NCBI GenBank assembly: GCA_965113315.1
Contig: OZ220367.1
Origin: Podarcis vaucheri
Taxonomy: Eukaryota
Strand: one strand, 5' to 3'
Length of the DNA stretch: 64,000 nucleotides
Part shown: positions 1 to 64,000 of the stretch, one piece after another
Layout of the letters: each line of letters starts with the position of its first letter
Numbering within the stretch: position 1 is the stretch's first letter
Notes under the pieces: model-generated
Database searches by the model: none
Seen by the model: the letters and a program-made list of their open reading frames with translations, nothing else
What the model was told of the DNA's origin: nothing
Position numbers and translations under genes: made by a program

Positions 1-1417
1 ATATTGTATGATAAACAGGTAATTAAGCTATTCCCAACAGACAGGAAATTATGAATAAGGACATTCTAACAAGATCACTCTCCATATAATTCCTTTAGCA
101 ACAAAATAGCAAAATTCAGATGAAACATAAGCCCCTTTGTAATCGGTGGGATTTAAGGATGCAACCATGTACTCCAAGGAATTGCATTGCATTCTGGTCC
201 TGCCTAACCATCTCTGAACTTCGCTGCATAACATTAGACTACTTAAGTGGCATACGACAGCTGCACATACTTTCCAAATTGTGCTAAACACAGGATGTAG
301 AATTTATATGAGAAATTTCAGAAGTCTAGAGCAAAAATGACAACAATCCCATAGAGTTATTATTTTAATTCCAAAGGTTTTGCCCTTGTTGTACCTCTCC
401 TAAGGCTTCCTTAACCAGAATAGGTTATCCAGAGTGACAAGTCTTTGAAATCACAATATCTGTACACTATGATTATTTTCTTGTCAATTATTGGGTGTGG
501 GTTTTTGTTTCTTGTTTTGTTTTGTTTTTGTTTCAAGACTTGGCTTGCATGCTATTCTTTGACAGAGGGAAAAATTCATCTGTCAAGAAATCCCCACAAT
601 CCAGCAGTTTGGATGGTGCCCAAATAACAGATCTGACAAACCAAGAGAAGGTTCCAAAGCAGCTGCAATTGGACAAACTACTAATTATTGTTGAGCTTTT
701 CAAAGGATTATGACAGGAGAAAAGCCATTGCACAGAGCGCTGACTTTCCTTTCCTCTCTCTGCTGCTACTGGTGAATTTTTAATGCAGTTTTCCCTCTAA
801 AATGTACAATTCAGAATATCTGCCCCCCGAATCCGAACTAATTCTGTAATGTGTATAGATCAAATGAAACATTATCTAGGACCAGAATATTTTCAGTTGA
901 TTCTAAAAAAAAATGCAAATAGTCTTTTAAGAACTGATCTTGGTAAACGAGCTCTTGCAGTTTGTGTTTAAAATAAATAGATAATTCATGCTTCTTCCCT
1001 GTCAATTGGAGACAGCACCAATCAGTTGTATGGAGAACTGCTGGCCAAAGCTGATTGGGGCAAATGCTGCTTTTTAAAATGCAACTCTTCACACATATAG
1101 ATATGAATATATATAGCACTTCTGCTGAGAGTATAGTTCCCTTTTAACTAGCCTTTCAACCAAGGAGTTTAAGGCAGGGTGCAGGACTTAGGAAATACAG
1201 CCTGGTGTGTGTTTGTGTGTGTGTGTGTGTGTGTAGGAGATGATAAAGGTGGTCACTGCTGAGTAAATTAATTATTATTATTATTAATTGAATATATATA
1301 TTTATATAAATTTATATACCTTCCTATACCCGTAGGTCTCAGTTCCATGAGGAAAGGTTGAAAGAACAGGGTATGTTTACAGAAGGGGGGTGGGAGGGGA
1401 CATGATAGCACTCTTCC

Positions 1418-1550
1418 TCCTCGATAGCTCAGTTGGTTAGAGGGTGGTGCTGATAAAGCCAAGGTTGCAGGTTCAGTCCCCATATGGGGCAGCTGTATAT
1501 TCCTGCATTGCAGGGGGCTGGACTAAATGATCCTCGGTGTCCCTTCCAGA
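1418..1550 (+). mobile_element. tRNA-Ile-derived SINE with CR1-like 3' tail
   Basis: The head TAGCTCAGTTGGTTAGAG.GTGGTGCTGATAA.GCCAAGGTTGCAGGTTC resembles tRNA-Ile(AAT) with A/B boxes. It is followed by GGGGGCTGGACTAAATGATCC..GTCCCTTCCA, typical of a CR1 3' end. Confidence 0.75.
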
Positions 1551-1557
1551 TTAAATT

Positions 1558-1558
<1 letters not shown>

Positions 1559-1640
<82 letters not shown>
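1559..1640 (+). repeat. compound microsatellite (AAT)n(AAC)n
   Basis: Read directly from the sequence. Confidence 0.95.
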
Positions 1641-1641
<1 letters not shown>

Positions 1642-1824
1642 TTATTATTTATACCCCGCCCATCTGGCTGGGCTTCCCCAGCCACTCTGGGTGGCTCGTT
1701 GGGAAATTGGTTGGGAAGTATGGGCTGGCATTTTGATGACAGCAAAGTCATGCAGATGCCTTGCGCACCTGAAGAGCGATCGCCCCACATCTGGAAGCAC
1801 CCTTATGGTCACATGCCACAGTGG

Positions 1825-1995
1825 ACAGGACTAGAAGAGATGGGTTTAAGTTACAAGAAGGCATCATTTCAGTTGAACATTAGGTGAAATGTTTTGACAG
1901 TGTGAGCAGTTTGATAATGAAGCCAGTTCCCTGAGGAAGTGGTGGCTTCTCCTTTTCTGGAGATCTCCAAGCAGAGGCTGGTCATCTTCTGGGAT
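1825..1995 (+). mobile_element. CR1 LINE 3' fragment (degenerate)
   Basis: Degenerate translation matches the CR1 ORF2 C-terminus (F.LNIR.N.LTV...W..LP.EVV.SP.LE..KQRL). Confidence 0.7.
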
Positions 1996-4056
1996 TGTTC
2001 CTGCTCCAGATTTTTAACCGTTCGTATGAAAGAAATTGTTTTGAATCCTTTTTATTGTTGATTTTATTACTGTGAAATTGCTTTGAGATATTCTGTGGGA
2101 ATATCTAAGGAAGAGCCTTCGGATCTATGGGTTATTTCTTATGAAACTGTTTTCTGCACCAACTAGAATGACATTCTGCTGCACCTTTTCTTCTGTGTAC
2201 ACAGGGTCTGTATTTCCTGCAAGGGCAGCTATTAGATAATGTTTATTATTGGATAGGTGTCAAAGGGGGCATTTTACCCAGACAGGATTGGTTACCTTGC
2301 TAATAACATTTCAGTTCAGCTCTCTTCTCTGATGATAACGATGCAGCAATTTGGATTGTGTTAGGTTCCCGCCACCACCAACGCTAAACAGTCAATACAG
2401 AAAAAGTCAATACAAATTTGACACAAGGCGAATGAGTCAAATGGAATAGGCAAGCGGCCTAAATACATGCTTTCCGCTGCATCCCAAGCAGAGAAATTAA
2501 TGAAACTTGCAGAAAGCCGTTTCCAAGATTTATTCCTAAAGGCAAAGAATTATTTTCCCTATGATGCAGTGTTATATTGAAACTGCTCTCAAACTGCAAG
2601 GAAGGATTCCCTCATCTGCTCAGAGCCTAAATGCAGCCAAAACATGATGCAAATTAAGAACTGGATTCTTAATAGAATGGAAGTACTTGTAGAGATCCCT
2701 GGCCCAAATCCTAAATGAATTTTAATGGAGGAATTCTAAATTAAAATGCTGTGATGCAAGTGCATTCAAAGACTTCTGACTCCTAGATATGGAAGGGGCA
2801 GAAATCGGCAGAAATCAGTAGTCTTTGAACAGGCCTGCACAATATTTTAATTTAGAATTCTTAAAAAATATGGACCAGGGATCGCCTCAATTGCTTTCTG
2901 CTTATGAAGCACCCAGTTATCTTAAGACATTTGTGATGTATAAAAATCATATGTTTATAAAGAAATAAACCTTTCATAGAGCCATTTTAAAAAATTATAT
3001 GTGTATACACCTCAATTTCTGTAATGGCCTAAAATAGAGCTTTGGAGCCTGAAGCAGTCTCACCTCTGTGTTCAAGTATAGATATCATAAAATTTGATGG
3101 CTTGGGTAGCAATTAATTTTGAGTTCATTCTCTGCTTCACTGAGGTATACAGAAGCAGACCTGATGTGAACTTAGTGCCTTTCGACTGAGCTAGGAATTA
3201 GCCGCCAAAGGGCTCTGCGACTGTAATGAATGTTTGGCACTAACAGCCTGTAACGGAAGTAAGAGCAAGGTCCACAGATGAACAATGGAAAGTCACTAAA
3301 CAGAATATGCACTCCTTTGATATGTGCACTTCTGCTAATTCAGGAACTGTAATTGGCTTTTGCAGATCAATGCTCTGTTTGCTATAAATTGTAAACACTT
3401 CAAGGAGGACATGGTTCTCTAGCAGAAGAACAATAATATCAGTGCATTCTGTAGTGCTAAACATGCTTAATATTTTTTTCCCTGAAAACAAAATTATATA
3501 ATAGACCTTAGGTGACAGTCCACAGCAATCCCCTCCCCAGGTTTGCCACCTAATATGCAGACTGTGAAGCTGGGGAGCTATTTTAGTGTTTTATGGGGGG
3601 AGGGTGAAAGGATGAACAGGGGTGAAGATTGCTCCAGCATCATTCACTCTCTCCACTAATGCTGAACTCTGTTCCCCCTCCCACCCCAACTGTCTTTCAT
3701 TCATCACCAGACTGAAAATGTCCCTCCCTTCTTCTTCCCCCACTCCACTGGGTTCCATCCTAACACCGAATGCAAGGGAGAGTAGTGGTGGAAAGCATTT
3801 ATTCCCACTCATGTCCTCACTCTGACTTGGCATCAGGACAAACACCATCGGAAGTGAGGGTTAGAAGAAATGCTTCTTGTCTATTGAGGAAGGAATCTAA
3901 AGAAGAACATATGACAGGCAGCAGCGGCAGTGAGAACTGAACACGCAGTGGCAGCAGTGAAAAATGTGAATGGTGAAAACATCCTCCCCAGTGAACATCC
4001 TCCCCTTCCACTCTCATTCAGGCAAAAATAATTCATTTAAGAACTTGTACTTCAGG

Positions 4057-4107
4057 AAGAAGAAGAAGAAGAAGAAGAAGAAGAAGAAGAAGAAGAAGAA
4101 GAAGAAG
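4057..4107 (+). repeat. (AAG)n microsatellite
   Basis: Read directly from the sequence. Confidence 0.95.
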
Positions 4108-4139
4108 ACGACCTTGGCTCACTTCATGGAGTCAAGAAA

Positions 4140-4570
4140 GCTGTTTCTGAACATGTTGTAGAGGGAACAATGGGGCAGATGGGGCTTGTCAACCTGGGAA
4201 GGTAGCCCATCTAGGAGAACTCTGGTCCTAAATCTCTCCTGCCTTGCAAAATATATTTGGGAGAAGAAAAGCTAAGTAAGCCCTCCATAAAGTGGAGTCC
4301 CTAATATGGTTGGATGGCATTTTGTATGTCTCCTTCCAGCAACTCCTGCAGCCAAGTCAGTGCCCAACATATTGCCCTGCTTTTCTTTTGACCATATTAC
4401 TGAGCCAGGGGGGAGGTCTTGTCGTCTGGGCAGCCCAGGACCCCCATACACACTGCCCTGGGGAGTTCACTTCAGTGCTGCTAATGCAGTGGTTTGACTT
4501 CACCCCTAGAGGTGCACTCCATTGTTTCTTGAGACAGAAAGATGCTAACAACAAAGCTGTGGAAACAAAG
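4140..4570 (+). mobile_element. possible RTE-clade LINE 5'/UTR-derived fragment
   Basis: The motif GGGAAGGTAGCCCATCTAGGAGAA resembles RTE-family leaders. Recalled similarity only; boundaries approximate. Confidence 0.3.
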
Positions 4571-4738
4571 CCCTACCTGCTTCAAAAGTTGTATCTAACC
4601 ATCTGGGTCTGGATGAACAATGTGTGTGTGATTTGAATCAAGATGAGCTTCTCCATCCATGTCAGCAACATGTCTGGAGCCTTTCATCCATACACAGATC
4701 TCTCTTGCTAGACTGTGGCATCTGTGGATAATATTATA

Positions 4739-4970
4739 TAGGTAGCTCTCAGTTTAAGAGGGGATTACATTTCAGGGATAGCGTGTAAAACCAAAATAAA
4801 GTATAATCAAAACACATTGCGTTCAGTAGCTGGTGGGACTGCCAGATTCTATTTTCCTGGATACCCACCACCTTTTTGCTCCCTTTTAATTGTTATTGTT
4901 CTTTTTATTTTTGCCAGTTGTGTATAGCTTAATGCACACAAGTTAAATGAGCTTAAGTTGTGAGTTACCT
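4739..4970. mobile_element. degenerate Tc1/mariner-type MITE
   Basis: Imperfect terminal inverted repeats (TIRs) TAGGTAGCTC...GAGTTACCTG flanked by TA. Confidence 0.45.
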
Positions 4971-7900
4971 GTAGTTAAAACACTTGGTGGCACTTATTTG
5001 TATCTGGGTTAAGGTGGCCAAGTTTCACCTGCTAAAACGCCAGCAACTTGTCCGTTTTTGGATCTTGTCATCCTAAATCTTGGTAGAGATGAGAGTTTGA
5101 TGTTGCTGCTCTGATCTTCTCTTAACAGGCACAATAAAGTTCTTTTCTAGCTTCCTGACCAGTATGTTCTCCAAAATTTCCATGACAAGATGAGACTGTA
5201 TATTTGTATAAAATTACACAATCACTCTCCTCATACTCAAAGTATAATTAGATGCTCTTAGCGTCCGTTTGCCCACCTACTCATGAAAGATTGCAAACTT
5301 ATACTTCCTTTCTTTTTCTTTTTCTTTTTCTAAATACCCAGCACAATTAAGCGTCTGTGTAACTAATGAGTTGTTTAGTGTAGACTCGTTTACAACAAAT
5401 TCCAGAAAGTAAGTGTTTGATATGCTAATGCATCTGTTAATGGAAGACATCTATACAAAAGTTATTTGCTTGATGACAGAGAATATTTAAGCAACCTATT
5501 GTGGTACTAAGAACATCTGTTAAGGAAAGCATTTATTAAAGGCATGCAATGCTTTTGTACTGCTAAATACAAAAAGAAAAAGCTACCAGAGAGTCTTTTT
5601 TATTAATTACTACCCACAAAATGGATTCTCTCTAATCTCCCATAACATCATTTTGATAAACCTGTCAATGAAAGTTGAAAGTGTCAAGAATGCATTTTCA
5701 GAAGCAGGCAGCACCTGTAATCATGTGAAGGTTCCAAACAACCATAATTTATCCGCTGCCCTTTGTATAGCTATTTCTGCAACCGGCATGGTGAGAAAAG
5801 TGTCGAGATGCCTCCTAAAACACAGGGCCTAAACCACATGGTGATGCGCAATGGGGTTCATTAACATTTCATTTCAAGATAGTATGGTGTACATACATAC
5901 AAAGCACATGCAGCTGGATCAGGTCAAAGAGCAAGTTGACTGGAGTAGCAGCTAGCAAATATATTCTGCTATTTAAGTCAAAGGCAAACCATGGGAAAGA
6001 AGACAGATCCTCATCTAAATAAGCATAACAAATTAATTTTCTGATTAGGATTAGGATAATGTACTATGCAAGTGTCCTGGAAAAACTGGGACATCCCATT
6101 TCCCCCCGTAAGAGCATATAGGCCATTTTGGATGCTATGATCTTGCAAAATTTTGTGTCAAGATCTCATCCTCCCCAAAAAACTTCTTTTGGGATTCCAT
6201 GATCTCATGTAGGTCACTTGACTTGTGCAGGAGCATGGCCGGGAAAACATGTGCCTCAGTATGAAAATTGAACATGTTGAAGGGTATGGGATAACAACTC
6301 AGGTGCCTGATGAGATAAAACCACATCCCTTGGTCTTTAATGCATTGGGTGGTGTTAGCTGATTGATGGATGGATGTGGTTTTTTGAAGGGGAAAGGGTC
6401 TTGTAGGCCAAACTGTAATTCCTGGTGAGTCAAGATTGGCCCATGGGCCAAGAGCTTCCCCACCCCCGATTTGATCCGTGAATCCTTATGTCACAATAAG
6501 GTTTTAGTCCTATACTCACTTACCTGGAATTAAGTCCAATCGAAGTAAATATGACGTCTGTGTGTGCATAATCTTTTAGGGACCACAAGTCTCTTTCTTG
6601 TTTTTGCTGCTACATACTTAAAATGGCTACCGCTGACTACCTCTATCGAAGCAGAAATGGATGGGTGATCCATCCTGTGGACTTTGTCCAAAAAGATGAC
6701 TCTTTCTTGGGAATGGAGGAAATACTAATTTATTGATATGTAGGACAGAAAGTCTTTGTAGCAATATTAGACAGCTACAGAAGACCTGCAGCCTTCACAT
6801 GTCAAGAGGAAAATTGATACTCAGAGAGAGAATTGGCAGACTTACAGATCTTCTTCACTATTAATATTTTAAGTCACCATATGGGTGAGTTCCTTGTTTC
6901 CAAGATTTCAAATGAAATAATAAGCAATCTTTCAGAATATGAAATGCCTGTCATTAGGAACGAGGAATAGAGTTTGAGCAGCAAATTTTGTTTTGTCTTT
7001 GCAATGTTTTTAGGTGCCTTTATCCACTCTGTAGTCCAGTGGATAAAATAAGAGTTAAAAACTATCATCATCATCATGTGTTTCTGCAAGAGTGAGACAC
7101 TGCTAATCCTAAAGGGGGAAAATAAATCCTATGATTAGGAAAAATGGTTTCCACAAGGGCTAAAGAATATGATGTGTGGCCTAGAAGCTTGACATCTGTT
7201 ACAAACTGAAATGCTTTCTTTTTTTAAAAAAATAATAATAATCATGTAGTTTGTTGCTATTTCACATTTGGGCAATCTATACTGACAGTATGCAGTATAC
7301 TTCTCACTAACTGCGCAGATTTTCTTTACAAAATTACAATATATGCATTATCCTGTCTGCATTCAATTTGCTTGTACTGCATTCATTAATCCTGTACTAA
7401 GTCAGAAAAGTGTCAGAAATAAATAATAATAATAGTACTGTGGCCATCATATTTAGCTATTCTGAGCCAAAGGGAGCCTGCTACATAAGAAAATAAATCA
7501 TGGATAAGAGCAATTGTGTAACATTAATAATGGTTATTTACCTAAAATAAATATATGCATTCTGTAAATGATTAATTCAGTCTCTGTCCACTTGTGATGC
7601 TACATGAGAACAAAGTGCTTTTCTGAGAGGAATTTGGAATATAGAGCTTTTGAAGAACTGCAGTAAGAGAGTCTGTTTAATAAGTCAAGGCACAAATGCA
7701 TTGTGCAGCTCTGATTATTTAAGTGGTTTTAAGTAGATTCGGGTTTTTCCACATAATTATGCCCAATGGCAGAACAGTAACATCAGTAGCAATGAAAAGC
7801 ATATGTGAAACCAATTTTGTGTAAGGTAGAAATGCCCATGGATTATACATGCCACTGATTGGAATGATTGTTTCATTCAGCTGTTCTATGAAACATTCTA

Positions 7901-9605
7901 AAGAATTAAATGGCGATTCATGTTTCATTTCCCATTGTGCTCTGTATTTATTGAATGCAGCAGTGTTTCTGTTCAGCTGCAGTTCTATTTGTTTTGCTAT
8001 CCACTGTAGAGAAACCATGTAACGTATGTAATGTATGTGATCAATTACGTACATTTCTTAAATTACGGAAATTACATTGTCATTCCATTATTCCATGCAT
8101 TGCAATACAAATGGGAGTGATGTGGATAATAGGTATCATTTTTGAAGTGACAACAACAACAGCAGTAGCAAATAATCAATTGTATTTGCTGGATTGATTT
8201 CAATTCTGGACATGGGATGAACAAGCAAACAGTAGCTATATCCAATCCCGTAGCTGTTTTGTTGAGATTCTCCAATATCCCTATTAAAGCCACACCAACA
8301 ATTAATTCCTAAACAAGTACATCAATCATTTCATTACCTTATTTTATCAGATGAGAGACATAGCATCAACATGTGAACATTTTATTAGAGCCGCATGCAA
8401 AACAAGACACCTCACAGTTTTCCAACCTGTTTAAGGACAGAAAGATTGGAGGATTGCCATTTGCACATTTCAGTTTTCGGAGAGAGGGGATGAGGAGCCA
8501 GATGCACAGAGTACAGTTGGATTGGATGTATTCAAGATCAAACTTCAAAACAGCAGTGCCTTTCAAGCATTGCTGTTAAAGCAATGCTTCTTGTTTCACT
8601 GTTCAGCATGTTATTGAATGTAATCATGTGTCCGATATTGAAATTTGACTATTAGGGAGGGGAAGGAATCCCTATTTAGACTAAGACAGTGACTTATTTA
8701 TCCTGGTTCACCTGTTCTGTGCATCCAGAGAAAGATTCTGGGGTCAAGTTGATATCTTTGATCAGAAGCAGAAAAAAGGTACTGTTAAGGGGGGTGGGAA
8801 GAACATTTAAACTCATTTTTTCCTTACATCTCTCCATGAGGAAAAACTCACTGTGGCCATAGGAATCTCTAATGGACCATTCTCTGTGCCCTCACTGAAC
8901 TAAAATTCCCAGGATATTTAAAAGCCAGACTGATTCAGATTCATAGTGTCGACATGCCTCTAGATTCTAGATAGTGGAACAGAACATTTTTAATTCAAAT
9001 GTGCATTCTGATGTACGTGGCTTTTTCGTCCACTGTATAAATCTTGAAAATTCCCAATGTCAGTTGTAATGCTACTTTAGAAGATCGAAATGCTCTTAGT
9101 CTTTTGCTTCAGTTATATTAGTGGCTGCAGTTTGCCGTCTTAATTGCAATGAAGTATTAATACGTATTGGATTTAATTCATGAGTGGCAAAGCTTTTCTA
9201 CATTAGATGTTTAAGTCAATCACACCAATATCCGGCAATGTAGCTCTTAGTTCTGAACAATGTTATGTCACTTTCCTTGTTTTAAAGAATGATACCATCA
9301 CAATTTCTGCTATAGTCACAGAAGGAACAGAATAGAACACCAGCTGCCACAGTGCAAGTAGGAATGAGGAATGCCCTCACTTGTTATCACCGTTCGACAT
9401 CAGTTGCCAGCAGTTTGGGAAGTTGTATGCAATTGAACAATGAAGGGCGTGAAGTACTTGAACAAGTAAAAAAAAAAAAAAAAAAAGAGGACACAATAGT
9501 GATACAAAGTGATGAAATTGAATTCTTCTGCCTCTAAGGAAAGTCTTCATCAAAATGTGTTGGGCATGACACACACACACACATGCTGAGAGAGAGGTAG
9601 TTGCA

Positions 9606-10120
9606 TGTCATCCCAATCTCCAAGCAGGGTCAGATTCCAGGTGATCCAGGCACTTACCCAGGATTTGTGTTTCCTTGTTATGAGGGGCAGCGGAGACTAT
9701 GGTGTCTCTAGGATATATGGTTTATATACACATATATATAACCTGAGCCTACAATGGAGCAGCTCACAGCATCAGCACTCCAAGAGCATCTTGCTTCTCC
9801 CATAGCTTTGGATTCCAGCAGAAAACTGGCACAGTTCTGTCTCCCAGCTGCCCAGCCTTCAGGCTTGCTTCTAAACTCACAAACTCAACTCTCAGCTCTG
9901 GCCTTTGTCTTTCTAACTATCAGTGGGTTGAGGGAAAGGGGGCCACCCACTTGGCATCTGGCACACAGCCACTTTCTTTGTTACCATAATGGCCCATACT
10001 TAGAGGGACATTACCTCACCAGCATGCTAGCCTGGCTATTCCAGGAATTGAATCTGTCTTGGATCCAGGAATTGGAAAGGTCTCAGGCATACAGGATACC
10101 CCTCCCCTCAATTCATGACA
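9606..10120 (-). mobile_element. solo-LTR-like repeat, copy 1
   Basis: TGTCAT...ATGACA termini. The reverse complement shares blocks with 10640-11109: GGAATAGCCAGGCT, CTAAGTATGGG, GGTAACAAA, TGTGCCAGA, GGGTGGCCC, TTCCCTCAAC and GAAAGACAAA. Confidence 0.6.
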
Positions 10121-10639
10121 CTATACACACACTCCTTTCTGAGGGAAGGAAAGAGCAATTTAATATCTCTCTCTCTCTCATATTTTTATATCCTGTCTAT
10201 TATCCAATCTGGAGCACAGAGTAGTGAACAGCAACAATAATAAATAAACCACATAACTTTAAAATATAACTAAAACCACAAAATAAGTGAACATTTCCAT
10301 AAGAGGTCCTTCAAAGTGGTCAGAAAAGAAGTATTGTCCTCTCACATGAACAAATTCTCAGTGTGCAGCACTTTAAGGACTGGGCTGGTGAAACAAGGAT
10401 TTTTTCTTCTTGATTGTAACACACTGGAGAGGGAATGATAATGCAATCTCATTGCCAATTCAGAAAATAGTTCCAAGTCATTCACTGTGCAGATTTGTAA
10501 TAGCTCCAATCTTCCAAATTCTGATTCGTCATTTTAACTTTCTGTACAGTTTGCATGTACCATGGTCTATTAATCAAAAGTATATTGTATTGCAAAGGAA
10601 TGACAACAACAGCAACAATAGCAGCAGCAACCATGATAT

Positions 10640-11109
10640 TGTTATGAGTTTGGGGTGGGTGGGAAGAGAGGCTGTAGGTTCCCATTCAAATTCTTGGAAT
10701 AGCCAGGCTGGTAATGGGCCACTAAGTATGGGTTGTTAAGGTAACAAAAGGAGTGGCTTTGTGCCAGAGGGCAAATGGGTGGCCCTCTTCCCTCAACTGT
10801 CTGTTAGTTGGAAAGACAAAAATAAAAGGCCAGAGTTGAGAGTGACATTAAGGGAGATGGAAGAGAGAAGAAAAGAATCAGGCTGGGCGGCTAGGAGACA
10901 GAGCCATGCCTGATCTCTGATGTGATCCAGGGCTTTGGCTATGGGAGAAGCAAAACCTTCTTAGAGTGTTAATGCTGTGAACTCCTTCATCAGGTTGTGT
11001 GTGTGTGTGCCTTCATATTCTTATATAACAGTATATTTCTTTGCATTTGTAATAGTGCAGAAATAGCAAGCGCTGAAGCACAGCAGGAGTTTAAGGGGGT
11101 TCTGTAACA
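10640..11109 (+). mobile_element. solo-LTR-like repeat, copy 2
   Basis: TGTTA...TAACA termini, internal AATAAA, near-TSD (target-site duplication) ATAT/AAAT, and homology to 9606-10120 in inverted orientation. Confidence 0.6.
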
Positions 11110-11399
11110 AAATTCCTATTCTAATTATGATTATTTTGATAAGACGTTATCAGAGTGAATGTTTGGAGAGCTTGATGGGACTTGATATGTGTTAATTTTC
11201 TCTTTGAAAAGCTACAACTGCTCAGGCGTAACATTTACAGCACAAGATGTGAATGAGCAAAAACAGTCAATAAATGATGTGAAGTTATATTTACACCTAG
11301 GAGGGACAGTCAGTACCACTTCCCTAAGGGCACCCTCCTCTCCCAAGGTGAGGCGGGGTGGTTGGTTGTGTGGAAAGGGGAATGTTAGGACCACAGCAG

Positions 11400-13800
11400 A
11401 GTGCAAGGGTAAATTAAGTCTTCCAGTGCTCCTTTTAAATATTTGAACCCCTGCTAGATGTTTTTCAAAACTTCAACAAGGACATTCAAGGGCCGCACAT
11501 CAGACCACCCTGACTTAGGGTCTAGCTGGCAGTACATTAAGCCAACCTCATTTTCTGAACTTAAGAAAGTTGCCAGTAAACTGGATGATCTTTCTGCACA
11601 GAGAGACACAACAGCAGCAGCGTGGTGGGCCAAAATTCCAATGCAAGAACACTTTAAAAGGAAAATCTTACATATTCCCAGCAAGTCACTAATGTGGCAT
11701 CAACTGTGAGAACATGAGGCTCTTAGGCATAGAATGTTGTTGCATCTGTCAGTGGAGTGCCCCCTCTGGGGGTGAGGTTCAACCACTAGGCTAGCAGCAC
11801 CAAAGTGACCTCATTGGGGAGCAAGCCTGGGAAGTTTATATGGAGATACTGAGCTGCACAGACTACAAGCCATTTCCCCCAGCCTTGTTGACGTGGTCCA
11901 AAGGAAAGCAGAGCAATATGTTTGGACCAGCTTGGTGTAGGACTTGCCAGAAGGAGGTGCCATTCCAGCCATATATATGAGATCAATGTTTTGCAGATTT
12001 TCCCCATTTGACGACTCACTTTCCCATGCTGAAGTGACTGCTGGGTTCATATTCTATGATACAACACCAGGTCACATAGGCCTGACCTGTTGGACTGCCT
12101 TAACAAATCTCTGTGTGCGCCAAGGATGTGCTGCAGAACACACTCAACATTCACCCCTCACTACACACTGCAGGCCTACCATCTGTCTTTTAGATCAGGA
12201 AAGCATGTCTTTCATCACTGATCTTCTCACTGAAGAGTCTCTTGTCAGATTCAGAGGAACTCAAGATTTCTCCCACAATAAACTCTGAAACCTACTTTAA
12301 CACACACCTATGGAAAATGCAAAAGTTTATTCTAGACTGAGTGCATCCCTCTTATATGGGGCTTCTGTGTGACATGAGAGCAGCAAGTCTTGGAGAGCGA
12401 GGTGGGGGGGGAATGCTTCCTCTTAAAAAATTCTTATGTATCTGCTCACTTCCTGAAGTGCTTAATTCCTCTTTAAGTGCACTCTTCCAGGATCCCTCCG
12501 AAGTCTGAAGAACTCTTATTACTATCACTCTAGAAATTTATAGTCTGCTGCTTTGATTCTTTTTCATTTACCTCACCTATGCAGGCAAGAACTACATAGC
12601 CTTAATCCAATTTGTTGACTGTAGACACTCCCCCCCTCCAAAATTTTTAATAATGAGAGCATCACAGTTTGGGGCTTATGAGGAGATTTTATTTCAGAAT
12701 TATTCTACTTAAACCCCTTCTTCGTCTGAATTATGAGTCAGTCCCCAACTCCATCCCTGGCAGTGAGTTAACTGTGAAGCATTGGACCTTTAAATTAATT
12801 CCTGGAGGTCATCTTTGACAAAGTGGAAACCCCCCACATGCCCCAGCAGGAACAATGAGCTTTCACTAGACTCTCACATAGGTACTTTATTTTCAGTTTT
12901 ACAGCACAGGAACCAGCCACAGTTAGTGCAAGAGTTTCCGATGCCAAGTCCATTGCAGCAAGACAGGCTTTCTGCAAGTGGTATGTATCTAGTAGCCACT
13001 CTTTCAACATGGTGCCTCAGCAATGTGTCAATCAAGCACGTCCTCTGGGAGCAGTGAAGCCACATCACAGCAGGAGTGTAGGCTAAACACAGCCACAACT
13101 TCATGTGTCACACTGTGTCAATGTTTTAGTATGGCACAGTTCAAGGATCCAATGATGGGGAAGCCCATCTGTTTTCTGATGCCCTGCTCCAGTCCACATG
13201 TTAGGCAACCAGGAGTGGATCCCGGCCCCTTCTGTGGGTCCAGCCTGAAGCCTAGGATCATAGTGACTGGTCCTGCCCCCCGCCCAAAGCTAGGGCTGAA
13301 GCCTTCAACTGCCACCACTCCTATGAGAGTCCCCTCACAAGCCATGGATCTTGTCCAACCAAGATGTTGTGTCTGTTCTAAAACCTAACTTGAATCAAGC
13401 CTGAACTCTTGCTACTGGGAAGCCCACCCCCTGGGAGACTGCCAAGCCCACTGATTGGCTCTTAGGACACAAGCTAGATCAAGCACTGGCATGACAATGA
13501 TGCCCATTGGATGGATCAGATTGCTCCTCCTGAGTGCCACACCCGGAGCACAACATAAGACTTGCCATGAAATGGTGGTGAGCCAGTTGCAACAAAAGTG
13601 ATAGAAATATCACATTTTCTCATTGGTTGTTCAAAAATGTGTGCTGTTAAGTGCTGTGCCAAAAACTCCTCCCATCTTAAATGTTTACTTTCCCTATGAA
13701 AGGGGCTTCCATTTTTTTCCCCTGTTTCTTTTTCAGGGTACTTAAGAATTTCTTTATAATGTTGGTGGGTGGATGTTTTTAACACATACTTTATCATTGT
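11400..13800 (-). mobile_element. probable highly decayed DIRS1-like tyrosine-recombinase retroelement
   Basis: Minus-strand fragments occur in the expected order. Gag-like: LAAMDLASETLALTVA (~12950). RNaseH-like: VSRQMGKICKTL..WLEWHLL..GWGKWL (~12020-11870). YR C-terminus-like: GILAHHAAAVVSLCAERSSS..ATF.S..Y.QLD (~11640-11510), compare DIRS1 GIxAHSTRAxxxSWAER..ATWxS..HYxLD. Confidence 0.4.
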
Positions 13801-16800
13801 GAGGTGCCTGTGGGTGTTGTGTATGGTTCCCCCCCCCCATTAACCTTTTCTCCAGTGCTCTGTAGTCTCCTCAGGTGCCTGCACTTTCTGACCTGAGGAA
13901 AGCCTTATGGAAGTAGTTACCTCATGACATCTTTGCCTGAACTTTCAATTGAAACATGGGAAGCTAGAGGGGAAGGCTACTGAATGTATGAGATTTGTTG
14001 CAGACACTAATTTTGTTTCAAAGATAAGTTCTTATTTATATCTTAAGAAAAACCTTTTGTACTGGTTTTTTAATAGAAGTCTAGCCCTTTGTTTACTCGC
14101 AAAAAGCCAATAAACAGTTGTCAAGTTGCAGTAGGTAGGCGTGCCATCTCCCCATGCTTACTATAAAACTCAGTTGGGGACATCGTGGGGGTTTCAGGAA
14201 ACAAGCACCTAGGAAGACTGCAGAGTGCAGATGATTCAAGAGATGGTTTATAGAATGAAAGAAAGGACACTCAAAAACACTCCTTTGGTTATCTTCAAAG
14301 TAAGGTATGTACAACAAAATCCTGGACCCCATTTACCCCATTCATAATTTTCAAATGCCCTTTCTCATAAATTGCTGGATAATGAGTTTTCTTTTAAGGT
14401 GGGTTGTTGTTGTTGTTTTTAAGTACCAGTGCTAGCCAATACTAATGGTCAAGTGAGATTCAGTTGTATGCGAAAGGAAGATGTTACTGCCATGTGTTGG
14501 TGGCAGCAGTCCTGTGTAGAGAGACATGTGCATTGCCAGCTTTCAGTACCTACAAAGATAATGTGGGCTGTTATGGTGTGATCGTTTTGAACCTGCTAAA
14601 TGTAGCTATGGTGTTGCCAGCATTGAAATATTATTTTCAAGTGGGTTCCAATAGAAATCCACTGTATTCACACATGTACAGTATAGCCCATTCACACCAC
14701 AAAAGCAGCCCTATGATCAGCAGACATGTGGGATAAATCTATACTCATAGCCAGTTTGAGCATTCATTTGCCAGGTTTTCTGAGGCTCAGAGTATGGCAG
14801 ATCAGTGGAAGACGTAGGTTTTCTCCAGTACTTAAATTCTGGAGCATGCTAAACATGCTAAGAGTTGAGCACTTAAGAAATACTCTCAAGTAAAGAAAAC
14901 AATAGTTTTTGCCATGATTCTGGCTCCACATGCTGAGTTTTTACTTTATTCCTTTGGATCCTGGGAAGAGTACTGAAATTCTGATGCTGTTTATGGAACC
15001 GTAAAAACTGACAATTGTAGTATAAGCTCTTGAAGAGAGACAAAATTAGCAAACCGACTGACCAGTATCAGAGGGCAAAATGAGTGTATGTTTTAATAGC
15101 ATATATGCTTGAGCAGTTGTACAACCATTTTGGCCTGTGTTGGACTCACAACTGAACTCATGCTTCATCCATTGCTCACCAGTCTTCAAAGCTTTGTAGT
15201 AGTACAATTCCTTATGGGATAGGCTTCAAGGATGAGGGCATGTGACCACTTTGTAAAATAAAGAGCTTCAGCGCTCAGCCGAGCCACTGAGTCCACATCT
15301 CAGCTTCGTCTTGTGAATAGCCCTTAGATATAAACAACTCAGTCAGAACTTATCACTTTCGTTACATCTGGCCAGTGGTGCTATTATATAACAGATTTCT
15401 CCTCCAAAATGAGAAACTTCATAGCTCTCTAGCCAGCCCCAAGAGTCCATTACGGCAAGTCAGGCTGGAGCCGCTGCCATTCCTAAGCCTAGGGCAAGCT
15501 GTGATTCTGTTTGAGGGGGCTGGGAGCTGCTGTCACCTCCAGAATGTTACATGTTAACAAGCCTGTGGTTTTGTCATCTTTTGTGGGAATTAAAGAACTA
15601 CAAAGCACACGGCAGTAACTACTTTGACATGGAAGCAGAGGCCAGGGTTGTTTCTTTTTTTGCTCTCTTGAGATTAATTTCTGGGCTCATATTTGGACAG
15701 TTTATTAAGGAATACTAGTATCATAATATTATATTTGATCTTAAAAGGAACACAGGCTCTGTCTTCTTCACATGCCAAGTTACAGCATGCTTTTGTAAGA
15801 TGGATATGTAGAGCTAGGACAGAACACAGGCTAAGCATGGGTGCTTTGAATACCCTAGCAAGATTTTTCACAGCCTCAATTGCCCATCTGCAATATGGGG
15901 ATAATCATTCTGGCTTAAACTGTAAGGGAGCTGAGATACTGAATGGGAAGTGTGTGGAACACTTGCTAGCCACTGTATAATGATGACATCATTGAAACAA
16001 AAATGCAATGGCCATTAACATTTAAGATAGAAATCGAACAAAACAGATTATTTTAAATGCCCACAGGACAGTCTTATATAATAAATAACATCCTATGACC
16101 TTTGGAATACATTTTTATTATACTGGATTCAAATATCCAGAAGTCAATTCCAGGTATTATTGCCATTGCTGTGATTAAGACATTGCTCTAAATACTCTTC
16201 CTCCCCGCACATCTTTTTCTCTGTGTTTACCTCCCACCCCCGCGAAAAGAAAATATATATCCTGTTGAGGGCACAACCAACAAAAAATGCTCTATGCCAA
16301 TGGTTCCCATATCCTGTCCTCCCAACCACTTGAAACTTGCTGAAGGTCTTCGTGGATGACTTAATGATTTTTCTGTCTGTTGTAGCGATTGAAATGTGCT
16401 GTGCTAGATGCTGTATGTTTTTAAATTGTATCTTTAGTGCTTCTTTTATTTCTTACACCTTGTATGTATTTTATGGTATTACAGTTGGAATTCCATGGGT
16501 ACCATATCTATGAAGCAAAAGAAGCAGCAACAATTAGAAATCAATGCAAATGTTTAATGCAATGGACATGCCTCACTGTATGTCTTCCTGACTCCTTATC
16601 CTAGCCACTTCTTTCAAGTGCCTCCTCCCCCTGTCACTCTGGTCTTCCATGAGCTCCCCTCCCTGGTGGGCTAGAATGGTGGAAAATTCACAGCCACTGC
16701 TCCCACTGTTCTTCGCAGACACACCAGCAGAGTTCAGCTCATGGACCTCGGTTTGAGAATGCCTGCCCTATGATGCTCTTGGATGGTAAAATGTATTTCA

Positions 16801-19277
16801 TCCCACAGATAACCAGGGATTGGTAGCTCTCTACTTGGCACCTTTATTTAGTCATAGTCAGTTTATTTATATACCACAAAAACACTGCGCTCAAAGCAGT
16901 TAACAGAAAAATAAACAGTTTCAGTACAGTACAACAGCAGCACAATAACCATAGTGAATATAAAATTATAATATCACTGTAATATAAAATTGGCAGTGTA
17001 TGAAGAGAGCCCCTAAGGTTAAATTCACTCTGGTGACATCTTGTCAACTAACCGGGATCACAGATGATGGCTGTTAAAATACAAGTTCCTTTGCTTTTTT
17101 AATTCTGGTGGGCCTACCTAAGAAAGAGCACTTCCTTTGGTAGAGCACTAAGAAAGAGCTCCAGTCTGTAATGGATGTAATCTACTACAAGCAGACAAAA
17201 CTATTAGGCTTGTCTGATGAGCTCAAATGACCTGTTTTACTATAGGTTGGGAGTCAATCTGGATGATTCCAATGGGTCCCCTTCAGACCCATTGTATGTG
17301 AAGTTAGAGTATGTATGAGGAGATCTGTCAGACCACTTTCATTGGAAGATCATCACCTTAGCTAGCCATGTACTTGTCCAGGTGCCCTGTTGCCATAGAG
17401 ACAGATGGATGGACCTTTTTTCACTTCAACTGGCTGGGTTCTGCATCATCCCAGAAGGGAGAACAATAGGCCAATGCAGCCTGTGTGTGTAAGAGAGAAA
17501 GTTTTGATTGATGCTTGAGGTTTATCTGTATCAAAATTCTTCCACCATGGAGACCTGTGTACACACTACCTACTTTAAACCTATTTCAGTGGCCCATGTG
17601 CAGGAGAACTTTAGGGTGGATTTTTCATTTCAACTCTTGCCTCTCTGGTGATACATATACTTTAAGTACACTAATGAAAATTTAGCTATAAACAAATATT
17701 TTCACTCTGTCATAAAAAAGAAATGTGCATACCATTCTTTCCCCTGATGTTATAAATTTGTACAATGCCATTCTGTGCATGACGGGAAGGTAGGTCGGAT
17801 ATGTACGGTAACTCTATCATTTGAATTTAAAAACAGGCTGCTATTAAATACCAAGGAGAGAACTTGTGTAGCTGGCTTTATGAAGGTCAAAAAGTCAAAA
17901 AGTCATAACCAGAGTTGCAGCGGTCAAGACAAAATCTTCTCTCCTCTGGAATCCCTGACTAAGGATATTGTTTCTTGCTTCCAGACATTTCCAGAAGGTC
18001 AGCCGTTCACAAGAGGGAGTAAATTTTAAGGAAAGACTTGCAGCACAATCCAACCCACGATCTGTCAGACTGAATTTGTTTTGGCTCAGCCTGGTAGACC
18101 TTAAAAATCTTTAAAAATTGTTGTTCGGAGGCAGTGGTGGGGTAGGATGGGACAAGGAGAAACACCTATTCTAAAACCTGTTAGCTTGGTCATGTGACCT
18201 AGGGCCTAATCCTTAAAACTCAGGCCTATTTTCACCTGCTGACTCAGCCATCGAAAACCCTGCCAAGAGGCGCCTGAATGGAGTCTGGAACAGGGATAAA
18301 TTACACCAACTTACATTATGTCAGTGCAAGTTATGCTGGCTTCCTGTAGTTAGCATTGCTTTGTTATGGTTTATAAATGTAGGGGTGAGGGGAACCAATC
18401 ACCGAGATTGATACTATGGATTAAGTAACCCATATATTTCTGATGCATGTCTACATGTACTCATTCATATGTCCTTTCTGTCCTATGTCCACAAAAATCT
18501 GTGATATTTTTTTTAATTTAAAAAATGCATGAGAATTCACATTTAAATACACATAAATAGGATAGGGAGAGAGACAATGACTGCAGTGTCCCTCCCTCTC
18601 TGTGCTTTTGAGAGATTTTAATATTGTATTTTTATATTGTTGCAGCCCGTCTTGGGATCTATCTTCTGGTGAAGGATGGGTAAAAAATAAAATTAATAAC
18701 CCAATAATAAATAAAGCATTTGATCCTAATATATATATGCAATGCATTTTAAAGCTGAGAACTATATCATAAAATTCAGAGAAGTACAAATTCCAAATGA
18801 AAATACATTTTAATCTGCACATCAGGGTAGGAGCTGTAGATCTGTTTGCTTGCGTCAGAATACACAGGTATCAAATTTCTCAAGCATCCCTTACTGGGAG
18901 TATTAGTTTACAGAGCACCATTAATCCCTCCTCTCCACCCAAGGCCTTTTATTTCCACCCTGCTACAAAAAATCTCTCTGCTGTTGCTGGCCACATTCAG
19001 AACCACCTACCTCTTTCCATCTGTCTCTATGTATACAGGCGAGGTGGAAGTAGTGAGTAGCTACTTCAAAAGCTATTTGGACAGCACCTTCATCTAATGT
19101 TCCATGTGAAAGCCCAGAGTAAAGGTAATTTGGCACATCCAGAGAATGCTTGCGAGAATCCTCTGCTTTCACTGCTTGAAGCCTCCAAACAACTCACAAG
19201 CTGTGAGTCTAATGATGAAATAATACTTCTCAGAAAAACAGCTTGGATATCTAGTAGTAATGAAGGGTAAATAGTAA

Positions 19278-19600
19278 TAAAGGGTAAAGGGACCCCTGAC
19301 CATTAAGTCCAGTCGTGACCGACTCTGGGGTTGCGGCGCTCATCTCGTTTTATTGGCCAAGGGAGCCGGCGTACAGCTTCTGGGTCATGTGGCCAGCATG
19401 ACTAAGCCGCTTCTGGCAAACCAGAGCAGTGCATGGAAACGCCGTTTACCTTCCCGCCGGAGTGGTACCTATTTATCTACTTGCACTTTGATGTGCTTTC
19501 GAACTGCTAGGTTGGCAGGAGCAGGGACTGAACAATGGGAGCTCACCCCGTCATGGGGATTCAAACCACCAACCTTCTGATCGGCAAGCCCTAGGCTCTG
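19278..19600 (-). mobile_element. Sauria SINE (5' end clipped)
   Basis: Reverse complement of a Sauria SINE. Tail GGTAAAGGGACCCCTGACC, body GGTACCTATTTATCTACTTGCAC, B-box region GGGATTCAAACC. Near-identical to the copies at 27260 and 47363. Confidence 0.92.
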
Positions 19601-21409
19601 TAAACCTTTAAAAAAACCACCCCCTGAAAATTTAGTCCAATGAGTACTGAACATGCTCAGTAGCAATGAAATGATGGGTGTCCATCGGAAAAGAAAAACA
19701 GAAAACTGTGAGGGGGGGAGGGCAGTAGAACGTCTTGCTTGAAGAATCATGAACAGGAACACTCCTATAAGCAGGTTAGGATACACACCAATATTTTGCT
19801 GAAAATTCCACTTGCATTGATATGAATGCAATATCCGCCTTGCCCTTAGGAGGCATGTAAGCAGTGTTCCCCAAGGCTAAGTGGTATGGCAGCACAGAAC
19901 CCTAAATAGACTTCTATTGACAGACTTAACTTGTAAACTCCTTGGGATGGAGACTTTCCTTTCCTTTCTTTTTCACATAGAATCAAATGTGCTGTCTGTG
20001 TATAATGGATTAATAATAATTTGACAGCTAGCAGCTTGATTTGGGCACTACATCTTGTTATGCATGCAAAATGTCTAAAGTGTATTTTGGTTCTTAAGTT
20101 ATGCCTCCTGCGGTCTGCATTTCTTCCTTTATTTTGTCATTCAGAGAGATTCTGGATTTATTTTGACTGCATTTTGTATGGAATAGGATTACCAGACCAA
20201 TGCTATTTTGAAAACGCAAGTCCTGAATTCAAGGTCAAACATTGGGGAAATTCTATTTAATAAAATAAACCTCAGGGACTACTGTGAAAATATATTATAG
20301 AAATGCAGAGCTAAATCTGACTGGAGGGGAGGTGGAGAGGGGAGGTGGGGGGGGACAGAGGAATCTGTTTCACTTTCAGACAACCGAAAATGAGATGAGA
20401 ACTCTTCCTTATTTTTATGCCCAACAGAAAGGAAATGAGGTTATGGGTTAGCAAAGTTACTTTGCCATTCACTGGATTTATAATATTTTATATGTCTTTA
20501 CCAGCTCTCACTCTGTTCTCCTCCTCCTTGTGCAATTGCTTCAAAAGGAAGAGTTTTGTACAGTCCACTCCCCTGCAAAAGTACAACAAACTTGGTGCTA
20601 TCTGTAGGTGATAAAGGGAGATTAAAACCTTACCGAGCCTCCTCTAGCGTTAGTCAGAGTGATTTGGCTGCCTAAGACAACTGATTTGGGGTGTAATAAA
20701 AGGGTGGGAAAGTGTTCGTTATTTAATGCATTATTATTGTAGTTTTACTGACAGGGAGGGAGAGAGGCGCTTGTGGGATTTTCTGCCTTATGTGCCAAAA
20801 CAATTTGACTGGCCCTTAAGTATACATTTTGACTTACAGGGATGTACATTTGCTGCTTCATCTCAGACAGCAAAGTGAGCTGGCTAAGGTTCACTATCAG
20901 GAGTGGGGAACCTGTGAACTGTCATATGCTGCACCAACCAACAGCGCCAACCCAGTAAGCATGGCCAATGGTGAGAGATTATGGAGTTGGAGTTTGCAGA
21001 TTGCAGATGCAGAAGCAGTGAAGCCATGGGTAGTGGGCCAAGGCATGGTGAAGTTGCAATAAACACAGGATAACCACTTGGGATTTAAACAGGCCACAAC
21101 TTTCTTGATTACAGATGTCACCCAGGGTGGGTCCCTTTTATAGCCAGGGAGCAGACCAGAGGAAGACGTTTCTCTTCTGGTCCACTTCCTAAACCATGCC
21201 CCCTAGTTCGCCCACAATTAGCTGCAACTGCAGGTGAGCCCCGGCAGCCAGTGTGGCCAGTGGAGGAGGAAGTGACCCCCCCCAGCTGCATCAAAGACCA
21301 CCCCACTGCTGCAGCTGTGCCAGACTGCAACAGCTGCTCTCCTTCAGCAGTAAGCATTCATTCCTAACACCTGACTTATATGCCATGTTTGGATCCATAA
21401 GGAGGCTTT

Positions 21410-21960
21410 CATATACCTGAAAAAGCGTCTCCACCCCCATCGTTCAGCCTGGACACTGAGGTCCAGCTCCAGGGGCCTTCTAGTGGTTCACTCACTGACA
21501 GATGTGAGGTTGCAGGGAACCAGGCAGAGAGTCTCCCCGGTAGTGGCGTCTGCCCTGTGGAGCGCCCTTGCATCAGATGTCAAGGAATAAGCAACTATCC
21601 TACTTTTAAAAGACATCCGAAGGCAGCCCTGTTTAGGGAAGCTTTTAATATCTGATGAATTACAGTGGTACATCAGGTTACATATGCTTCAGGTTACATA
21701 CGCTTCAGGTTATACACTCCGCTAACCCAGAAATAGTGCTTCAGTTTAAGAACTTTGCTTCAGGATAAGAACAGAAATCGGGCTCCAGTGGCACGGCAGC
21801 AGTGGGAGGCCCCATTAGCTAAAGTGGTGCTTCAGGTTAAGACCTCCAGAATGAATTAAGTACTTAACCTGAGGTATCACTGTATTGTATTTTAATGCTT
21901 TGTTGGAAGCCACCCAGAGTGGCTGGGGACAGGGTATAAATAATAAATAATAAATGATTA
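21410..21960 (+). mobile_element. L2-like LINE 3' fragment interrupted by a MITE
   Basis: Ends GGAAGCCACCCAGAGTGGCTGGG..GGGTATAAATAATAAATAA, the same tail seen at ~1640-1700 (minus) and ~31450. Split by the element at 21663-21882. Confidence 0.6.
21663..21882. mobile_element. Tc1/mariner (Tigger/pogo-type) MITE
   Basis: TIRs CAGTGGTAC.TCAGGTTA / TAACCTGAGGTATCACTG with TA on both sides. Same family as 53296-53542 in the opposite orientation. Confidence 0.85.
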
Positions 21961-22059
21961 TGATTATATTCATCTTATTCAGTCAACATGGAGGCCCTTC
22001 TATGTGCAAAATTGTGCAGTGCACTTCTATGCACCCAGAAGAAAGAAGTAAGTAAGTTA

Positions 22060-22990
22060 GCTAACCAAACAAACTGATTAAAATTGGCACCGCCAATTTG
22101 AGTATATTAACATTAGAACAGCTGATAAATGAAGAGGATGAATTTTATACATACTCCATTTTAAGAGACAACTACAGATTACCTACAAATGCTCAGTGGA
22201 AATATCTCCAGATAAAACACTTGCTAACTACCATCTACGGACCAGCAGCTTTTACAGCCTCAGAGACCCCAGAGATATTGAAGCAGCTGATTGATTCTTA
22301 CGCAACAAAAAACCCGGCAATCAGCATATATAAATCTTTGTTACTAGCAAACCAATTTTATATACAGGTACTGAGGGAGGATTGGAATAAAGAATTAGAG
22401 ATCTCAGTTTTGACCACACAATGGGAAACTGTTTTAAGTGCTATAACAAGGGTGTCTCTGGACCTTAAATTTCAGCTCATACAACAAAAAATAATATTTA
22501 GAATATAGTGGACCCCATTATGTTTGTTTTAAAAAGGGCTATCTGAGGTATTTAACCTGTTGGAGATGCAATAGGGATAATGCTTCTCTAAAACATATGT
22601 TTTTCCATTGTCCTATATTGAAAGATTTTTGACAGAAGGTAACTGAAGTTATCAACAAAACTGTACAGAGGAACCTTACATGCACAGAGCAAAATATCCT
22701 TTTAAATTATATGCCCACCACATGGAACCTTACAAAAGGACAATACGAGTGGACTCTCCATGCCCTTACCACAGCAAAATACTGATGATTGGAAAAATAA
22801 AAATGCAACTCCCTTCTACGACTGGGTTGAAGATTTATACAAACTCACAACATATGAACAATTTGCATATATATGCAGACTTGCCATGGACAAATTCAAT
22901 GATATTTGGAATCCATTCCTACAAATACTGCAATAGGTTAAGATTTGGTGAAGTACAATAACAACTTTGTAAAGAAAGAAAAAAGAATTG
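22060..22990 (+). mobile_element. old L1/Tx1-clade LINE ORF2 3' fragment (frameshifted)
   Basis: QWKYLQIKH, W..EL....QW, and KFQLIQQKIIFR, then the CWRC...LKHMFFHCP zinc-finger region with stops and frameshifts, and an A-rich tail. Confidence 0.8.
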
Positions 22991-23639
22991 GCCCCGCCAA
23001 TTGAGCAGCTAAAGCATTAGTTGATTAACCTACTGATTAAAGCATTACCTAGCTACAGGATTTGAAGTATATCCTTACACTTCAGCTTGAGACTGGGCTG
23101 AGAGTTAATTAACATGTGCAAGATCGAAGATGAAATAGGAATAACCTAATAAAGCTGAGAAAATATAGTAGTACTGTACAAAACACAAAAGCGATGTTAT
23201 AACACGTTCTTGATATTAGCATGACCCAGTGGAAAGGGGAAGAAAAACACTAATTAAATAATGTTAAACATTTGAGAAGAAACCTAAAGCAAATGATGGA
23301 GGAACAAGAAGCTTCTCTGTTGGGAAGATTAGCATGCAGTACTGGATTCTTGCTCTTTTCAGCCTCCATTTGCACTGCCTGTGCTATAACTTGGTACCCA
23401 CCCCTCCCCGTTTTGGCCTTTAATCACGGAGGGTAAAGGCGCTTCTACAATATTCATGAAGTTTCTGGAAAAACCCTGGCAGACAGCCTTAGATACATAT
23501 GGCATCACTTAGCAGGAATTAATCCTTGTGAGAAAGGGTTAAGTTGTGTGCGCTAACCCACTGAGCTATGTAGCTCCTCAGTCATCACCTCTCTTATATC
23601 TATGGGAAGTGATGCAGCTTGCCTGAGCAAGGGACTTGG

Positions 23640-24535
23640 ATCTGTTATGATTAAATGGGCACAGGATGTTGGACTTAATATTATGTTTGCTGACTGGGAA
23701 CAGTTATGGGCCACAGGTATGAAGTTTACGGCATGTAATGCCTTAAGAGAGAATATTATGAAAATGATATACAGGTGGCACATGACCCCAGTCAAGCTTG
23801 CAAAAATCTATCATTTGCCCGATAATAAATGTTGGAAATGTAAGGAAACTGAAGGTACATTCTTTCACCTATGGTGGACGTGCCCAAGGATTAAAGCTTT
23901 CTGGGAGATGATTTATAATGAATTGAAAAAGGTATTTAAATATACCTTCCTGAAGAAACCAGAGGCCTTTCTCCTGGGCATTGTCGGCCAATTGGTGCCA
24001 AAGAAGGATAGAATTTTTTTTATGTATGCAACAACAGCAGCAAGAATACTCATCGCAAAGTACTGGAAGACACAAGAACTACCCACCTTGGAAGAATGGC
24101 AGATGAAGGTGATTGACTACATGGAACTGGCAGAAATGACTGGCAGAATCCGAGATCAGGGAGAAGAGTCAGTGAAAGAAGATTGGAAGAAATTTAAAGG
24201 CTATTTACAGAAATATTGTAAAATTAATGAATGTTAGAAGGATGTTGGAAAGAAAGTAAGCGGTTTCCAGCTGTAATGCTTTAAGAGTTATGAAAAAAAA
24301 AAGGGTTCTACAAATGGGTAAAAGTTTAATGGTAAGGATTTGCTGAACCAACAAATTGAATTGGAATACAAAGAAGGGAGGTATGAGGAGGTCCGGGGAA
24401 ATAAGTTTAAGGAAGTTATGCTATGGAAAATTAATGTGTTTTTAACTACTTTTATTTTGTATGTTTCTTTTTATTTTTCATTTTTTTGTTATAACTTAAA
24501 AACTCTTAATAAATATCTTCTAAAAAAAAAAAAAA
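23640..24535 (+). mobile_element. young 5'-truncated L1 LINE
   Basis: Uninterrupted ORF2 C-terminus (CWKC..GTFFHLWWTCP) to the stop at 24237, AATAAA at 24508, poly(A) at 24522-24535, and a perfect 15-bp TSD GAGCAAGGGACTTGG (23625-23639 / 24536-24550). Confidence 0.93.
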
Positions 24536-26266
24536 GAGCAAGGGACTTGGGTTTAGTGAATACTGATCTGCTTTTCTAAAGTACCGGTAGGTGGAAATAA
24601 TTTGAACACATGTTCTCTGCACTCCAATGCCTAGGCTTTGGAGGGTGTTGAGGGACCGGTGGATTGGGCCTGTTGTCCCCACTCGCAATATTTGCACTTT
24701 CAGGAGGCAGTCTCGACAGAGCCCTACAATTCTGTGAATGCATAGTAGCTGTGGAGGTCAGGATTAGTGGTGATGACCTCTTTCTCTCCCTGCCATCCCA
24801 ATATGTTCAGCATTGACATTTTGAATGGTTCTCTACCCCTTCAACACTGTGGGAAATTAATATGGAGGTGCAGCTTCCCAGGTACTCATGCTAGGCCTGC
24901 ACAACAGAACTTGAAGCATAAACAATGATATTTCCAAAAAAAGCAACAGTATTTTTTCTATTTAGATAAGGTTCCAGGTAATATATACAAATCACTTTTC
25001 CTAATATATGGCAATGATAACCCATACTTGAATAATTATATAACTTTTACAAAATTAAGCTCCCCTCCTTAAGACTAATTGGCAGAGGAAATATTATAAA
25101 AATGATAATTTAGCCAACATTAACATATTTATGTACAAACAAACAGAGCCTTCCAAATACAAATTATTTACAAAATGAAAGCCAACGTACTCGCTTTTTT
25201 CCTCTGGGCAAATACCATCTCAAAGCTTGATCATCATACTTTATCACAATATCAAAAATGAAGAGACGTACAATTACAGTGCTACCTAATTTAATCCACA
25301 CTCATTCTGTGGACCTAGTGACTTGTTCAGACCATGTGTTGACAGCTTATTCATAACAGCAGGAAGCTTCCTGGAGCAGGCATATGAACAAAATGCATCC
25401 TCAGAATCCATCGGAAAAGACTGCAAATGGCTTACGACACATTTCGGTACTAGTGTTTGGACAAAATACACATAATATGCAAATCTGTGCAGTGGTGTGT
25501 CAGACTCAGTTACAAAGCAGCAGCATGCTTAAAGTAATAACCATCCAGCACAATCCTATGCATTTTTACTCAGAAGTAAATTCCATTGTACTCAATGGGA
25601 CTTAAGCATGTATAGGTTTGTGATGGCGAAGCTTCCCTAAGCTTCCCTCCATTCACCTAATATTAGCAATTAGAGGTTCAACTGCGCCATGGTAGTCAGA
25701 AATCAAGGAGCTTCATACATCTTGTCCCACTCATACAAAACGATTTTAACGATTAGATCCAATGAGAAGTGTGTTCACATGTTACTCTCAATGAGTGTAC
25801 AGTCTGTATACAAATTTAATAAAGACATAACACTATGGCCTTTTAAATGAGTTTGTGAGTTACTGGTTTGCATTTCTGTTATGTATTTTGTAAACCACCA
25901 CCATCTTCGGATGGAGGGTGGTATGCAAATTTAATTAATAAATACAAATAGTTGAGCTGTAATGTTCAACAGGCATGCAGTCTGTTTACCTATGTACACA
26001 ACAGTTGAGCTGAACAAATCAACAAGTGTATGCTCTTTCACACAAACACTTGTACATGTGCAGAATGGACTTTAATCAGTTTTTAGTGTAATGTGTGAAC
26101 AAGCCTAAAGTTACTAGGCTTGTTCTGTGTGCCATTTTATTCAGCCACCATTCATGGTTTTTGTTTCTTTTGATCAGGAAGATATGATGTGAGTCTATTC
26201 ATGTACCCACTTTTTATTTATATTCATATTAAAATTTACATGCCACTTTTCTACTCAAAAAGGGTC

Positions 26267-26990
26267 TGTTAGGATAAATGTGACTATAGCTTTAAGGGCA
26301 CCTACCATAACTAGTTTAGGAGGTTAGTCCCAAGCTGGAGGCAGAGCTGGAAAGTAGTTGGAGAAGAGAAGACTTGCTATACCTAGCTCTTTAATAAATC
26401 TATATCTTGTTCTGCTCCTTTGATCTGCTCATCATCAAACAGAAAACATTACATAGTACTAGGAGTGGGATCAACAAGAAAAGTAAGGGGCAGAAAATTG
26501 AGACTAAAACATGGAATAGCTCAAGACCTCAAGGGATTCAAAACTCAGTGGCAATGCAGCAGAATCTTGGAACGTTTTTAAACAAGACTTCATCTTTGAC
26601 AGGACTGGATGAAAAAGAAGATCCTCAAAAGGTAGCCATCTTTGCATATAGAATGAGGCAGTAGACATCTTCCATGCCATACAAGAACAGTAGTTATTTG
26701 AAGAGTATTGCATACCCAAGAGCAATGACATGAAAGTTATTAGTTTCACCTCAGAGTGAAGCGAAATTAGAAGAATTCCTTACTGACCTTAAATTGGCAA
26801 ATCAGACATGCACCTTTGGGGTAATTAATTAGAGATCAGATAGTGTTGGGTGTTAGAGATGGTTCATGGTAGACTTTTAAAAAGGCTCCTGGAAGACTGT
26901 GATCTTACTCTAGAAAGGGCTGTTGGGACTGCATAAGCTGCTGCTGCAACAGAGGCTAGAAGTAAAAGTCTTAGAAAAATGGCAAGTGTT
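26267..26990 (+). mobile_element. Ty3/Gypsy relic: 5' LTR + PBS + degenerate gag
   Basis: LTR-like TGTT...TACA at 26267-26453 with AATAAA. Primer-binding site TAGTACTAGGAGTGGGAT (26454-26471) matches the tRNA-Leu PBS TGGTGTCAGGAGTGGGAT at 14/18. Gag motifs: TGLDEKEDPQKVAIF, FEEYCIPK, EEFLTDLKL..TCTFG, LIRDQIVLGVRD, RLLEDCDLTLERAV. Confidence 0.8.
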
Positions 26991-27259
26991 TCCATTGATA
27001 CCATCAGTCAAGACAAAAGCCCCAGGAATCTTGGATACAACAGGAGTAGGTTTTTAACAGAAGGGACAGCCCCGGTAGGAAAATATTGCCAAGAAACAAG
27101 GAAATCACAGGTATACTGGGATGCAACATGCACACATCTCTGATTTAACATCTTACAAAGAGAAGTGTGTGCAGCATGGAGGCAGTCAGAAGTGCAATAG
27201 GTAAGTGTTGAACAGTAGGACTGCATCCTGCACACAATTAACTTGTGCTATTTCAACCT

Positions 27260-27597
27260 CTGTGGGTTAAACCACAGAGCCTAGGACTTGCCAATCAGAA
27301 GGTCGGCGGTTCGAATCCCCGTGACAGGGCGAGCTCCTATTGCTTGGTCCCTGCTCCTGCCAACCTAGCAGTTCAAAAGCACCTCAAAGTGCAAGTAGAT
27401 AAATAGGTACCACTCCGGCGGGAAGGTAAATGGCGTTTCTGTGTGCTGCTCTGGTTCGCCAGAAGCGGCTTAGTCATGCTGGCCACGTGACCCAGAAGCT
27501 GTACGCTGGCTCCCTTGGCCAATAAAACGAGATGAGCGCCGCAACCCCAGAGTTGGTCACGACTGGACCTAATGGTCAGGGGTCCCTTTACCTTTAC
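27260..27597 (+). mobile_element. Sauria SINE with TSD
   Basis: B box GGTTCGAATCC, tail CCTTTACCTTTACC, and 12-bp TSD CTATTTCAACCT (27248-27259 / 27598-27609). Confidence 0.93.
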
Positions 27598-30500
27598 CTA
27601 TTTCAACCTTACACAGTTGAAAACTGGCCTGTTGAAATCCCTCAGATGCAAAGGGGAGAGCTTTGACCAATACTTTTGCTGTGGCATTCTGCATTAGCTG
27701 CAGTTTCTGAGCAGCCCCAAACAAGGTGTGTTGCAGGAATTAAAACCTGAACTGTGTGACAACAGCCAATCAGTGCTCTTTGTAGAAAGTTGACCTCAGC
27801 AACTGGGTTGCCTGCTCTGTCCCTCTCATCCTCTTTTGCTGTTCTTTCTCCTGACATGCCAACAGTTTCAGCTTCTCCACCCTATCATTTCCCACTAAAA
27901 ACTCAGGAAGTGATGAAGGGAGAGAGAGAGAGAGATCTCAAAGCAGGATGGTGCTGCTGCTGAAAGCCTCTGATCCCTGAGTGATTCATTCAGTGGAGTT
28001 TGGCCCCTGCTGTGCTTCAGCTGGTGATTGCATACTGTCAAAGTGAACAGGCAGGGCGAGCCAAGCAGCAGGAAAATAAAGAGAGTGCCAGAGAGAAAAG
28101 AAAATGGCACAAGTTGGATTTCATCTCCTGCTGGGTCAATGGTCCCTCTGTGCATTAGCGATGGAGGCGGGTGGTCTGCCCTATGTTGGTGGCCATGAGG
28201 AGCAACAATGGATGGGATTTTTGTGCTGCTCCTACCCAGGAAGAATGACAGGGGCTCTTTCTTGCGAGTTAAGAAGCCAAACTTCATTCCAGCCGACTGA
28301 CAGGGCAAACTCAGCAACAGAAGAAGAGCAAGAATTAGTCCAAGTGACCTTAGGCATCAGAGATGTGGCAAGGATCACTGAATGATCGGAATGAATTCAT
28401 ATATTTTAAAAATAAAGGTATTTCAGTTTCTGTTCCACCTATTCTATTATGATAAAAATGCACACATCACAAATACACAAAGGAAAGGTAAGAATATAAG
28501 CCAAATCCAACCTAATTGGCTTGCACAATTAGCTATTTTTGATTGATCTAGCTGTCCTGCAGAAGATTCTCATGTGTTTTAAAAGTGACTTGAAGAAATT
28601 GCTTTCTGAATCATTATCATACCTTCTGCTATGAATTCGCCATTGGGTCATGTATTACAGGAGTGGATGACCTAAAAACTGGGCATGTGTTGTTGTTGTT
28701 GTTGTTGCTGCTGCTGCTGCTACATATACTGCTTAGTGCAAAAACAGACACATTTAACAACTAATTGTACAAACATGTAGTGTGACACAAGTTTTAGACA
28801 CTCTTCTACATATAGAACAAACAATGTGGGGGACACTTTGTAAATTGGTTCCCAAATGGTTTTTTCATAGTTCAGAGACATTTCCCTGCATAAACTGCAC
28901 CTGATGATGATGATGATGATGATGATAGGGTAAAAGAATTAAACTATCAGGAAAATGTGGCTTGGAAACCTAAAAACGAACTTAGATTAATTTAAATTGA
29001 AATATGGATGGCCTAATTCTAAAGAGATGGAAATCTCTGTCTTCATAGAATAATAGAGTGTGTGCTCTCAGCAGAGATGGTTTGGCAGCTTTGGGCAACA
29101 CACGTGGCATTTCTAATTGATGAAAAAGGCAGCGTGTGCCCAGAGGTGACTTACTTTATGCATTAGACATCAGGATCAATAAATAAAATGTGAGAGGCTC
29201 AGTGTGAGTTCCTTTAATAATAATGGGGCAAAAACACATGTAAAGAAAGTAAGAGTCCCATAAATTTAATGAAAAGAAAAGTCTGAACAGCCTTGACTTA
29301 TAGGGTCTCTGTGTTAACGTAACTTTTCTGTGAAGGTTAGGATTCAGTTTTGGATTCAACTGAAGCCATCAGTCTAAACTTCTCTCAAAGCTCTCCAACA
29401 GAGGTCCTTCTTCCCTGCTATACTAACCTGAGAAGTTTTTACTAGGGATTCCATAGAGATAACACTAGTTATGGAAGATCTCATACATCAGACCACTGTC
29501 AATCCACAGTTGATTACAAAGTCTCATTAGGAAGGCTTTAGACTAGGTAATATTTCACATTTTTAAACATTTTATGATGATTAAAAATAAAGAATTGATT
29601 ATATATCTGTGCACTTATTAACTCCGCACTGTAACCTGTGAATACATGACTAACCAAGATTCTTGTAGTTAATTTTTACAACCTTGACTAAATCAACAAT
29701 TCATGTCAGTCTACTGTCATTTGTGATAACTGAAAAATTCAATTAATTAGCTGTTTTATTGAAGGTAAACTTGCTGTGGAAATATGTAAATTTGCCTTTA
29801 AATTGTTTGCTGTAAGTTTGCTTTCTTCAATACAGTTAGTGCATATAATTAGGAGGGAGAACTAGAATTGTGTAGCTAGCTAGAAGCAAAGGTAGACAAC
29901 ATGGTTGATGCAAGGGGCAGAGTGGAGTCCAGTTATCCAATAATTGCATGATGCACTTTCATGCAAATAGCAACTGAAGAGTGCATTGGTGGGAATTCCT
30001 AGATATTTGTGGTGGCTTATAGGCTATGAGTATGCATCAGCACTATGTATACTCCAAATAACAAGGTGAATTGGGGTAATTCATAAACTCATGTTCCCAA
30101 CTGGGATCGCACTGTTAAACAAAGCACACTGTTGTGTATCAAGGACCTCCTTTGCACCTCAGCCACTCTGTGGCTTCACTTTTTCCAAAACGGTAAATCC
30201 TTCTTCCCCTTTTATTTTCTGAGAAACAAAGCTTAGTTGACTGAGGGAAACACCCTCAGCTCAGAAGGGGAGGTGGTGGGATGATGAACAGGGGAATGAT
30301 TTCCTGAGGCCACTCCAATCACAGTGATTACTCTTAAACCCAGTGAATTATTTTTAGAGGCCACTTCAATCAGGATGATGTGTGGCAGTGATGTTGACGT
30401 AAATAAACAGAGCTGTTCTTCACATGGGTTGTCATTCCCCATTTTGGCTGTGAAAGCATGCAAAAGGTGGAGATAGACTATTGGGGTGGCCTGCTTCTTT

Positions 30501-31517
30501 TGCAATTGATCTCTTGATACCTTGGCAAACAATTAAAAATCATAGCTCTCTTCCTCTCTGCTTCATGGAAGATACTTCCACAAAGTGTGGGGCACAGCAG
30601 GAAAAGCTGTGATTTCCCCAGTTTTTATAACAAAGTTAAAATCCCCTAGTGTGATAGCCACCCAACCTATTTGTTTATTACTCAGGGGCCCCTTTTCCAT
30701 TTCCAAACCACAAAAAACTAAGGGAGGGAACATTATTCCTATTTTCCAAACCCAAAATAGTAAAGTCTGTCCTTTCTGAAATTTTGTCCTGTTCTGAAAT
30801 TTTGCAGGCTTCATCCCCTCTGAAAGAGTGACTAGGCCTGCAGTTTGTATTCAGTTCTGGCAGGAAATATAACAGCCATAGTTACATTACATTAAAGGTT
30901 CCGAAGACAAAAGCCTATGTATGGTTCTGCCTGAAAGTTGGCAGATTTAAGCCACCATGAAGGGCTTACTTTACCTGAATGTGATAAGGAAAATAGTTAT
31001 GGCCAATTTTAAATTGCCCATTATGGTTCATTGCATTGTTAATCGTGTGAATATTGATTGATTTTCAGTATGTTAGCATCCTCATGGGCATTGTGAGAAT
31101 AAGTCATATTTGAAATGTAACCAGAGATTAGCATTACATAAACAAAACCGGTCACCTAACTGATAGCTTTTTCGGGGACTTGGTTGGTCAATAAGTTTCA
31201 GCATATTTAACTTACAGTATTCTTAGCTTCAGAGATAAAAGCAATTAAAGTAGGAAGCATGTAATCAGTGAAGCTTTCAAGATTTATTTTCAGGAAGCTA
31301 AAGTACTCATTACTTTTCAATCAATAAAAATTCTTGAGTTGGTTAAATACCACCCACAGAGTTAAATATGCTATAATAATAAAAACACTATTATTATTTA
31401 GGGAACCTTTTTAATGTAGAGTGTTTTATTATGTTTTTATATATGTTGGAAGCCACCCAGAGTGTAGCTGGGGTACAAATAATAAAATTATTACTATTAT
31501 TACTAGTAGTTATTATT

Positions 31518-31750
31518 AATACTTTGACCACTTCATGAGAAGAGAAGGCTCCCTGGAAAAGACCCTGATATTGGGAAAGATTGAGGGCACAAGGAGAAGA
31601 GGACAAGATGGTTGGACAGTGTTCTCGAACTACTAACATGAGTTTGACCAAACTGCGGGAGGCAGTGGAAGACAGGAGTGCCTGGTGTGCTCTGGTCCAT
31701 GGGGTCACGAAGAGTCAGACATGACTAAACGACTAAACAACAACAACAAA
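31518..31750 (+). mobile_element. Bov-B/RTE LINE 3' end
   Basis: YFDHFMRREGSLEKTLILGKIEG.RRRG..W, then CATGGGGTCACGAAGAGTC.GAC and a (CAA)n tail. Related flanks ATTA.TACTATTA.TAGTAGT on both sides. Confidence 0.9.
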
Positions 31751-33012
31751 ATTACTACTATTACTAGTAGTGTGTGAATAAACTGCTGTAATCTTCAGCT
31801 GAAACAAAGTAAATCACATGTAGATAGTTTTCTAGCAATCAAATAGTTGTTTATGATGGTTTCAAAGTAGCAAGGAATCTCAGTAGCAATGTTACCTTTT
31901 AACGCATATAATGTGGATGTTGTAAGAAGACATGATATCACTTCCCTTAGAAGAAATCTTGTATAAAGACTCAAGGATCTGAGACTCTTGAAAAACCAAA
32001 AGTTGAGTAGACCACCCAGATGCATTTGTTAACAGCACTCTTCACCAGCTTTTAAAAGTGGCTTTTCCTCCTGGCACGCATTCAACTCATTGCATCATTT
32101 GCCTTATAAAAATGTGCAAAGCCTCTTTTCACAAGAAATGTCATAGATCTGGTAATGCCCTGTTGCACCTTCTAAAAAACAAGCAAAAAAGTGCAGCGAA
32201 AATAATTTGACCAACTTGAGACAGAAACAATTTTCCTTTCGTGCAGTCCCATGACCACTGAGTTCTGTGGGTCTTATTGCTACGTTTGTGTGTGCATAGG
32301 TCTAAGGTACAGCCTTCAAGAACCAGAAACTGAACCTGGTAAAAATGTTACTCTTGTTGGTGCAGCTTCTCACAGCAGAAGGTGTGAAAGCATTCATCCT
32401 ACAGAGCACTTATCAACACTTCAGCTCCCCCCTTCTGTGAATACAGATTCCTCCTAGAGCACTCTGGAGCAATTTAGATAATAGTGGGCACTTGGGAGGA
32501 GTTATCTAATTTTTTGGCAGCACAGGATATGATTGCAAATGCTTGAGTGGCTATCACAGATTATGGTGAAATGGCATTCAGATCTCAATGACTGAAATTG
32601 TTAGTGCATGCAGAGTGCTTTTGGTAGGGTACTGCTTTTATTGCAGTTTATTATTATTTTTGCCACGTCCTGCTAAGGCACTTGTAAGGACTGCTGAGTC
32701 ATTTAATGACAGAGCACCGGCTTCCATCACCTCCAGTTACCATAAACATATTGAGAGAGCTCACTCTTGGTATCTATCCTGCTTCCAACAGAGGCAACCC
32801 ACTGCGTGCGTCAGTTTACCAGAATAGAAAGCCTAGGAAGGGTGAAGTCTAGACAACCTCCTGGGAACTGAGAACAGATTGTAGGAGCTAACTAACTGTA
32901 ACGAAATCTGTAAATTAAAGTTCCACATTTTCAAACTACCTGGCCGACTTTAGGCACTCTATCTCAAGAGTGCTTAGCACCCGACTATCTTATCCTCTTT
33001 TCAAATGAAATA

Positions 33013-33181
33013 CAGTGGATGCTCGGGTTGCGAATGTGATCCGTGTGGTTCACGATTTGGTGCTTCTGCACATGCGCGAGACCAAAACCTGGAAGTGACC
33101 CATTCCGGTACTACTTGGTTCGGCGCAGTGCGCAACCCGAAAATTCACAACCTGAAGCGTCTGTAACCCAAGATATAACTG
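33013..33181. mobile_element. Tc1/mariner-type MITE (degenerate)
   Basis: TA|CAGTGGATGCTCGGGTTGCG...GTAACCCAAGATATAACTG|TA. Confidence 0.65.
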
Positions 33182-33920
33182 TATATTCCAAAAGGGTAGG
33201 CAAGTAAGGCTCTAACAGGTATGGTATCTTAGAATTTGCAGCGGGGTGATCTCTGATAGGCAAATTCTAGTTCATCAGATGCAAAAGAAATGTAATAAAT
33301 AGATTTTTTTTAAAAAAAAGAATCATCTCTATTGTTAATAGGATTATCTTTTAAAATTTAAATATTCTTTAATAATGCTGAAAAAAGAGATCCAGTAAGC
33401 CAATCCAGTATATGATTGTTCCATTGGAAGGAAATGAATGGGTCTTAAGTGCATACCATTTATCACAACAGAAGTGTGATCCTGGTGGGGAGTTTCAGCA
33501 ACCCGAAGTGATTCATATTCTGAACTAAAGTGTGTTCCAGCAGTGACATCATGACCACATCTTTTAGTGAAAGACAGAGAGTTGCTTCACACCAATGGTG
33601 AACTGCAAACAAGTCTTGTGCTCATTTGCATCCCCTACTCCTTTCACGCTTTGATCAGTTACTTCATCCTTAATGCAAGCGGTAATTTGCTGTTATATCA
33701 GAACCATAAAACCACAGTAATTGTTGTGCTTCTTCCCAATCAGGATCGCACACCAGCTTCAAACTGTGGTTTGCAGCCATAGTTCGGAAGATAAGCACAA
33801 ACCATTGATTTCCAGTTTTTATGCAGCAGCAAACTATGTTTTCTGCTAAGGAGAAGTTATTTAATTTAAAAGAGAGCTTATGAAGGCAGGAGGGAGAAGA
33901 GAGGAAACAGCACAGGATCA

Positions 33921-34299
33921 TGTAACCCTGGTGGAACAAAAGGGGAGAAATAGCCAGCTAATGCGGAAGGCTAATTATGCTGAACCCAAGTCCGGATCTC
34001 ATGAACCTGAAGCAGAACCAGCAGCCTCTTGAACTGCAGACCCTGAATTGGGACCCCCCAGAATCAGCATCCTCTGAAGAACTTGATCCCCTTAAACCAG
34101 GGGGCCTCATATTCCCACCCATCCCAACCAATTGCCAGCACAGGCAATGTGTATGGCAAGAATGGGGTGGAGGCAACAGAGAGAGATGGAGAGTCATAAG
34201 GATAGTTTGAATAGGAGGGATAAAAGGCTTCCTTTTTTCCAGCTAAAGCTGTCATCTAGGAGATATCTAATGTCCTGCAATCTGACTATAACTGTTACA
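33921..34299 (+). mobile_element. possible solo LTR
   Basis: TGTAAC...GTTACA termini and an internal TATA-like GATAAAAG. No TSD. Confidence 0.25.
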
Positions 34300-34379
34300 A
34301 CTGACTAAGCCACCCCAAGGTTCTACCTCATGGGTCTTTGATCATGGTCACAACAGGATATCAAGGTTTGATCTATGTA

Positions 34380-34618
34380 CAGTGGTACCTTGGTTTACGA
34401 ACTTAATCCATTCCAGGAGTTTGTTCTTAAACCAAAGTTCTTAAAGCAAGGCGTGCTTTCCCATAGCAGTGGGGACCTCAATTTACACTCAACAGGAAGC
34501 GGAACATGTTCTGCTTCCAAGGCAAAGTTCACAAACCAAAACACCTACTTCCAGGTTTGCAGCGTTCTTAATCCAAGTTGTTCATAAACTAAGCTATTCT
34601 TAGACCAAGGTACCACTG
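34380..34618. mobile_element. Tc1/mariner-type MITE
   Basis: Perfect TIR CAGTGGTACCTTGGT / ACCAAGGTACCACTG with a TA duplication. Confidence 0.88.
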
Positions 34619-37109
34619 TAGTACCAAGTCATGGCTGAACCAAGGCAGACAGTGATCTACTAATAAAGGAGGATGAAGCTCTTTTTCTTCATGGGCTGTG
34701 TGGAAAAGAGACTCTTAGGAGTTTAAGCTTATCTCAAGCCTGCACAACCAACTGTACTTCTGCACAATTATTAGAGGTGCACAATTATTAGAAAATTAAA
34801 AGCCTAGGGTTGCCAAAATGACCAAAATTGCCCCACCCTTCTGCCTTAATAACAAGGCACTGTGCATAAACGAACAAGTGGAATTTTCCAGGAAGTTGCT
34901 CATCAACCTTCTGCTAAAGGCACAGCTACAGAGGCAGGTTGAAAAGGAGCCAAGCAGAAGCATAATTTCCACTCTACAGATATATTACCATAAGCTCCCC
35001 AGAAAACTGCATTATATGAGGTGAGCTAAAAATGTTATAAATAAAGTAATAAAAGGCTGAGGACTACCAGGATGAATTCTATAGGAAATGGGCATGATCT
35101 TGCCAAAGTGAAACAGTTTTAAGTCACAAATGCTGCTTTCAGTAGAAGAATTCTGTATGTGCTTAATGTTCTCCTATTGACTTTGAAGTGCTGGATGTTC
35201 GCTGGATTGTGGCCATTCCTTGTTCCTAATTATGTTGTCTGCACCTCCTGGCATCATACATGACCTAATGATTTCAATAAATAACATTAAAAGGCAAAGG
35301 CAACCTGCTGAGTTTTTAATAAACATCCTTTACCCTAATCACTTTAATGTTCCTGGGAAAGAAGCCTAGACAAAGTTTGCATAACAGAATGCTTGACATT
35401 TATAATTTCAGCTATAAATACTTTATTTTTTTACAGTGCCTACTGTTGATTAATTGCAAAACCTTGCAATAAATAGTTCTAGGGCAATGACAGAATGGAT
35501 TTTTGCAAGAACAAACAAAAGATTGTTTGGGGTGGGGGGAAGCACGCCGTTTTGCAAAAATAAAGGACTGTGCTTTTTAAAAAAAATACTGTCACAGGGG
35601 AGTGTTTGTAATCACCTTGACTTTCTTTTTGCTTTTTGCTTGTAGTATTTGTACTTTATAAATTTGGACGGGCTTCCACTTAAATATTCTTCCTGTTGGA
35701 AGAACATAACATAATCAGTGTTGTGTTATTAATTAAGATTAAAGCAGAAGTTAGGATCTAGGGTTGAAAAGCCCAAGAAGAAACAATTATTATTTTGAAC
35801 CCAACACAGGCAGGAGCCAAGAAATATAATTATGGCAGAGGTCTCTTCTTCAAAAAAGCTGGCATTGCACTGTGTGGAGGTGCATATTTATCACTCCAGG
35901 AAATGTGTAACCAGCTACTCCTGGGTCACTCTCTGGAAAAGGCCCAATTCTGGAAGGTAATAGAAGTATAATGAACAGCTCCAAATTAAATTACACTGCT
36001 ATAATGTGGCATTAGTTGGTATAAATGATTTCAGTGCAATTAAAGAAATCAGATACATGGCTCATACCAGGTGGTTGATGATATACAAGGCTCAGACCAG
36101 TTGGCCTGCTTATAGAAAACACAGCGGAATTAAAGCATTTTCGTATATGCAGCTGGGTCCTTACCTTCACATATTTAAAGAGCATGTGTTGAAAAAGTTT
36201 GAACTGCTAAATAAAATATTAAGAGAAATTCAGCCACCTGCAAGCACTGGTAAGTTCCGTAGGAAATATGCTATATTTTATGATAAATATGGGCTTTTGC
36301 AGATGAGTTTTTAAAGGCATCTGAGAAGCAGGGTGGTCAGATGAAAGGAAGTCAGGGCTCCTGCACCTTGAATAGTTGCACAACAAGCTACATCCATGGA
36401 CATTATTTTGCACAATTATTAAAGGTGTAGAACCCCTATACTCTTTTGCATCTAGCAAAATTACAGTGAGCAGTCTGGCTGTGTGGGGGTGAAGGCCAAC
36501 TGGTCAGAGAAAAAAGGGAAGCCATGACTGAAACTGTGGGCTACTCCCCCCCTCCCCATACAGCTGGCAGTCAATTTGTTTATATTGGAAGGATGGGACT
36601 CTTTCACACCATCTTTTTCTCCTGAGATGCCAGAGTAAAAATTGTGCCTATCCCAGTGTCACTAACAGTTCCTTGGTCTTAGGTGGAGAGATGTTCTGGA
36701 TATGAAAGGAAGGGGACTGGTGAATCCTGGCCTTTTCTGACCTCAGAAGGGTGGAAATAGCCTATATTATTGTCCCTGCCCCTGTGTCATATACCAGCTT
36801 GCCATTTGCTAATGTTCAAAAGTAATGCCAAGAACTTCTGGTTGCACAGGAAACAGATACTTTCTCTGCTTTCTGGTCAGGGCAGGGTTAATCTGGCCTC
36901 CAATTATTATGATCTGGCTTTTGTTTTTTTGTTTTTGTTTGGTAACTTGATGTTGCCTTTTGGTGCAAATCACTTAAAGGAATGACTGAAGATTAAATAA
37001 ACACAATTTCTTCTTCTTCTTCTTCTTCCTCAAAAAATGGGAGCCATCAAAAATATGAAAGAAAAGCTCCAGAGATCAAGCAAAGCTACCTCTCCCCATA
37101 TGAACTCAG

Positions 37110-37422
37110 ACTCTGCAATCATCATCTGAGGCCCTTATTCATGTGCCTCCTCCATGACAGGTCCAGAGGGAAGCAACATGAGAACAGGCCTTCTCTGCCA
37201 TGGCTCCCCGTTTGTGAAATGCTCCCCCCAGGGAAGCTCACCTGGCTCCTTCATTACGTATCTTTGTGTTTCAGGCTTTTGGTTAATTAAAAAAAGGGGG
37301 TGTTGGGGAGGTATTGTTTTTGTTTGTTACTATGCTATGCATTTTTGTGTTTTCATATTGTAAACTGCCCTGTGATCCTTGGGTGAAGGGCGGTATAGAG
37401 ATTTAATAAACAAATAAATAAT
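37110..37422 (+). mobile_element. L2-like LINE 3' fragment
   Basis: Ends TGTAAACTGCCCTGTGATCCTTGGGTGAAGGGCGGTATAGAGATTTAATAAA, a typical squamate L2 tail. Confidence 0.6.
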
Positions 37423-38628
37423 GTGAGGAATCATATTGTTTCAAAAAGACCAATGTGAAGAAACAGAAATATGGTTTTTTAAAGTTCTCCTAAATACTCA
37501 TCTCCTCCATCATTTGATAGTAAAATGATGTACACATGTTGATATTAAATGAACAAAGCATTCAGCGTGGTATAACAATGAGGAACCGAAATGAATTAGC
37601 CACTTCAATGGAGTTTGATGTCAAGGCTGATAAAATGATTTCTGAAAACCTGAATGTCACAATATATATTTTCCTATCTCTTGGAATGTACTTTTCACAT
37701 TTAGGTGTCACGCATCTACACATTTTCCACCGTCTTCGTCTCACATCCCATTCTTCAAGTTCTGAAATATTATATATATATATTTAGAATGTACTGTGCT
37801 GTGAAAATGTTGAGATAAGAGTTGCCAGAACAGTCTTGGTGCCACTCAAACCAATTTTGCTGACAAATAATTCCAGTATTATAAACACAGATACTTGCTA
37901 GCAACCAAAACACAGTGTATTAAGATTGCTACTTTTGAAAAAAGAACTGGAAAAGTAGGCCAGAGGTTCTGCAAGCTTTGCGTATTAGGTGAGATCTCAA
38001 GCGAGACTTCTTCATTTCAATTTAATTTACACCTCTTTATCTCCATTCTCATAATGCATAATAATTAACTGATTTTTGATGAAACTCTAGGTGTGCATTC
38101 ATTCAGAGCCCATTTATCTTCTTTGTCTTTGTGCTAGTAGTGCTATGAACCTTCAACAGACATATGGAAAGATAGAGTCTCTCTACAATGTTTGCAATTC
38201 ACTTAAGCAGCATAGTGTGAGCTATGGGGCGGTAGTTGGATCTTCTTCAGTGCAGCTAAAGGAATGGTGAAAGCTTTCTGGTGACTAAGTGCGGCTGAGA
38301 GTTTCCATTTACTCCTGTATCACTGAGCAAGTGGGACCTGGAGCACAATGTTGCAATATGCCCTGCCTCCTGTACAGGGTTCTAATCAACTGTTCCTCCA
38401 AGAAGACCAGCCAACTCCCTGTTCTCCATTTCCCTGTTGATAGTAAATATCCCATAGCTACTGCGCATGATCATTCTGAAAGGTACCCCCACTTAGGATT
38501 GGTTTTAAATGTTTGATGCTATTTTGCAATTCTTCAAGTTCCTCATCCTTTTCATTGCTTTCCAATGGGCCTGCATTGCCAACACAGCTATTGGCACTCA
38601 TTGTTTGAGTTCACTATTCACTATCCTT

Positions 38629-38673
38629 TTCCTTCCTTCCTTCCTTCCTTCCTTCCTTCCTTCCTTCCTTCCT
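38629..38673 (+). repeat. (TTCC)n microsatellite
   Basis: Read directly from the sequence. Confidence 0.95.
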
Positions 38674-38890
38674 GAACACTGAAACTCAACTGGTCTGACT
38701 ATGGTAGTTTGGCTGTGTAATTAAAATTCTGTAACATTCCTGGATTCACCTCCACCCTCACATTTCAACAAGCACTTGAACGACTGATTAATTGACTGAT
38801 TTAATATGAATAATCCAACGATAGTCCTTCCCCACACCATCTCTACAAAAAAATGTTATTCAAATTCACCAACCAGATGATGAATTCTAA

Positions 38891-39096
38891 GGGCACATCC
38901 ACATCATGCATTTAAAGCACTCTTTTACTACTTCAGTAGTCATGGCTTCCACTAAAGGGTCCTGGAAACCATGGTTTGTTAAGGATCCCCACAGAGCCAT
39001 GATTCCCAGCACTCTTAACAAACTGCAATTCCCAGGATTCTCCATGACTGTCAAAAATTGTATAATAGTGTTTTAAATGTAGGTGTGGATGTGACC
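38891..39096. mobile_element. MITE (possibly PIF/Harbinger-type)
   Basis: TIRs GGGCACATCCACA / TGTGGATGTGACC, internal TTTAAA symmetry, flanks TAA/TAG. Confidence 0.6.
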
Positions 39097-42000
39097 TAGG
39101 GCTCCATTGTCCAAGATAGAACACCTAGAAGATTAACTGGCCCAATTGGTTAGTCTGTTTCACAATTCAGTGCTACTCTTAAATAATACATGAGCTTTGC
39201 CCTAGAGTACAAAAATGTGTCTGTGGAATTTGAGGACCTGGGATTTGTTAATTTAAATACCTTTCTTTCAATTGAAAAGTATGTATCTGAACAGATTCTA
39301 TACAATTAGAAATCTGTACAAGAAAAGTGCACAGGGATTTTTATGCAATTTTATCCTCAGTCACAGTTGTTGCTTTGTTTAATTGTATTCTGTTTGGCTT
39401 GGGCTGAGCCAGACATGATGTCTGACAACTTACCAATGCTAACCAATATTAGTGGTGATACAGATACAACTGGGTCACCCTGATCAGAACAGGTCATTCA
39501 ATTTGAAATAAAGATTTGTCCAGTTCCATTTGTGTAAGGCAACATTCAGTCATGAGGAGACGGTAAATGACAATATCAGTAAGGAATTGGATGTTTACCT
39601 GCTTATGTCTACATCTACCTCACAGTGAAAACTTAGAAATGGAATGACTGGACACCAACCAGCCCCACTGTTTATACAAAAACCTGTCCTCAAATCACCA
39701 AGCAATGGTGAGAAGGCCTGGAGAGAAGCATGCAGTTCAGAATACTCTGAGGGGGAAAGAAAAGATTATCTGACAGCTTTCAAAACAACAACCCAAAACT
39801 GTATAGCCCCTGGGGCTGTGGAAAAATTAATCTCAGATGAGCAAAAACCAGAGGAAAACAAGTTAAATAAAAGTATGAGTGTACAGAATGTGAATTCTTA
39901 TGAGGGGTACATGATTTTGATTGTGTGTGTGTGTGTTTCTCCCTACTGCCTAAGGGGAACTTAAGTTCTCTTGGATCAACTCTGAATTAACTTGAACAAA
40001 GCATGCAAACCATAATATATGTTACACTTCAAAGTGCATTTAAGAGATGTTGCATGAGACTATGACTCTCTTCTTTATGGTTTGCATTGCCAACATTTTC
40101 CTGACAAAGATGGCCTGCTCCAAAAAAAATCCATATGATTCACAGAAATGTAACAAGTCCTTATTTCAACAAATGTTGAATTATTTGCCTGTTGTGAAGC
40201 TTTTCAATGAGAAGACCCTCTGTCAAGAAACCAGTGGCAGACCGACATCAATCCTGCTGTGCAGAATTGCATTGTGGTAAGCTTTTAGACCAGAAGTTCT
40301 CAAGTAGCCTTCCTGACAGGGCTAAAAATGACTAAAAACAGAGGCAAGGGGCAGAGCAGGTCACAAAATGGGGGTGGGACGGGATAGAACCAGTCACAAT
40401 GGCACCAGGACAGGCAAAGACAGCCACAAACAAGTTGCGTGAGATGAAGACATGTATAAAATGGCAGGAAACGGGGTGGCTGAGTGGCAGGGTTGCTGTA
40501 TTACAAGCAGAAACATCCCAGATTCAATCCCTAGGATCTCTAGGTAGAACTTGAAATGGTCCCTGACTGAAACCCTGAACAAACACCGCAACTCAGTATC
40601 GAGATTACTGAGCTAGATGGACCAGTGATCTGACTTGATATAAGGCAACTTCCTATGTTTGTTCCTCCCCTTAAAGCTCAGTCTCATCGTTTTCTCCACG
40701 CCCCTCACTCCATGAAAAATGAGAAGAAACCAGCCAGTCAAGACACTGTGAAGTGAGGGACATAAAGGTGGCCAGGGTTAGAACAGCTCTTCTGGTGCAA
40801 TGCTGTGTCCTACACTTTAAGAAGTGCTGTTTTAGATTCATCCCCACCATAATCTATATAGTCATACAATTTTGTGAAGCCAAAACAAGAGGCATGTATT
40901 GCTAGACCAGGAGCTAACTCCAAGGTATGCACAAATGCAAACAATAAAAAAACCTTTTTTTGGGGGGGGGGGAACCCACTAAGGAGGGACACAAAAAATA
41001 GCATCATCATCTCAGTGGTGTTGAATGACTAAGAAGGGATGGAGTCTTTGTTAACTGGATGGGAGGGAGAAATGGAATACTAGGGAAGTATTCTGACAAT
41101 TGGATGGGAGGGGAAATAGAATAGAGGGACTGGAGCTGCAGGATATAATTTTATTTTATATGTTTATTAAATTTCTATCTCAGAGTGGCAAGCACTAAAG
41201 TGATAAGACAATACTATTAAAAACAAAGCCGCACTATGAAAAACAAAACTTATTTTAAACATTTGAGAAACAAGTAAAAACCTCTACAGGTGTTTAAAAG
41301 CATTGAGGGCATCTAAAAACGTGTAAAACAGTTCAACCATCTTACTTTCTGGTTAGGTCACTTCTGCGGTTCATGCTGAGAAGCTATTTTTAAATGCCAC
41401 CAGGGATGGAAGTGAGTGTTGCCCATGGAAATCAATGGAATTCTCTCCAAAGACGAAAAAACAGACTAATCAGGACTTCACAGTGCTAACCTGCTCTGCT
41501 TATGGTTGCTCAACAGTGAGAAATAGCTACAGTAATTTCATTAAACTAATGACATAATTGCTCTGGAAGTTCTATTTTTAAGCTGGATTTTAAATGCTAT
41601 CATCTTGTGCAGGGGGCGGGGAATGTATCTTATTAACCAGAATGAATGATGGGATGCCGGCTTTCCTCTTATCATTTGATTACCTGGGGTAGTTTCCAAT
41701 TTGTGCAGCATATTTTCTGGTGTTTTGCCTAGTATTACATTATTCAGTCAATGAAGCCTTCACCATCATTTCCCTGGAGATTTTTCTTCTTCTTCATTCA
41801 TATAGACATCCCTGCTGAGAAGCTGCTTTAAGTTTCTCTGTTCCTAAAGCTGTTAAGAGCTACCAGAGGAAAAAATAAATAAAAATAAAACCCCTTTTCA
41901 TGAGTGATGTTGACTGGAATAGTGCGTATATTACACCAGAGAGATTGTGTAATGGCGTATCTGGCACAATACACATTTCATAGTAAACATGATAAATTGT

Positions 42001-45000
42001 GCAGGGGAAAATAGCATGTGAGTAATCTGATGAAATATTCCAAGTATCATTAGGTGTGTTCAAGACTATATAACAGATCGGTCCCTGGGAAAGGTTAAGG
42101 TCCATAGCTGTACATTGCAGAAGTTCAAAATGGTTTGTGGGGAGAGATAGATAAGAACTGAGTGATTGCTTTTGAAGCTTTTTACCTTTATTAGAAACCA
42201 ACTGAGATTCACAGTGTGGTACCAACTCCAGACTTGTGATTTGCACAGGACTCAGATTGGATACCAAACAAAAGGAAACATTTTTCAAAGGGCACCATCA
42301 CTTCTAAGTCATTGCTGAGTTGCAGCTTTCCCCTTTCAATTAAGGGGCTTGGGAAGAACAGGCAACAGTTTAGAGCCCAATAGGGCAGTGCTTCCCATTT
42401 TATCTCATTTTTAGGTAGGTTAGTTTGAGAAAGAGTGACTTACTTAAGGCCACCCACTGCTTTCTCCATGGCTCATTCCTGGCATTGGTCCATACCGGTA
42501 ACCCAAATTGGGGGCTGGGGGTACAACTGCTCCAGCAACTGTGGGTTTGATACTTTTAAAAGAGCTGCTGAACATTTGATCATTTCCTCCTGGCCATCCA
42601 GGAAATTGTTGTCATTGTTAAAAATGTGGCTGGTGTTAGGAAGAGAAGAATAAATTGCTTGATTTAAACTCTGTATGTACCATTTTGCTAGCACACCAGA
42701 GAAAGTTGTGTGTGTGTGTGTTTGCCTTTTTAAGGACTTGGTTCCTTACAAAACACACACACACACACACACACACACCATCACTTTACAGAACACTGGT
42801 GGTTCTGGTGAAATGAGATTTCAATGAATATCACTGAAGAGATGGAACAACACATGCAATAGAAGACAGAGATGTTTCTGTGTATGCTAGCCAAATAAAC
42901 CAAATAAAAATAAAAAATAATTCATTCCCCTAAGGAATGAATCCATTATCAAGAAGATTACTGCATCTGCATTGGGTGGGGGCAGGGAAAGAATTAAACC
43001 CCTAAGGGTTTAATTATTAGCCAGATGTCCCTACACACATTTTTCTTCTCCCGGATTGTCCTATGAAAATTGCATTTATGATGTAAGAAACATATATCCC
43101 ATCCTAGAATGCTGCACCTGTGTTTTCGACTTGAAACTAGTGTGCAAATCAGGTACTCCCTAACCTGATTTTTGAGTGCATGGGCATGTTTGCTAACTGG
43201 GGAAACTCTCACGGACACTGCACACTCACCACAACCAAGCATATTCCACAAACTATTACACTGACTATGACAGAATGACTTATTTCCAGTGTAATTTGGG
43301 CAGGAGGAGGGGTGGGATCCAGGGAAGCTCTCTGTGAGTGAATGTAAATGTCAATGTGCATATTTATATTTATTACAAAATTTATATACCTCTTCTCAAC
43401 CATAATTGTTCTCAAAGTGGCTCATAATAAACAAATAAATCAGATTTATAAGTTGATGATATGGGCCTCACACTGACATATCCTGTAAAGAACAACCTGG
43501 CACAGGAAAAATTATTTCTGAATAATGTTATCATTTTGGTCTGAGAGTATTCCTCAGGCAAGAGAAGCAAGCCTCTTCTCTAAGTTATCTATCATCTGAA
43601 TGTCAGGTGCAGTCCATGGTGTCAGATAAACCTGGGCTAATGTCCAATTGCCATGGCTCTTGGCTCTATTCCTCCTCAATGGCAGTGGCAGCAAAGGGAA
43701 GTGCTCACCAGGCAGATGTGCTTTGTAGTTTCCTGCCCAATCCACCATATGTCATGGCATGCCTGAGTGCAAATATTGAATCTCTTTCTGAGCTCCAACG
43801 GTGCCAAACGTACTACAAAGCTGACCCCCAGCTAGGCCACAGACTACTGTGTAAAGAAGAAGTTAGCCTTCCAAATCAAGAGAGTCTGGCCGTCTATACT
43901 TGGATTATCTCCAGGCTGGGCCAGATAAATCACCCAGTTAAAATATGCAAGGATCTAGATTAGCAGCACAGGAAGTGATAGTTAAGGTTGTTGTTGTTTG
44001 CATCAGTACCAAATAGGGAGGGCAAGTGACAGTGGTAGGCACCGAAGTTCAAGGCTGCATATATCTTGGATGCCTTGTGAAACCTACTTCTGATGCATAG
44101 GATTACCCTGGAAATCTCATCCAAAAGATTGGTTTTTTACTCTGTTTCCCTGCAGCAGTTCCTTTTTGTTTCCTTGAGGGTTCCCACTGTTTGTTAAAGC
44201 AACAGTTCCAATCTTTTGAATCCCACCACCTTTAAATTTATGATGCTTTCTGGGACTCCTCAGTTCAGTGCCACTTTTCTGCAGTATGCAAAGATTCTTG
44301 CATGCAATTCTGTGTCCACGCATTCTGCTGCTGCTGCATGCTAGGGATTTGTGGGGCAATGTACGTAGTGTATATCACATTGGCATTAGAGGTCTAGCAG
44401 AGCTATCCTATTTCCTACAGCCCTATTCATTCATCTAGTCTATTATGAGCATGTAGATCACACCTGCTGGCCCTATCACTGACCTCCATACGTTTAAGGC
44501 TGCTGAGTGTGCATGGAAGCTGAGGATGGGGAGGGTGCAACTCTGATCATCTCCCTGGTTCTGCCATACATATTCATTAAATGCTGGGACAGGATTAGTC
44601 AAAACAGTGAATTGTGCTGGGGTGGTTAGAAAAGCAGAAGAGCAATGGCATGTGTGTGCATGTATAGCTATGTGGACTGCTCTGAAACCAAATATTTAAA
44701 GTGCAATCTAATAATGCCTACTCAGAAGTTAACCCCCCATGTAAATAGATCTAGGACTGCAGCTTTAACTTTTAGAGTCCTAATGTAGGCCTCTAGATGT
44801 CCTGGTTTTCGGGTGAAAAAACGGTGTCAGCAACACGCTGGAAAAAGCAGCGGAAAGAGCTCCAAGAGCTTAAAATCACTATTTTGGGGGGAGGTTTCTG
44901 TAAGAAAGCTCAACAATTTTGGGGTGTTCCTAAAGAAAGCTCAACAACTCAGGAATGTTCCGTTTTGAAACATGGCAACCCTATCTAATGTCTCTGCAGA

Positions 45001-46460
45001 AGGCAAAAATTGGGGCAGAGCAGAGAAAAATACCATAGTAGAAGGTCTTTCCCCATTTAATAGAGCCCACAGCAAATGGCAGTCACCAATTTACCAGTGC
45101 AGGGGGAACCTGGGAAAGATTGGGGGTTTTGTGTGTTTTTTGCTTTAAGCTTGAGAAAACAACACTTTAATTTTTTTCTTAATGCTACCATTGATTTCTC
45201 CCCTTTCAATAATATTTTCTGACAGAAAAGACTCAGGAAGAGAGTCTTCTGGTGCCCAGCCAACTTCCTACTAGCAAGCTGTTCTTTCTTCCAAAATACA
45301 GGCCTACTCACCAGCACCAGTGATGCTGCAGGCAGAGCAAAGGAAACCAAAATTTGCATTTGGCATCTCTGCTAGTTTTAGTGGGTTCTAGAAGGATCTA
45401 GATTTGGAGACTGGAAAGAGCTCACTTGAATATGCTGTGGGCCTTTTTCTTTTTTAAAAAGAACTGCTCAGTAATACGCACACAACTGTGGGCAATACTT
45501 TTGTTTGCACTTGCCCTGTCTTATTTACTGAATTTTTCAGAGGGTCCTATTTTGCAATTGCTCTTTACTATATACTTGCACTGAAGTCTGGCACACATAG
45601 GCTAATAGTGATAATAATCAAACTGCATCTGAATTCCGGGTCTGGGCCTCTACCTAACAAGAGCTGTTGTGCTATCACTCCTGCTGCACAGAAATGTAGA
45701 TAAACAATAGTTCTGAACACCAAAACCTAGATCAGAACCAGGCAAGGAGAATGAGGAAGTTGCCCAGGCCTCAAACATCCAGATTAATGAGATATATGTC
45801 CAGCAAAATTCCAGATTCTTTCCTGATGGGATCTACCATAGCATAGCCTGCTCTTCCTACTTTATACACCCCAAGAAAATAAAAATGTTTCTAATTTCTA
45901 AGATTTGAAAATAGTGTTGTGGACCTGGACAGTAACACAAATTATACACATGCCATCTAACATTTTAGGTGAAAGCGGGACAGTTTTGCATACTTGTGAA
46001 TGCCAGTTCTCTTCCTCAGAACCATGCCAGTCCCCTGGACCGTCTTACCCATAGGCACTAGGTGTGCCGGGCACCTGGATGCCAGGCTCTCAGGGACGCC
46101 AGGCCAAGAGTCCGGGGTCTGAGAGTTGAGTCCGGGGAAGAGCCCACCCATCGGTTGGAGCGCTGTGGCAGGCTCTTCTGCTGTGGGCAGCCCTGCGCCA
46201 CGAATTTGGGGGCGACCGAGCCAGTGAGACGCTGAGGTGGCCAGCTGGCTCTGCCTTCCTGCACACCTGGGACTGGGCAACCTGGGGGGGGGGTATGCTG
46301 GGTGGATCCTTGCACCCCAGTGCTGCATATGATTAAGACAGCCCTGCCTGTCCCCCTTTCCAAACTTTCTCACTGCTGAATGCTCTCATCAGCTGACAAC
46401 CACTTGTTGTGCACTGGCTTCTGATTAATAAAAAGACTTTCCCTACACCTTAAACATTGT

Positions 46461-46523
46461 AAGGTAAAGGTAAAAGGACCCCTGACTGTTAGGTCCCGTC
46501 GTGAATGACTCTGGGGTTGCGGT
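46461..46523 (-). mobile_element. Sauria SINE 3' fragment
   Basis: AAGGTAAAGGTAAAAGGACCCCTGAC...GACTCTGGGGTTGCGG. Confidence 0.8.
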
Positions 46524-47362
46524 AGGGAGTAAATTCCACTGAATGCAGTGAAACTTCCTTCTGAGTCAACATGTAAAGAATGTACTGCTAGACTGCAATT
46601 CTATGCACACTTTGCGAGAAGTAAGGCCACTGAAACCAGTGGGAATTCCTTCTAATGAAGCATGCCTTGGGTCCTGTCATTAGAGCACAAGTCTGTTTTT
46701 AAGCATGTTTCTCTGCACTTTTGTGTGTGTACAAAGCTGTTCTTAAATACATGGAAAGAGACGTGTTATACTACAACAATACACAGCTAAAGACATGTTT
46801 TCTTTACAATAAAATAAGTAGTATTATGGAACACAGCCTTTTAGCCTGAGTGTTTAAATCAATCATCCAATGGAAGTAGACTGTGTTGGTTACAATGAAG
46901 AAACAAATTAAATATCAAATTAAATGCTCCCTTCTATGTACCATAAGATCAATACTCACAAAGTAATTTGGGTCTTACTTTCACAAAGAAATAAAAGGCT
47001 GTTATAAAAAGAATGATACAGTCCTTTTAAACATTGAGATATAGTGAAGGTGAACGGATTGAATTTAAGTGTTCTAAAACTTATTTTTTTTGCTTTCAGC
47101 TGTGTAATTGTTTTTCAAAGGATGCTTTGCTCTTCATCTGTATCTCTCCAACTCTCCACCCACCCACCCACCCACCCATGCACACACACACTATAACTGT
47201 ATAGTCTTTAGCATACTGAGAATAGTAGTTGTATTTTAGTTCACTCTTCAGGTATGTTTCCACTTCCACTTCCCCAAGGAAAAGTACACCTGTGCAGCTT
47301 ACCAGAACCAGTTCTCTGGTAATTTATTTCAGTATTTCATTTCAACCATTTATATATCATTT

Positions 47363-47717
47363 AGGTAAAGGTAAAGGGACCCCTGACCATTAGGTCCAGT
47401 CGTGGCCGACTCTGGGGTTGTGGCACTCATCTCGCTTTATTGGCTGAAGGAGCCAGCATACAGCTTCTGGGTCATGTGGCCAGCATGACTAAGCCGTTTC
47501 TGGTGAACCAGAGCAGCACACGGAAACGCCATTTACCTTCCCGCCGGAGCGGTACCTATTTATCTACTTGCACTTTGACGTGCTTTCGAACTGCTAGGTT
47601 GGCAGGAGCAGGGACCGAGCAACGGGAGCTCACCCCGTTGCGGGGATTCGAACCGCCGACCTTCTGATCGGCAAGCCCTAGGCTCTGTGGTTTAGACCAC
47701 AGCACCACCTGCGTCCC
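47363..47717 (-). mobile_element. full-length Sauria SINE
   Basis: On the minus strand it begins GGGACGCAGGTGGTGCTGTGG, has B box GGTTCGAATCC, and ends with the (ACCTTT)n tail. Confidence 0.94.
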
Positions 47718-49049
47718 TTATAATTAAGGCTGCTACTTGGAAAAATGCAGGACTGAAGTGAAAAACACATGTGGCTGTGTGCTCGTAAAGTACATTCAAA
47801 GCACACACACCCTGCCACCATCAAAGAATTCTGGGTGCTGTAGTTTGTTAAGAACTGCTGGGATTGTGCTCCGTGAGGGGCAAACCAGAGTGTCCAGAAT
47901 TATTTGAGGGGGAAATGTGCTTTAAAGTTAAAGTGTGTACTCAGGTAATTCCTGATATGGGAAGCTAGGAGGGCCACTATACTACTTATTAAACTTACTC
48001 TCTTAGGACTAGGGAAGAAGAGTTATACGAGAGTAAGGAGCATAATATGGCCAAGAATCACAATACATGGATCAAGCACCATTTGCAGTGTGTCTACCAC
48101 AGAAACAATGTTGCCATCAATCTCATGTTATGAGAAACCTCATTCCATGGCATACAGAAACAGAATGTGTTTGGTAGCTGTAATATAGGGGGAGCAAACC
48201 TGTGGCCTTTTAGATATTGTGTGACCACAACCCCCTGATGGAGTCCAACAACTGGAGGACTGGAGATTGGAATGAGGCTCTATAACATGGCTACAGCTGA
48301 AATAATAGATTGAGCAGCATATTAAGAAAAAGTGTCCAGCCCACTTCCAGGTGTTCAAAACATTTGGTATGCCATGATTTAATATTTTCCCTCTTTTTCC
48401 TTTTTATTTAAAATCCCAATTTAACTGGTATGTCATGATTTAATCTTGGCATGTGAAGTTTATATGGCCCCTTTTAAGGACTGTTCGGGCCTGGTGCAAA
48501 TGGAAACACACAACCCTGTTACATACCCTGAAAATACTAGAGATTTCACACTGAAAAGAAAATAGCAGGAGTTTTTTAAAAAAACACAAAACTCCGTAAA
48601 TTTGAAGGTAAACTGAATAGAGTTGCCTGTCAGTTTGCCAATACAAGTGGCTGCCTGTTCTAAGAAGACCTGGTTTGTAGATATTTCTTCCTTTTCTGTT
48701 ATCTCATTATGGATATTCTGGAAATCTCAGGTGCCTGGCAGAGGCCTGTCAACTGAATGAAAAGCTATGCTGAGAGAAGCTGTTTTATCAATACTTGAAA
48801 AAAGAACTTTACTTAAGACATACCTAGTTTTTTAAAAAAACACTGTTCTGTACTCACATACATATATATGAATACTTTTAAATAGTCTAGTCAGCAATTT
48901 CCTACTTTTGCCTTTAAAAGGAACAATGGGGAGAAGAAAGAAAACAATAATTCTAAATATAATCCTCCTCTTACCTTCCCACTTCAAATCCTCATGCTGG
49001 CAGCAGAACAGTCAGTGGCCACCACCTGCATTTCCTGCAGGGCAGAGAT

Positions 49050-50070
49050 GAATAGCAACAGTAGATTTGTCATTCTGACTTCCTTGAGTGCCATCTTATG
49101 CACGTTTCAGAAGCATGTAAGTACATAAAGAGAGCTTGCTGGTTCAGGCCAGTGGCTCTTCTGGTCCAGAATGCTGTTCTTGCAATGGCCAACAAGCTGC
49201 CTGTGGCAAACTCTGCTAGCAGGAGCTGAGTACAAGCAACACTTGGCCTTCCTGCAGTTTCCAATGGTTGCTATTCAGAAGCAGACTGCCTCCAACTGTG
49301 GAGGTAGAACACATAGCCACCAGAGTTCATAGCACCTGATAGAGTTATCCAGAATGAATTTGTCCAGTTCTCTTTGCCAAGCCATGTGCATAGCTGTCAA
49401 CTTACAGATTTGAAAATAAGGGACCAGCAGCCCAAATAAGGGATCTGCAGCCTCACCTGTTCCAGGCACTCCAGTCTTCCTGTCCTCCTGCAGTCTGGTC
49501 AAACTCATGCTGGTAGCTTCGAGAACACTGTCCAACCAACTTTGTAACCAGAGGTTCAACTGAACAGAATCTGAATCACATGCACCACAAAGCCTATGTA
49601 GCCTCAACTTAAGATGGCTCCCCAGCCTGGCTTTGCACTGCAAAGTTTGCAACAGCATGTGCAACAAAATGGCGTCCAGCATTCAAAAAACCCCTCAGCT
49701 TGCATTAACTAGCCACACACAAGGCATGCAAGCTCCACCCCCCAGTCATTCTTAGACTTCTTATTGGGTGAGCAACACAGCCAAGCAACACATTTGGAGC
49801 CTCCCTCCTCCCTGGCTGGCAGGGAGGGAGGGAGAGGAGCTGCTTCCTTTGAAATTTAAGGGACATCATTTAAGGGACATTTAAGGGACGACCATCAATA
49901 AGGGACAGCAGTGGGATATGGTGCTGGAATAAGGGACTGTCCCTTCAAATAAGGGACACTTGACAGCTATGGCCATGTGGGCAACTATCATTACTTCTTC
50001 TGATAGCAAATCCCACATTTTAACTTTGTGCTGTGTGAAAAAGCTCTGTTCAGTTCGCCGCCTCCTCATG
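49050..50070 (-). mobile_element. CR1 LINE 3' fragment interrupted by a hAT MITE
   Basis: Minus-strand SFFTQHKVKMWDLLSEEV, then after the insertion ELDKFILDNSIRCY. Together these match the CR1 ORF2 C-terminus. Confidence 0.75.
49389..49971. mobile_element. non-autonomous hAT element
   Basis: TIR CATAGCTGTCAA / TTGACAGCTATG, 8-bp TSD GCCATGTG (49381-49388 / 49972-49979), and subterminal AAGGGAC repeats. Confidence 0.9.
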
Positions 50071-50527
50071 CGTTAAGTCTGTAGGCACTGCTCATCAGTT
50101 GCATTCCCAAGACCGGCCCTGCATTCCTCCACATTTTTGAGGAGAAATGTCCACAGTAGTCCTGCTGTAGTTGTGGAGGTGCCCAAAATTCAGGACCCTC
50201 CACAGAGCTCTAAATTGTCTGGTGATCCACCATGGGTACAGGAAACTGTCTCCCCCACCTGCCACTATAGACCTTTGCCCTCCAACATGCAGTTCACCAT
50301 GGGACTGGGCAACTGAGAGGAGGTGTTCTCCTCTCACACAGTTTCTAATTATGTAAGAAGCATTTTTGCCCAAGACTATAGAATTCTTTGAACAAGGAAG
50401 GGTAAAAGGTGATGTTAGGAAATGAAAGAAGATTGTAAATAGATGACAGTGTTTTGCAATTGTGAGACTGAGTTGGGGCAGATATTCAGCTATGCTTTTC
50501 TGAAGCAAGGCCTCTTGAACCATGAGA

Positions 50528-50904
50528 CAGTGGCGTAGCGTGGGGGGTGCCAGGGGTGCCGGCCGCACCGGGTGCAACATCTGGCCCCCCCCCCCGGATC
50601 TGGAGCTCCACCTACAGCCCAAGGAGAGGAGGGGGCGGGGAGGCACCCGAGGGGAGGGGGCTTTGGCTGCCTCAGCCCGCGGGGGCTCCGCAAATAATAG
50701 ATTTAATAAATTCCTGCTGAGCCTTTGGGGGGTGTCCTTGGCTCCTTTGCTCGCCCCCAGCCCCAGTGGCGTAGCGTGGGGGGTGCAGGGGGGCGGGCAC
50801 AACATCTGGGGTGCGCGCTTGCACTCGAGTGCTAAAATCCACGGGTTAGGGGGCGCAAATTATTTGCCTTGCCCCGGGTGCTGACAACCCACGCTACGCC
50901 ACTG
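50528..50904. mobile_element. young GC-rich non-autonomous hAT element
   Basis: Perfect 17-bp TIR CAGTGGCGTAGCGTGGG / CCCACGCTACGCCACTG and 8-bp TSD CCATGAGA (50520-50527 / 50905-50912). Confidence 0.93.
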
Positions 50905-51581
50905 CCATGAGATATGGTAGCTCAGCTTTCTTCTGGTGCTCTCCAGATATTTTGTACTATTGCTCCCTACATCCCTGACTATTGGCTGCCCTGGCTGGGA
51001 CTCATGTGAATTGGTGTCCAAAACCTCAGGAGAGCACCAGGTCGGGGAGGGCTATCCTCATTCATTCATGAGAGGTGAGGACATCCTGGCAATGAGAACA
51101 TTCCTCTGGGGTGCTTGTAATCTCCAGCTGTGGTGATGGGATGTAAGATGTTTGTGGCTTTCCCTGAAGCTCCTGCTGATCATGGGAACTGGGCTACCCA
51201 TACCCTGAAGCAAAACATAAGTCCCCATACTGAACAATATGGTGTCTAAAGGTATTTTGCTAACCAACAAGTACCCTGTGTGGTTGATTCATATTATCAA
51301 ATAATACTCCTTACTGATTCCAGACAAATAGGGTGATTAGCACTTTAAAATTAATATATCTTAAACGATAGTATCTAATAAGTGAAATAGTATTTCATCA
51401 GAAGTATATACTCTCCAAATTATGCTTTCTTAGAATAATTATTTTTATTCTATTTTTATTTATGCCCCATCTTTGCCCCCTTTCTCCCCCTGTAGGCAGC
51501 TTACAGATAAAAATAAGAGAAGCTGAAAACATAGGGGGGAAGTCATTATAAAACAATTAAACATTGATAGCGTTAACCACA

Positions 51582-51615
<34 letters not shown>

Positions 51616-53295
51616 AGATGAGTAGGGATGCTATTTAGACCAAATAGTCTAAATGCTATATATACCAAATAGTATATATAGAAGATACACCAAACAAGTC
51701 ATAGATGCACACATGTATACACATGCTAATGATGATGGTGATTTTGGAATTTTTACATTCTGATCTCATATATATTTACTTGGAAAGGTGTCCTACTGAG
51801 TTCCTTTGGAGACAAGTCCCTAGTAAAGGATGATGGCCTGATTGTGTGATGTAGTTCAGCCACTCAGCATTTCTTATAATTTGTTTTCTCTTCTGTGAGT
51901 AATCATCCACTAAGATATTACTTGACATTCTTCCCTCTTCCCGCGAACTTCTGCACATCAAGACAGTTTCGGCACAAACCCTTGCAAACAGACTGAGACT
52001 CCCCACGAGTTCTTTTGATTAATTTCAGCAGAAAACATCATAAATGATGTGATAGGTTGATAACACTGAAGAACCTGTGTAGCTTCAGAAGCAACTAAGC
52101 CACATTTTCCAGGGCAATCCCCATTGGGGCTGAATCACACTCTGTGGGGAACCTTGTGTACTGTGAGGATACGACAACTACCAGAAATTTTGCAAAGGCT
52201 TCAAACCTATCTCCCATAACAGATATGTTAATGAAAGGCCTTAGTGGAAGATTATCCTAAGACAGGATGCTTCAATATAAACTTCCCTTGTTCTCAAGGA
52301 AAAGGAACTGATAGAGAACAACATTTTCATTGACATTTTGACATTTGTATTCCCAATGCTTTTTGCTTTTGCTTTTCAATGACACATTGAAAGTCAGAGA
52401 GCTGTTCTAGTAACTGTCAGACTTTCAAAAAGGTATAAAATGTTCTGAGCTCACCTTCCATCTCTTCCTGGGTGGGGTTCCTCCTTAATTATGAAAACCA
52501 GAGCTTTAAGTAAACTGGAATATCTTACCTCCTTCATTCTGCCATTTTGCGCCCTATCCTAAGCGCTATTGACACAATTGAATCCCTTCCTTTCGCCTTG
52601 CTATGGGTGCCCACTCTCATTTGTGCTTCTCTTCCCCTTGACCTCTTGGATTTTTTTATTCTCCCTGGCTGGCTCCTTCAAACAACCTAAGCTCCCCTCT
52701 AACTCTCCTCAAGACCACATTGAAGTTTGGCTCTTAAGCATCAGGTAGGCAAAACCACCAAAAAAGAGACCACAGGCTTTGTGAACCTACCGGTATTTTA
52801 AAAGTTTGCTTTAAAAAGAGAGGGATTATTCTTAGGAAAATGGGTTTAACATCTAAATTGTTACCTGCACACCAATCAATCCCTAAGGGCAAAATACTAA
52901 TGGGAAAAAGCAAATTAAACACGTTCAGCTCTTCCTGTCTAACTATTTCTTACTTGGTGAAATTCTGCTAAGCAAGATTCTCTCAGTTAGCGTTCTTATG
53001 ATATTATGTCAGTTAGCAGCCCACTTTCCTTCCTCCTGCACCAAGCTTGAGTTCTTCTGATCTTCCTGTGTGTCCTTCTGATCTCCTGCAAGCAGCTCCC
53101 TATCTATCTCCCTGAGCTACACTTCAATCCATGAACATACCAGACAACAAAAGGTTCACTTTTGCCTTAATCCACTCTACTGACCAGACCACCCTCAATC
53201 CATATTTTACCTTCATCTCCTGAAGTGTTTACCTGCCAGACAAGGTTGGCTCCAGGAAGCAAATTAACCACATAATTGCCAAACCAAACGATATA

Positions 53296-53542
53296 CAGTG
53301 GTACCTTGGGTTAAGTACTTAATTCGTTCCGGAGGTCCGTTCTTAACCTGAAACTGTTCTTAACATGAAGCACCACTTTAGCTAATGGGGCCTCGCACTG
53401 CCGGAGCATGATTTCTGTTCTCATCCTGAAGCAAAGTTCTTAACCCAAGGTACTATTTCTGACTTTGCGGAGTCTGTAACCTGAAGTGTCTGTAACTTGA
53501 AGCATCTGTAACCTGAAGCATATGTAACCCAAGGTACCACTG
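53296..53542. mobile_element. Tc1/mariner-type MITE
   Basis: Perfect TIR CAGTGGTACCTTGGGTTA / TAACCCAAGGTACCACTG with a TA duplication. Confidence 0.9.
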
Positions 53543-54177
53543 TACAGGTTTCTTTGTTTATTTCAAAGCAATACCACTTCTTCATACTCCCTCAACCAGT
53601 AAAATAAATTCAGTGACTCTGCCAACTTAGGCCACCTCAAATCCTGCTTCTTCCAAAATATCACCACATTATGAGAGGCATTCAGGAACCTTACTAATAT
53701 TACACAAATGGTGCTAAGTAGCGAGTTTCAACCTGGAATGGACAAATCTCTTAATTTTGGTTCTACAAATTTCTTATTTTTCCTTTCCCTAGAAATTCAT
53801 CAGCATTACAGAATTTCTCCTAACAAACATATTTTTGTATGCAATTTTCACTAATATGCACATTTTGTAAGCAATTTTCTGTAATATAATGCAATTTGTA
53901 CATTAGGTTTACTATATATTTTATGCATGCATGTACCCAAGTACACATGCTTCTGTACACATTACTTGGCTGGAGAACTGCATTGCAAAATTCAGAGAAG
54001 TACGTTTGTTTGTTGGTTGGTTGGTTGGTTGGTTGGTAAGGCTATATTTTAGTTCACATATTGTTTTTTTAAAAGTGTGATTTTGGCAAATTCATGTTTA
54101 AATGCAAACTGAATCAACTTTCCCTCCCATCCCTAGCCCCTATCAAGTTTTTTTGTTTTTACCTATTTAGTATCAGA

Positions 54178-54487
54178 GTGGGACGCGGGTGGCGCTGTGG
54201 GTTAAAGCCTCAGCGCCTAGGGCTTGCCGATCGAAAGGTCGGCAGTTCGAATCCCCGTGGCGGGGTGCGCTCCCGTTGCTCGGTCCCAGCGCCTGCCAGC
54301 GGGAAGGTAAACGGCGTTCCGTGTGCTGCGCTGGCTCGCCAGATGCAGCTTTGTCACGCTGGCCACGTGACCCGGAAGTGTCTCCGGACAGCGCTGGCCC
54401 CCGGCCAATAGATGTGAGATGGGCGCACAAACCCCAGAGTCTGTCAAGACTGGCCCGTTCGGGCAGGGGTACCTTTACCTTTACCTT
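54178..54487 (+). mobile_element. Sauria SINE, divergent CpG-rich subfamily with internal deletion
   Basis: GGGACGCGGGTGGCGCTGTGG head, B box, (ACCTTT)n tail, and 14-bp TSD TATTTAGTATCAGA (54164-54177 / 54488-54501). Lacks the TATTTATCTACTTGCAC block. Confidence 0.92.
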
Positions 54488-55532
54488 TATTTAGTATCAG
54501 AAGCTTTGAACCCAATTCTATGGTATTAAGAAGGAAAATAACTTCACGTTTCTATTTCCGCCATTGCTTGTGTAAGCACAATACAGTCAGAACCCAGAAC
54601 TCATTTTTGTGTTCTGCATTTAAATGTTCATGGCATAAACCTCATGACAACATAGTGAGTTCACACGATCACTCTTTCGAAACGCTGACCTCTAAACAAG
54701 ATTTCCTGAAGTTGTAACTTACCCTTTTCTAACCACAATTCACTTATGAACTATTCCCCTTAAAAAAAGGACTTATGAATATGATCTTACTGTGAGTGGA
54801 ATAAGAAATGCTTTTGGCTGCTCCAAACACTAAAATAAAGTTAATCTGACCTTTTAAAAAGAGCCCTCTCCATTTTAACCAGCAGAATTGCTTTACATTT
54901 TGTCTTTACTGAAACAATCAGAGGAGAAATCTAATTTGAGTTTGAATAGATGAGCTGTCACACTCTAAATGTGCATACACAGTACCTTCACTGACATTAT
55001 GTCAATTGTATTTTTCTTCTTTTGAATACAAAAAAGGAGATAGCCCCAGTGCTTAAAATAACAAGTGAGAAACAAAGGCTCCTTTTCGTTAACCACCTAT
55101 AAGGACCTGAAAATACCTTGTTAGAAGGAACAAAGGCAACATTGCCTCTGTGTAGTAGCTAAAGCTCCAGCCCTTTCTGTCTGGCCAGGAATCAGGTATA
55201 AAGAGCCAGTTAAGAAACCCATGGGAAGTGTGAAAAAGGCAGAGCCAAAGTCTTCTTTCCTAGCTTCAAGCCATGTGAACTGTTCAGAATCAGAGCAATC
55301 TCAGCATGACTCCTGTCGCCACGCTATTGCATTGCTAGGAAATAATACAAGTGTGGTGCTTGGAGCTTTTGAAAGCCATCGGGATTGAGAAATCCTAGAA
55401 AGTTATTCTGTAAAAATATCACACACTGGGGATAAAGTAATATTCAAAATGTCTTTATGTATTTCTTTTTTAAAAACTATATGTGTCCTTTGATAATAAT
55501 ATCAGGGTGTGTTTTGAATAATTTTCTATATA

Positions 55533-55746
55533 GCGTGTTCTCATAAAAGAGAGAGCACGTGTTGCGGATGGGGCCGAACAAAACCCCCAGTTAGTGACCA
55601 GGCCATTGATGGCAATGGGCTGGAGTAGATTGGAAGAAGTTGTTACTGGGGCAAAATTGATGTTGCCAATTTAGGGGTGGGGTCAGACCCCTTATATAAG
55701 CAGGGTCCACAGCTTTCTCTTTCTCTTTCGCTGTGGACATCGGATC
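55533..55746 (+). repeat. Ngaro repeat A1 (214 bp)
   Basis: Identical by eye to 61936-62149. Confidence 0.95.
55629..55740 (+). promoter_or_regulatory. putative Pol II promoter in A1
   Basis: ATTGG at 55629, CCAAT at 55666, GGGGTGGGG at 55674 and TATATAAG at 55693-55700, in canonical spacing. Confidence 0.65.
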
Positions 55747-56440
55747 ACATGGAGCACTTGGACTGTCTGGAGGACAGTGATGCAAACTTCTCATTGGTTA
55801 CATTTCTTTATTTCCCCCTTCTTTTAATCCTCTTTAGTCCCTTAAATAATTTAATTCCCCCTTTTCCTGTTCAATTTCCCACCCCACCCCTTACCCTGCC
55901 CTGTGGGAAGATTCTCCCTGTATCTGTGGCTTGCCTTTCTTTCGCAAAAAGGTTTCCCCCATTTCTCCTGTTGTAAATTGTGGGGCTAGTCAGGGCTGTT
56001 CCCAGCTTAGCTGGAATCACTTTCGTTTATAGCACCCCGAAGGTTGGCTTTATTTGAGTGTGTGCAGCGCTGTTGGCCAAATTTTAATCTAGCCTTGGGC
56101 GGGAGCACTATTTTGAGTTCCTTTAATATTGCTATGAGACTAAGATTCTCAAGAGCAGAGGCATGGAGGCCTATTCGGCCTGCGCATAACTTCCGAGCCT
56201 AAGTATGCTACAGGTAGCAGTTAATTGTTAAGTCTCTGACCTCTCTATAAGAATGTACCTGCTTGCAGGCTCAGTTGCCGCTAATGTATATCTGAGGCAG
56301 ACAGAGGGCGGCAGAGGCTCTCTGTGCCTCCAATGACTATGAGCACTCCGTATATGCTCTTGAACTATGCTGTTTCTGAACAAGTTTATTTTCTTTAAGT
56401 TTGTTTTGCCCTGATAGTGGCGACTGCCATTTTAGAGGCG

Positions 56441-56515
56441 AGCCATTGTGGTTTAGTGGCTAAAGTGTAGGACTAGGACCTGGGAGACAGGGTTCATATC
56501 CCCCTCTTAGCCATT
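56441..56515 (+). mobile_element. old tRNA-type SINE head inside the Ngaro interior
   Basis: TGTGGTTTAGTGGCTAAAGTGTAGGACTAGGACCTGGGAGACAGGGTTCATATCCC shows degenerate A and B boxes. Confidence 0.55.
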
Positions 56516-57292
56516 GTTATAACAAAACAAAACAAACTGCTCCTTTTGGGCTATTCTGTTGCTGGGTAGTTCGGCCCATTTGTGATAAAAGAACTTTGGG
56601 TTTCTTGAAGGGGTGCTTCCCTCTAAAAGGGCAAGCAGGGGTGCCTGGACAAGCTGTGGGCTGCCTCAACTCTGCTATTTCACTGGAAACATTTATGCCT
56701 GGCCTAGCAGGTGATCCAAGGGCTTTGCCCTAGAATTCGATGGCCTGGAAGCATTTCCGGCCTGAATAGTGTCCCCATGTGGTCCACGAAGCATTGGTTT
56801 CACCAGTTCCTTACATTGTTTAGTTTTTGCGGACTATGACTGGGCTTTTGCAAATGCCTCAAGAGCTTGCCTCTCCTGCAGGGGATGACTTGTGGACGCC
56901 CCAGCTGTCTTCTTCCAGAAGGAAGCATCTTCGAAGGCTGCAATCCAGGAGGAGGGCAAAGAGGAGCAGGGATCATGATTCAGACATCACCTTGGACCTC
57001 TACAGGGGTCAGGGTGAGGCTGTCCTGGGTCTTTAGGGATCGTCCTGGATAGCTCAGCTGGTCAGCGCATAGTGCCGGTAATGCCTAGGTTGCAGGATTG
57101 GTCCCTATATGGGACAGCTGCATGCTCCCCCATTGCTCTACCTGGACACTTAGGTCCAGTCTCGAGGGCCTTTTGGTGGTTCCCTCACTGCGAGGGATGT
57201 AACAGGCGCCACGTTTGCAATATGCAAGCGGGAGAAAGCACCTTTGTGTGCCCGCACTGCAGTTTGCTCTGTGTGTTGCAGGGCTCAGCGCT

Positions 57293-57940
57293 GCACGGGC
57301 TGCATTTGCATTGCATTGCGTGAGAGATTTGCATTTGCATTGCACGGAGGTTGTGTGCATTGCACAGAGGGTGTGTGTGCATTGCACAGAGGGTGTGTGT
57401 GCATTGCACAGAATGTGTGTGTATTGCATAGAGTGTGTGTGCATTGCACGGAGGGTGTAGTGGCATTGCACAGAGTGTGTGTGTGTTTTTTGTGTTGTTG
57501 TTGTTTTTTGCATTGCACAGAGAGTGCATTGCACAGAGTGTGTAGTTGCATTGCATGGAGGGTAGTTGCATCGCACAGTGTGCGTTTTTGCATTGAACGG
57601 AGTGTGTAGTTGCATTGAACGGAGTGTGTAGTTGCATTGCATGAAGTGTGTAGTTGCATTGCACGGAGTGTGTAGTTGCATTGCATGAAGTGTGTAGTTG
57701 CATTGCATGGAGTGTGTAGTTGCATTGCACAGAGTGTGTAGTAGCATTGCATGGAGGGTAGTTGCATTGCATGGAGTTGCAATGCGTTTTTGCATTGCAC
57801 GAAGTGCGTTTTTGCATTGCACTGAGTGTGTAGTTGCATTGAACGGAGCGTGTAGCTGCATCGCACGGAGTATAGTTGCATTGCTTGGTTTGTGTGAGCA
57901 CTGCACGGAGTGTGTTTTTTGCATTGCACAGAGTGTGTGT
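57293..57940 (+). repeat. ~22-bp minisatellite (GCATTGCACRGAGTGTGTAGTT)n
   Basis: Roughly 30 degenerate tandem units anchored on TGCATTGCA. Confidence 0.93.
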
Positions 57941-57967
57941 CTGAAAAGGAAGCTGGCTCGGCAGCAG

Positions 57968-58060
57968 TTTTGTCGGGACTTTTTTAGCGGTTCTGGCCAG
58001 CGTCGGCCCTGTAAATTTACGTATTATGATGGCAGCACAAGATGCCCCCTGCCCAAGCGG
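57968..58060 (+). pseudogene. degenerate Ngaro gag C-terminal Cys/His finger
   Basis: FCRDFFSGSGQRRPCKFTY..., compare CWxFNxGxCxxxxCKFxH. Confidence 0.55.
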
Positions 58061-58099
58061 GGCTGGAAGCTGGCAAGCAATAGCTCAATACCTTTTGCC

Positions 58100-58935
58100 C
58101 ATATTCCATTTTATTTAGGGATCCAGTTGGATATCGTTGCTAAAACATACCACTTGCCTATGGAGAAGCTGTCTGCCTTGAAGGAAGTTATTTTGTAATA
58201 CTTCCTCTGTAGCAAGTGATGCTTCATCAGATCTGATCTTGCTGGGTCACTTAATTAATCTTGCATGCAGAGTGGTTGCCCCAGGCCGCCCCTTCCCTTC
58301 CCACTAGGCCAGGCTGCCTGGGGCCTGAGGTCCCCTTACCTTTCTCATGCAATGGTTGCAATTCCTAAATGTTGAGGTCCCCTTACCTCTCTCATGCAAT
58401 GGGATCTCATGCAATGGTTGCAATTCCTATATGTATGCAATAGTAGTTGGCCATGGCAGGATACTTGCACAGGGATTTTTCAGGTTCATGCTGATGCTGC
58501 TGGATCTTTGCCCTTTGGGTTTTTTTTTTTTATTTATTTATTTCAGGGGCTGCTGGTGTGCAAAGCTATGGCCTCAAGCCCGGTATGGTGAGGCAATCAT
58601 GTGACCTAACTTTTGAGTTTTCCCCATTGTAGTAGCAGTTCACATGTGGCCCGAGGAGTTCAGTGACCATCGGATCTGCTTTTGGTCTGATAACCAGGTA
58701 GTGGTGAGCGTCTTGGCTAAACAGTTCTCACGCTCCAGCAGAGTCTCCGCCCCTCCGCTCACGCTTTTGAGCTGCACCGCTTAAGGTTTAATATTGTGCT
58801 TTCTGCTCTCCTGATTACGGGATCCTCTAATGATGTCTCTGATACTCTATCCCATTTTCAGATTGAGCGCTTCAGATCCTGGGCTCCAGACACTCAGCTA
58901 TTGCCAGACTTTTCCAGACCACCTGTGGCATTTTG
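58100..58935 (+). pseudogene. RT C-terminus + RNase H (frameshifted; RT catalytic core missing)
   Basis: YLGIQLD..YHLPMEKL, LGHL..ACRVVAPGRPF, WLQFL, VHADAAGS, EFFPIVVAVHMW, FWSDNQVVV, NDVSDTLSHFQ..FR. Many stops and frameshifts. Confidence 0.88.
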
Positions 58936-58959
58936 ACAACAATTAGTAATTACAGAGAG

Positions 58960-59820
58960 CAGCAGCTTCCATTTCCCCTTCTGCTTTTAGCTCTTATGGG
59001 AAGGCCTGGATGGATTTCTTAGCCTTAAGCTGGCAGTCCTCGGCCATTCAGATGAACTGGCCCCCATCCTCTGAGCAGATCCTGCAGTATTTGGTCCACC
59101 TGCCGCAGATTGGGCGGGCTGTTATAACTATAAGAATTCAGTCCGCTGCAATGTCTGTTATACTGAAGATTTATTTTTCAGAGACCCTTGCATAAAGTTT
59201 GTAATGCGCAGGGCCTTGGAAGGTTGGAATAGGCTCCAACCTCATAGGACAGTGGGCAGGAAGTCGGTCAATTTTATCTATGCAGGATCTGCAACAAGTT
59301 AAAACTTGTCTGCTGGTAAAAGATCAAGGCGAGACTCCTTTCAGTATTCCATTGCATTTTGGGCACTGAGGGTTGGGGAAATGGTTGTTGGAGCCAGCAC
59401 AGGGCTGAGAGTCTGGAGGCTTATTGCTTCAGGACTTTTCCTTATTTGCTTTGGAGCTTGTCATTAGAGTTGGGAACTCTAAAACAGACTTAGTGGGCAG
59501 GAGTGCCACAATCAGGCTTCCCATTACAGATGAGGAGGGCCCTTGCACGGTTATGGATACCAGAAAAATTTGGCTTTTCATTCCCCTGGGGGCTGGCCCA
59601 CTCCTAGTGCATGAAAATGGGTTCCCATTAGCCAGGCATTAATGTGCTTACATCGTGCACCAGTTATCACGGCCTGCGGCTTGCCTACCGCTGAACACTC
59701 CTCATTCCTTACGATTAGGTGCTGCTGCAAAGGCTGCACACTGGGGGCCTGTCAGTAGACAGGATTTTGAATACGGGTCATTGGAAGTCTGACGCTGACG
59801 AGGGTTATATCAGGAAGTGT
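58960..59820 (+). pseudogene. tyrosine recombinase (frameshifted)
   Basis: SYGKAWMDF, WPPS, ALEGW, LRVGE (59366), SKTD (59478), PLLVHENG.PL, HSLRLGAA (59703) and GHWKSDA..GYIR (Tyr at 59806) give the R-HxxR-Y signature. Confidence 0.9.
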
Positions 59821-59869
59821 CACAATGATGTCTGTGCTGATGCTTGTCTGTTATTTCCTTTTCTCATAG

Positions 59870-60180
59870 GAGCAGCTGTGCACATTTGGGCCACAGCATT
59901 GTAGACTGGGCTGGCAAGCGCGCTGACAAGTCTGGACTGGGGCGCCATCTCAGTCTTCCTGCCCATGTGAACATATGCTGGATGTCCAGATGGGGAATGC
60001 TTTGGGAGGAGGTCCTTCCTTTGGTGCGGTCGAGTGTGACCTGTGCAGGTCCTCCCGCAGTGCTGGTGGTACAGCTAGGCGGGAATGATTTGCCGTCTTC
60101 CTCCAGCATAAGTTTGCATTCCTGCATGCAAGAGGGCTTGGATTGAGTTGATGGCAGCTCTCCCTGGACTCAAAATAATT
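59870..60180 (+). pseudogene. degenerate, 3'-truncated SGNH hydrolase (copy 1)
   Basis: VHIW/GHSIVDWA..W..RWGMLW..PPAVLVVQLGGND. It is frameshifted, has a stop, and lacks the DxxH block. Confidence 0.85.
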
Positions 60181-60359
60181 TAAGGCATTTGGTTCAAGGT
60201 GGTCTGGAGGGGGGTTGGAGCACCTGTCCCCTCCAATGCGCAAAGATATTCCATTAAAGGAAACCAAGGATTTGCCATGCTTTGTCAACCCCCTTTCGAG
60301 GGGTAGGGCCACGCAAGAGTCCCTGGGAGCATTTGGGGTGAGCTTGAGTCTGATCCTGG

Positions 60360-60900
60360 TTCATTGCTCCCCCACGCTGTTTACTTGTTCTGACGATATG
60401 GTGGGGCCCAGTCGTCAGTGCTGCTCTGCTGAGGTCAGATGCAGCTAGTCGGGAACCAATGCCTAGACAAACTACCACCGAGCAGGCCAGAAAGCATGTT
60501 AATATGGCGGTGGAAAATAAAATAAAATAAATAAAGTAAATAAAATAAAATAAAATAACATATAAAATAAAATAGGTCCTTGCTTTAGGTGGTTCTGTGA
60601 TATTGCACCCTGCTATTTTCTTCAAGACTGTTCCCCTCTTTGGGGCAGATGGGGGGTGCATCTTTCCCCTATGGGGAACGACACCTGGCGGGATGCGATT
60701 GCCTTGGGATTCATTGCTCCCCCACAATGTTGCTGGTACTGACAATATGGTGGGGCCCAGTCGTCAGTGCTGCCCTGCTGAGGTCAGGTGCAGCTAGTCA
60801 GGAACCAGTGCCTAGACAAACTACCACCAAAGAGGCCGGTAAGCATGTTAATAAGGAAGTGTAAAATAATAAAATAAAATAAAATAAAGAATAATAAAAT
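60360..60900 (+). repeat. diverged direct repeat pair (60360-~60560 and 60710-60900), remnant B-type ends of the older element
   Basis: Both copies read TTCATTGCTCCCCCAC...ATATGGTGGGGCCCAGTCGTCAGTGCTGC...GCCTAGACAAACTACCACC...(AAAAT)n, with multiple substitutions. Confidence 0.85.
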
Positions 60901-60907
60901 TCTTCAG

Positions 60908-61482
60908 GTCGGGCCGCTATCCGTATCTGGATAGTAGGGCACAGTATTGTGCATTGGGCTGCGGACAGAGCTCGTCAGTCTGGACTGGGCGATGGCCTGG
61001 GCTTTCCGCAGCACGTACAGTTGTCCTGGATCTCCAGAAGGGGGATGCTGTGGAGGGAATTCTTACCTCTCATGCAACGGCGTGTCCTACGGTTTGGCCC
61101 TCCTTCGGCGATCATGGTGCAGCTCGGGGAGAACGATATGGTTTCCTCTTCCTGCTATGGGCTGCGTGCTGCCATATTACAGGACCTTGGAGAGCTGGCG
61201 GCACTGGTGCCGTCAACTAAGCTAATTTGGTCACAGCTATTGCAACGCCACATTTGGCGAGGTAGTCCTTGCCCAGCCGCCACCGAACGTGTAAGGAAGC
61301 GGATTAATTCTGCGGCAAGCAAGCTGGTGGTGAATCTGGGCGGGTCTGTGATCCCTCACCCTCTGATTTCATTCAAGGCGATTGAATTTTATAGGGATGA
61401 CGGGGTTCATCTCTCGCCAGTTGGGAATGATGTGTGGTTGGATGCTATGGTGTCCAGGCTGAGGGTGTGGCTTAATTTGTGA
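60908..61482 (+). CDS. intact SGNH/GDSL-family hydrolase of the Ngaro element (probably a spliced exon)
   Basis: Open frame 60898-61482. Block I IWIVGHS, block II G (RRGM), block III QLGEND and block V DGVH are all present. There is no ATG before the catalytic Ser, and the frame is preceded by TTCTTCAG. Confidence 0.85.
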
Positions 61483-61511
61483 GTGGTTGGCGGCGAGCGT
61501 AAGGGCTCGAA

Positions 61512-61932
61512 TGGCGGTTAGGCATTGGTTAAAATTGGTTGGTGGAGGGGTATGGATTGGCTGTGCCTGCCCCTCCAATGCTGCTGCAGACGGGTATTCC
61601 GTTAAAGGAATTCTGAAGCTTACCATCCCCCTCGTCCAAACCCTGACGGCAGGGTGCGGGCCGTGTAAGCTTCAAGGAACATGCGCGGAGCAGTGAGAGT
61701 CTGTGACGCAGCTCCATCTGACTCTGACCATGTTTCCTCCGGGACTGGCTACGGAGTCAGTGCTGTCCCCCCAAGGCGGGGGGGGACAGGTAGTCATAAC
61801 CAATGCCTAAGCAACCACTCTCAATTTGTATAAAAATAAAGTTGTGGCCAAAATTATGCCAAAAACCTTAAACAAAAATTACGTGTGATGTCTGAGTTAT
61901 TGGGGTAGGGGTTTTGGGGGACCTCAGCACGC
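61512..61932 (+). repeat. Ngaro repeat B1 (421 bp)
   Basis: Identical by eye to 62318-62738 (offset 806). Contains AATAAA at ~61835. Confidence 0.95.
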
Positions 61933-61935
61933 AAA

Positions 61936-62149
61936 GCGTGTTCTCATAAAAGAGAGAGCACGTGTTGCGGATGGGGCCGAACAAAACCCCCAGTTAGTGA
62001 CCAGGCCATTGATGGCAATGGGCTGGAGTAGATTGGAAGAAGTTGTTACTGGGGCAAAATTGATGTTGCCAATTTAGGGGTGGGGTCAGACCCCTTATAT
62101 AAGCAGGGTCCACAGCTTTCTCTTTCTCTTTCGCTGTGGACATCGGATC
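61936..62149 (+). repeat. Ngaro repeat A2
   Basis: Identical by eye to A1, including the CCAAT, GC-box and TATA motifs. Confidence 0.95.
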
Positions 62150-62317
62150 TCCCGCCCGCCCTCCCTTGATTTGGGCTTGCGCTTTGACCTTGCTCTGCCT
62201 GTCATGGGGTCGTTCGCCTTGGTGCGGGGGCCCAGTAGGAATTTGTCCAATTGGCTGATTAGTGCGTGCCTTTTGGGTTTTGCCTACTGCTTAGCAAATC
62301 GTCACAACTTGTAAGGT

Positions 62318-62738
62318 TGGCGGTTAGGCATTGGTTAAAATTGGTTGGTGGAGGGGTATGGATTGGCTGTGCCTGCCCCTCCAATGCTGCTGCAGACGGG
62401 TATTCCGTTAAAGGAATTCTGAAGCTTACCATCCCCCTCGTCCAAACCCTGACGGCAGGGTGCGGGCCGTGTAAGCTTCAAGGAACATGCGCGGAGCAGT
62501 GAGAGTCTGTGACGCAGCTCCATCTGACTCTGACCATGTTTCCTCCGGGACTGGCTACGGAGTCAGTGCTGTCCCCCCAAGGCGGGGGGGGACAGGTAGT
62601 CATAACCAATGCCTAAGCAACCACTCTCAATTTGTATAAAAATAAAGTTGTGGCCAAAATTATGCCAAAAACCTTAAACAAAAATTACGTGTGATGTCTG
62701 AGTTATTGGGGTAGGGGTTTTGGGGGACCTCAGCACGC
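62318..62738 (+). repeat. Ngaro repeat B2
   Basis: Identical by eye to B1. AATAAA at 62641 followed by a GT-rich tract suggests a poly(A) site. Confidence 0.95.
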
Positions 62739-64000
62739 AAATAGCAGACAGATGAAGAATCAGAAGTTCTTTCTTTTTATTTTTTCTTCCTTTCTCTCTT
62801 CTCTCGTTTTTTCTCCCTTTTGGTTTCTGTTTTTATTTAGTTTTATTATTTTTGATAAAAAGATATTGGACATTAACCTTATTACATTTTCTTTCAAACT
62901 TTAATAATAGTAGATGTGCATGAGACAAAAGGATGTCTGGAATTTGATTGGCAGAGTTGTTGCTATTTGCAGTAAGCAGCCCTTCCAGGGGGCAAATAAT
63001 AGCTGTGGGGAGGACCAGGAGTGCTTCTCTGATCCAGACTGAAGCACATTCCAGTTGGAAGGTCCATACAGCTTCTTTTCCTTCAAAACAAAAGCAGCCA
63101 GCTTTGACAAAGCTTCTAAAATAAGTGTGACTAACGTAACACTTTGTTTGGATCTAATCAATCCCAATTCTGTGTTCTAAATGTGATTGTGATGTTTTGC
63201 TAGGGAGTCAAGACGAAACCAGAACTGATGTGTATTCACCGATGTTGTTAATGTGTTATGCTTGACAAAATTTTCATAAGGAGTTGGGTTTCTGAGCATA
63301 TTTTTGCCCTTGCTGGTTTATATTTCTTCCAATGGCCAAAAATAAATCTGTACTGTTTCATCCTTTACAAAAATGTGACATGCACGTTAAAAAGTGCTAA
63401 GTAAAACTGACGAATCTTGCATCTTCTTTTCTAGGTTAAGCTAGATAATTTTGCAAAGCCAGATTTTATGCTCTTTGAACATTGAGTCCATTGAGTAACT
63501 CAGCTTCATGTCTCAATTATTTAATTCCAAGTCCACGGAGAGATTCTTAAAATAACGGCTTCAGAGGCCCAATGCCAAGAATTGGGATGGTAGCAGAGCA
63601 CATTATGGACTGCGCGAAAAGCAAATGTTGACAGTTAAAAGCGCGTCAACTTCTATGCTTTTAAAGCTGTGTGAAGTGGAGAGAAGCAGAATCTTCTGCA
63701 GACAGTAGATTCTACTTTCCCCAACACACTGAAAATAATACTCGCTGGCCAATTAAATGCTGGAAAAGTGAGGCTAAAAGAGATGAGGCTAGATTTGACC
63801 TAGTTAGTTTCATTTAAGTTCTCAGAGCGATAAAAGGAGCAGGAAAGGAAGGAAATCAGCAAAGCACACCAGATAGTTTCCTAAATTACGAGAGGCAAAA
63901 CACTCCTGAGGAATACTCAAGAACATAAAAATGATTATCTCTTTTCTTAACTCTCTGTGAAATCAACGACTCCACATCTGTTTGCTATAATATTTAATGA

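Follow-up and report, generated by a model that had tools for sequence, protein, structure and literature searches.

One body clade with many terminal shells in a non-autonomous Ngaro-like retrotransposon family of Podarcis vaucheri

Introduction

What is known of Ngaro replication comes largely from models. Ngaro tyrosine recombinase (YR) retrotransposons with an SGNH hydrolase (Xenopus DIRS-53_XT type) are described, in the available part of PMC9210276, as having the arrangement A1...B1-A2-B2, with gag, RT/RNase H (RH) and YR followed by the hydrolase. SIRE is presented in the accessible text of PMC6681497 as a non-autonomous A2-B2 derivative of VIPER, a split-direct-repeat YR element. The stretch of 64,000 nucleotides analysed here (the window) contains an element that is like the DIRS-53_XT type, as far as that account goes, in its split direct repeats and gene order.

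In soybean, Du et al. reportedly described in 2010 an LTR swapping in which a non-autonomous element acquires its partner's terminal repeats and the partnership is renewed. Among non-autonomous pararetroviruses, more than 18 region-specific recombination events are reported, in the part of PMC5491270 available, to keep the cis signals of a defective element matched to its helper. For LTR elements, excerpts of PMC6894440 and PMC13570524 describe copy-choice switching between co-packaged RNAs, and chimeras with LTRs of other families.

Results

The element belongs to a dispersed, multi-copy, non-autonomous family, whose copies have identical exact ends, differing flanks and shared lesions. The first-pass annotation singled out a piece from 55747 on; the element begins at 55532 (Table 1), and 55746/55747 is the ordinary end of A, in intact elements included. 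A body 25-mer adjacent to the A-rich tail has 270 exact genomic matches; in the extra sites sampled, a minority of these, 20 of 20 are family copies, which gives no support to the idea that the A-rich tail is the 3' end of a separate LINE or SINE. The junction at 60900 is present in 34 of 40 genomic candidates scored.

Table 1. Features of the element and its layers, in window coordinates
Feature	Position	Strand	Remarks
A1 split direct repeat, current shell, TATA-like box near 55692	55532..55746	+	100% to A2; 93% to A of intact L042/L044/L060
Old body, 5' part: decayed gag region	55747..58030	+	gag matches other than C-terminal remnant not significant
22-bp minisatellite inside old body	57311-57940	+	
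gag C-terminal remnant	57950-58024	+	E 4e-4
Frameshifted remnant of RT tail and RNase H; no RT catalytic core	58112..58943	+	35-37% aa to intact L044/L052/L056/L057
Tyrosine recombinase remnant, stops and frameshifts	58950..59817	+	38-42% aa to nearer intact YRs; YR tree
Hydrolase 1 (layer 1), reduced to N-terminal half	59871..60182	+	clusters with L074/L071/L070 hydrolase 1, 93/93
Old B repeat, remnant 1, spanning decayed AATAAA box	60181..60513	+	alignments to B repeats; L074 has true terminal B there
(AAAAT)n tract	60514..60574	+	starts ~7 nt past AATAAA-homologous site
Hydrolase C-terminal fragment of earlier captured cassette (layer 2)	60575..60710	+	tblastn; complete, then B1, in L071, L078, L080
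Remnant 2 of old B repeat: 3' half, from second unit, diverged family member as source	60710..60862	+	86.6% to remnant 1
Second A-rich tract	60863..60900	+	
Newest junction: CTTCAG as in sister subfamily, AG/GT join to donor hydrolase exon start	60901..60910	+	18/18 window-type copies
Hydrolase 2, open SGNH/GDSL frame, no ATG (layer 3)	60907..61482	+	90.6% aa to L042/L044
B1	61512..61934	+	100% to B2; 97-98% to L042/L044/L060
A2	61935..62149	+	100% to A1
Spacer, A2 to B2	62150..62317	+	99.4% to L044/L060
B2, element end	62318..62740	+	100% to B1

Both repeat pairs are 100% identical, and the B1-A2-B2 end is pristine, as had been noted. Domain remnants follow the order gag, RT/RH, YR and then SGNH hydrolase, as in Ngaro-like YR retrotransposons, and intact elements of the same genome have this layout together with A1...B1-A2-B2; the split direct repeats and the hydrolase thus point to a Ngaro-like element. 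In the intact relative L044, RVT_1 and Phage_integrase score above the cut-off and GDSL below it, and hydrolase 2 likewise matches Pfam Lipase_GDSL below the curated cut-off (E 0.004). An autonomous Ngaro has intact RT and YR; here the YR contains stops and the RT core is absent, with no match anywhere in the 64-kb window and remnants kept in only one of 60 family copies, so the family is unable to copy itself. No consistent target site duplication was found in 14 family and 5 intact copies, and the left flanks of 10 of the 14 family copies end in AA, like B. Duplications of 9-10 bp are seen at L021 and L045. Tandem A-B arrays occur as well, as do solo A-B units and copies with a single B.

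Downstream of the YR the element is layered. A degenerate hydrolase had been noted there, and it is indeed preceded by a splice-acceptor-like site ending at 59870; its GHS...GGND frame stops at 60144, the tail is frameshifted up to 60182 and the C-terminal half is absent. The B-like segment said to begin at 60181 also stands, as 60183-60470 aligns end to end with the B of old solo A-B units (72%, E 3e-34, L104) and with the true B of the relative L074, with a global score of 220 against -66 +/- 12 for shuffles, and of 75 against the element's own B1. The (AAAAT)n tract that follows is probably a decayed poly(A) tail, judging by its position. Beyond it, tblastn revealed a hydrolase C-terminal fragment that the first-pass annotation had overlooked, so that the hydrolase pieces number three and the B remnants two. 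The reported partial duplicate at 60710-60900 matches 60360-60551 with 86.6% identity, and the whole second unit (B 3' half, tail and hydrolase C-terminus) is present in 17 of the 61 copies classified. Simpler relatives with one or two layers were found, and together the forms with one, two and three layers make up a nested series.

The outermost layer contains a second, different and intact hydrolase, as had been described, the open frame at 60907-61482 carrying GHS, GEND and DGVH. Its dN/dS against L044 is ~0.17, which reflects the history of the donors; among family copies, the differences to L028 number 18 non-synonymous and 10 synonymous (ratio ~0.6, the differences being few and not independent), indels occur in 2 of 18 copies, and the captured hydrolases of L070 and L076 are broken. 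A selected function for hydrolase 2 finds no support in these ratios, indels or broken genes, and it is probably a recent passenger. The join to this layer had been placed at the A-rich tail next to the hydrolase acceptor, at ~60900. The acceptor is correct, and the exact spot lies a few bases beyond the tail, at a 4-base AGGT overlap: the junction reads CTTCAG/GTCGGG, with recipient-type bases through AG and donor exon from GT, and the corresponding site of intact elements is marked by a pyrimidine tract plus AG. Three raw RNA runs, with low depth on both strands, gave no joint at this acceptor. Contigs from four runs of other organisms cover body and hydrolase 2 bins, skipping the A-rich repeat and leaving the junction unbridged.

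Separate YR, RH and hydrolase trees, the check proposed alongside the claim that two Ngaro lineages are fused here, place the body and hydrolase 2 in different clades. The family lies apart from the sampled intact families in the YR tree (100/100), and 60 family copies form one clade against 20 intact elements in the RH tree (100/100; L080 is without an RH segment). Hydrolase 1 falls outside the clades of the sampled intact families; hydrolase 2 clusters with the L041-L048/L059/L060 families (98/91) and, with B1-A2-B2, nests among intact families. The inner Ngaro can be called older in relative, not absolute, terms, insofar as its lineage branches earlier and no intact member of it was found. 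All 34 intact-type elements have a single hydrolase and no extra internal B, the arrangement proposed as a refutation of the fusion, with two tandem hydrolases and internal B repeats, being seen in 0 of 34. L047 has one extra, weak (29%) hydrolase match inside its YR, and in L109 the single hydrolase gene is split.

The terminal repeats have a different history from the body. In a tree of B from 56 body-family copies (omitting L030, L073, L089 and L093, which are partial or rearranged, and L062, which has no B), 10 label changes are needed, at least 6 of them forced, and monophyly of B is rejected (AU p 6.7e-52). The shells of L063, L069 and L075 are 98-99% (A) and 98% (B) identical to L041-L059 types, the B of L072 is 99.3% identical to that of L056, and the L037-type B is 94% identical to that of L052. 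A crossover was mapped inside B1, where L064 and L069 are 97-100% alike through early B1 and then each tracks its own donor (L055, misaligned, was left out). Independent captures entered at the hydrolase start, at the YR end with a GGTC overlap (16 of 61 copies, exact motif) and inside the YR (L098). A1 and A2 are at least 99% identical in 29 of the 31 copies having both. Thus a single body clade carries many shells, which are related each to a different intact family. A monophyletic body with terminal repeats that fall beside one or another autonomous partner is the pattern of terminal-repeat swapping. The chimera proposed by the first-pass annotation is supported, and its single fusion gives way to a series: the structure recurs across a self-propagating multi-copy family whose subfamilies have different shells.

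Neither the donor nor the parent of the body was recovered. None of 77 sites with the window's exact A variant is an intact element; 15 were unmatched to known copies, 13 of them being solo A-B units and the other 2 interrupted copies of the family. Over hydrolase 2 the nearest intact family is only 88-93% identical and over A 93%, against 99.5% over early B, so that the donor is missing or was itself a mosaic. No intact parent of the body is present among the 34 intact-type elements; a B-start pattern gave 0 matches and a B-end pattern 5, all solo A-B units, and 10 extra YR loci from a PF00589 search (YR 30-41% aa) and 4 more hydrolase matches were no closer.

Discussion

We consider it probable that repeated fusions have given this dead body 3' ends from different intact Ngaro families, RT template switching during mobilisation in trans by helpers being the likely mechanism. 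Helper proteins would package and copy the body RNA, copying beginning on a helper B-A-B end and then jumping to the body. Where the jump lands on a poly(A) tail or on 4 bases of microhomology, the old end would stay behind as an internal layer (60514-60574, 60901-60910), and a landing within the conserved first ~50 bases of B1 would give a seamless shell swap. A1 would then be rebuilt from the new A2, so that both ends change after a single 3' event, and a new shell suited to an active helper would allow that subfamily to expand. Switching at the RNA level is put forward from the junction sequences only. Of the routes originally offered, template switching is retained as likely; nested insertion of one Ngaro in another is unsupported because there is no second A and no donor gag or RT inside, self-comparison having given no inner A and no outer gag/RT.

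The newest junction lies exactly on a splice acceptor, which splicing accounts for better than chance and which counts against template switching, as do the missing donor of the window's A variant, the missing intact parent of the body and the copy L061 described below. In an alternative with the same serial replacement, the newest capture alone would have come about differently: after insertion of an intact Ngaro into a body copy's end or behind it, read-through transcripts would have been spliced from a cryptic donor (CAG/GTGGTT, in the hydrolase fragment of the sister subfamily) to the helper hydrolase acceptor before reverse transcription. The switch from recipient to donor bases in all 18 window-type copies, the pyrimidine tract and AG at the same site in intact elements, and the reported insertion of DIRS-1 into pre-existing copies (PMC7192593, in the part available) are in keeping with this. 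However, AG/GT is equally a 4-base microhomology, the other captures (the YR end, L098 and the B1 swaps) are not at acceptors, and no nested precursor occurs among the loci sampled, and we regard splice capture as unlikely.

Less likely still, shell exchange might have taken place chiefly between inserted copies in the chromosomes, through gene conversion or ectopic recombination at the conserved B start, the chimeras then being amplified by ordinary retrotransposition. One copy, L061, has A1 and A2 only 86% identical and a ~1.7-kb duplication in its flanks, and resembles the product of two inserted copies joined in the chromosome, so DNA-level joining also happens, or the assembly is in error there. 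The solo A-B units, single-B copies and tandem arrays imply frequent DNA recombination, and the seamless B1 swaps are compatible with either route; but this route leaves unexplained how A-rich sequence at the poly(A) position came to be fused to an entry in mid-hydrolase, and also the 4-base-overlap joins between sequences only ~40% alike (protein). A single natural family in which tandem hydrolases and internal B duplicates were the normal state and decay followed amplification, with no lineage fusion, would fit a layered 3' region common to many copies and a second unit duplicated within the family, but is largely refuted, and very improbable, given the lack of two hydrolases in any of the intact-type elements, the different clades of hydrolases 1 and 2 and the rejection of B monophyly.

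A broader and more tentative reading, which we find possible though somewhat doubtful, is that a coding-dead Ngaro lineage outlived its autonomous parent in several related host species by obligate re-shelling onto each newly active helper. The stacked B, poly(A) and hydrolase layers would then be a time series of extinct helpers, the conserved B start would serve as a built-in point of exchange, and the newest layer would be splice-captured. If this were true, helper-specific cis signals in A and B, and regeneration of A1 from A2, would be demonstrated for a superfamily in which replication has only been modelled. The family can be viewed as a natural experiment in which 3' capture is followed by a matching A1 (the 29 of 31 copies above), transcript ends in B are marked by poly(A)-like scars, and a dead body spreads in trans; it predicts helper-specific signals in A/B and reveals the sites of recombination. 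Annotation is affected too: consensus libraries would wrongly split or merge such copies, and A1/A2 identity dates the last jump only, not the body.

Unlike the DIRS-53_XT type in the account cited, the element has a deleted RT core, a broken YR, three hydrolase pieces and two internal B remnants, and its body and ends come from different lineages. SIRE, in the same limited sense, matches the solo A-B units here, whereas it is without a captured body, and shell swaps are not described for it in the text available. The pararetroviruses resemble the family in repeated exchange with partners, and differ in being viral genomes with homogenised intergenic regions, for which the accessible account describes no layered scars. 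The chimeras of PMC6894440 and PMC13570524 are LTR/integrase elements, unlike Ngaro, and no demonstration of Ngaro co-packaging was found in the portions of the literature covered. By analogy, the family is the Ngaro counterpart of LTR swapping. Compared with the soybean case, split direct repeats take the place of LTRs and both ends are changed by one 3' event, the donor families are many, and the old ends are retained as internal layers.

Structure of the element

By sequence comparison, the 55532-62740 interval of the window is a Ngaro-type element in which an old, coding-dead body lies within a shell of A/B split direct repeats. The first-pass annotation had described a degenerate hydrolase behind the tyrosine recombinase (YR), a B-homologous segment, a diverged partial duplicate of it, a second, intact hydrolase and a pristine B1-A2-B2 end; all are present, together with a hydrolase C-terminal fragment that it overlooked. 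The B remnant (60183-60470) is genuine because it is 72% identical to B repeats of old solo units (E 3e-34), with an alignment score of 220, far above shuffled sequences (-66 +/- 12); against the element's own B1 it scores only 75. Fragments of another, commoner repeat are seemingly embedded in the body at 57045-57194; they match the flanks of other loci and gather RNA reads with loose ends. Sauria-SINE-like repeats in the window point to a lizard as the probable host.

Features of the element and other repeats in the window
Feature	Coordinates	Remarks
A1	55532-55746	100% identical to A2
22-bp minisatellite	57311-57940	TGCATTGCAC-rich, ~28 copies, within dead gag region; varies between copies
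YR, broken	upstream of hydrolase half 59871-60182	
Hydrolase 1, N-terminal half	59871-60182	just 3' of broken YR
B-like segment, then (AAAAT)n tract	between hydrolase N-terminal half and 60575	
Hydrolase C-terminal fragment	60575-60710	3' of (AAAAT)n tract
Second B 3' half, then second A tract	60710 to hydrolase 2	B half 86.6% identical to first
Hydrolase 2	60907-61482	open frame; GHS, GEND, DGVH motifs
B1	61512-61934	100% identical to B2
Inverted repeat in B	61521-61531 / 61799-61809	AGGCATTGGTT / AACCAATGCCT; kept in old B remnants
GC hairpin in B	61763-61789	kept in old B remnants
A2	61935-62149	100% identical to A1
B2	62318-62740	100% identical to B1
Repeats we take to be Sauria-SINE-like copies, MITE-like elements with terminal inverted repeats and LINE ORF2-like fragments	46461-47698, 54200-54487, 53294-53544, 50528-50792, 22065-24237	

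A non-autonomous family and its intact relatives

A genome search with 60600-61100 recovered the entire junction at 94-100% identity in 34 of 40 scored candidates, the other six sharing the left side and then continuing differently. Seventeen of 20 fetched copies are colinear with the window (~97%) and three belong to a sister subfamily; family copies have exact ends and differing flanks. A remnant 25-mer has 270 exact matches in the genome, and all 20 further sites sampled are family copies. No reverse transcriptase core was found in the window or in 59 of 60 family copies, and the family is therefore non-autonomous. Target-like duplications of 9-10 bp, unusual for YR elements, flank L021 and L045; the other copies compared have none. 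Tandem B-A-B-A-B arrays (3' ends of L032 and L038), single-B-ended copies (L029, L033-L035, L040) and solo A-spacer-B units (among L122-L136), which are akin to solo LTRs, also occur.

Many young intact Ngaro subfamilies are present in the genome (L041-L060, L108-L121). The first-pass annotation had allowed that autonomous members might normally carry tandem hydrolases; each of 34 intact-type elements (20 chosen by hydrolase similarity plus 14 more) has one. Proteins of one of these, L044, match RVT_1 and Phage_integrase above cut-off. The intact-element hydrolase frame lacks an ATG and is preceded by a pyrimidine tract and AG, which suggests expression by splicing.

Body and shell have different ancestries

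The body and shell are of different ancestry, and separate trees uphold the fusion of lineages proposed earlier, with hydrolases 1 and 2 in different groups. Identity to the nearer intact elements is 35-42% for the RNase H (RH) and YR remnants; hydrolase 2 reaches 90.6% identity to intact elements. In the RH tree, 60 family copies form one clade (100/100). With a distant Ngaro group as root, the family YR (100/100) and hydrolase 1 (93/93) clades branch outside the nearer intact families, with sister-group support of only 87/77 and 89/96 respectively, and hydrolase 2 groups with L041-L048/L059/L060 (98/91). In the B tree, 56 family copies are interleaved with 20 intact elements, requiring 10 changes, at least six of them forced by well-supported branches; monophyly of the family copies is rejected (p-AU 6.7e-52). 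Different copies pair with different intact elements: L063/L069/L075 with L041-L059 types (A 98-99%, B 98%), L072 with L056 (B 99.3%), L037-type with L052 (B 94%) and the window with L042/L044/L060 (B 97-98%, A 93%). Since RH and B groupings are broadly alike among intact families, the simplest direction of transfer has intact elements as donors and defective ones as recipients.

Layers and capture junctions

One copy (L074) has a single layer, its body being followed by half of hydrolase 1 and then by a genuine terminal B. Three (L071, L078, L080) have two, with an extra A tract, complete hydrolase C-terminus and new B1, and sister copies repeat a unit of B 3' half, tail and hydrolase C. By exact motif, 61 copies comprise 18 window-type, 17 duplicated-unit, 16 YR-end and 10 other. 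L070-type captures enter at the YR end via GGTC, and L098 was entered within YR. A seamless swap is seen in L064 and L069, which are 97-100% alike into early B1, after which L064 follows L052 and L069 follows L047. The A tract starts ~7 nt past the site homologous to the AATAAA of B, the expected poly(A) position, and is probably a former poly(A) tail. Whichever the shell, A1 and A2 are at least 99% identical in 29 of 31 copies.

An additional B-remnant end and A tail lie inside hydrolase 1 of two copies (L078:5422-5504, L080:5395-5491). In L076, L094, L095 and L099, ~355 bp are duplicated within the captured hydrolase (85% identity), which probably reflects one more recombination event, involving two donors.

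Mechanism of shell replacement

We are highly confident that shells were replaced serially. Template switching is the probable route: helper proteins would copy body RNA, with the reverse transcriptase switching to it from the helper 3' end where there is a poly(A) tail, a short overlap or the conserved B start, after which A2 would serve to restore A1. DIRS-1 has been shown to act in trans (PMC7192593). Four observations count against this route. The window shell is mosaic relative to L044. Its exact donor was not found among 77 A sites (62 assigned by eye to known copies; 15 fetched, being 13 solo A-B units and two interrupted copies). L061 (G000:C30:868837-878700), with a sister-type 5' part, window-type 3' end, A1/A2 identity of 86% and a flanking ~1.7-kb direct duplication, looks like two neighbouring insertions joined in chromosomal DNA, or else an assembly error. 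Finally, the newest junction falls exactly on a splice acceptor (in 18/18 window-type copies CTTCAG meets the beginning of the donor hydrolase at AG|GT), which makes read-through and splicing a real, though less probable, rival for that capture. Sequence comparison of copies gave no sign of selection on hydrolase 2 within the family.

Relation to known systems

A shell-swapping non-autonomous Ngaro family is unreported in the openly accessible Ngaro and tyrosine recombinase literature searched (including PMC9210276, PMC6681497, PMC8547959 and PMC7192593). The family may already be annotated in Repbase or Dfam. Terminal-repeat exchange between defective LTR retrotransposons and helpers was reportedly described by Du in 2010. 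Such exchange is also described for LTR retrotransposons (PMC13570524, PMC6894440) and pararetroviruses (PMC5491270), and the shell exchange of the window family resembles this defective/helper exchange in both.

Follow-up and report, generated by a model that had tools for sequence, protein, structure and literature searches.

A mid-gag splice donor and two downstream acceptors predict Gag fusions of the tyrosine recombinase and the SGNH hydrolase in Ngaro-type retrotransposons

The window, i.e. the whole 64-kb stretch of DNA analysed here, harbors a non-autonomous Ngaro-type tyrosine-recombinase (YR) retrotransposon at positions 55532-62741, with all of its features on the plus strand. As is characteristic of Ngaro-like elements, and as found in most intact loci too, its split direct repeats are arranged in the order A1 ... 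B1 A2 B2: A1 (55532-55746) is 100% identical to A2 (61935-62149), and the 424-bp B1 (61512-61935, with AATAAA at 61835) is 100% identical to B2 (62318-62741), which forms the element's 3′ end. The A repeat contains a TATA-like box, at 55693 in A1, together with a short perfect inverted repeat (55693-55746 and 62096-62149), and on these motifs A2 may act as a second promoter. The ORF order gag-like, RT/RNase H, YR is present, as decayed remnants in the window and as Pfam RVT_1 and Phage_integrase matches in relatives (in the one pol scanned, RVT_1 alone was matched at E <= 0.05, with no match to a methyltransferase domain behind RT/RH and none to RNase H either), and a hydrolase ORF follows the YR, as in amphibian-type Ngaro elements. 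This is a YR element with split repeats and not a non-LTR element with an endonuclease-RT ORF2, as a LINE would be.

The remnants comprise the middle of gag (56803-57033; weak tblastn matches to intact gag, E 0.001-0.004), RT/RNase H (58112-58943; tblastn 35-37%, E 1e-23 to 1e-28), a YR splice acceptor (58822-58861, AG at 58860-61) at the position of the invariant acceptor of intact relatives, and the YR itself, in pieces (58950-59817; tblastn 39-40%, E 1e-46 to 1e-48). They are followed by a first hydrolase copy, a pseudogene (59870-60146) whose C-terminal piece is displaced near 60411-60703, by two ~190-bp repeat copies of a decayed family ending in (AAAAT)n (60360-60899; direct repeat, 87%), which are also present in precursor loci that have no second hydrolase copy, and by a second, whole hydrolase exon (60908-61482). 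The decayed gag region further holds a tandem array of 20-22 bp units with a TGCATTGCA core (57300-57950), and outside the element lie SINE copies in opposite orientation (54177-54490 and 47363-47698), presumably Sauria SINEs.

The first-pass annotation had called the two hydrolase copies diverged paralogs; the relationships of the surrounding DNA show that they did not arise by duplication in place. The middle of the window element belongs to a decayed, distant family with ~66-71% identity to full-length relatives, whereas copy 2 and everything from there to the element end is 70-94% identical to them; in comparisons with 15 full-length relatives (L036-L050, some with frame breaks), this identity sets in at 60905-60906 in 13 of 15, and at 60917 and 60920 in the remaining two. 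When copy 2 was used as query, at least 33 matches over its full length, at 98-100%, came up among the 150 candidates scored out of 2305, and 30 of 30 near-identical matches that were fetched share the window layout across 1.5 kb upstream. Comparison of six further loci (L051-L054, L058 and L060) with window 60360-60907 indicates that the decayed family has acquired differing 3′ ends from active subfamilies at least three times, at about the same A-rich run; in L058 and L060 the decayed family carries the unspliced YR end, spacer and hydrolase of another subfamily.

Copy 2 has the motifs of an SGNH hydrolase (GHS at 60937, G at 61042, GEND at 61126, DGVH at 61399), and all 25 sequences aligned keep the catalytic-block residues S11, G44, N74, D163 and H166. 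Pfam matches stayed under the cut-off and the best PDB sequence match, to 4C1B, was weak (E 0.065). The structural model (pLDDT 94) has an SGNH alpha/beta fold that Foldseek matches to GDSL/SGNH esterases at a TM of about 0.7-0.75, and as modelled the hydrolase is an SGNH esterase in fold, globular and unlike the membrane fusion glycoprotein expected of an env.

For the expression of the hydrolase, 35 full-length loci were examined, of which 34 could be scored; the remaining one (L073) was dropped because it has no GHS motif, despite showing the same acceptor. A YAG (30 TAG, 4 CAG) occupies one fixed position in all 34, in phase 1 and 34-42 nt past the YR stop, and the exon behind it is open for 186-190 codons. 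Since the loci are related copies (66-98% identity among the first 15), these counts do not represent 35 independent events. The acceptor lies in a non-coding spacer in which the AG and a CTYAY-like motif are kept and the length is free. In 31 of 34 loci the exon has its first Met 45 codons in, past the catalytic Ser, and the frame offset from YR to hydrolase is 0, +1 or +2 in 16, 5 and 13 loci, respectively. An in-frame ATG or a YR read-through in intact relatives, either of which would have spoken against the spliced expression put forward in the first-pass annotation, was looked for and is not the rule in these loci: because the frames vary and the Met lies behind the catalytic Ser, obligatory read-through and an own start can be ruled out. 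The fixed phase of the acceptor means, moreover, that the upstream exon must be coding.

A candidate for that exon came from a scan of the aligned gags, made ahead of any protein search, in which a single GT column was kept in 15 of 15 elements with a positive mean donor score. The site lies 664-688 nt from the ATG, near codon 222, and is in phase 1 in 14 of 15, the exception (L044) having a frame break upstream of it. Scores on the donor matrix are mostly weak (0.8-8.1, often 2.1-2.3). In the full set, the donor G|GT could be located in 34 of 35 loci, the exception being L080; 12 of 12 lineages use GGT for the Gly codon at this site, against a background in which the third base is kept in 3 of 53 invariant four-fold columns. 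The upstream gag exon measures 221-229 codons, and splicing from this donor to the hydrolase acceptor predicts a Gag-hydrolase fusion of 412-414 aa. A donor at the GK-stop at the end of gag was rejected, as no GT is conserved there, and ahead of the gag ATG in L036-L050 the scan showed no leader donor that was ATG-bearing or both conserved and strong.

The same 15 elements show further features around gag. One to three YAGs lie within 8 nt ahead of the gag ATG after a stretch of 58-87% pyrimidines in 15 of 15, suggesting a leader intron of ~1.2-1.6 kb, and a GGTYGTAT-like motif is kept shortly past A1. In the gag/pol overlap, an A-run is followed at the gag end by a G-run of variable length, with the frame differing between copies; a frameshift site and assembly noise are both possible. 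One of the elements (L048) is adjoined by a 316-codon ORF (633-1583, oriented) that resembles an olfactory receptor.

Database proteins were checked after the donor had been predicted. Among named proteins the closest belong to Podarcis and Zootoca, which makes a lacertid lizard the probable host, and RefSeq, UniRef and nr gave 37 longer hydrolase matches, 25 lacertid and 12 newt. Gene models of this kind may be ab initio or homology-driven; with that in mind, 17 of the 25 lacertid models join gag to the hydrolase exactly at the predicted residue, eight of them at a length of 412-414 aa, and five join a host-type exon to the same residue. The other three are joined otherwise, P0007 by read-through of an upstream frame and P0011 and P0025 from the YR. 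An Arg-rich stretch precedes the esterase in the P0001 sequence and in the junction contexts. Of the original proposal, expression from a spliced mRNA finds support in the phase-1 acceptor of the relatives and in the database models, but a separate, env-like protein does not: the analogy to env lacks support, since the first half of gag would provide a coding exon upstream and a fusion would result, the enzyme having no usable Met of its own and gag not being skipped by a mid-gag donor.

Among the database proteins P0017-P0021 and P0057, long host-type proteins of Zootoca and Podarcis (with source names ZNF638-like or SRRM2) end in this hydrolase, and a gecko protein of 3112 aa contains six matched stretches; exonisation or domestication is possible. 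Newt models with different N-termini converge on one hydrolase start, and gecko, caecilian and other frog models have long N-termini ahead of the hydrolase. Two Xenopus laevis isoforms with neighbouring accessions (X1 and X3) have 534 residues in common and then continue into YR or hydrolase, and in isoform X2 the hydrolase is joined after 47 YR residues. A full Xenopus gag bearing the N-terminus shared by the isoforms was absent among five matches.

The YR has an acceptor of its own, scored in 33 loci after two of the 35 had been dropped for broken frames. An invariant pyrimidine tract and CAG in phase 1 were present in 33 of 33. The YR frame opens 7-11 codons upstream of this tract and CAG and has no Met before residue 52, if it has one at all; the SAM-like domain begins near residue 42. 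In L038, taken on the reverse strand of the stored locus, the predicted joins run from the donor after base 3947 to 6327 for the YR and to 7336 for the hydrolase. Across the acceptor, seven consecutive pol codons are invariant, compared with 21 of 291 overall (12 lineages, L037 having been dropped for stops), for which dual coding could be part of the cause. Taken by their position and phase, these sites probably serve a second spliced fusion, of the N-terminal half of Gag with the YR, made from the same donor; among the database matches, no lizard Gag-YR protein was seen.

Against this background the two sites in the window can be read. For copy 1, the AG at 59868-69 and the branch-like TGCTGAT at 59835-41 are located where the first-pass annotation had placed them, and the site (59835-59869) is homologous to the real acceptor but leads out of frame. 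The AG-to-GHS distance is 19 nt in copy 1, compared with 29 nt in L037, an intact element, and 26 nt in L057, an older relative whose acceptor is in frame with GHS; the 19-nt spacing recurs in 45 of 46 pattern-matched locus records, some loci being repeated among them. The claim that both acceptors share a phase therefore applies to the AAVHIW frame of copy 1 and fails for its catalytic GHS frame, which is in phase 2 and meets a stop at 60144-46. By homology the copy-1 site is a genuine acceptor, now dead because it is out of frame with GHS and because the donor has decayed: at the donor position of the window gag, ~56994, the GT is gone, and it is missing in 11 of 11 non-autonomous copies aligned with four intact gags.

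At copy 2, the AG at 60906-07, the in-frame TAA at 60895 and the want of a usable ATG ahead of GHS were all correctly described, the first Met being residue 49 of 194 and past GHS. Upstream, however, lies an (AAAAT)n run and no acceptor-type tract, and the bases at 60900-60907, TTCTTCAG, agree with the end of the gag donor exon at 8 of 8 positions in 6 of 15 intact elements, as opposed to 2-3 nt with the true acceptor in 15 of 15. In six intact elements TTCTTC stands ahead of 6 of 2744 AGs, every time at the donor, and translation of the window across 60908 gives SSG-RAAIRIW, as in model P0001. Because TTCTTCAG matches the gag-exon end and hardly the true acceptor, we read the site as a fossil exon-exon junction, probably retro-copied from spliced RNA through template switching, and not as one of two live env-like acceptors. 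The window element is a hybrid, itself non-autonomous, and there is a good chance that its decayed body acquired the present 3′ end by switching template onto a spliced Gag-hydrolase RNA. Alternatively, for the window only, TTCTTCAG could derive from the decayed precursor and perhaps serve as a new acceptor, given that a CTTCAGGT word stands just behind the same A-rich run in 16 precursor-type loci and that some phase-1 donors of the window stand behind short frames that begin with ATG. This would take several small deletions and a switch, whereas spliced RNA yields the exact junction in one switch, and none of 20 extra loci is intermediate between the two states, so that we consider a precursor origin rather unlikely. 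What speaks against the spliced-RNA reading is that whole spliced retrocopies gave no pattern matches and that there was none in 101 scored of 3577 candidates.

For the full-length group, we consider it quite probable from the conserved sites that a single mid-gag donor, together with acceptors for YR and hydrolase, produces Gag fusions. In the scheme that we propose, unspliced RNA would give full Gag and would also serve as pol message and genome, and one phase-1 donor near gag codon 222 would be used for both spliced forms. Splicing to the acceptor 34-42 nt past the YR stop would yield a protein of 412-414 aa in which the N-terminal half of Gag, with an Arg/Lys-rich and then a Ser-rich end, is followed by the whole SGNH hydrolase; splicing to the acceptor inside the pol end would join the same half to the YR. 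The RNA levels, splicing rates, proteins and functions of this scheme are what we infer from site conservation, phases, open frames, fold and database models. As to function, the most likely role, held with somewhat less than even confidence, is that the shared N-terminal half would carry both enzymes into the particle of Gag and RNA and that the hydrolase would make contact with membranes or lipids, by analogy with what has been proposed for the esterase of ZfL2-1.

Other ways of producing the enzyme fit less well. A non-coding leader could be spliced to the hydrolase acceptor so that the enzyme is made alone, as with env; the YAGs ahead of the gag ATG in 15 of 15 elements leave room for a leader intron, and ORF3s of LTR elements typically come from spliced messages, according to the available part of PMC5408684. 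Yet 31 of 34 hydrolase exons have no Met ahead of the catalytic Ser, and in the other three it stands 1-2 residues before GHS, and with a fixed phase that calls for a coding upstream exon and no suitable leader donor, such a message is very improbable. Coupling of YR and hydrolase on an unspliced message, whether through read-through of the stop, a frameshift or stop-start reinitiation, would suit the 16 of 34 loci with both in the same frame, those in which the YR stop overlaps an ATG, and the two models joining YR to hydrolase. It does not suit the 18 of 34 with other frames or the many YR stops that are TAA without ATG, nor does it account for an AG and CTYAY-like motif that stay while the spacer length is free; read-through and stop-start coupling were rejected on the variation of frames among loci, and we hold this route to be even less probable. 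Least probable of all is that the hydrolase is unexpressed and that coding constraint produced the motifs as a by-product, considering that the acceptor lies in non-coding spacer and the exon behind it is open with S, G, N, D and H invariant. We therefore retain splicing from within gag as the preferred reading.

As in the spliced Gag RNAs of Ty1/Copia elements, splicing would here balance the products of one retroelement RNA, although those RNAs reportedly yield Gag alone and not Gag-enzyme fusions. The closest layout is that of Xenopus DIRS-53_XT and DIRS-54_XT (PMC9210276), which share the A1...B1 A2 B2 repeats and the order gag, RT/RH, YR, hydrolase. As far as the accessible text of that paper goes, these have four overlapping ORFs and a hydrolase of unproven function, and the main text never mentions splicing; the present elements differ from that description in that YR and hydrolase would be alternative last exons fused to a Gag half. 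ORF1p of ZfL2-1, from the L2/CR1/RTEX LINEs (PMC3905857; PDB 4C1B), likewise has a C-terminal SGNH domain after an arginine-rich stretch and, in the portion of the paper available, is said to form particles, but it is encoded in one unspliced ORF, whereas the lizard fusion would arise by splicing, beside full Gag and in a YR element. With retroviral env, LTR-element ORF3 and the bdelloid GDSL ORF3 (PMC5408684, in part) the elements share an additional 3′-terminal ORF whose expression would depend on removing pol by splicing; there the products are separate proteins, while here the upstream exon would be gag and the donor common to the recombinase. The Ngaro hydrolase as such was already known, its function being unproven in the accessible parts of PMC9210276 and PMC6681497. 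A literature search on Ngaro/DIRS hydrolase splicing, overlapping ORFs and splice acceptors found no description of it, and the available portions of PMC9210276, PMC9341512, PMC7192593, PMC5408684, PMC3905857, PMC6681497, PMC8547959, PMC3266345 and PMC4495291 do not describe hydrolase splicing; the novelty is provisional for this reason.

On balance, we lean slightly towards an undescribed Ngaro plan extending from lizards to frogs, in which a Gag-half carrier exon would be spliced to either YR or hydrolase, the integrase would be a Gag-YR protein and host genes would have borrowed the hydrolase acceptor. The finding addresses how YR retrotransposons express overlapping, start-less ORFs and what role the Ngaro hydrolase may have, and it supplies exact junctions and predicted protein forms, on which recombinase and hydrolase should be examined in the form of Gag fusions. 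RefSeq genes named ‘uncharacterized’ or ‘SRRM2-like’ are flagged as likely transposon isoforms. A YR element would, in this way, attain by splicing the ORF1-esterase layout that LINEs encode directly.

Follow-up and report, generated by a model that had tools for sequence, protein, structure and literature searches.

Layout of the locus

We examined a window of 64,000 nucleotides from Podarcis vaucheri (contig OZ220367.1), within which an earlier note had reported a compact multi-hairpin structure at 61481..61820. Judged by its sequence, this stretch belongs to an Ngaro tyrosine-recombinase retrotransposon, where it represents the B1 repeat of an element with the order A1-ORFs-hydrolase-B1-A2-spacer-B2 (Table 1). 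The element is 7.2 kb long, with the folded stretch at its 3' end, and displays two hallmarks of Ngaro, the split direct repeats A1-B1-A2-B2 and an SGNH hydrolase ORF that comes after the tyrosine recombinase (YR); the accessible text of PMC9210276 describes the Ngaro layout as A1-ORFs-B1-A2-B2 with RT, YR and hydrolase ORFs. The hairpin Ph sits just outside the B boundary and is found at B1 only.

RT and tyrosine recombinase persist only as decayed remnants without an open frame, and the family of the window element is non-autonomous. It is also young, with all 40 scored copies (of 2,332 candidates) being 96-100% identical over B. Relatives in the same genome are intact for ORF1, RT (YLDD), tyrosine recombinase (HSFRIG) and hydrolase, and in two of them (L192 and L194) we find RVT_1 at E-values of 5e-13 and 3e-12 and Phage_integrase at 1e-5 and 3e-4, the latter under the curated cut-off. 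The hydrolase ORFs match GDSL families at E-values of 1e-4 to 4e-3, likewise under the curated cut-off, the nearest named homologs of the window hydrolase are from lacertid lizards, and no methyltransferase family was detected among the eight ORFs scanned.

The window hydrolase is intact although the RT and YR of its family are dead, and in comparison with four relatives it shows 34/19, 28/18, 30/25 and 49/39 synonymous/non-synonymous codon changes (191 codons). The intact frame and the synonymous excess suggest either a recent capture of the 3' module or ongoing selection. We also observe an array of 20-22-bp tandem repeats (TGCATTGCA core) at window positions 57287-57943, within the non-autonomous element and also present in its sister copy L195, and a SINE-like insert at 54180-54490, which appears to resemble the Sauria SINE.

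Table 1. Features of the Ngaro element and of its 3' module, in window coordinates
Feature	Position	Strand	Remarks
A1 repeat	55532..55746	+	same sequence as A2; TATA-like TATATAAG at 55693
RT/RNase H and tyrosine-recombinase remnants, decayed	58073..59814	+	34-39% identity to intact relative (main matches); no open frame
Older decayed B core	60181..60475	+	displaced into dead hydrolase: N-part before, C-part after
3' half of B, second copy	about 60710-60835	+	downstream of older B core
SGNH/GDSL hydrolase ORF, intact	60898..61482	+	194 aa; stop overlaps P0 5' strand
B1-specific leader	61481..61511	+	P0 5' strand, first TGGCGG (61488), hairpin Ph (61495-61508)
B1 repeat	61512..61935	+	begins at TGGCGG; same sequence as B2
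Folded core	61518..61810	+	P1 61518-31/61797-810
P3	61543-77	+	folded core of B1
P4	61597-610	+	loop GTTAAA; C-C/NUAAA/G-G hairpin
P5	61615-73	+	long arm
P6	about 61674-740	+	folded core of B1
P7	61745-60	+	folded core of B1
P8	61764-88	+	folded core of B1
AATAAA, then invariant GTTGTGGC	61835..61848	+	B1 copy
A2 repeat	61935..62149	+	TATA-like box at 62096; B/A junction CACGCAA|AGC at 5' edge
Unique spacer, A2 to B2	62150..62317	+	about 170 nt
ENE-like hairpin	62234..62288	+	U-rich internal loop between covarying outer stem and inner stem
Spacer 10-mer GTCACAACTT	62301..62310	+	complementary to AAGTTGTGGC at 62645-54 and 61839-48; predicted stem Pa
B2 repeat	62318..62741	+	B1-type fold, own spacer-derived P0' strand; AATAAA at 62641

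Fold of the B1 repeat

The comparison with shuffled controls that the earlier note had proposed came out in favour of the fold, with B1 reaching -163.3 kcal/mol against -129.3 +/- 5.5 for its shuffles (z -6.2; 0 of 100 shuffles as low). The strings named in that note all lie where it had placed them, and most of its stems are predicted with high pair probability. The closing stem P1 is a perfect 14 bp (0.98), the outer pairing P0 between 61481-89 and 61812-20 spans 9 bp (0.95), and of the inner stems P3 reaches 0.97 and CCCTG/CAGGG 0.99. For P8 the strings are there but the predicted pair probability is just 0.32, and the proposed stem between CTGACTC (61718-24) and GAGTCAG had to be abandoned (0.0), because GAGTCAG pairs locally with CTGGCT at 61745-50 (0.98), in a register also found in other families. 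Missing from the note were P4, better conserved than any other hairpin, and the outer stem of P5; P5 is predicted in B1 at a pair probability of at least 0.95. A four-way junction closed by GGGW/WCCC, proposed by eye, was unsupported in the seven folds computed.

Across ten families, the core has z-scores of -3.4 to -7.6, versus +0.8 to -3.3 for the hydrolase coding sequence and -0.6 to -4.7 for the A repeat, so that a low z is not unique to B, given the value of -4.7 that the A repeat reached in one family. In the same ten families the minus-strand z-scores are as low as those of the plus strand.

Covariation across families

From the same genome we took 100 loci downstream of hydrolases 41-91% identical to that of the window, 98 of which carry the poly(A) motif. 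Together with the window they yielded 46 representatives (<95% identity), or 45 after one with an internal duplication was dropped, and further clades with other P1 sequences were added by pattern and protein searches; clade numbers and helix names are labels of this analysis. The clades are 57-68% identical in B, and all share a common order, which runs P0 strand, TTGGCGG, hairpin, TGGCGG, P1, P3, GGG-P4 (NUAAA-type loop), P5, P6, optional P7/P8, P1', P0' and AATAAAGTTGTGGCC. Since P7 and P8, the last two hairpins of the earlier description, are absent in part of clade II, we regard them as peripheral.

For the main covariation null, columns were simulated independently on the tree and the structure was predicted from the window alone, with the P4 and 'Pq' rows excluded from this window-fold test. 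Double-change pair types numbered 31 versus 15.8 under the null in the 23 clade-I representatives (p=0.002) and 65 versus 36.6 in the 45 representatives of three clades (p=0.002). Helix by helix, for 23 and 45 representatives respectively, P5 (p=0.002 and 0.005) and P6 (p=0.035 and 0.002) stand out; the share of changed cells that are still paired was not significant (p=0.052 for 23, 0.165 for 45). Among 47 spacer+B2 units from further clades (29 from paired elements and 18 chosen among 44 solos), double-change cells exceeded the null in P1 (27 vs 7.5; p=0.002) and P4 (18 vs 2.1; p=0.004), with P3 (p=0.06) and P0' (p=0.14) not significant. An independent count over six helices gave 58 both-side cells versus 20.9 shuffled (0 of 500), above all slid controls, in a shuffle that ignores relatedness, and a blind all-pairs G-test of low power (23 and 22 sequences) returned no canonical pair at E<=1. 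We conclude that P1, P4 and P5 keep pairing through double changes beyond the tree-aware null across families whose hydrolases are 37-90% identical. Moreover, B1 and B2 supply different upstream strands for one common 3' strand, and each changes with that strand.

The inverted repeats might instead act in single-stranded cDNA, as a circularisation panhandle or a recombinase substrate, and not in RNA. P1 is Watson-Crick and able to form on either strand, the minus-strand z-scores match the plus strand in lowness, and DIRS cDNA is single-stranded according to the accessible part of PMC7192593. The wobble pairs speak against this, as 27 young families contain 78 G-U versus 2 A-C cells, which points to the + strand as the folded one (the types are 24 vs 24 once decayed solos are included), and the U-rich loop of the spacer and the poly(A) signal are meaningful on + RNA only. 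We consider action in cDNA quite improbable. Overall, a real, selected cis-acting RNA structure in B is supported by the compensatory changes across families, in agreement with the functional cis-acting element that had been proposed, whose alternative forms, RNA or ssDNA, are narrowed by the G-U excess to + RNA over ssDNA of the other strand.

Some bases of P1 and P4 are invariant across families, and invariant bases occur in the short NUAAA loop and at junctions. Such positions, and a repeated unit of about 800 nt that is tandem in some loci, could also be expected if the core were a new self-cleaving ribozyme, one that generates the primer end or frees A2-spacer-B2. We find this very improbable, since Rfam scans of the window (55000-63000) and five loci gave only sub-threshold matches, none near the gathering score, and among the 47 units a hammerhead core with GAAA occurs in none and a hairpin-ribozyme motif in one (+ strand). 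A pistol-type motif was likewise found in 0 of 47 units and a loose HDV-loop motif in 10 (+) and 6 (-). By Rfam scans and core motifs, the structure matches none of the known self-cleaving ribozymes (hammerhead, HDV-like, twister, pistol, hairpin), and the self-cleavage that the note had put up for testing thus finds no support.

The older homolog upstream, which had been cited as the source of covariation, shares 169 of 293 aligned columns with B1 and folds with a z of -2.6 only. It does keep P3, P4 and a bulged P1 that shows the GGTTC/GAACC change, but it is weak evidence by itself, and the covariation is confirmed by the other families of the genome and not by this homolog alone. It is a displaced, decaying B copy that stems from another family, and no working B. 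The surrounding region (window 59886-60835) is a scrambled dead module consisting of the hydrolase N-part, the full P1-bounded B core, the hydrolase C-part, interrupted by an (AAAAT)n run, and the 3' half of B. The older core starts exactly at the P1 5' strand, and an insertion starting there would fit a stray template jump at the B edge.

Nearly all of this evidence comes from one genome. The large core was not seen in the distant loci examined (hydrolase 31-38% aa) and the Xenopus B is just 152 bp according to the accessible text of PMC9210276, so the core may be lineage-specific. A literature search, beyond whose reach the founding Ngaro papers lay, returned no account of RNA structure in the Ngaro B or spacer, and the accessible part of PMC4157794 adds no information on mechanism. 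The B structure is real and appears to be undescribed, an RNA structure with a putative function in a known element class.

The A2-B2 spacer and its U-rich loop

The spacer between A2 and B2 measures 165-180 nt across families, and 33% of its columns are at least 90% conserved, versus 12% in the B core. An exact search for its motif finds 4,924 copies in the genome, versus 2 for a reversed control, and 0 in viral contigs. Upon folding single sequences, we find an internal loop rich in U that has a stem on either side, with G-C pairs next to it, as is typical of ENEs. The outer stem of this loop is 99% paired in the 47 spacer+B2 units, with 25 double-change cells versus 4.1 (p=0.002), and reads GGTAGG/CCTACC, GGCAGG/CCTGCC or GGAAGG/CCTTCC depending on the clade. 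The 10-mer GTCACAACTT ends the spacer, and the stem Pa that it would form is nested directly outside P0' and P1. Both Pa strands are nearly invariant (97% paired, 0 double changes in 47 units); of 14 units, 8 give Pa a probability of P>=0.57 and the other 6 one of <=0.11, and forcing it in the window costs 1.4 kcal/mol. The A2-B2 spacer is part of the same module as the B fold, which is new here.

A U-rich loop of this kind would be compatible with a spacer+B module for RNA stability or export without a direct role in priming, in which the loop holds the poly(A) tail and the B core recruits host factors. Retroviral CTE and RRE elements recruit host factors for export or stability. The Evade retrotransposon is both stabilised and mobilised by ENEs, as the accessible text of PMC12501189 reports, the internal loop here has a G-C-rich covarying outer stem, and a multi-arm fold of 300 nt with a long closing stem follows directly after the last stop codon. 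We nevertheless think this explanation unlikely, though it deserves serious attention, because the U-tracts, which are 5/5-6 U in clades II-III, are broken up or no longer than 3-4 U in the window as well as in some members of clades I, IV and V (3 nt at the shortest), the spacer folded by itself shows no unusual stability (z +0.4 to -2.3; 10 families), and the fixed TGGCGG edge and hairpin Ph are left unexplained.

The nearly invariant Pa strands bear on another explanation, the choice between the B1 and B2 poly(A) sites, which the earlier note had listed and which is possible; the sequence able to hide the signal, however, lies in the spacer, outside the stretch then described. The spacer 10-mer would pair over the end of AATAAA and the next bases at B1 or B2, so that the element would yield either a short mRNA that ends at B1 or a full-length RNA that ends at B2. 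Pa does cover the final two A of AATAAA, AATAAAGTTGTGGC is conserved in all columns, and five units with P(Pa) of about 1 have these positions paired in B2 but largely unpaired in B1. Such a switch does not require the conserved inner core (P3-P6), however, occlusion at B2 is the opposite of what the full-length RNA needs, and a search for polyadenylated retrocopies gave one match, an A-run within an intact B. Poly(A)-site choice as the role of the structure is in our judgement improbable.

Repeat edge, solo units and other arrangements

In 64 B1/B2 pairs we count 80 differences over 25,889 aligned bases, and 38 of the 64 pairs are identical throughout. (T)TGGCGG opens the shared sequence in 58 of 65 pairs, many of which are copies from few families, and in 6 of 7 more. 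Since B1 equals B2 up to the TGGCGG edge while the clades differ as widely as given above, we infer that both are re-copied from one template to a fixed point. Directly before the B1 edge lies a hairpin with a copy of the direct repeat TGGCGG on each side; a hairpin and then TGGCGG also follow the hydrolase in the distant loci L196, L197 and L199 (31-38% aa) and were not seen in L198.

Solo A-spacer-B units make up 44 of the 59 classifiable older-clade loci (3 of 62 were unplaceable). These units (L204-L264) thus dominate the older clades, keep promoter-like and poly(A) signals, and could supply structured non-coding RNA in large amounts. A TATA-like box is found near the end of A in clades I and III, from which A2 could drive a short transcript.

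We further observe several other arrangements. At the B/A junction (61928-61975), the 3' end of B folds with the 5' end of A into a nested hairpin that shows clade-specific paired changes by eye, a possible folded recombinase substrate. L099, L125 and L190 have tandem B-A-spacer-B-A-spacer-B ends. Many copies stop after B1 and lack A2-spacer-B2 (L092, L096, L103, L116, L119, L129 and others), a form that is most readily attributed to B1/B2 recombination or to integration of a single-unit circle. In L249, the B of one clade directly precedes the 3' part of the B of another clade, which suggests insertion into a related element.

A possible role in reverse transcription

We tentatively favour the reading that the B2 fold and the A2-B2 spacer form a 3'-terminal signal for RT/Gag binding and are the probable start of minus-strand cDNA. 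Of the functions listed in the earlier note, which had chosen none, RT priming or strand transfer and packaging would fit best. In the proposed mechanism, P1, P0' and Pa would close B2 into a loop and lay the RNA 3' end on the spacer, the B core would dock RT or Gag, and the U-rich loop would take up the poly(A) tail, stabilising RNAs that end at B2. Synthesis would then start at or just 5' of the TGGCGG edge of B2, most simply from the RNA's own 3' end, with the B2 body serving as a handle and not as the first template. B1 would serve as the template from which B2 DNA is restored, the final template jump falling at TGGCGG and hairpin Ph marking the stop, and such rebuilding would explain why B1 and B2 never diverge while families do. 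Against this stands that self-priming through Pa requires a 3' end 8 nt past AATAAA, whereas a conserved CA about 20 nt downstream resembles an ordinary cleavage site. In four full-length copies, no conserved duplex was found that would make the sequence after A1 a primer-binding site complementary to B or the spacer. According to the accessible text of PMC7192593, no primer was determined for DIRS-1, a 3' hairpin being named there as one that might serve.

A bolder version, which we hold to be possible though rather doubtful, would make A2-spacer-B2 a self-contained, ENE-protected RNA domain of about 540 nt, to which the Ngaro RT binds and whose own 3' end acts as the primer. Such an RNA might in addition be transcribed separately, by the A2 promoter as well as from solo units in their thousands. 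If true, this would give tyrosine-recombinase retrotransposons their first defined primer mechanism, and it would establish a new RNA family.

The start of reverse transcription in DIRS-order retrotransposons is presented as an open question in the accessible part of PMC7192593. The module described here offers defined parts for it, namely a covarying core, a few invariant bases, the complementarity between spacer and 3' end, an ENE-like loop and a fixed repeat edge, in a vertebrate Ngaro group that is very active. It is an RNA family absent from Rfam, with its spacer motif at thousands of exact copies in the genome. If confirmed, the ENE-like loop would extend ENE-type elements to a YR retroelement of a land vertebrate.

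Comparison with known systems

RNAs that bind RT or prime reverse transcription include hepadnaviral epsilon, the DGR cis-priming RNA, retron msr-msd and Tf1 self-priming. As in these, we find a folded RNA in or near a terminal redundancy, a closing stem that joins distant ends and no tRNA primer site. Unlike these RNAs, to which it shows no sequence or Rfam likeness (no match to the epsilon, DGR and retron family models of Rfam in the window and five loci), the structure here has a larger multi-arm core and exists in two copies with different upstream partners. The comparison therefore concerns the way of working only.

With the ENE and double-ENE elements of KSHV PAN, Evade and plant and fungal TEs, the spacer hairpin shares a U-rich internal loop beside G-C pairs, and ENEs in retroelements also lie upstream of the poly(A) site, according to the accessible texts of PMC7583470 and PMC12501189. 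ENE-type elements are reported from plants, fungi, slime mould and stickleback retroviruses in the former. The loop described here differs in that it is predicted within the spacer of a YR element, with about 400 nt between it and the tail, near which it would be brought by the B closing stems, and in its U-tracts of 3-6 nt, where an ENE calls for consecutive U on both sides sufficient for about five U-A-U triples.

With Ngaro-like elements that carry an SGNH hydrolase (order DIRS), the element shares the repeat layout and the RT, YR and hydrolase ORFs. For those elements the accessible literature describes no conserved RNA structure in B or the A2-B2 spacer, whereas we find one in lizard-type families. 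Finally, the SIRE of Trypanosoma cruzi VIPER and the isolated AB repeats of Cafeteria Ngaros are likewise solo A-spacer-B units, as described in the accessible parts of PMC6681497 and PMC8547959; in contrast to these, the unit found here holds a conserved folded RNA together with its own promoter-like and poly(A) signals.
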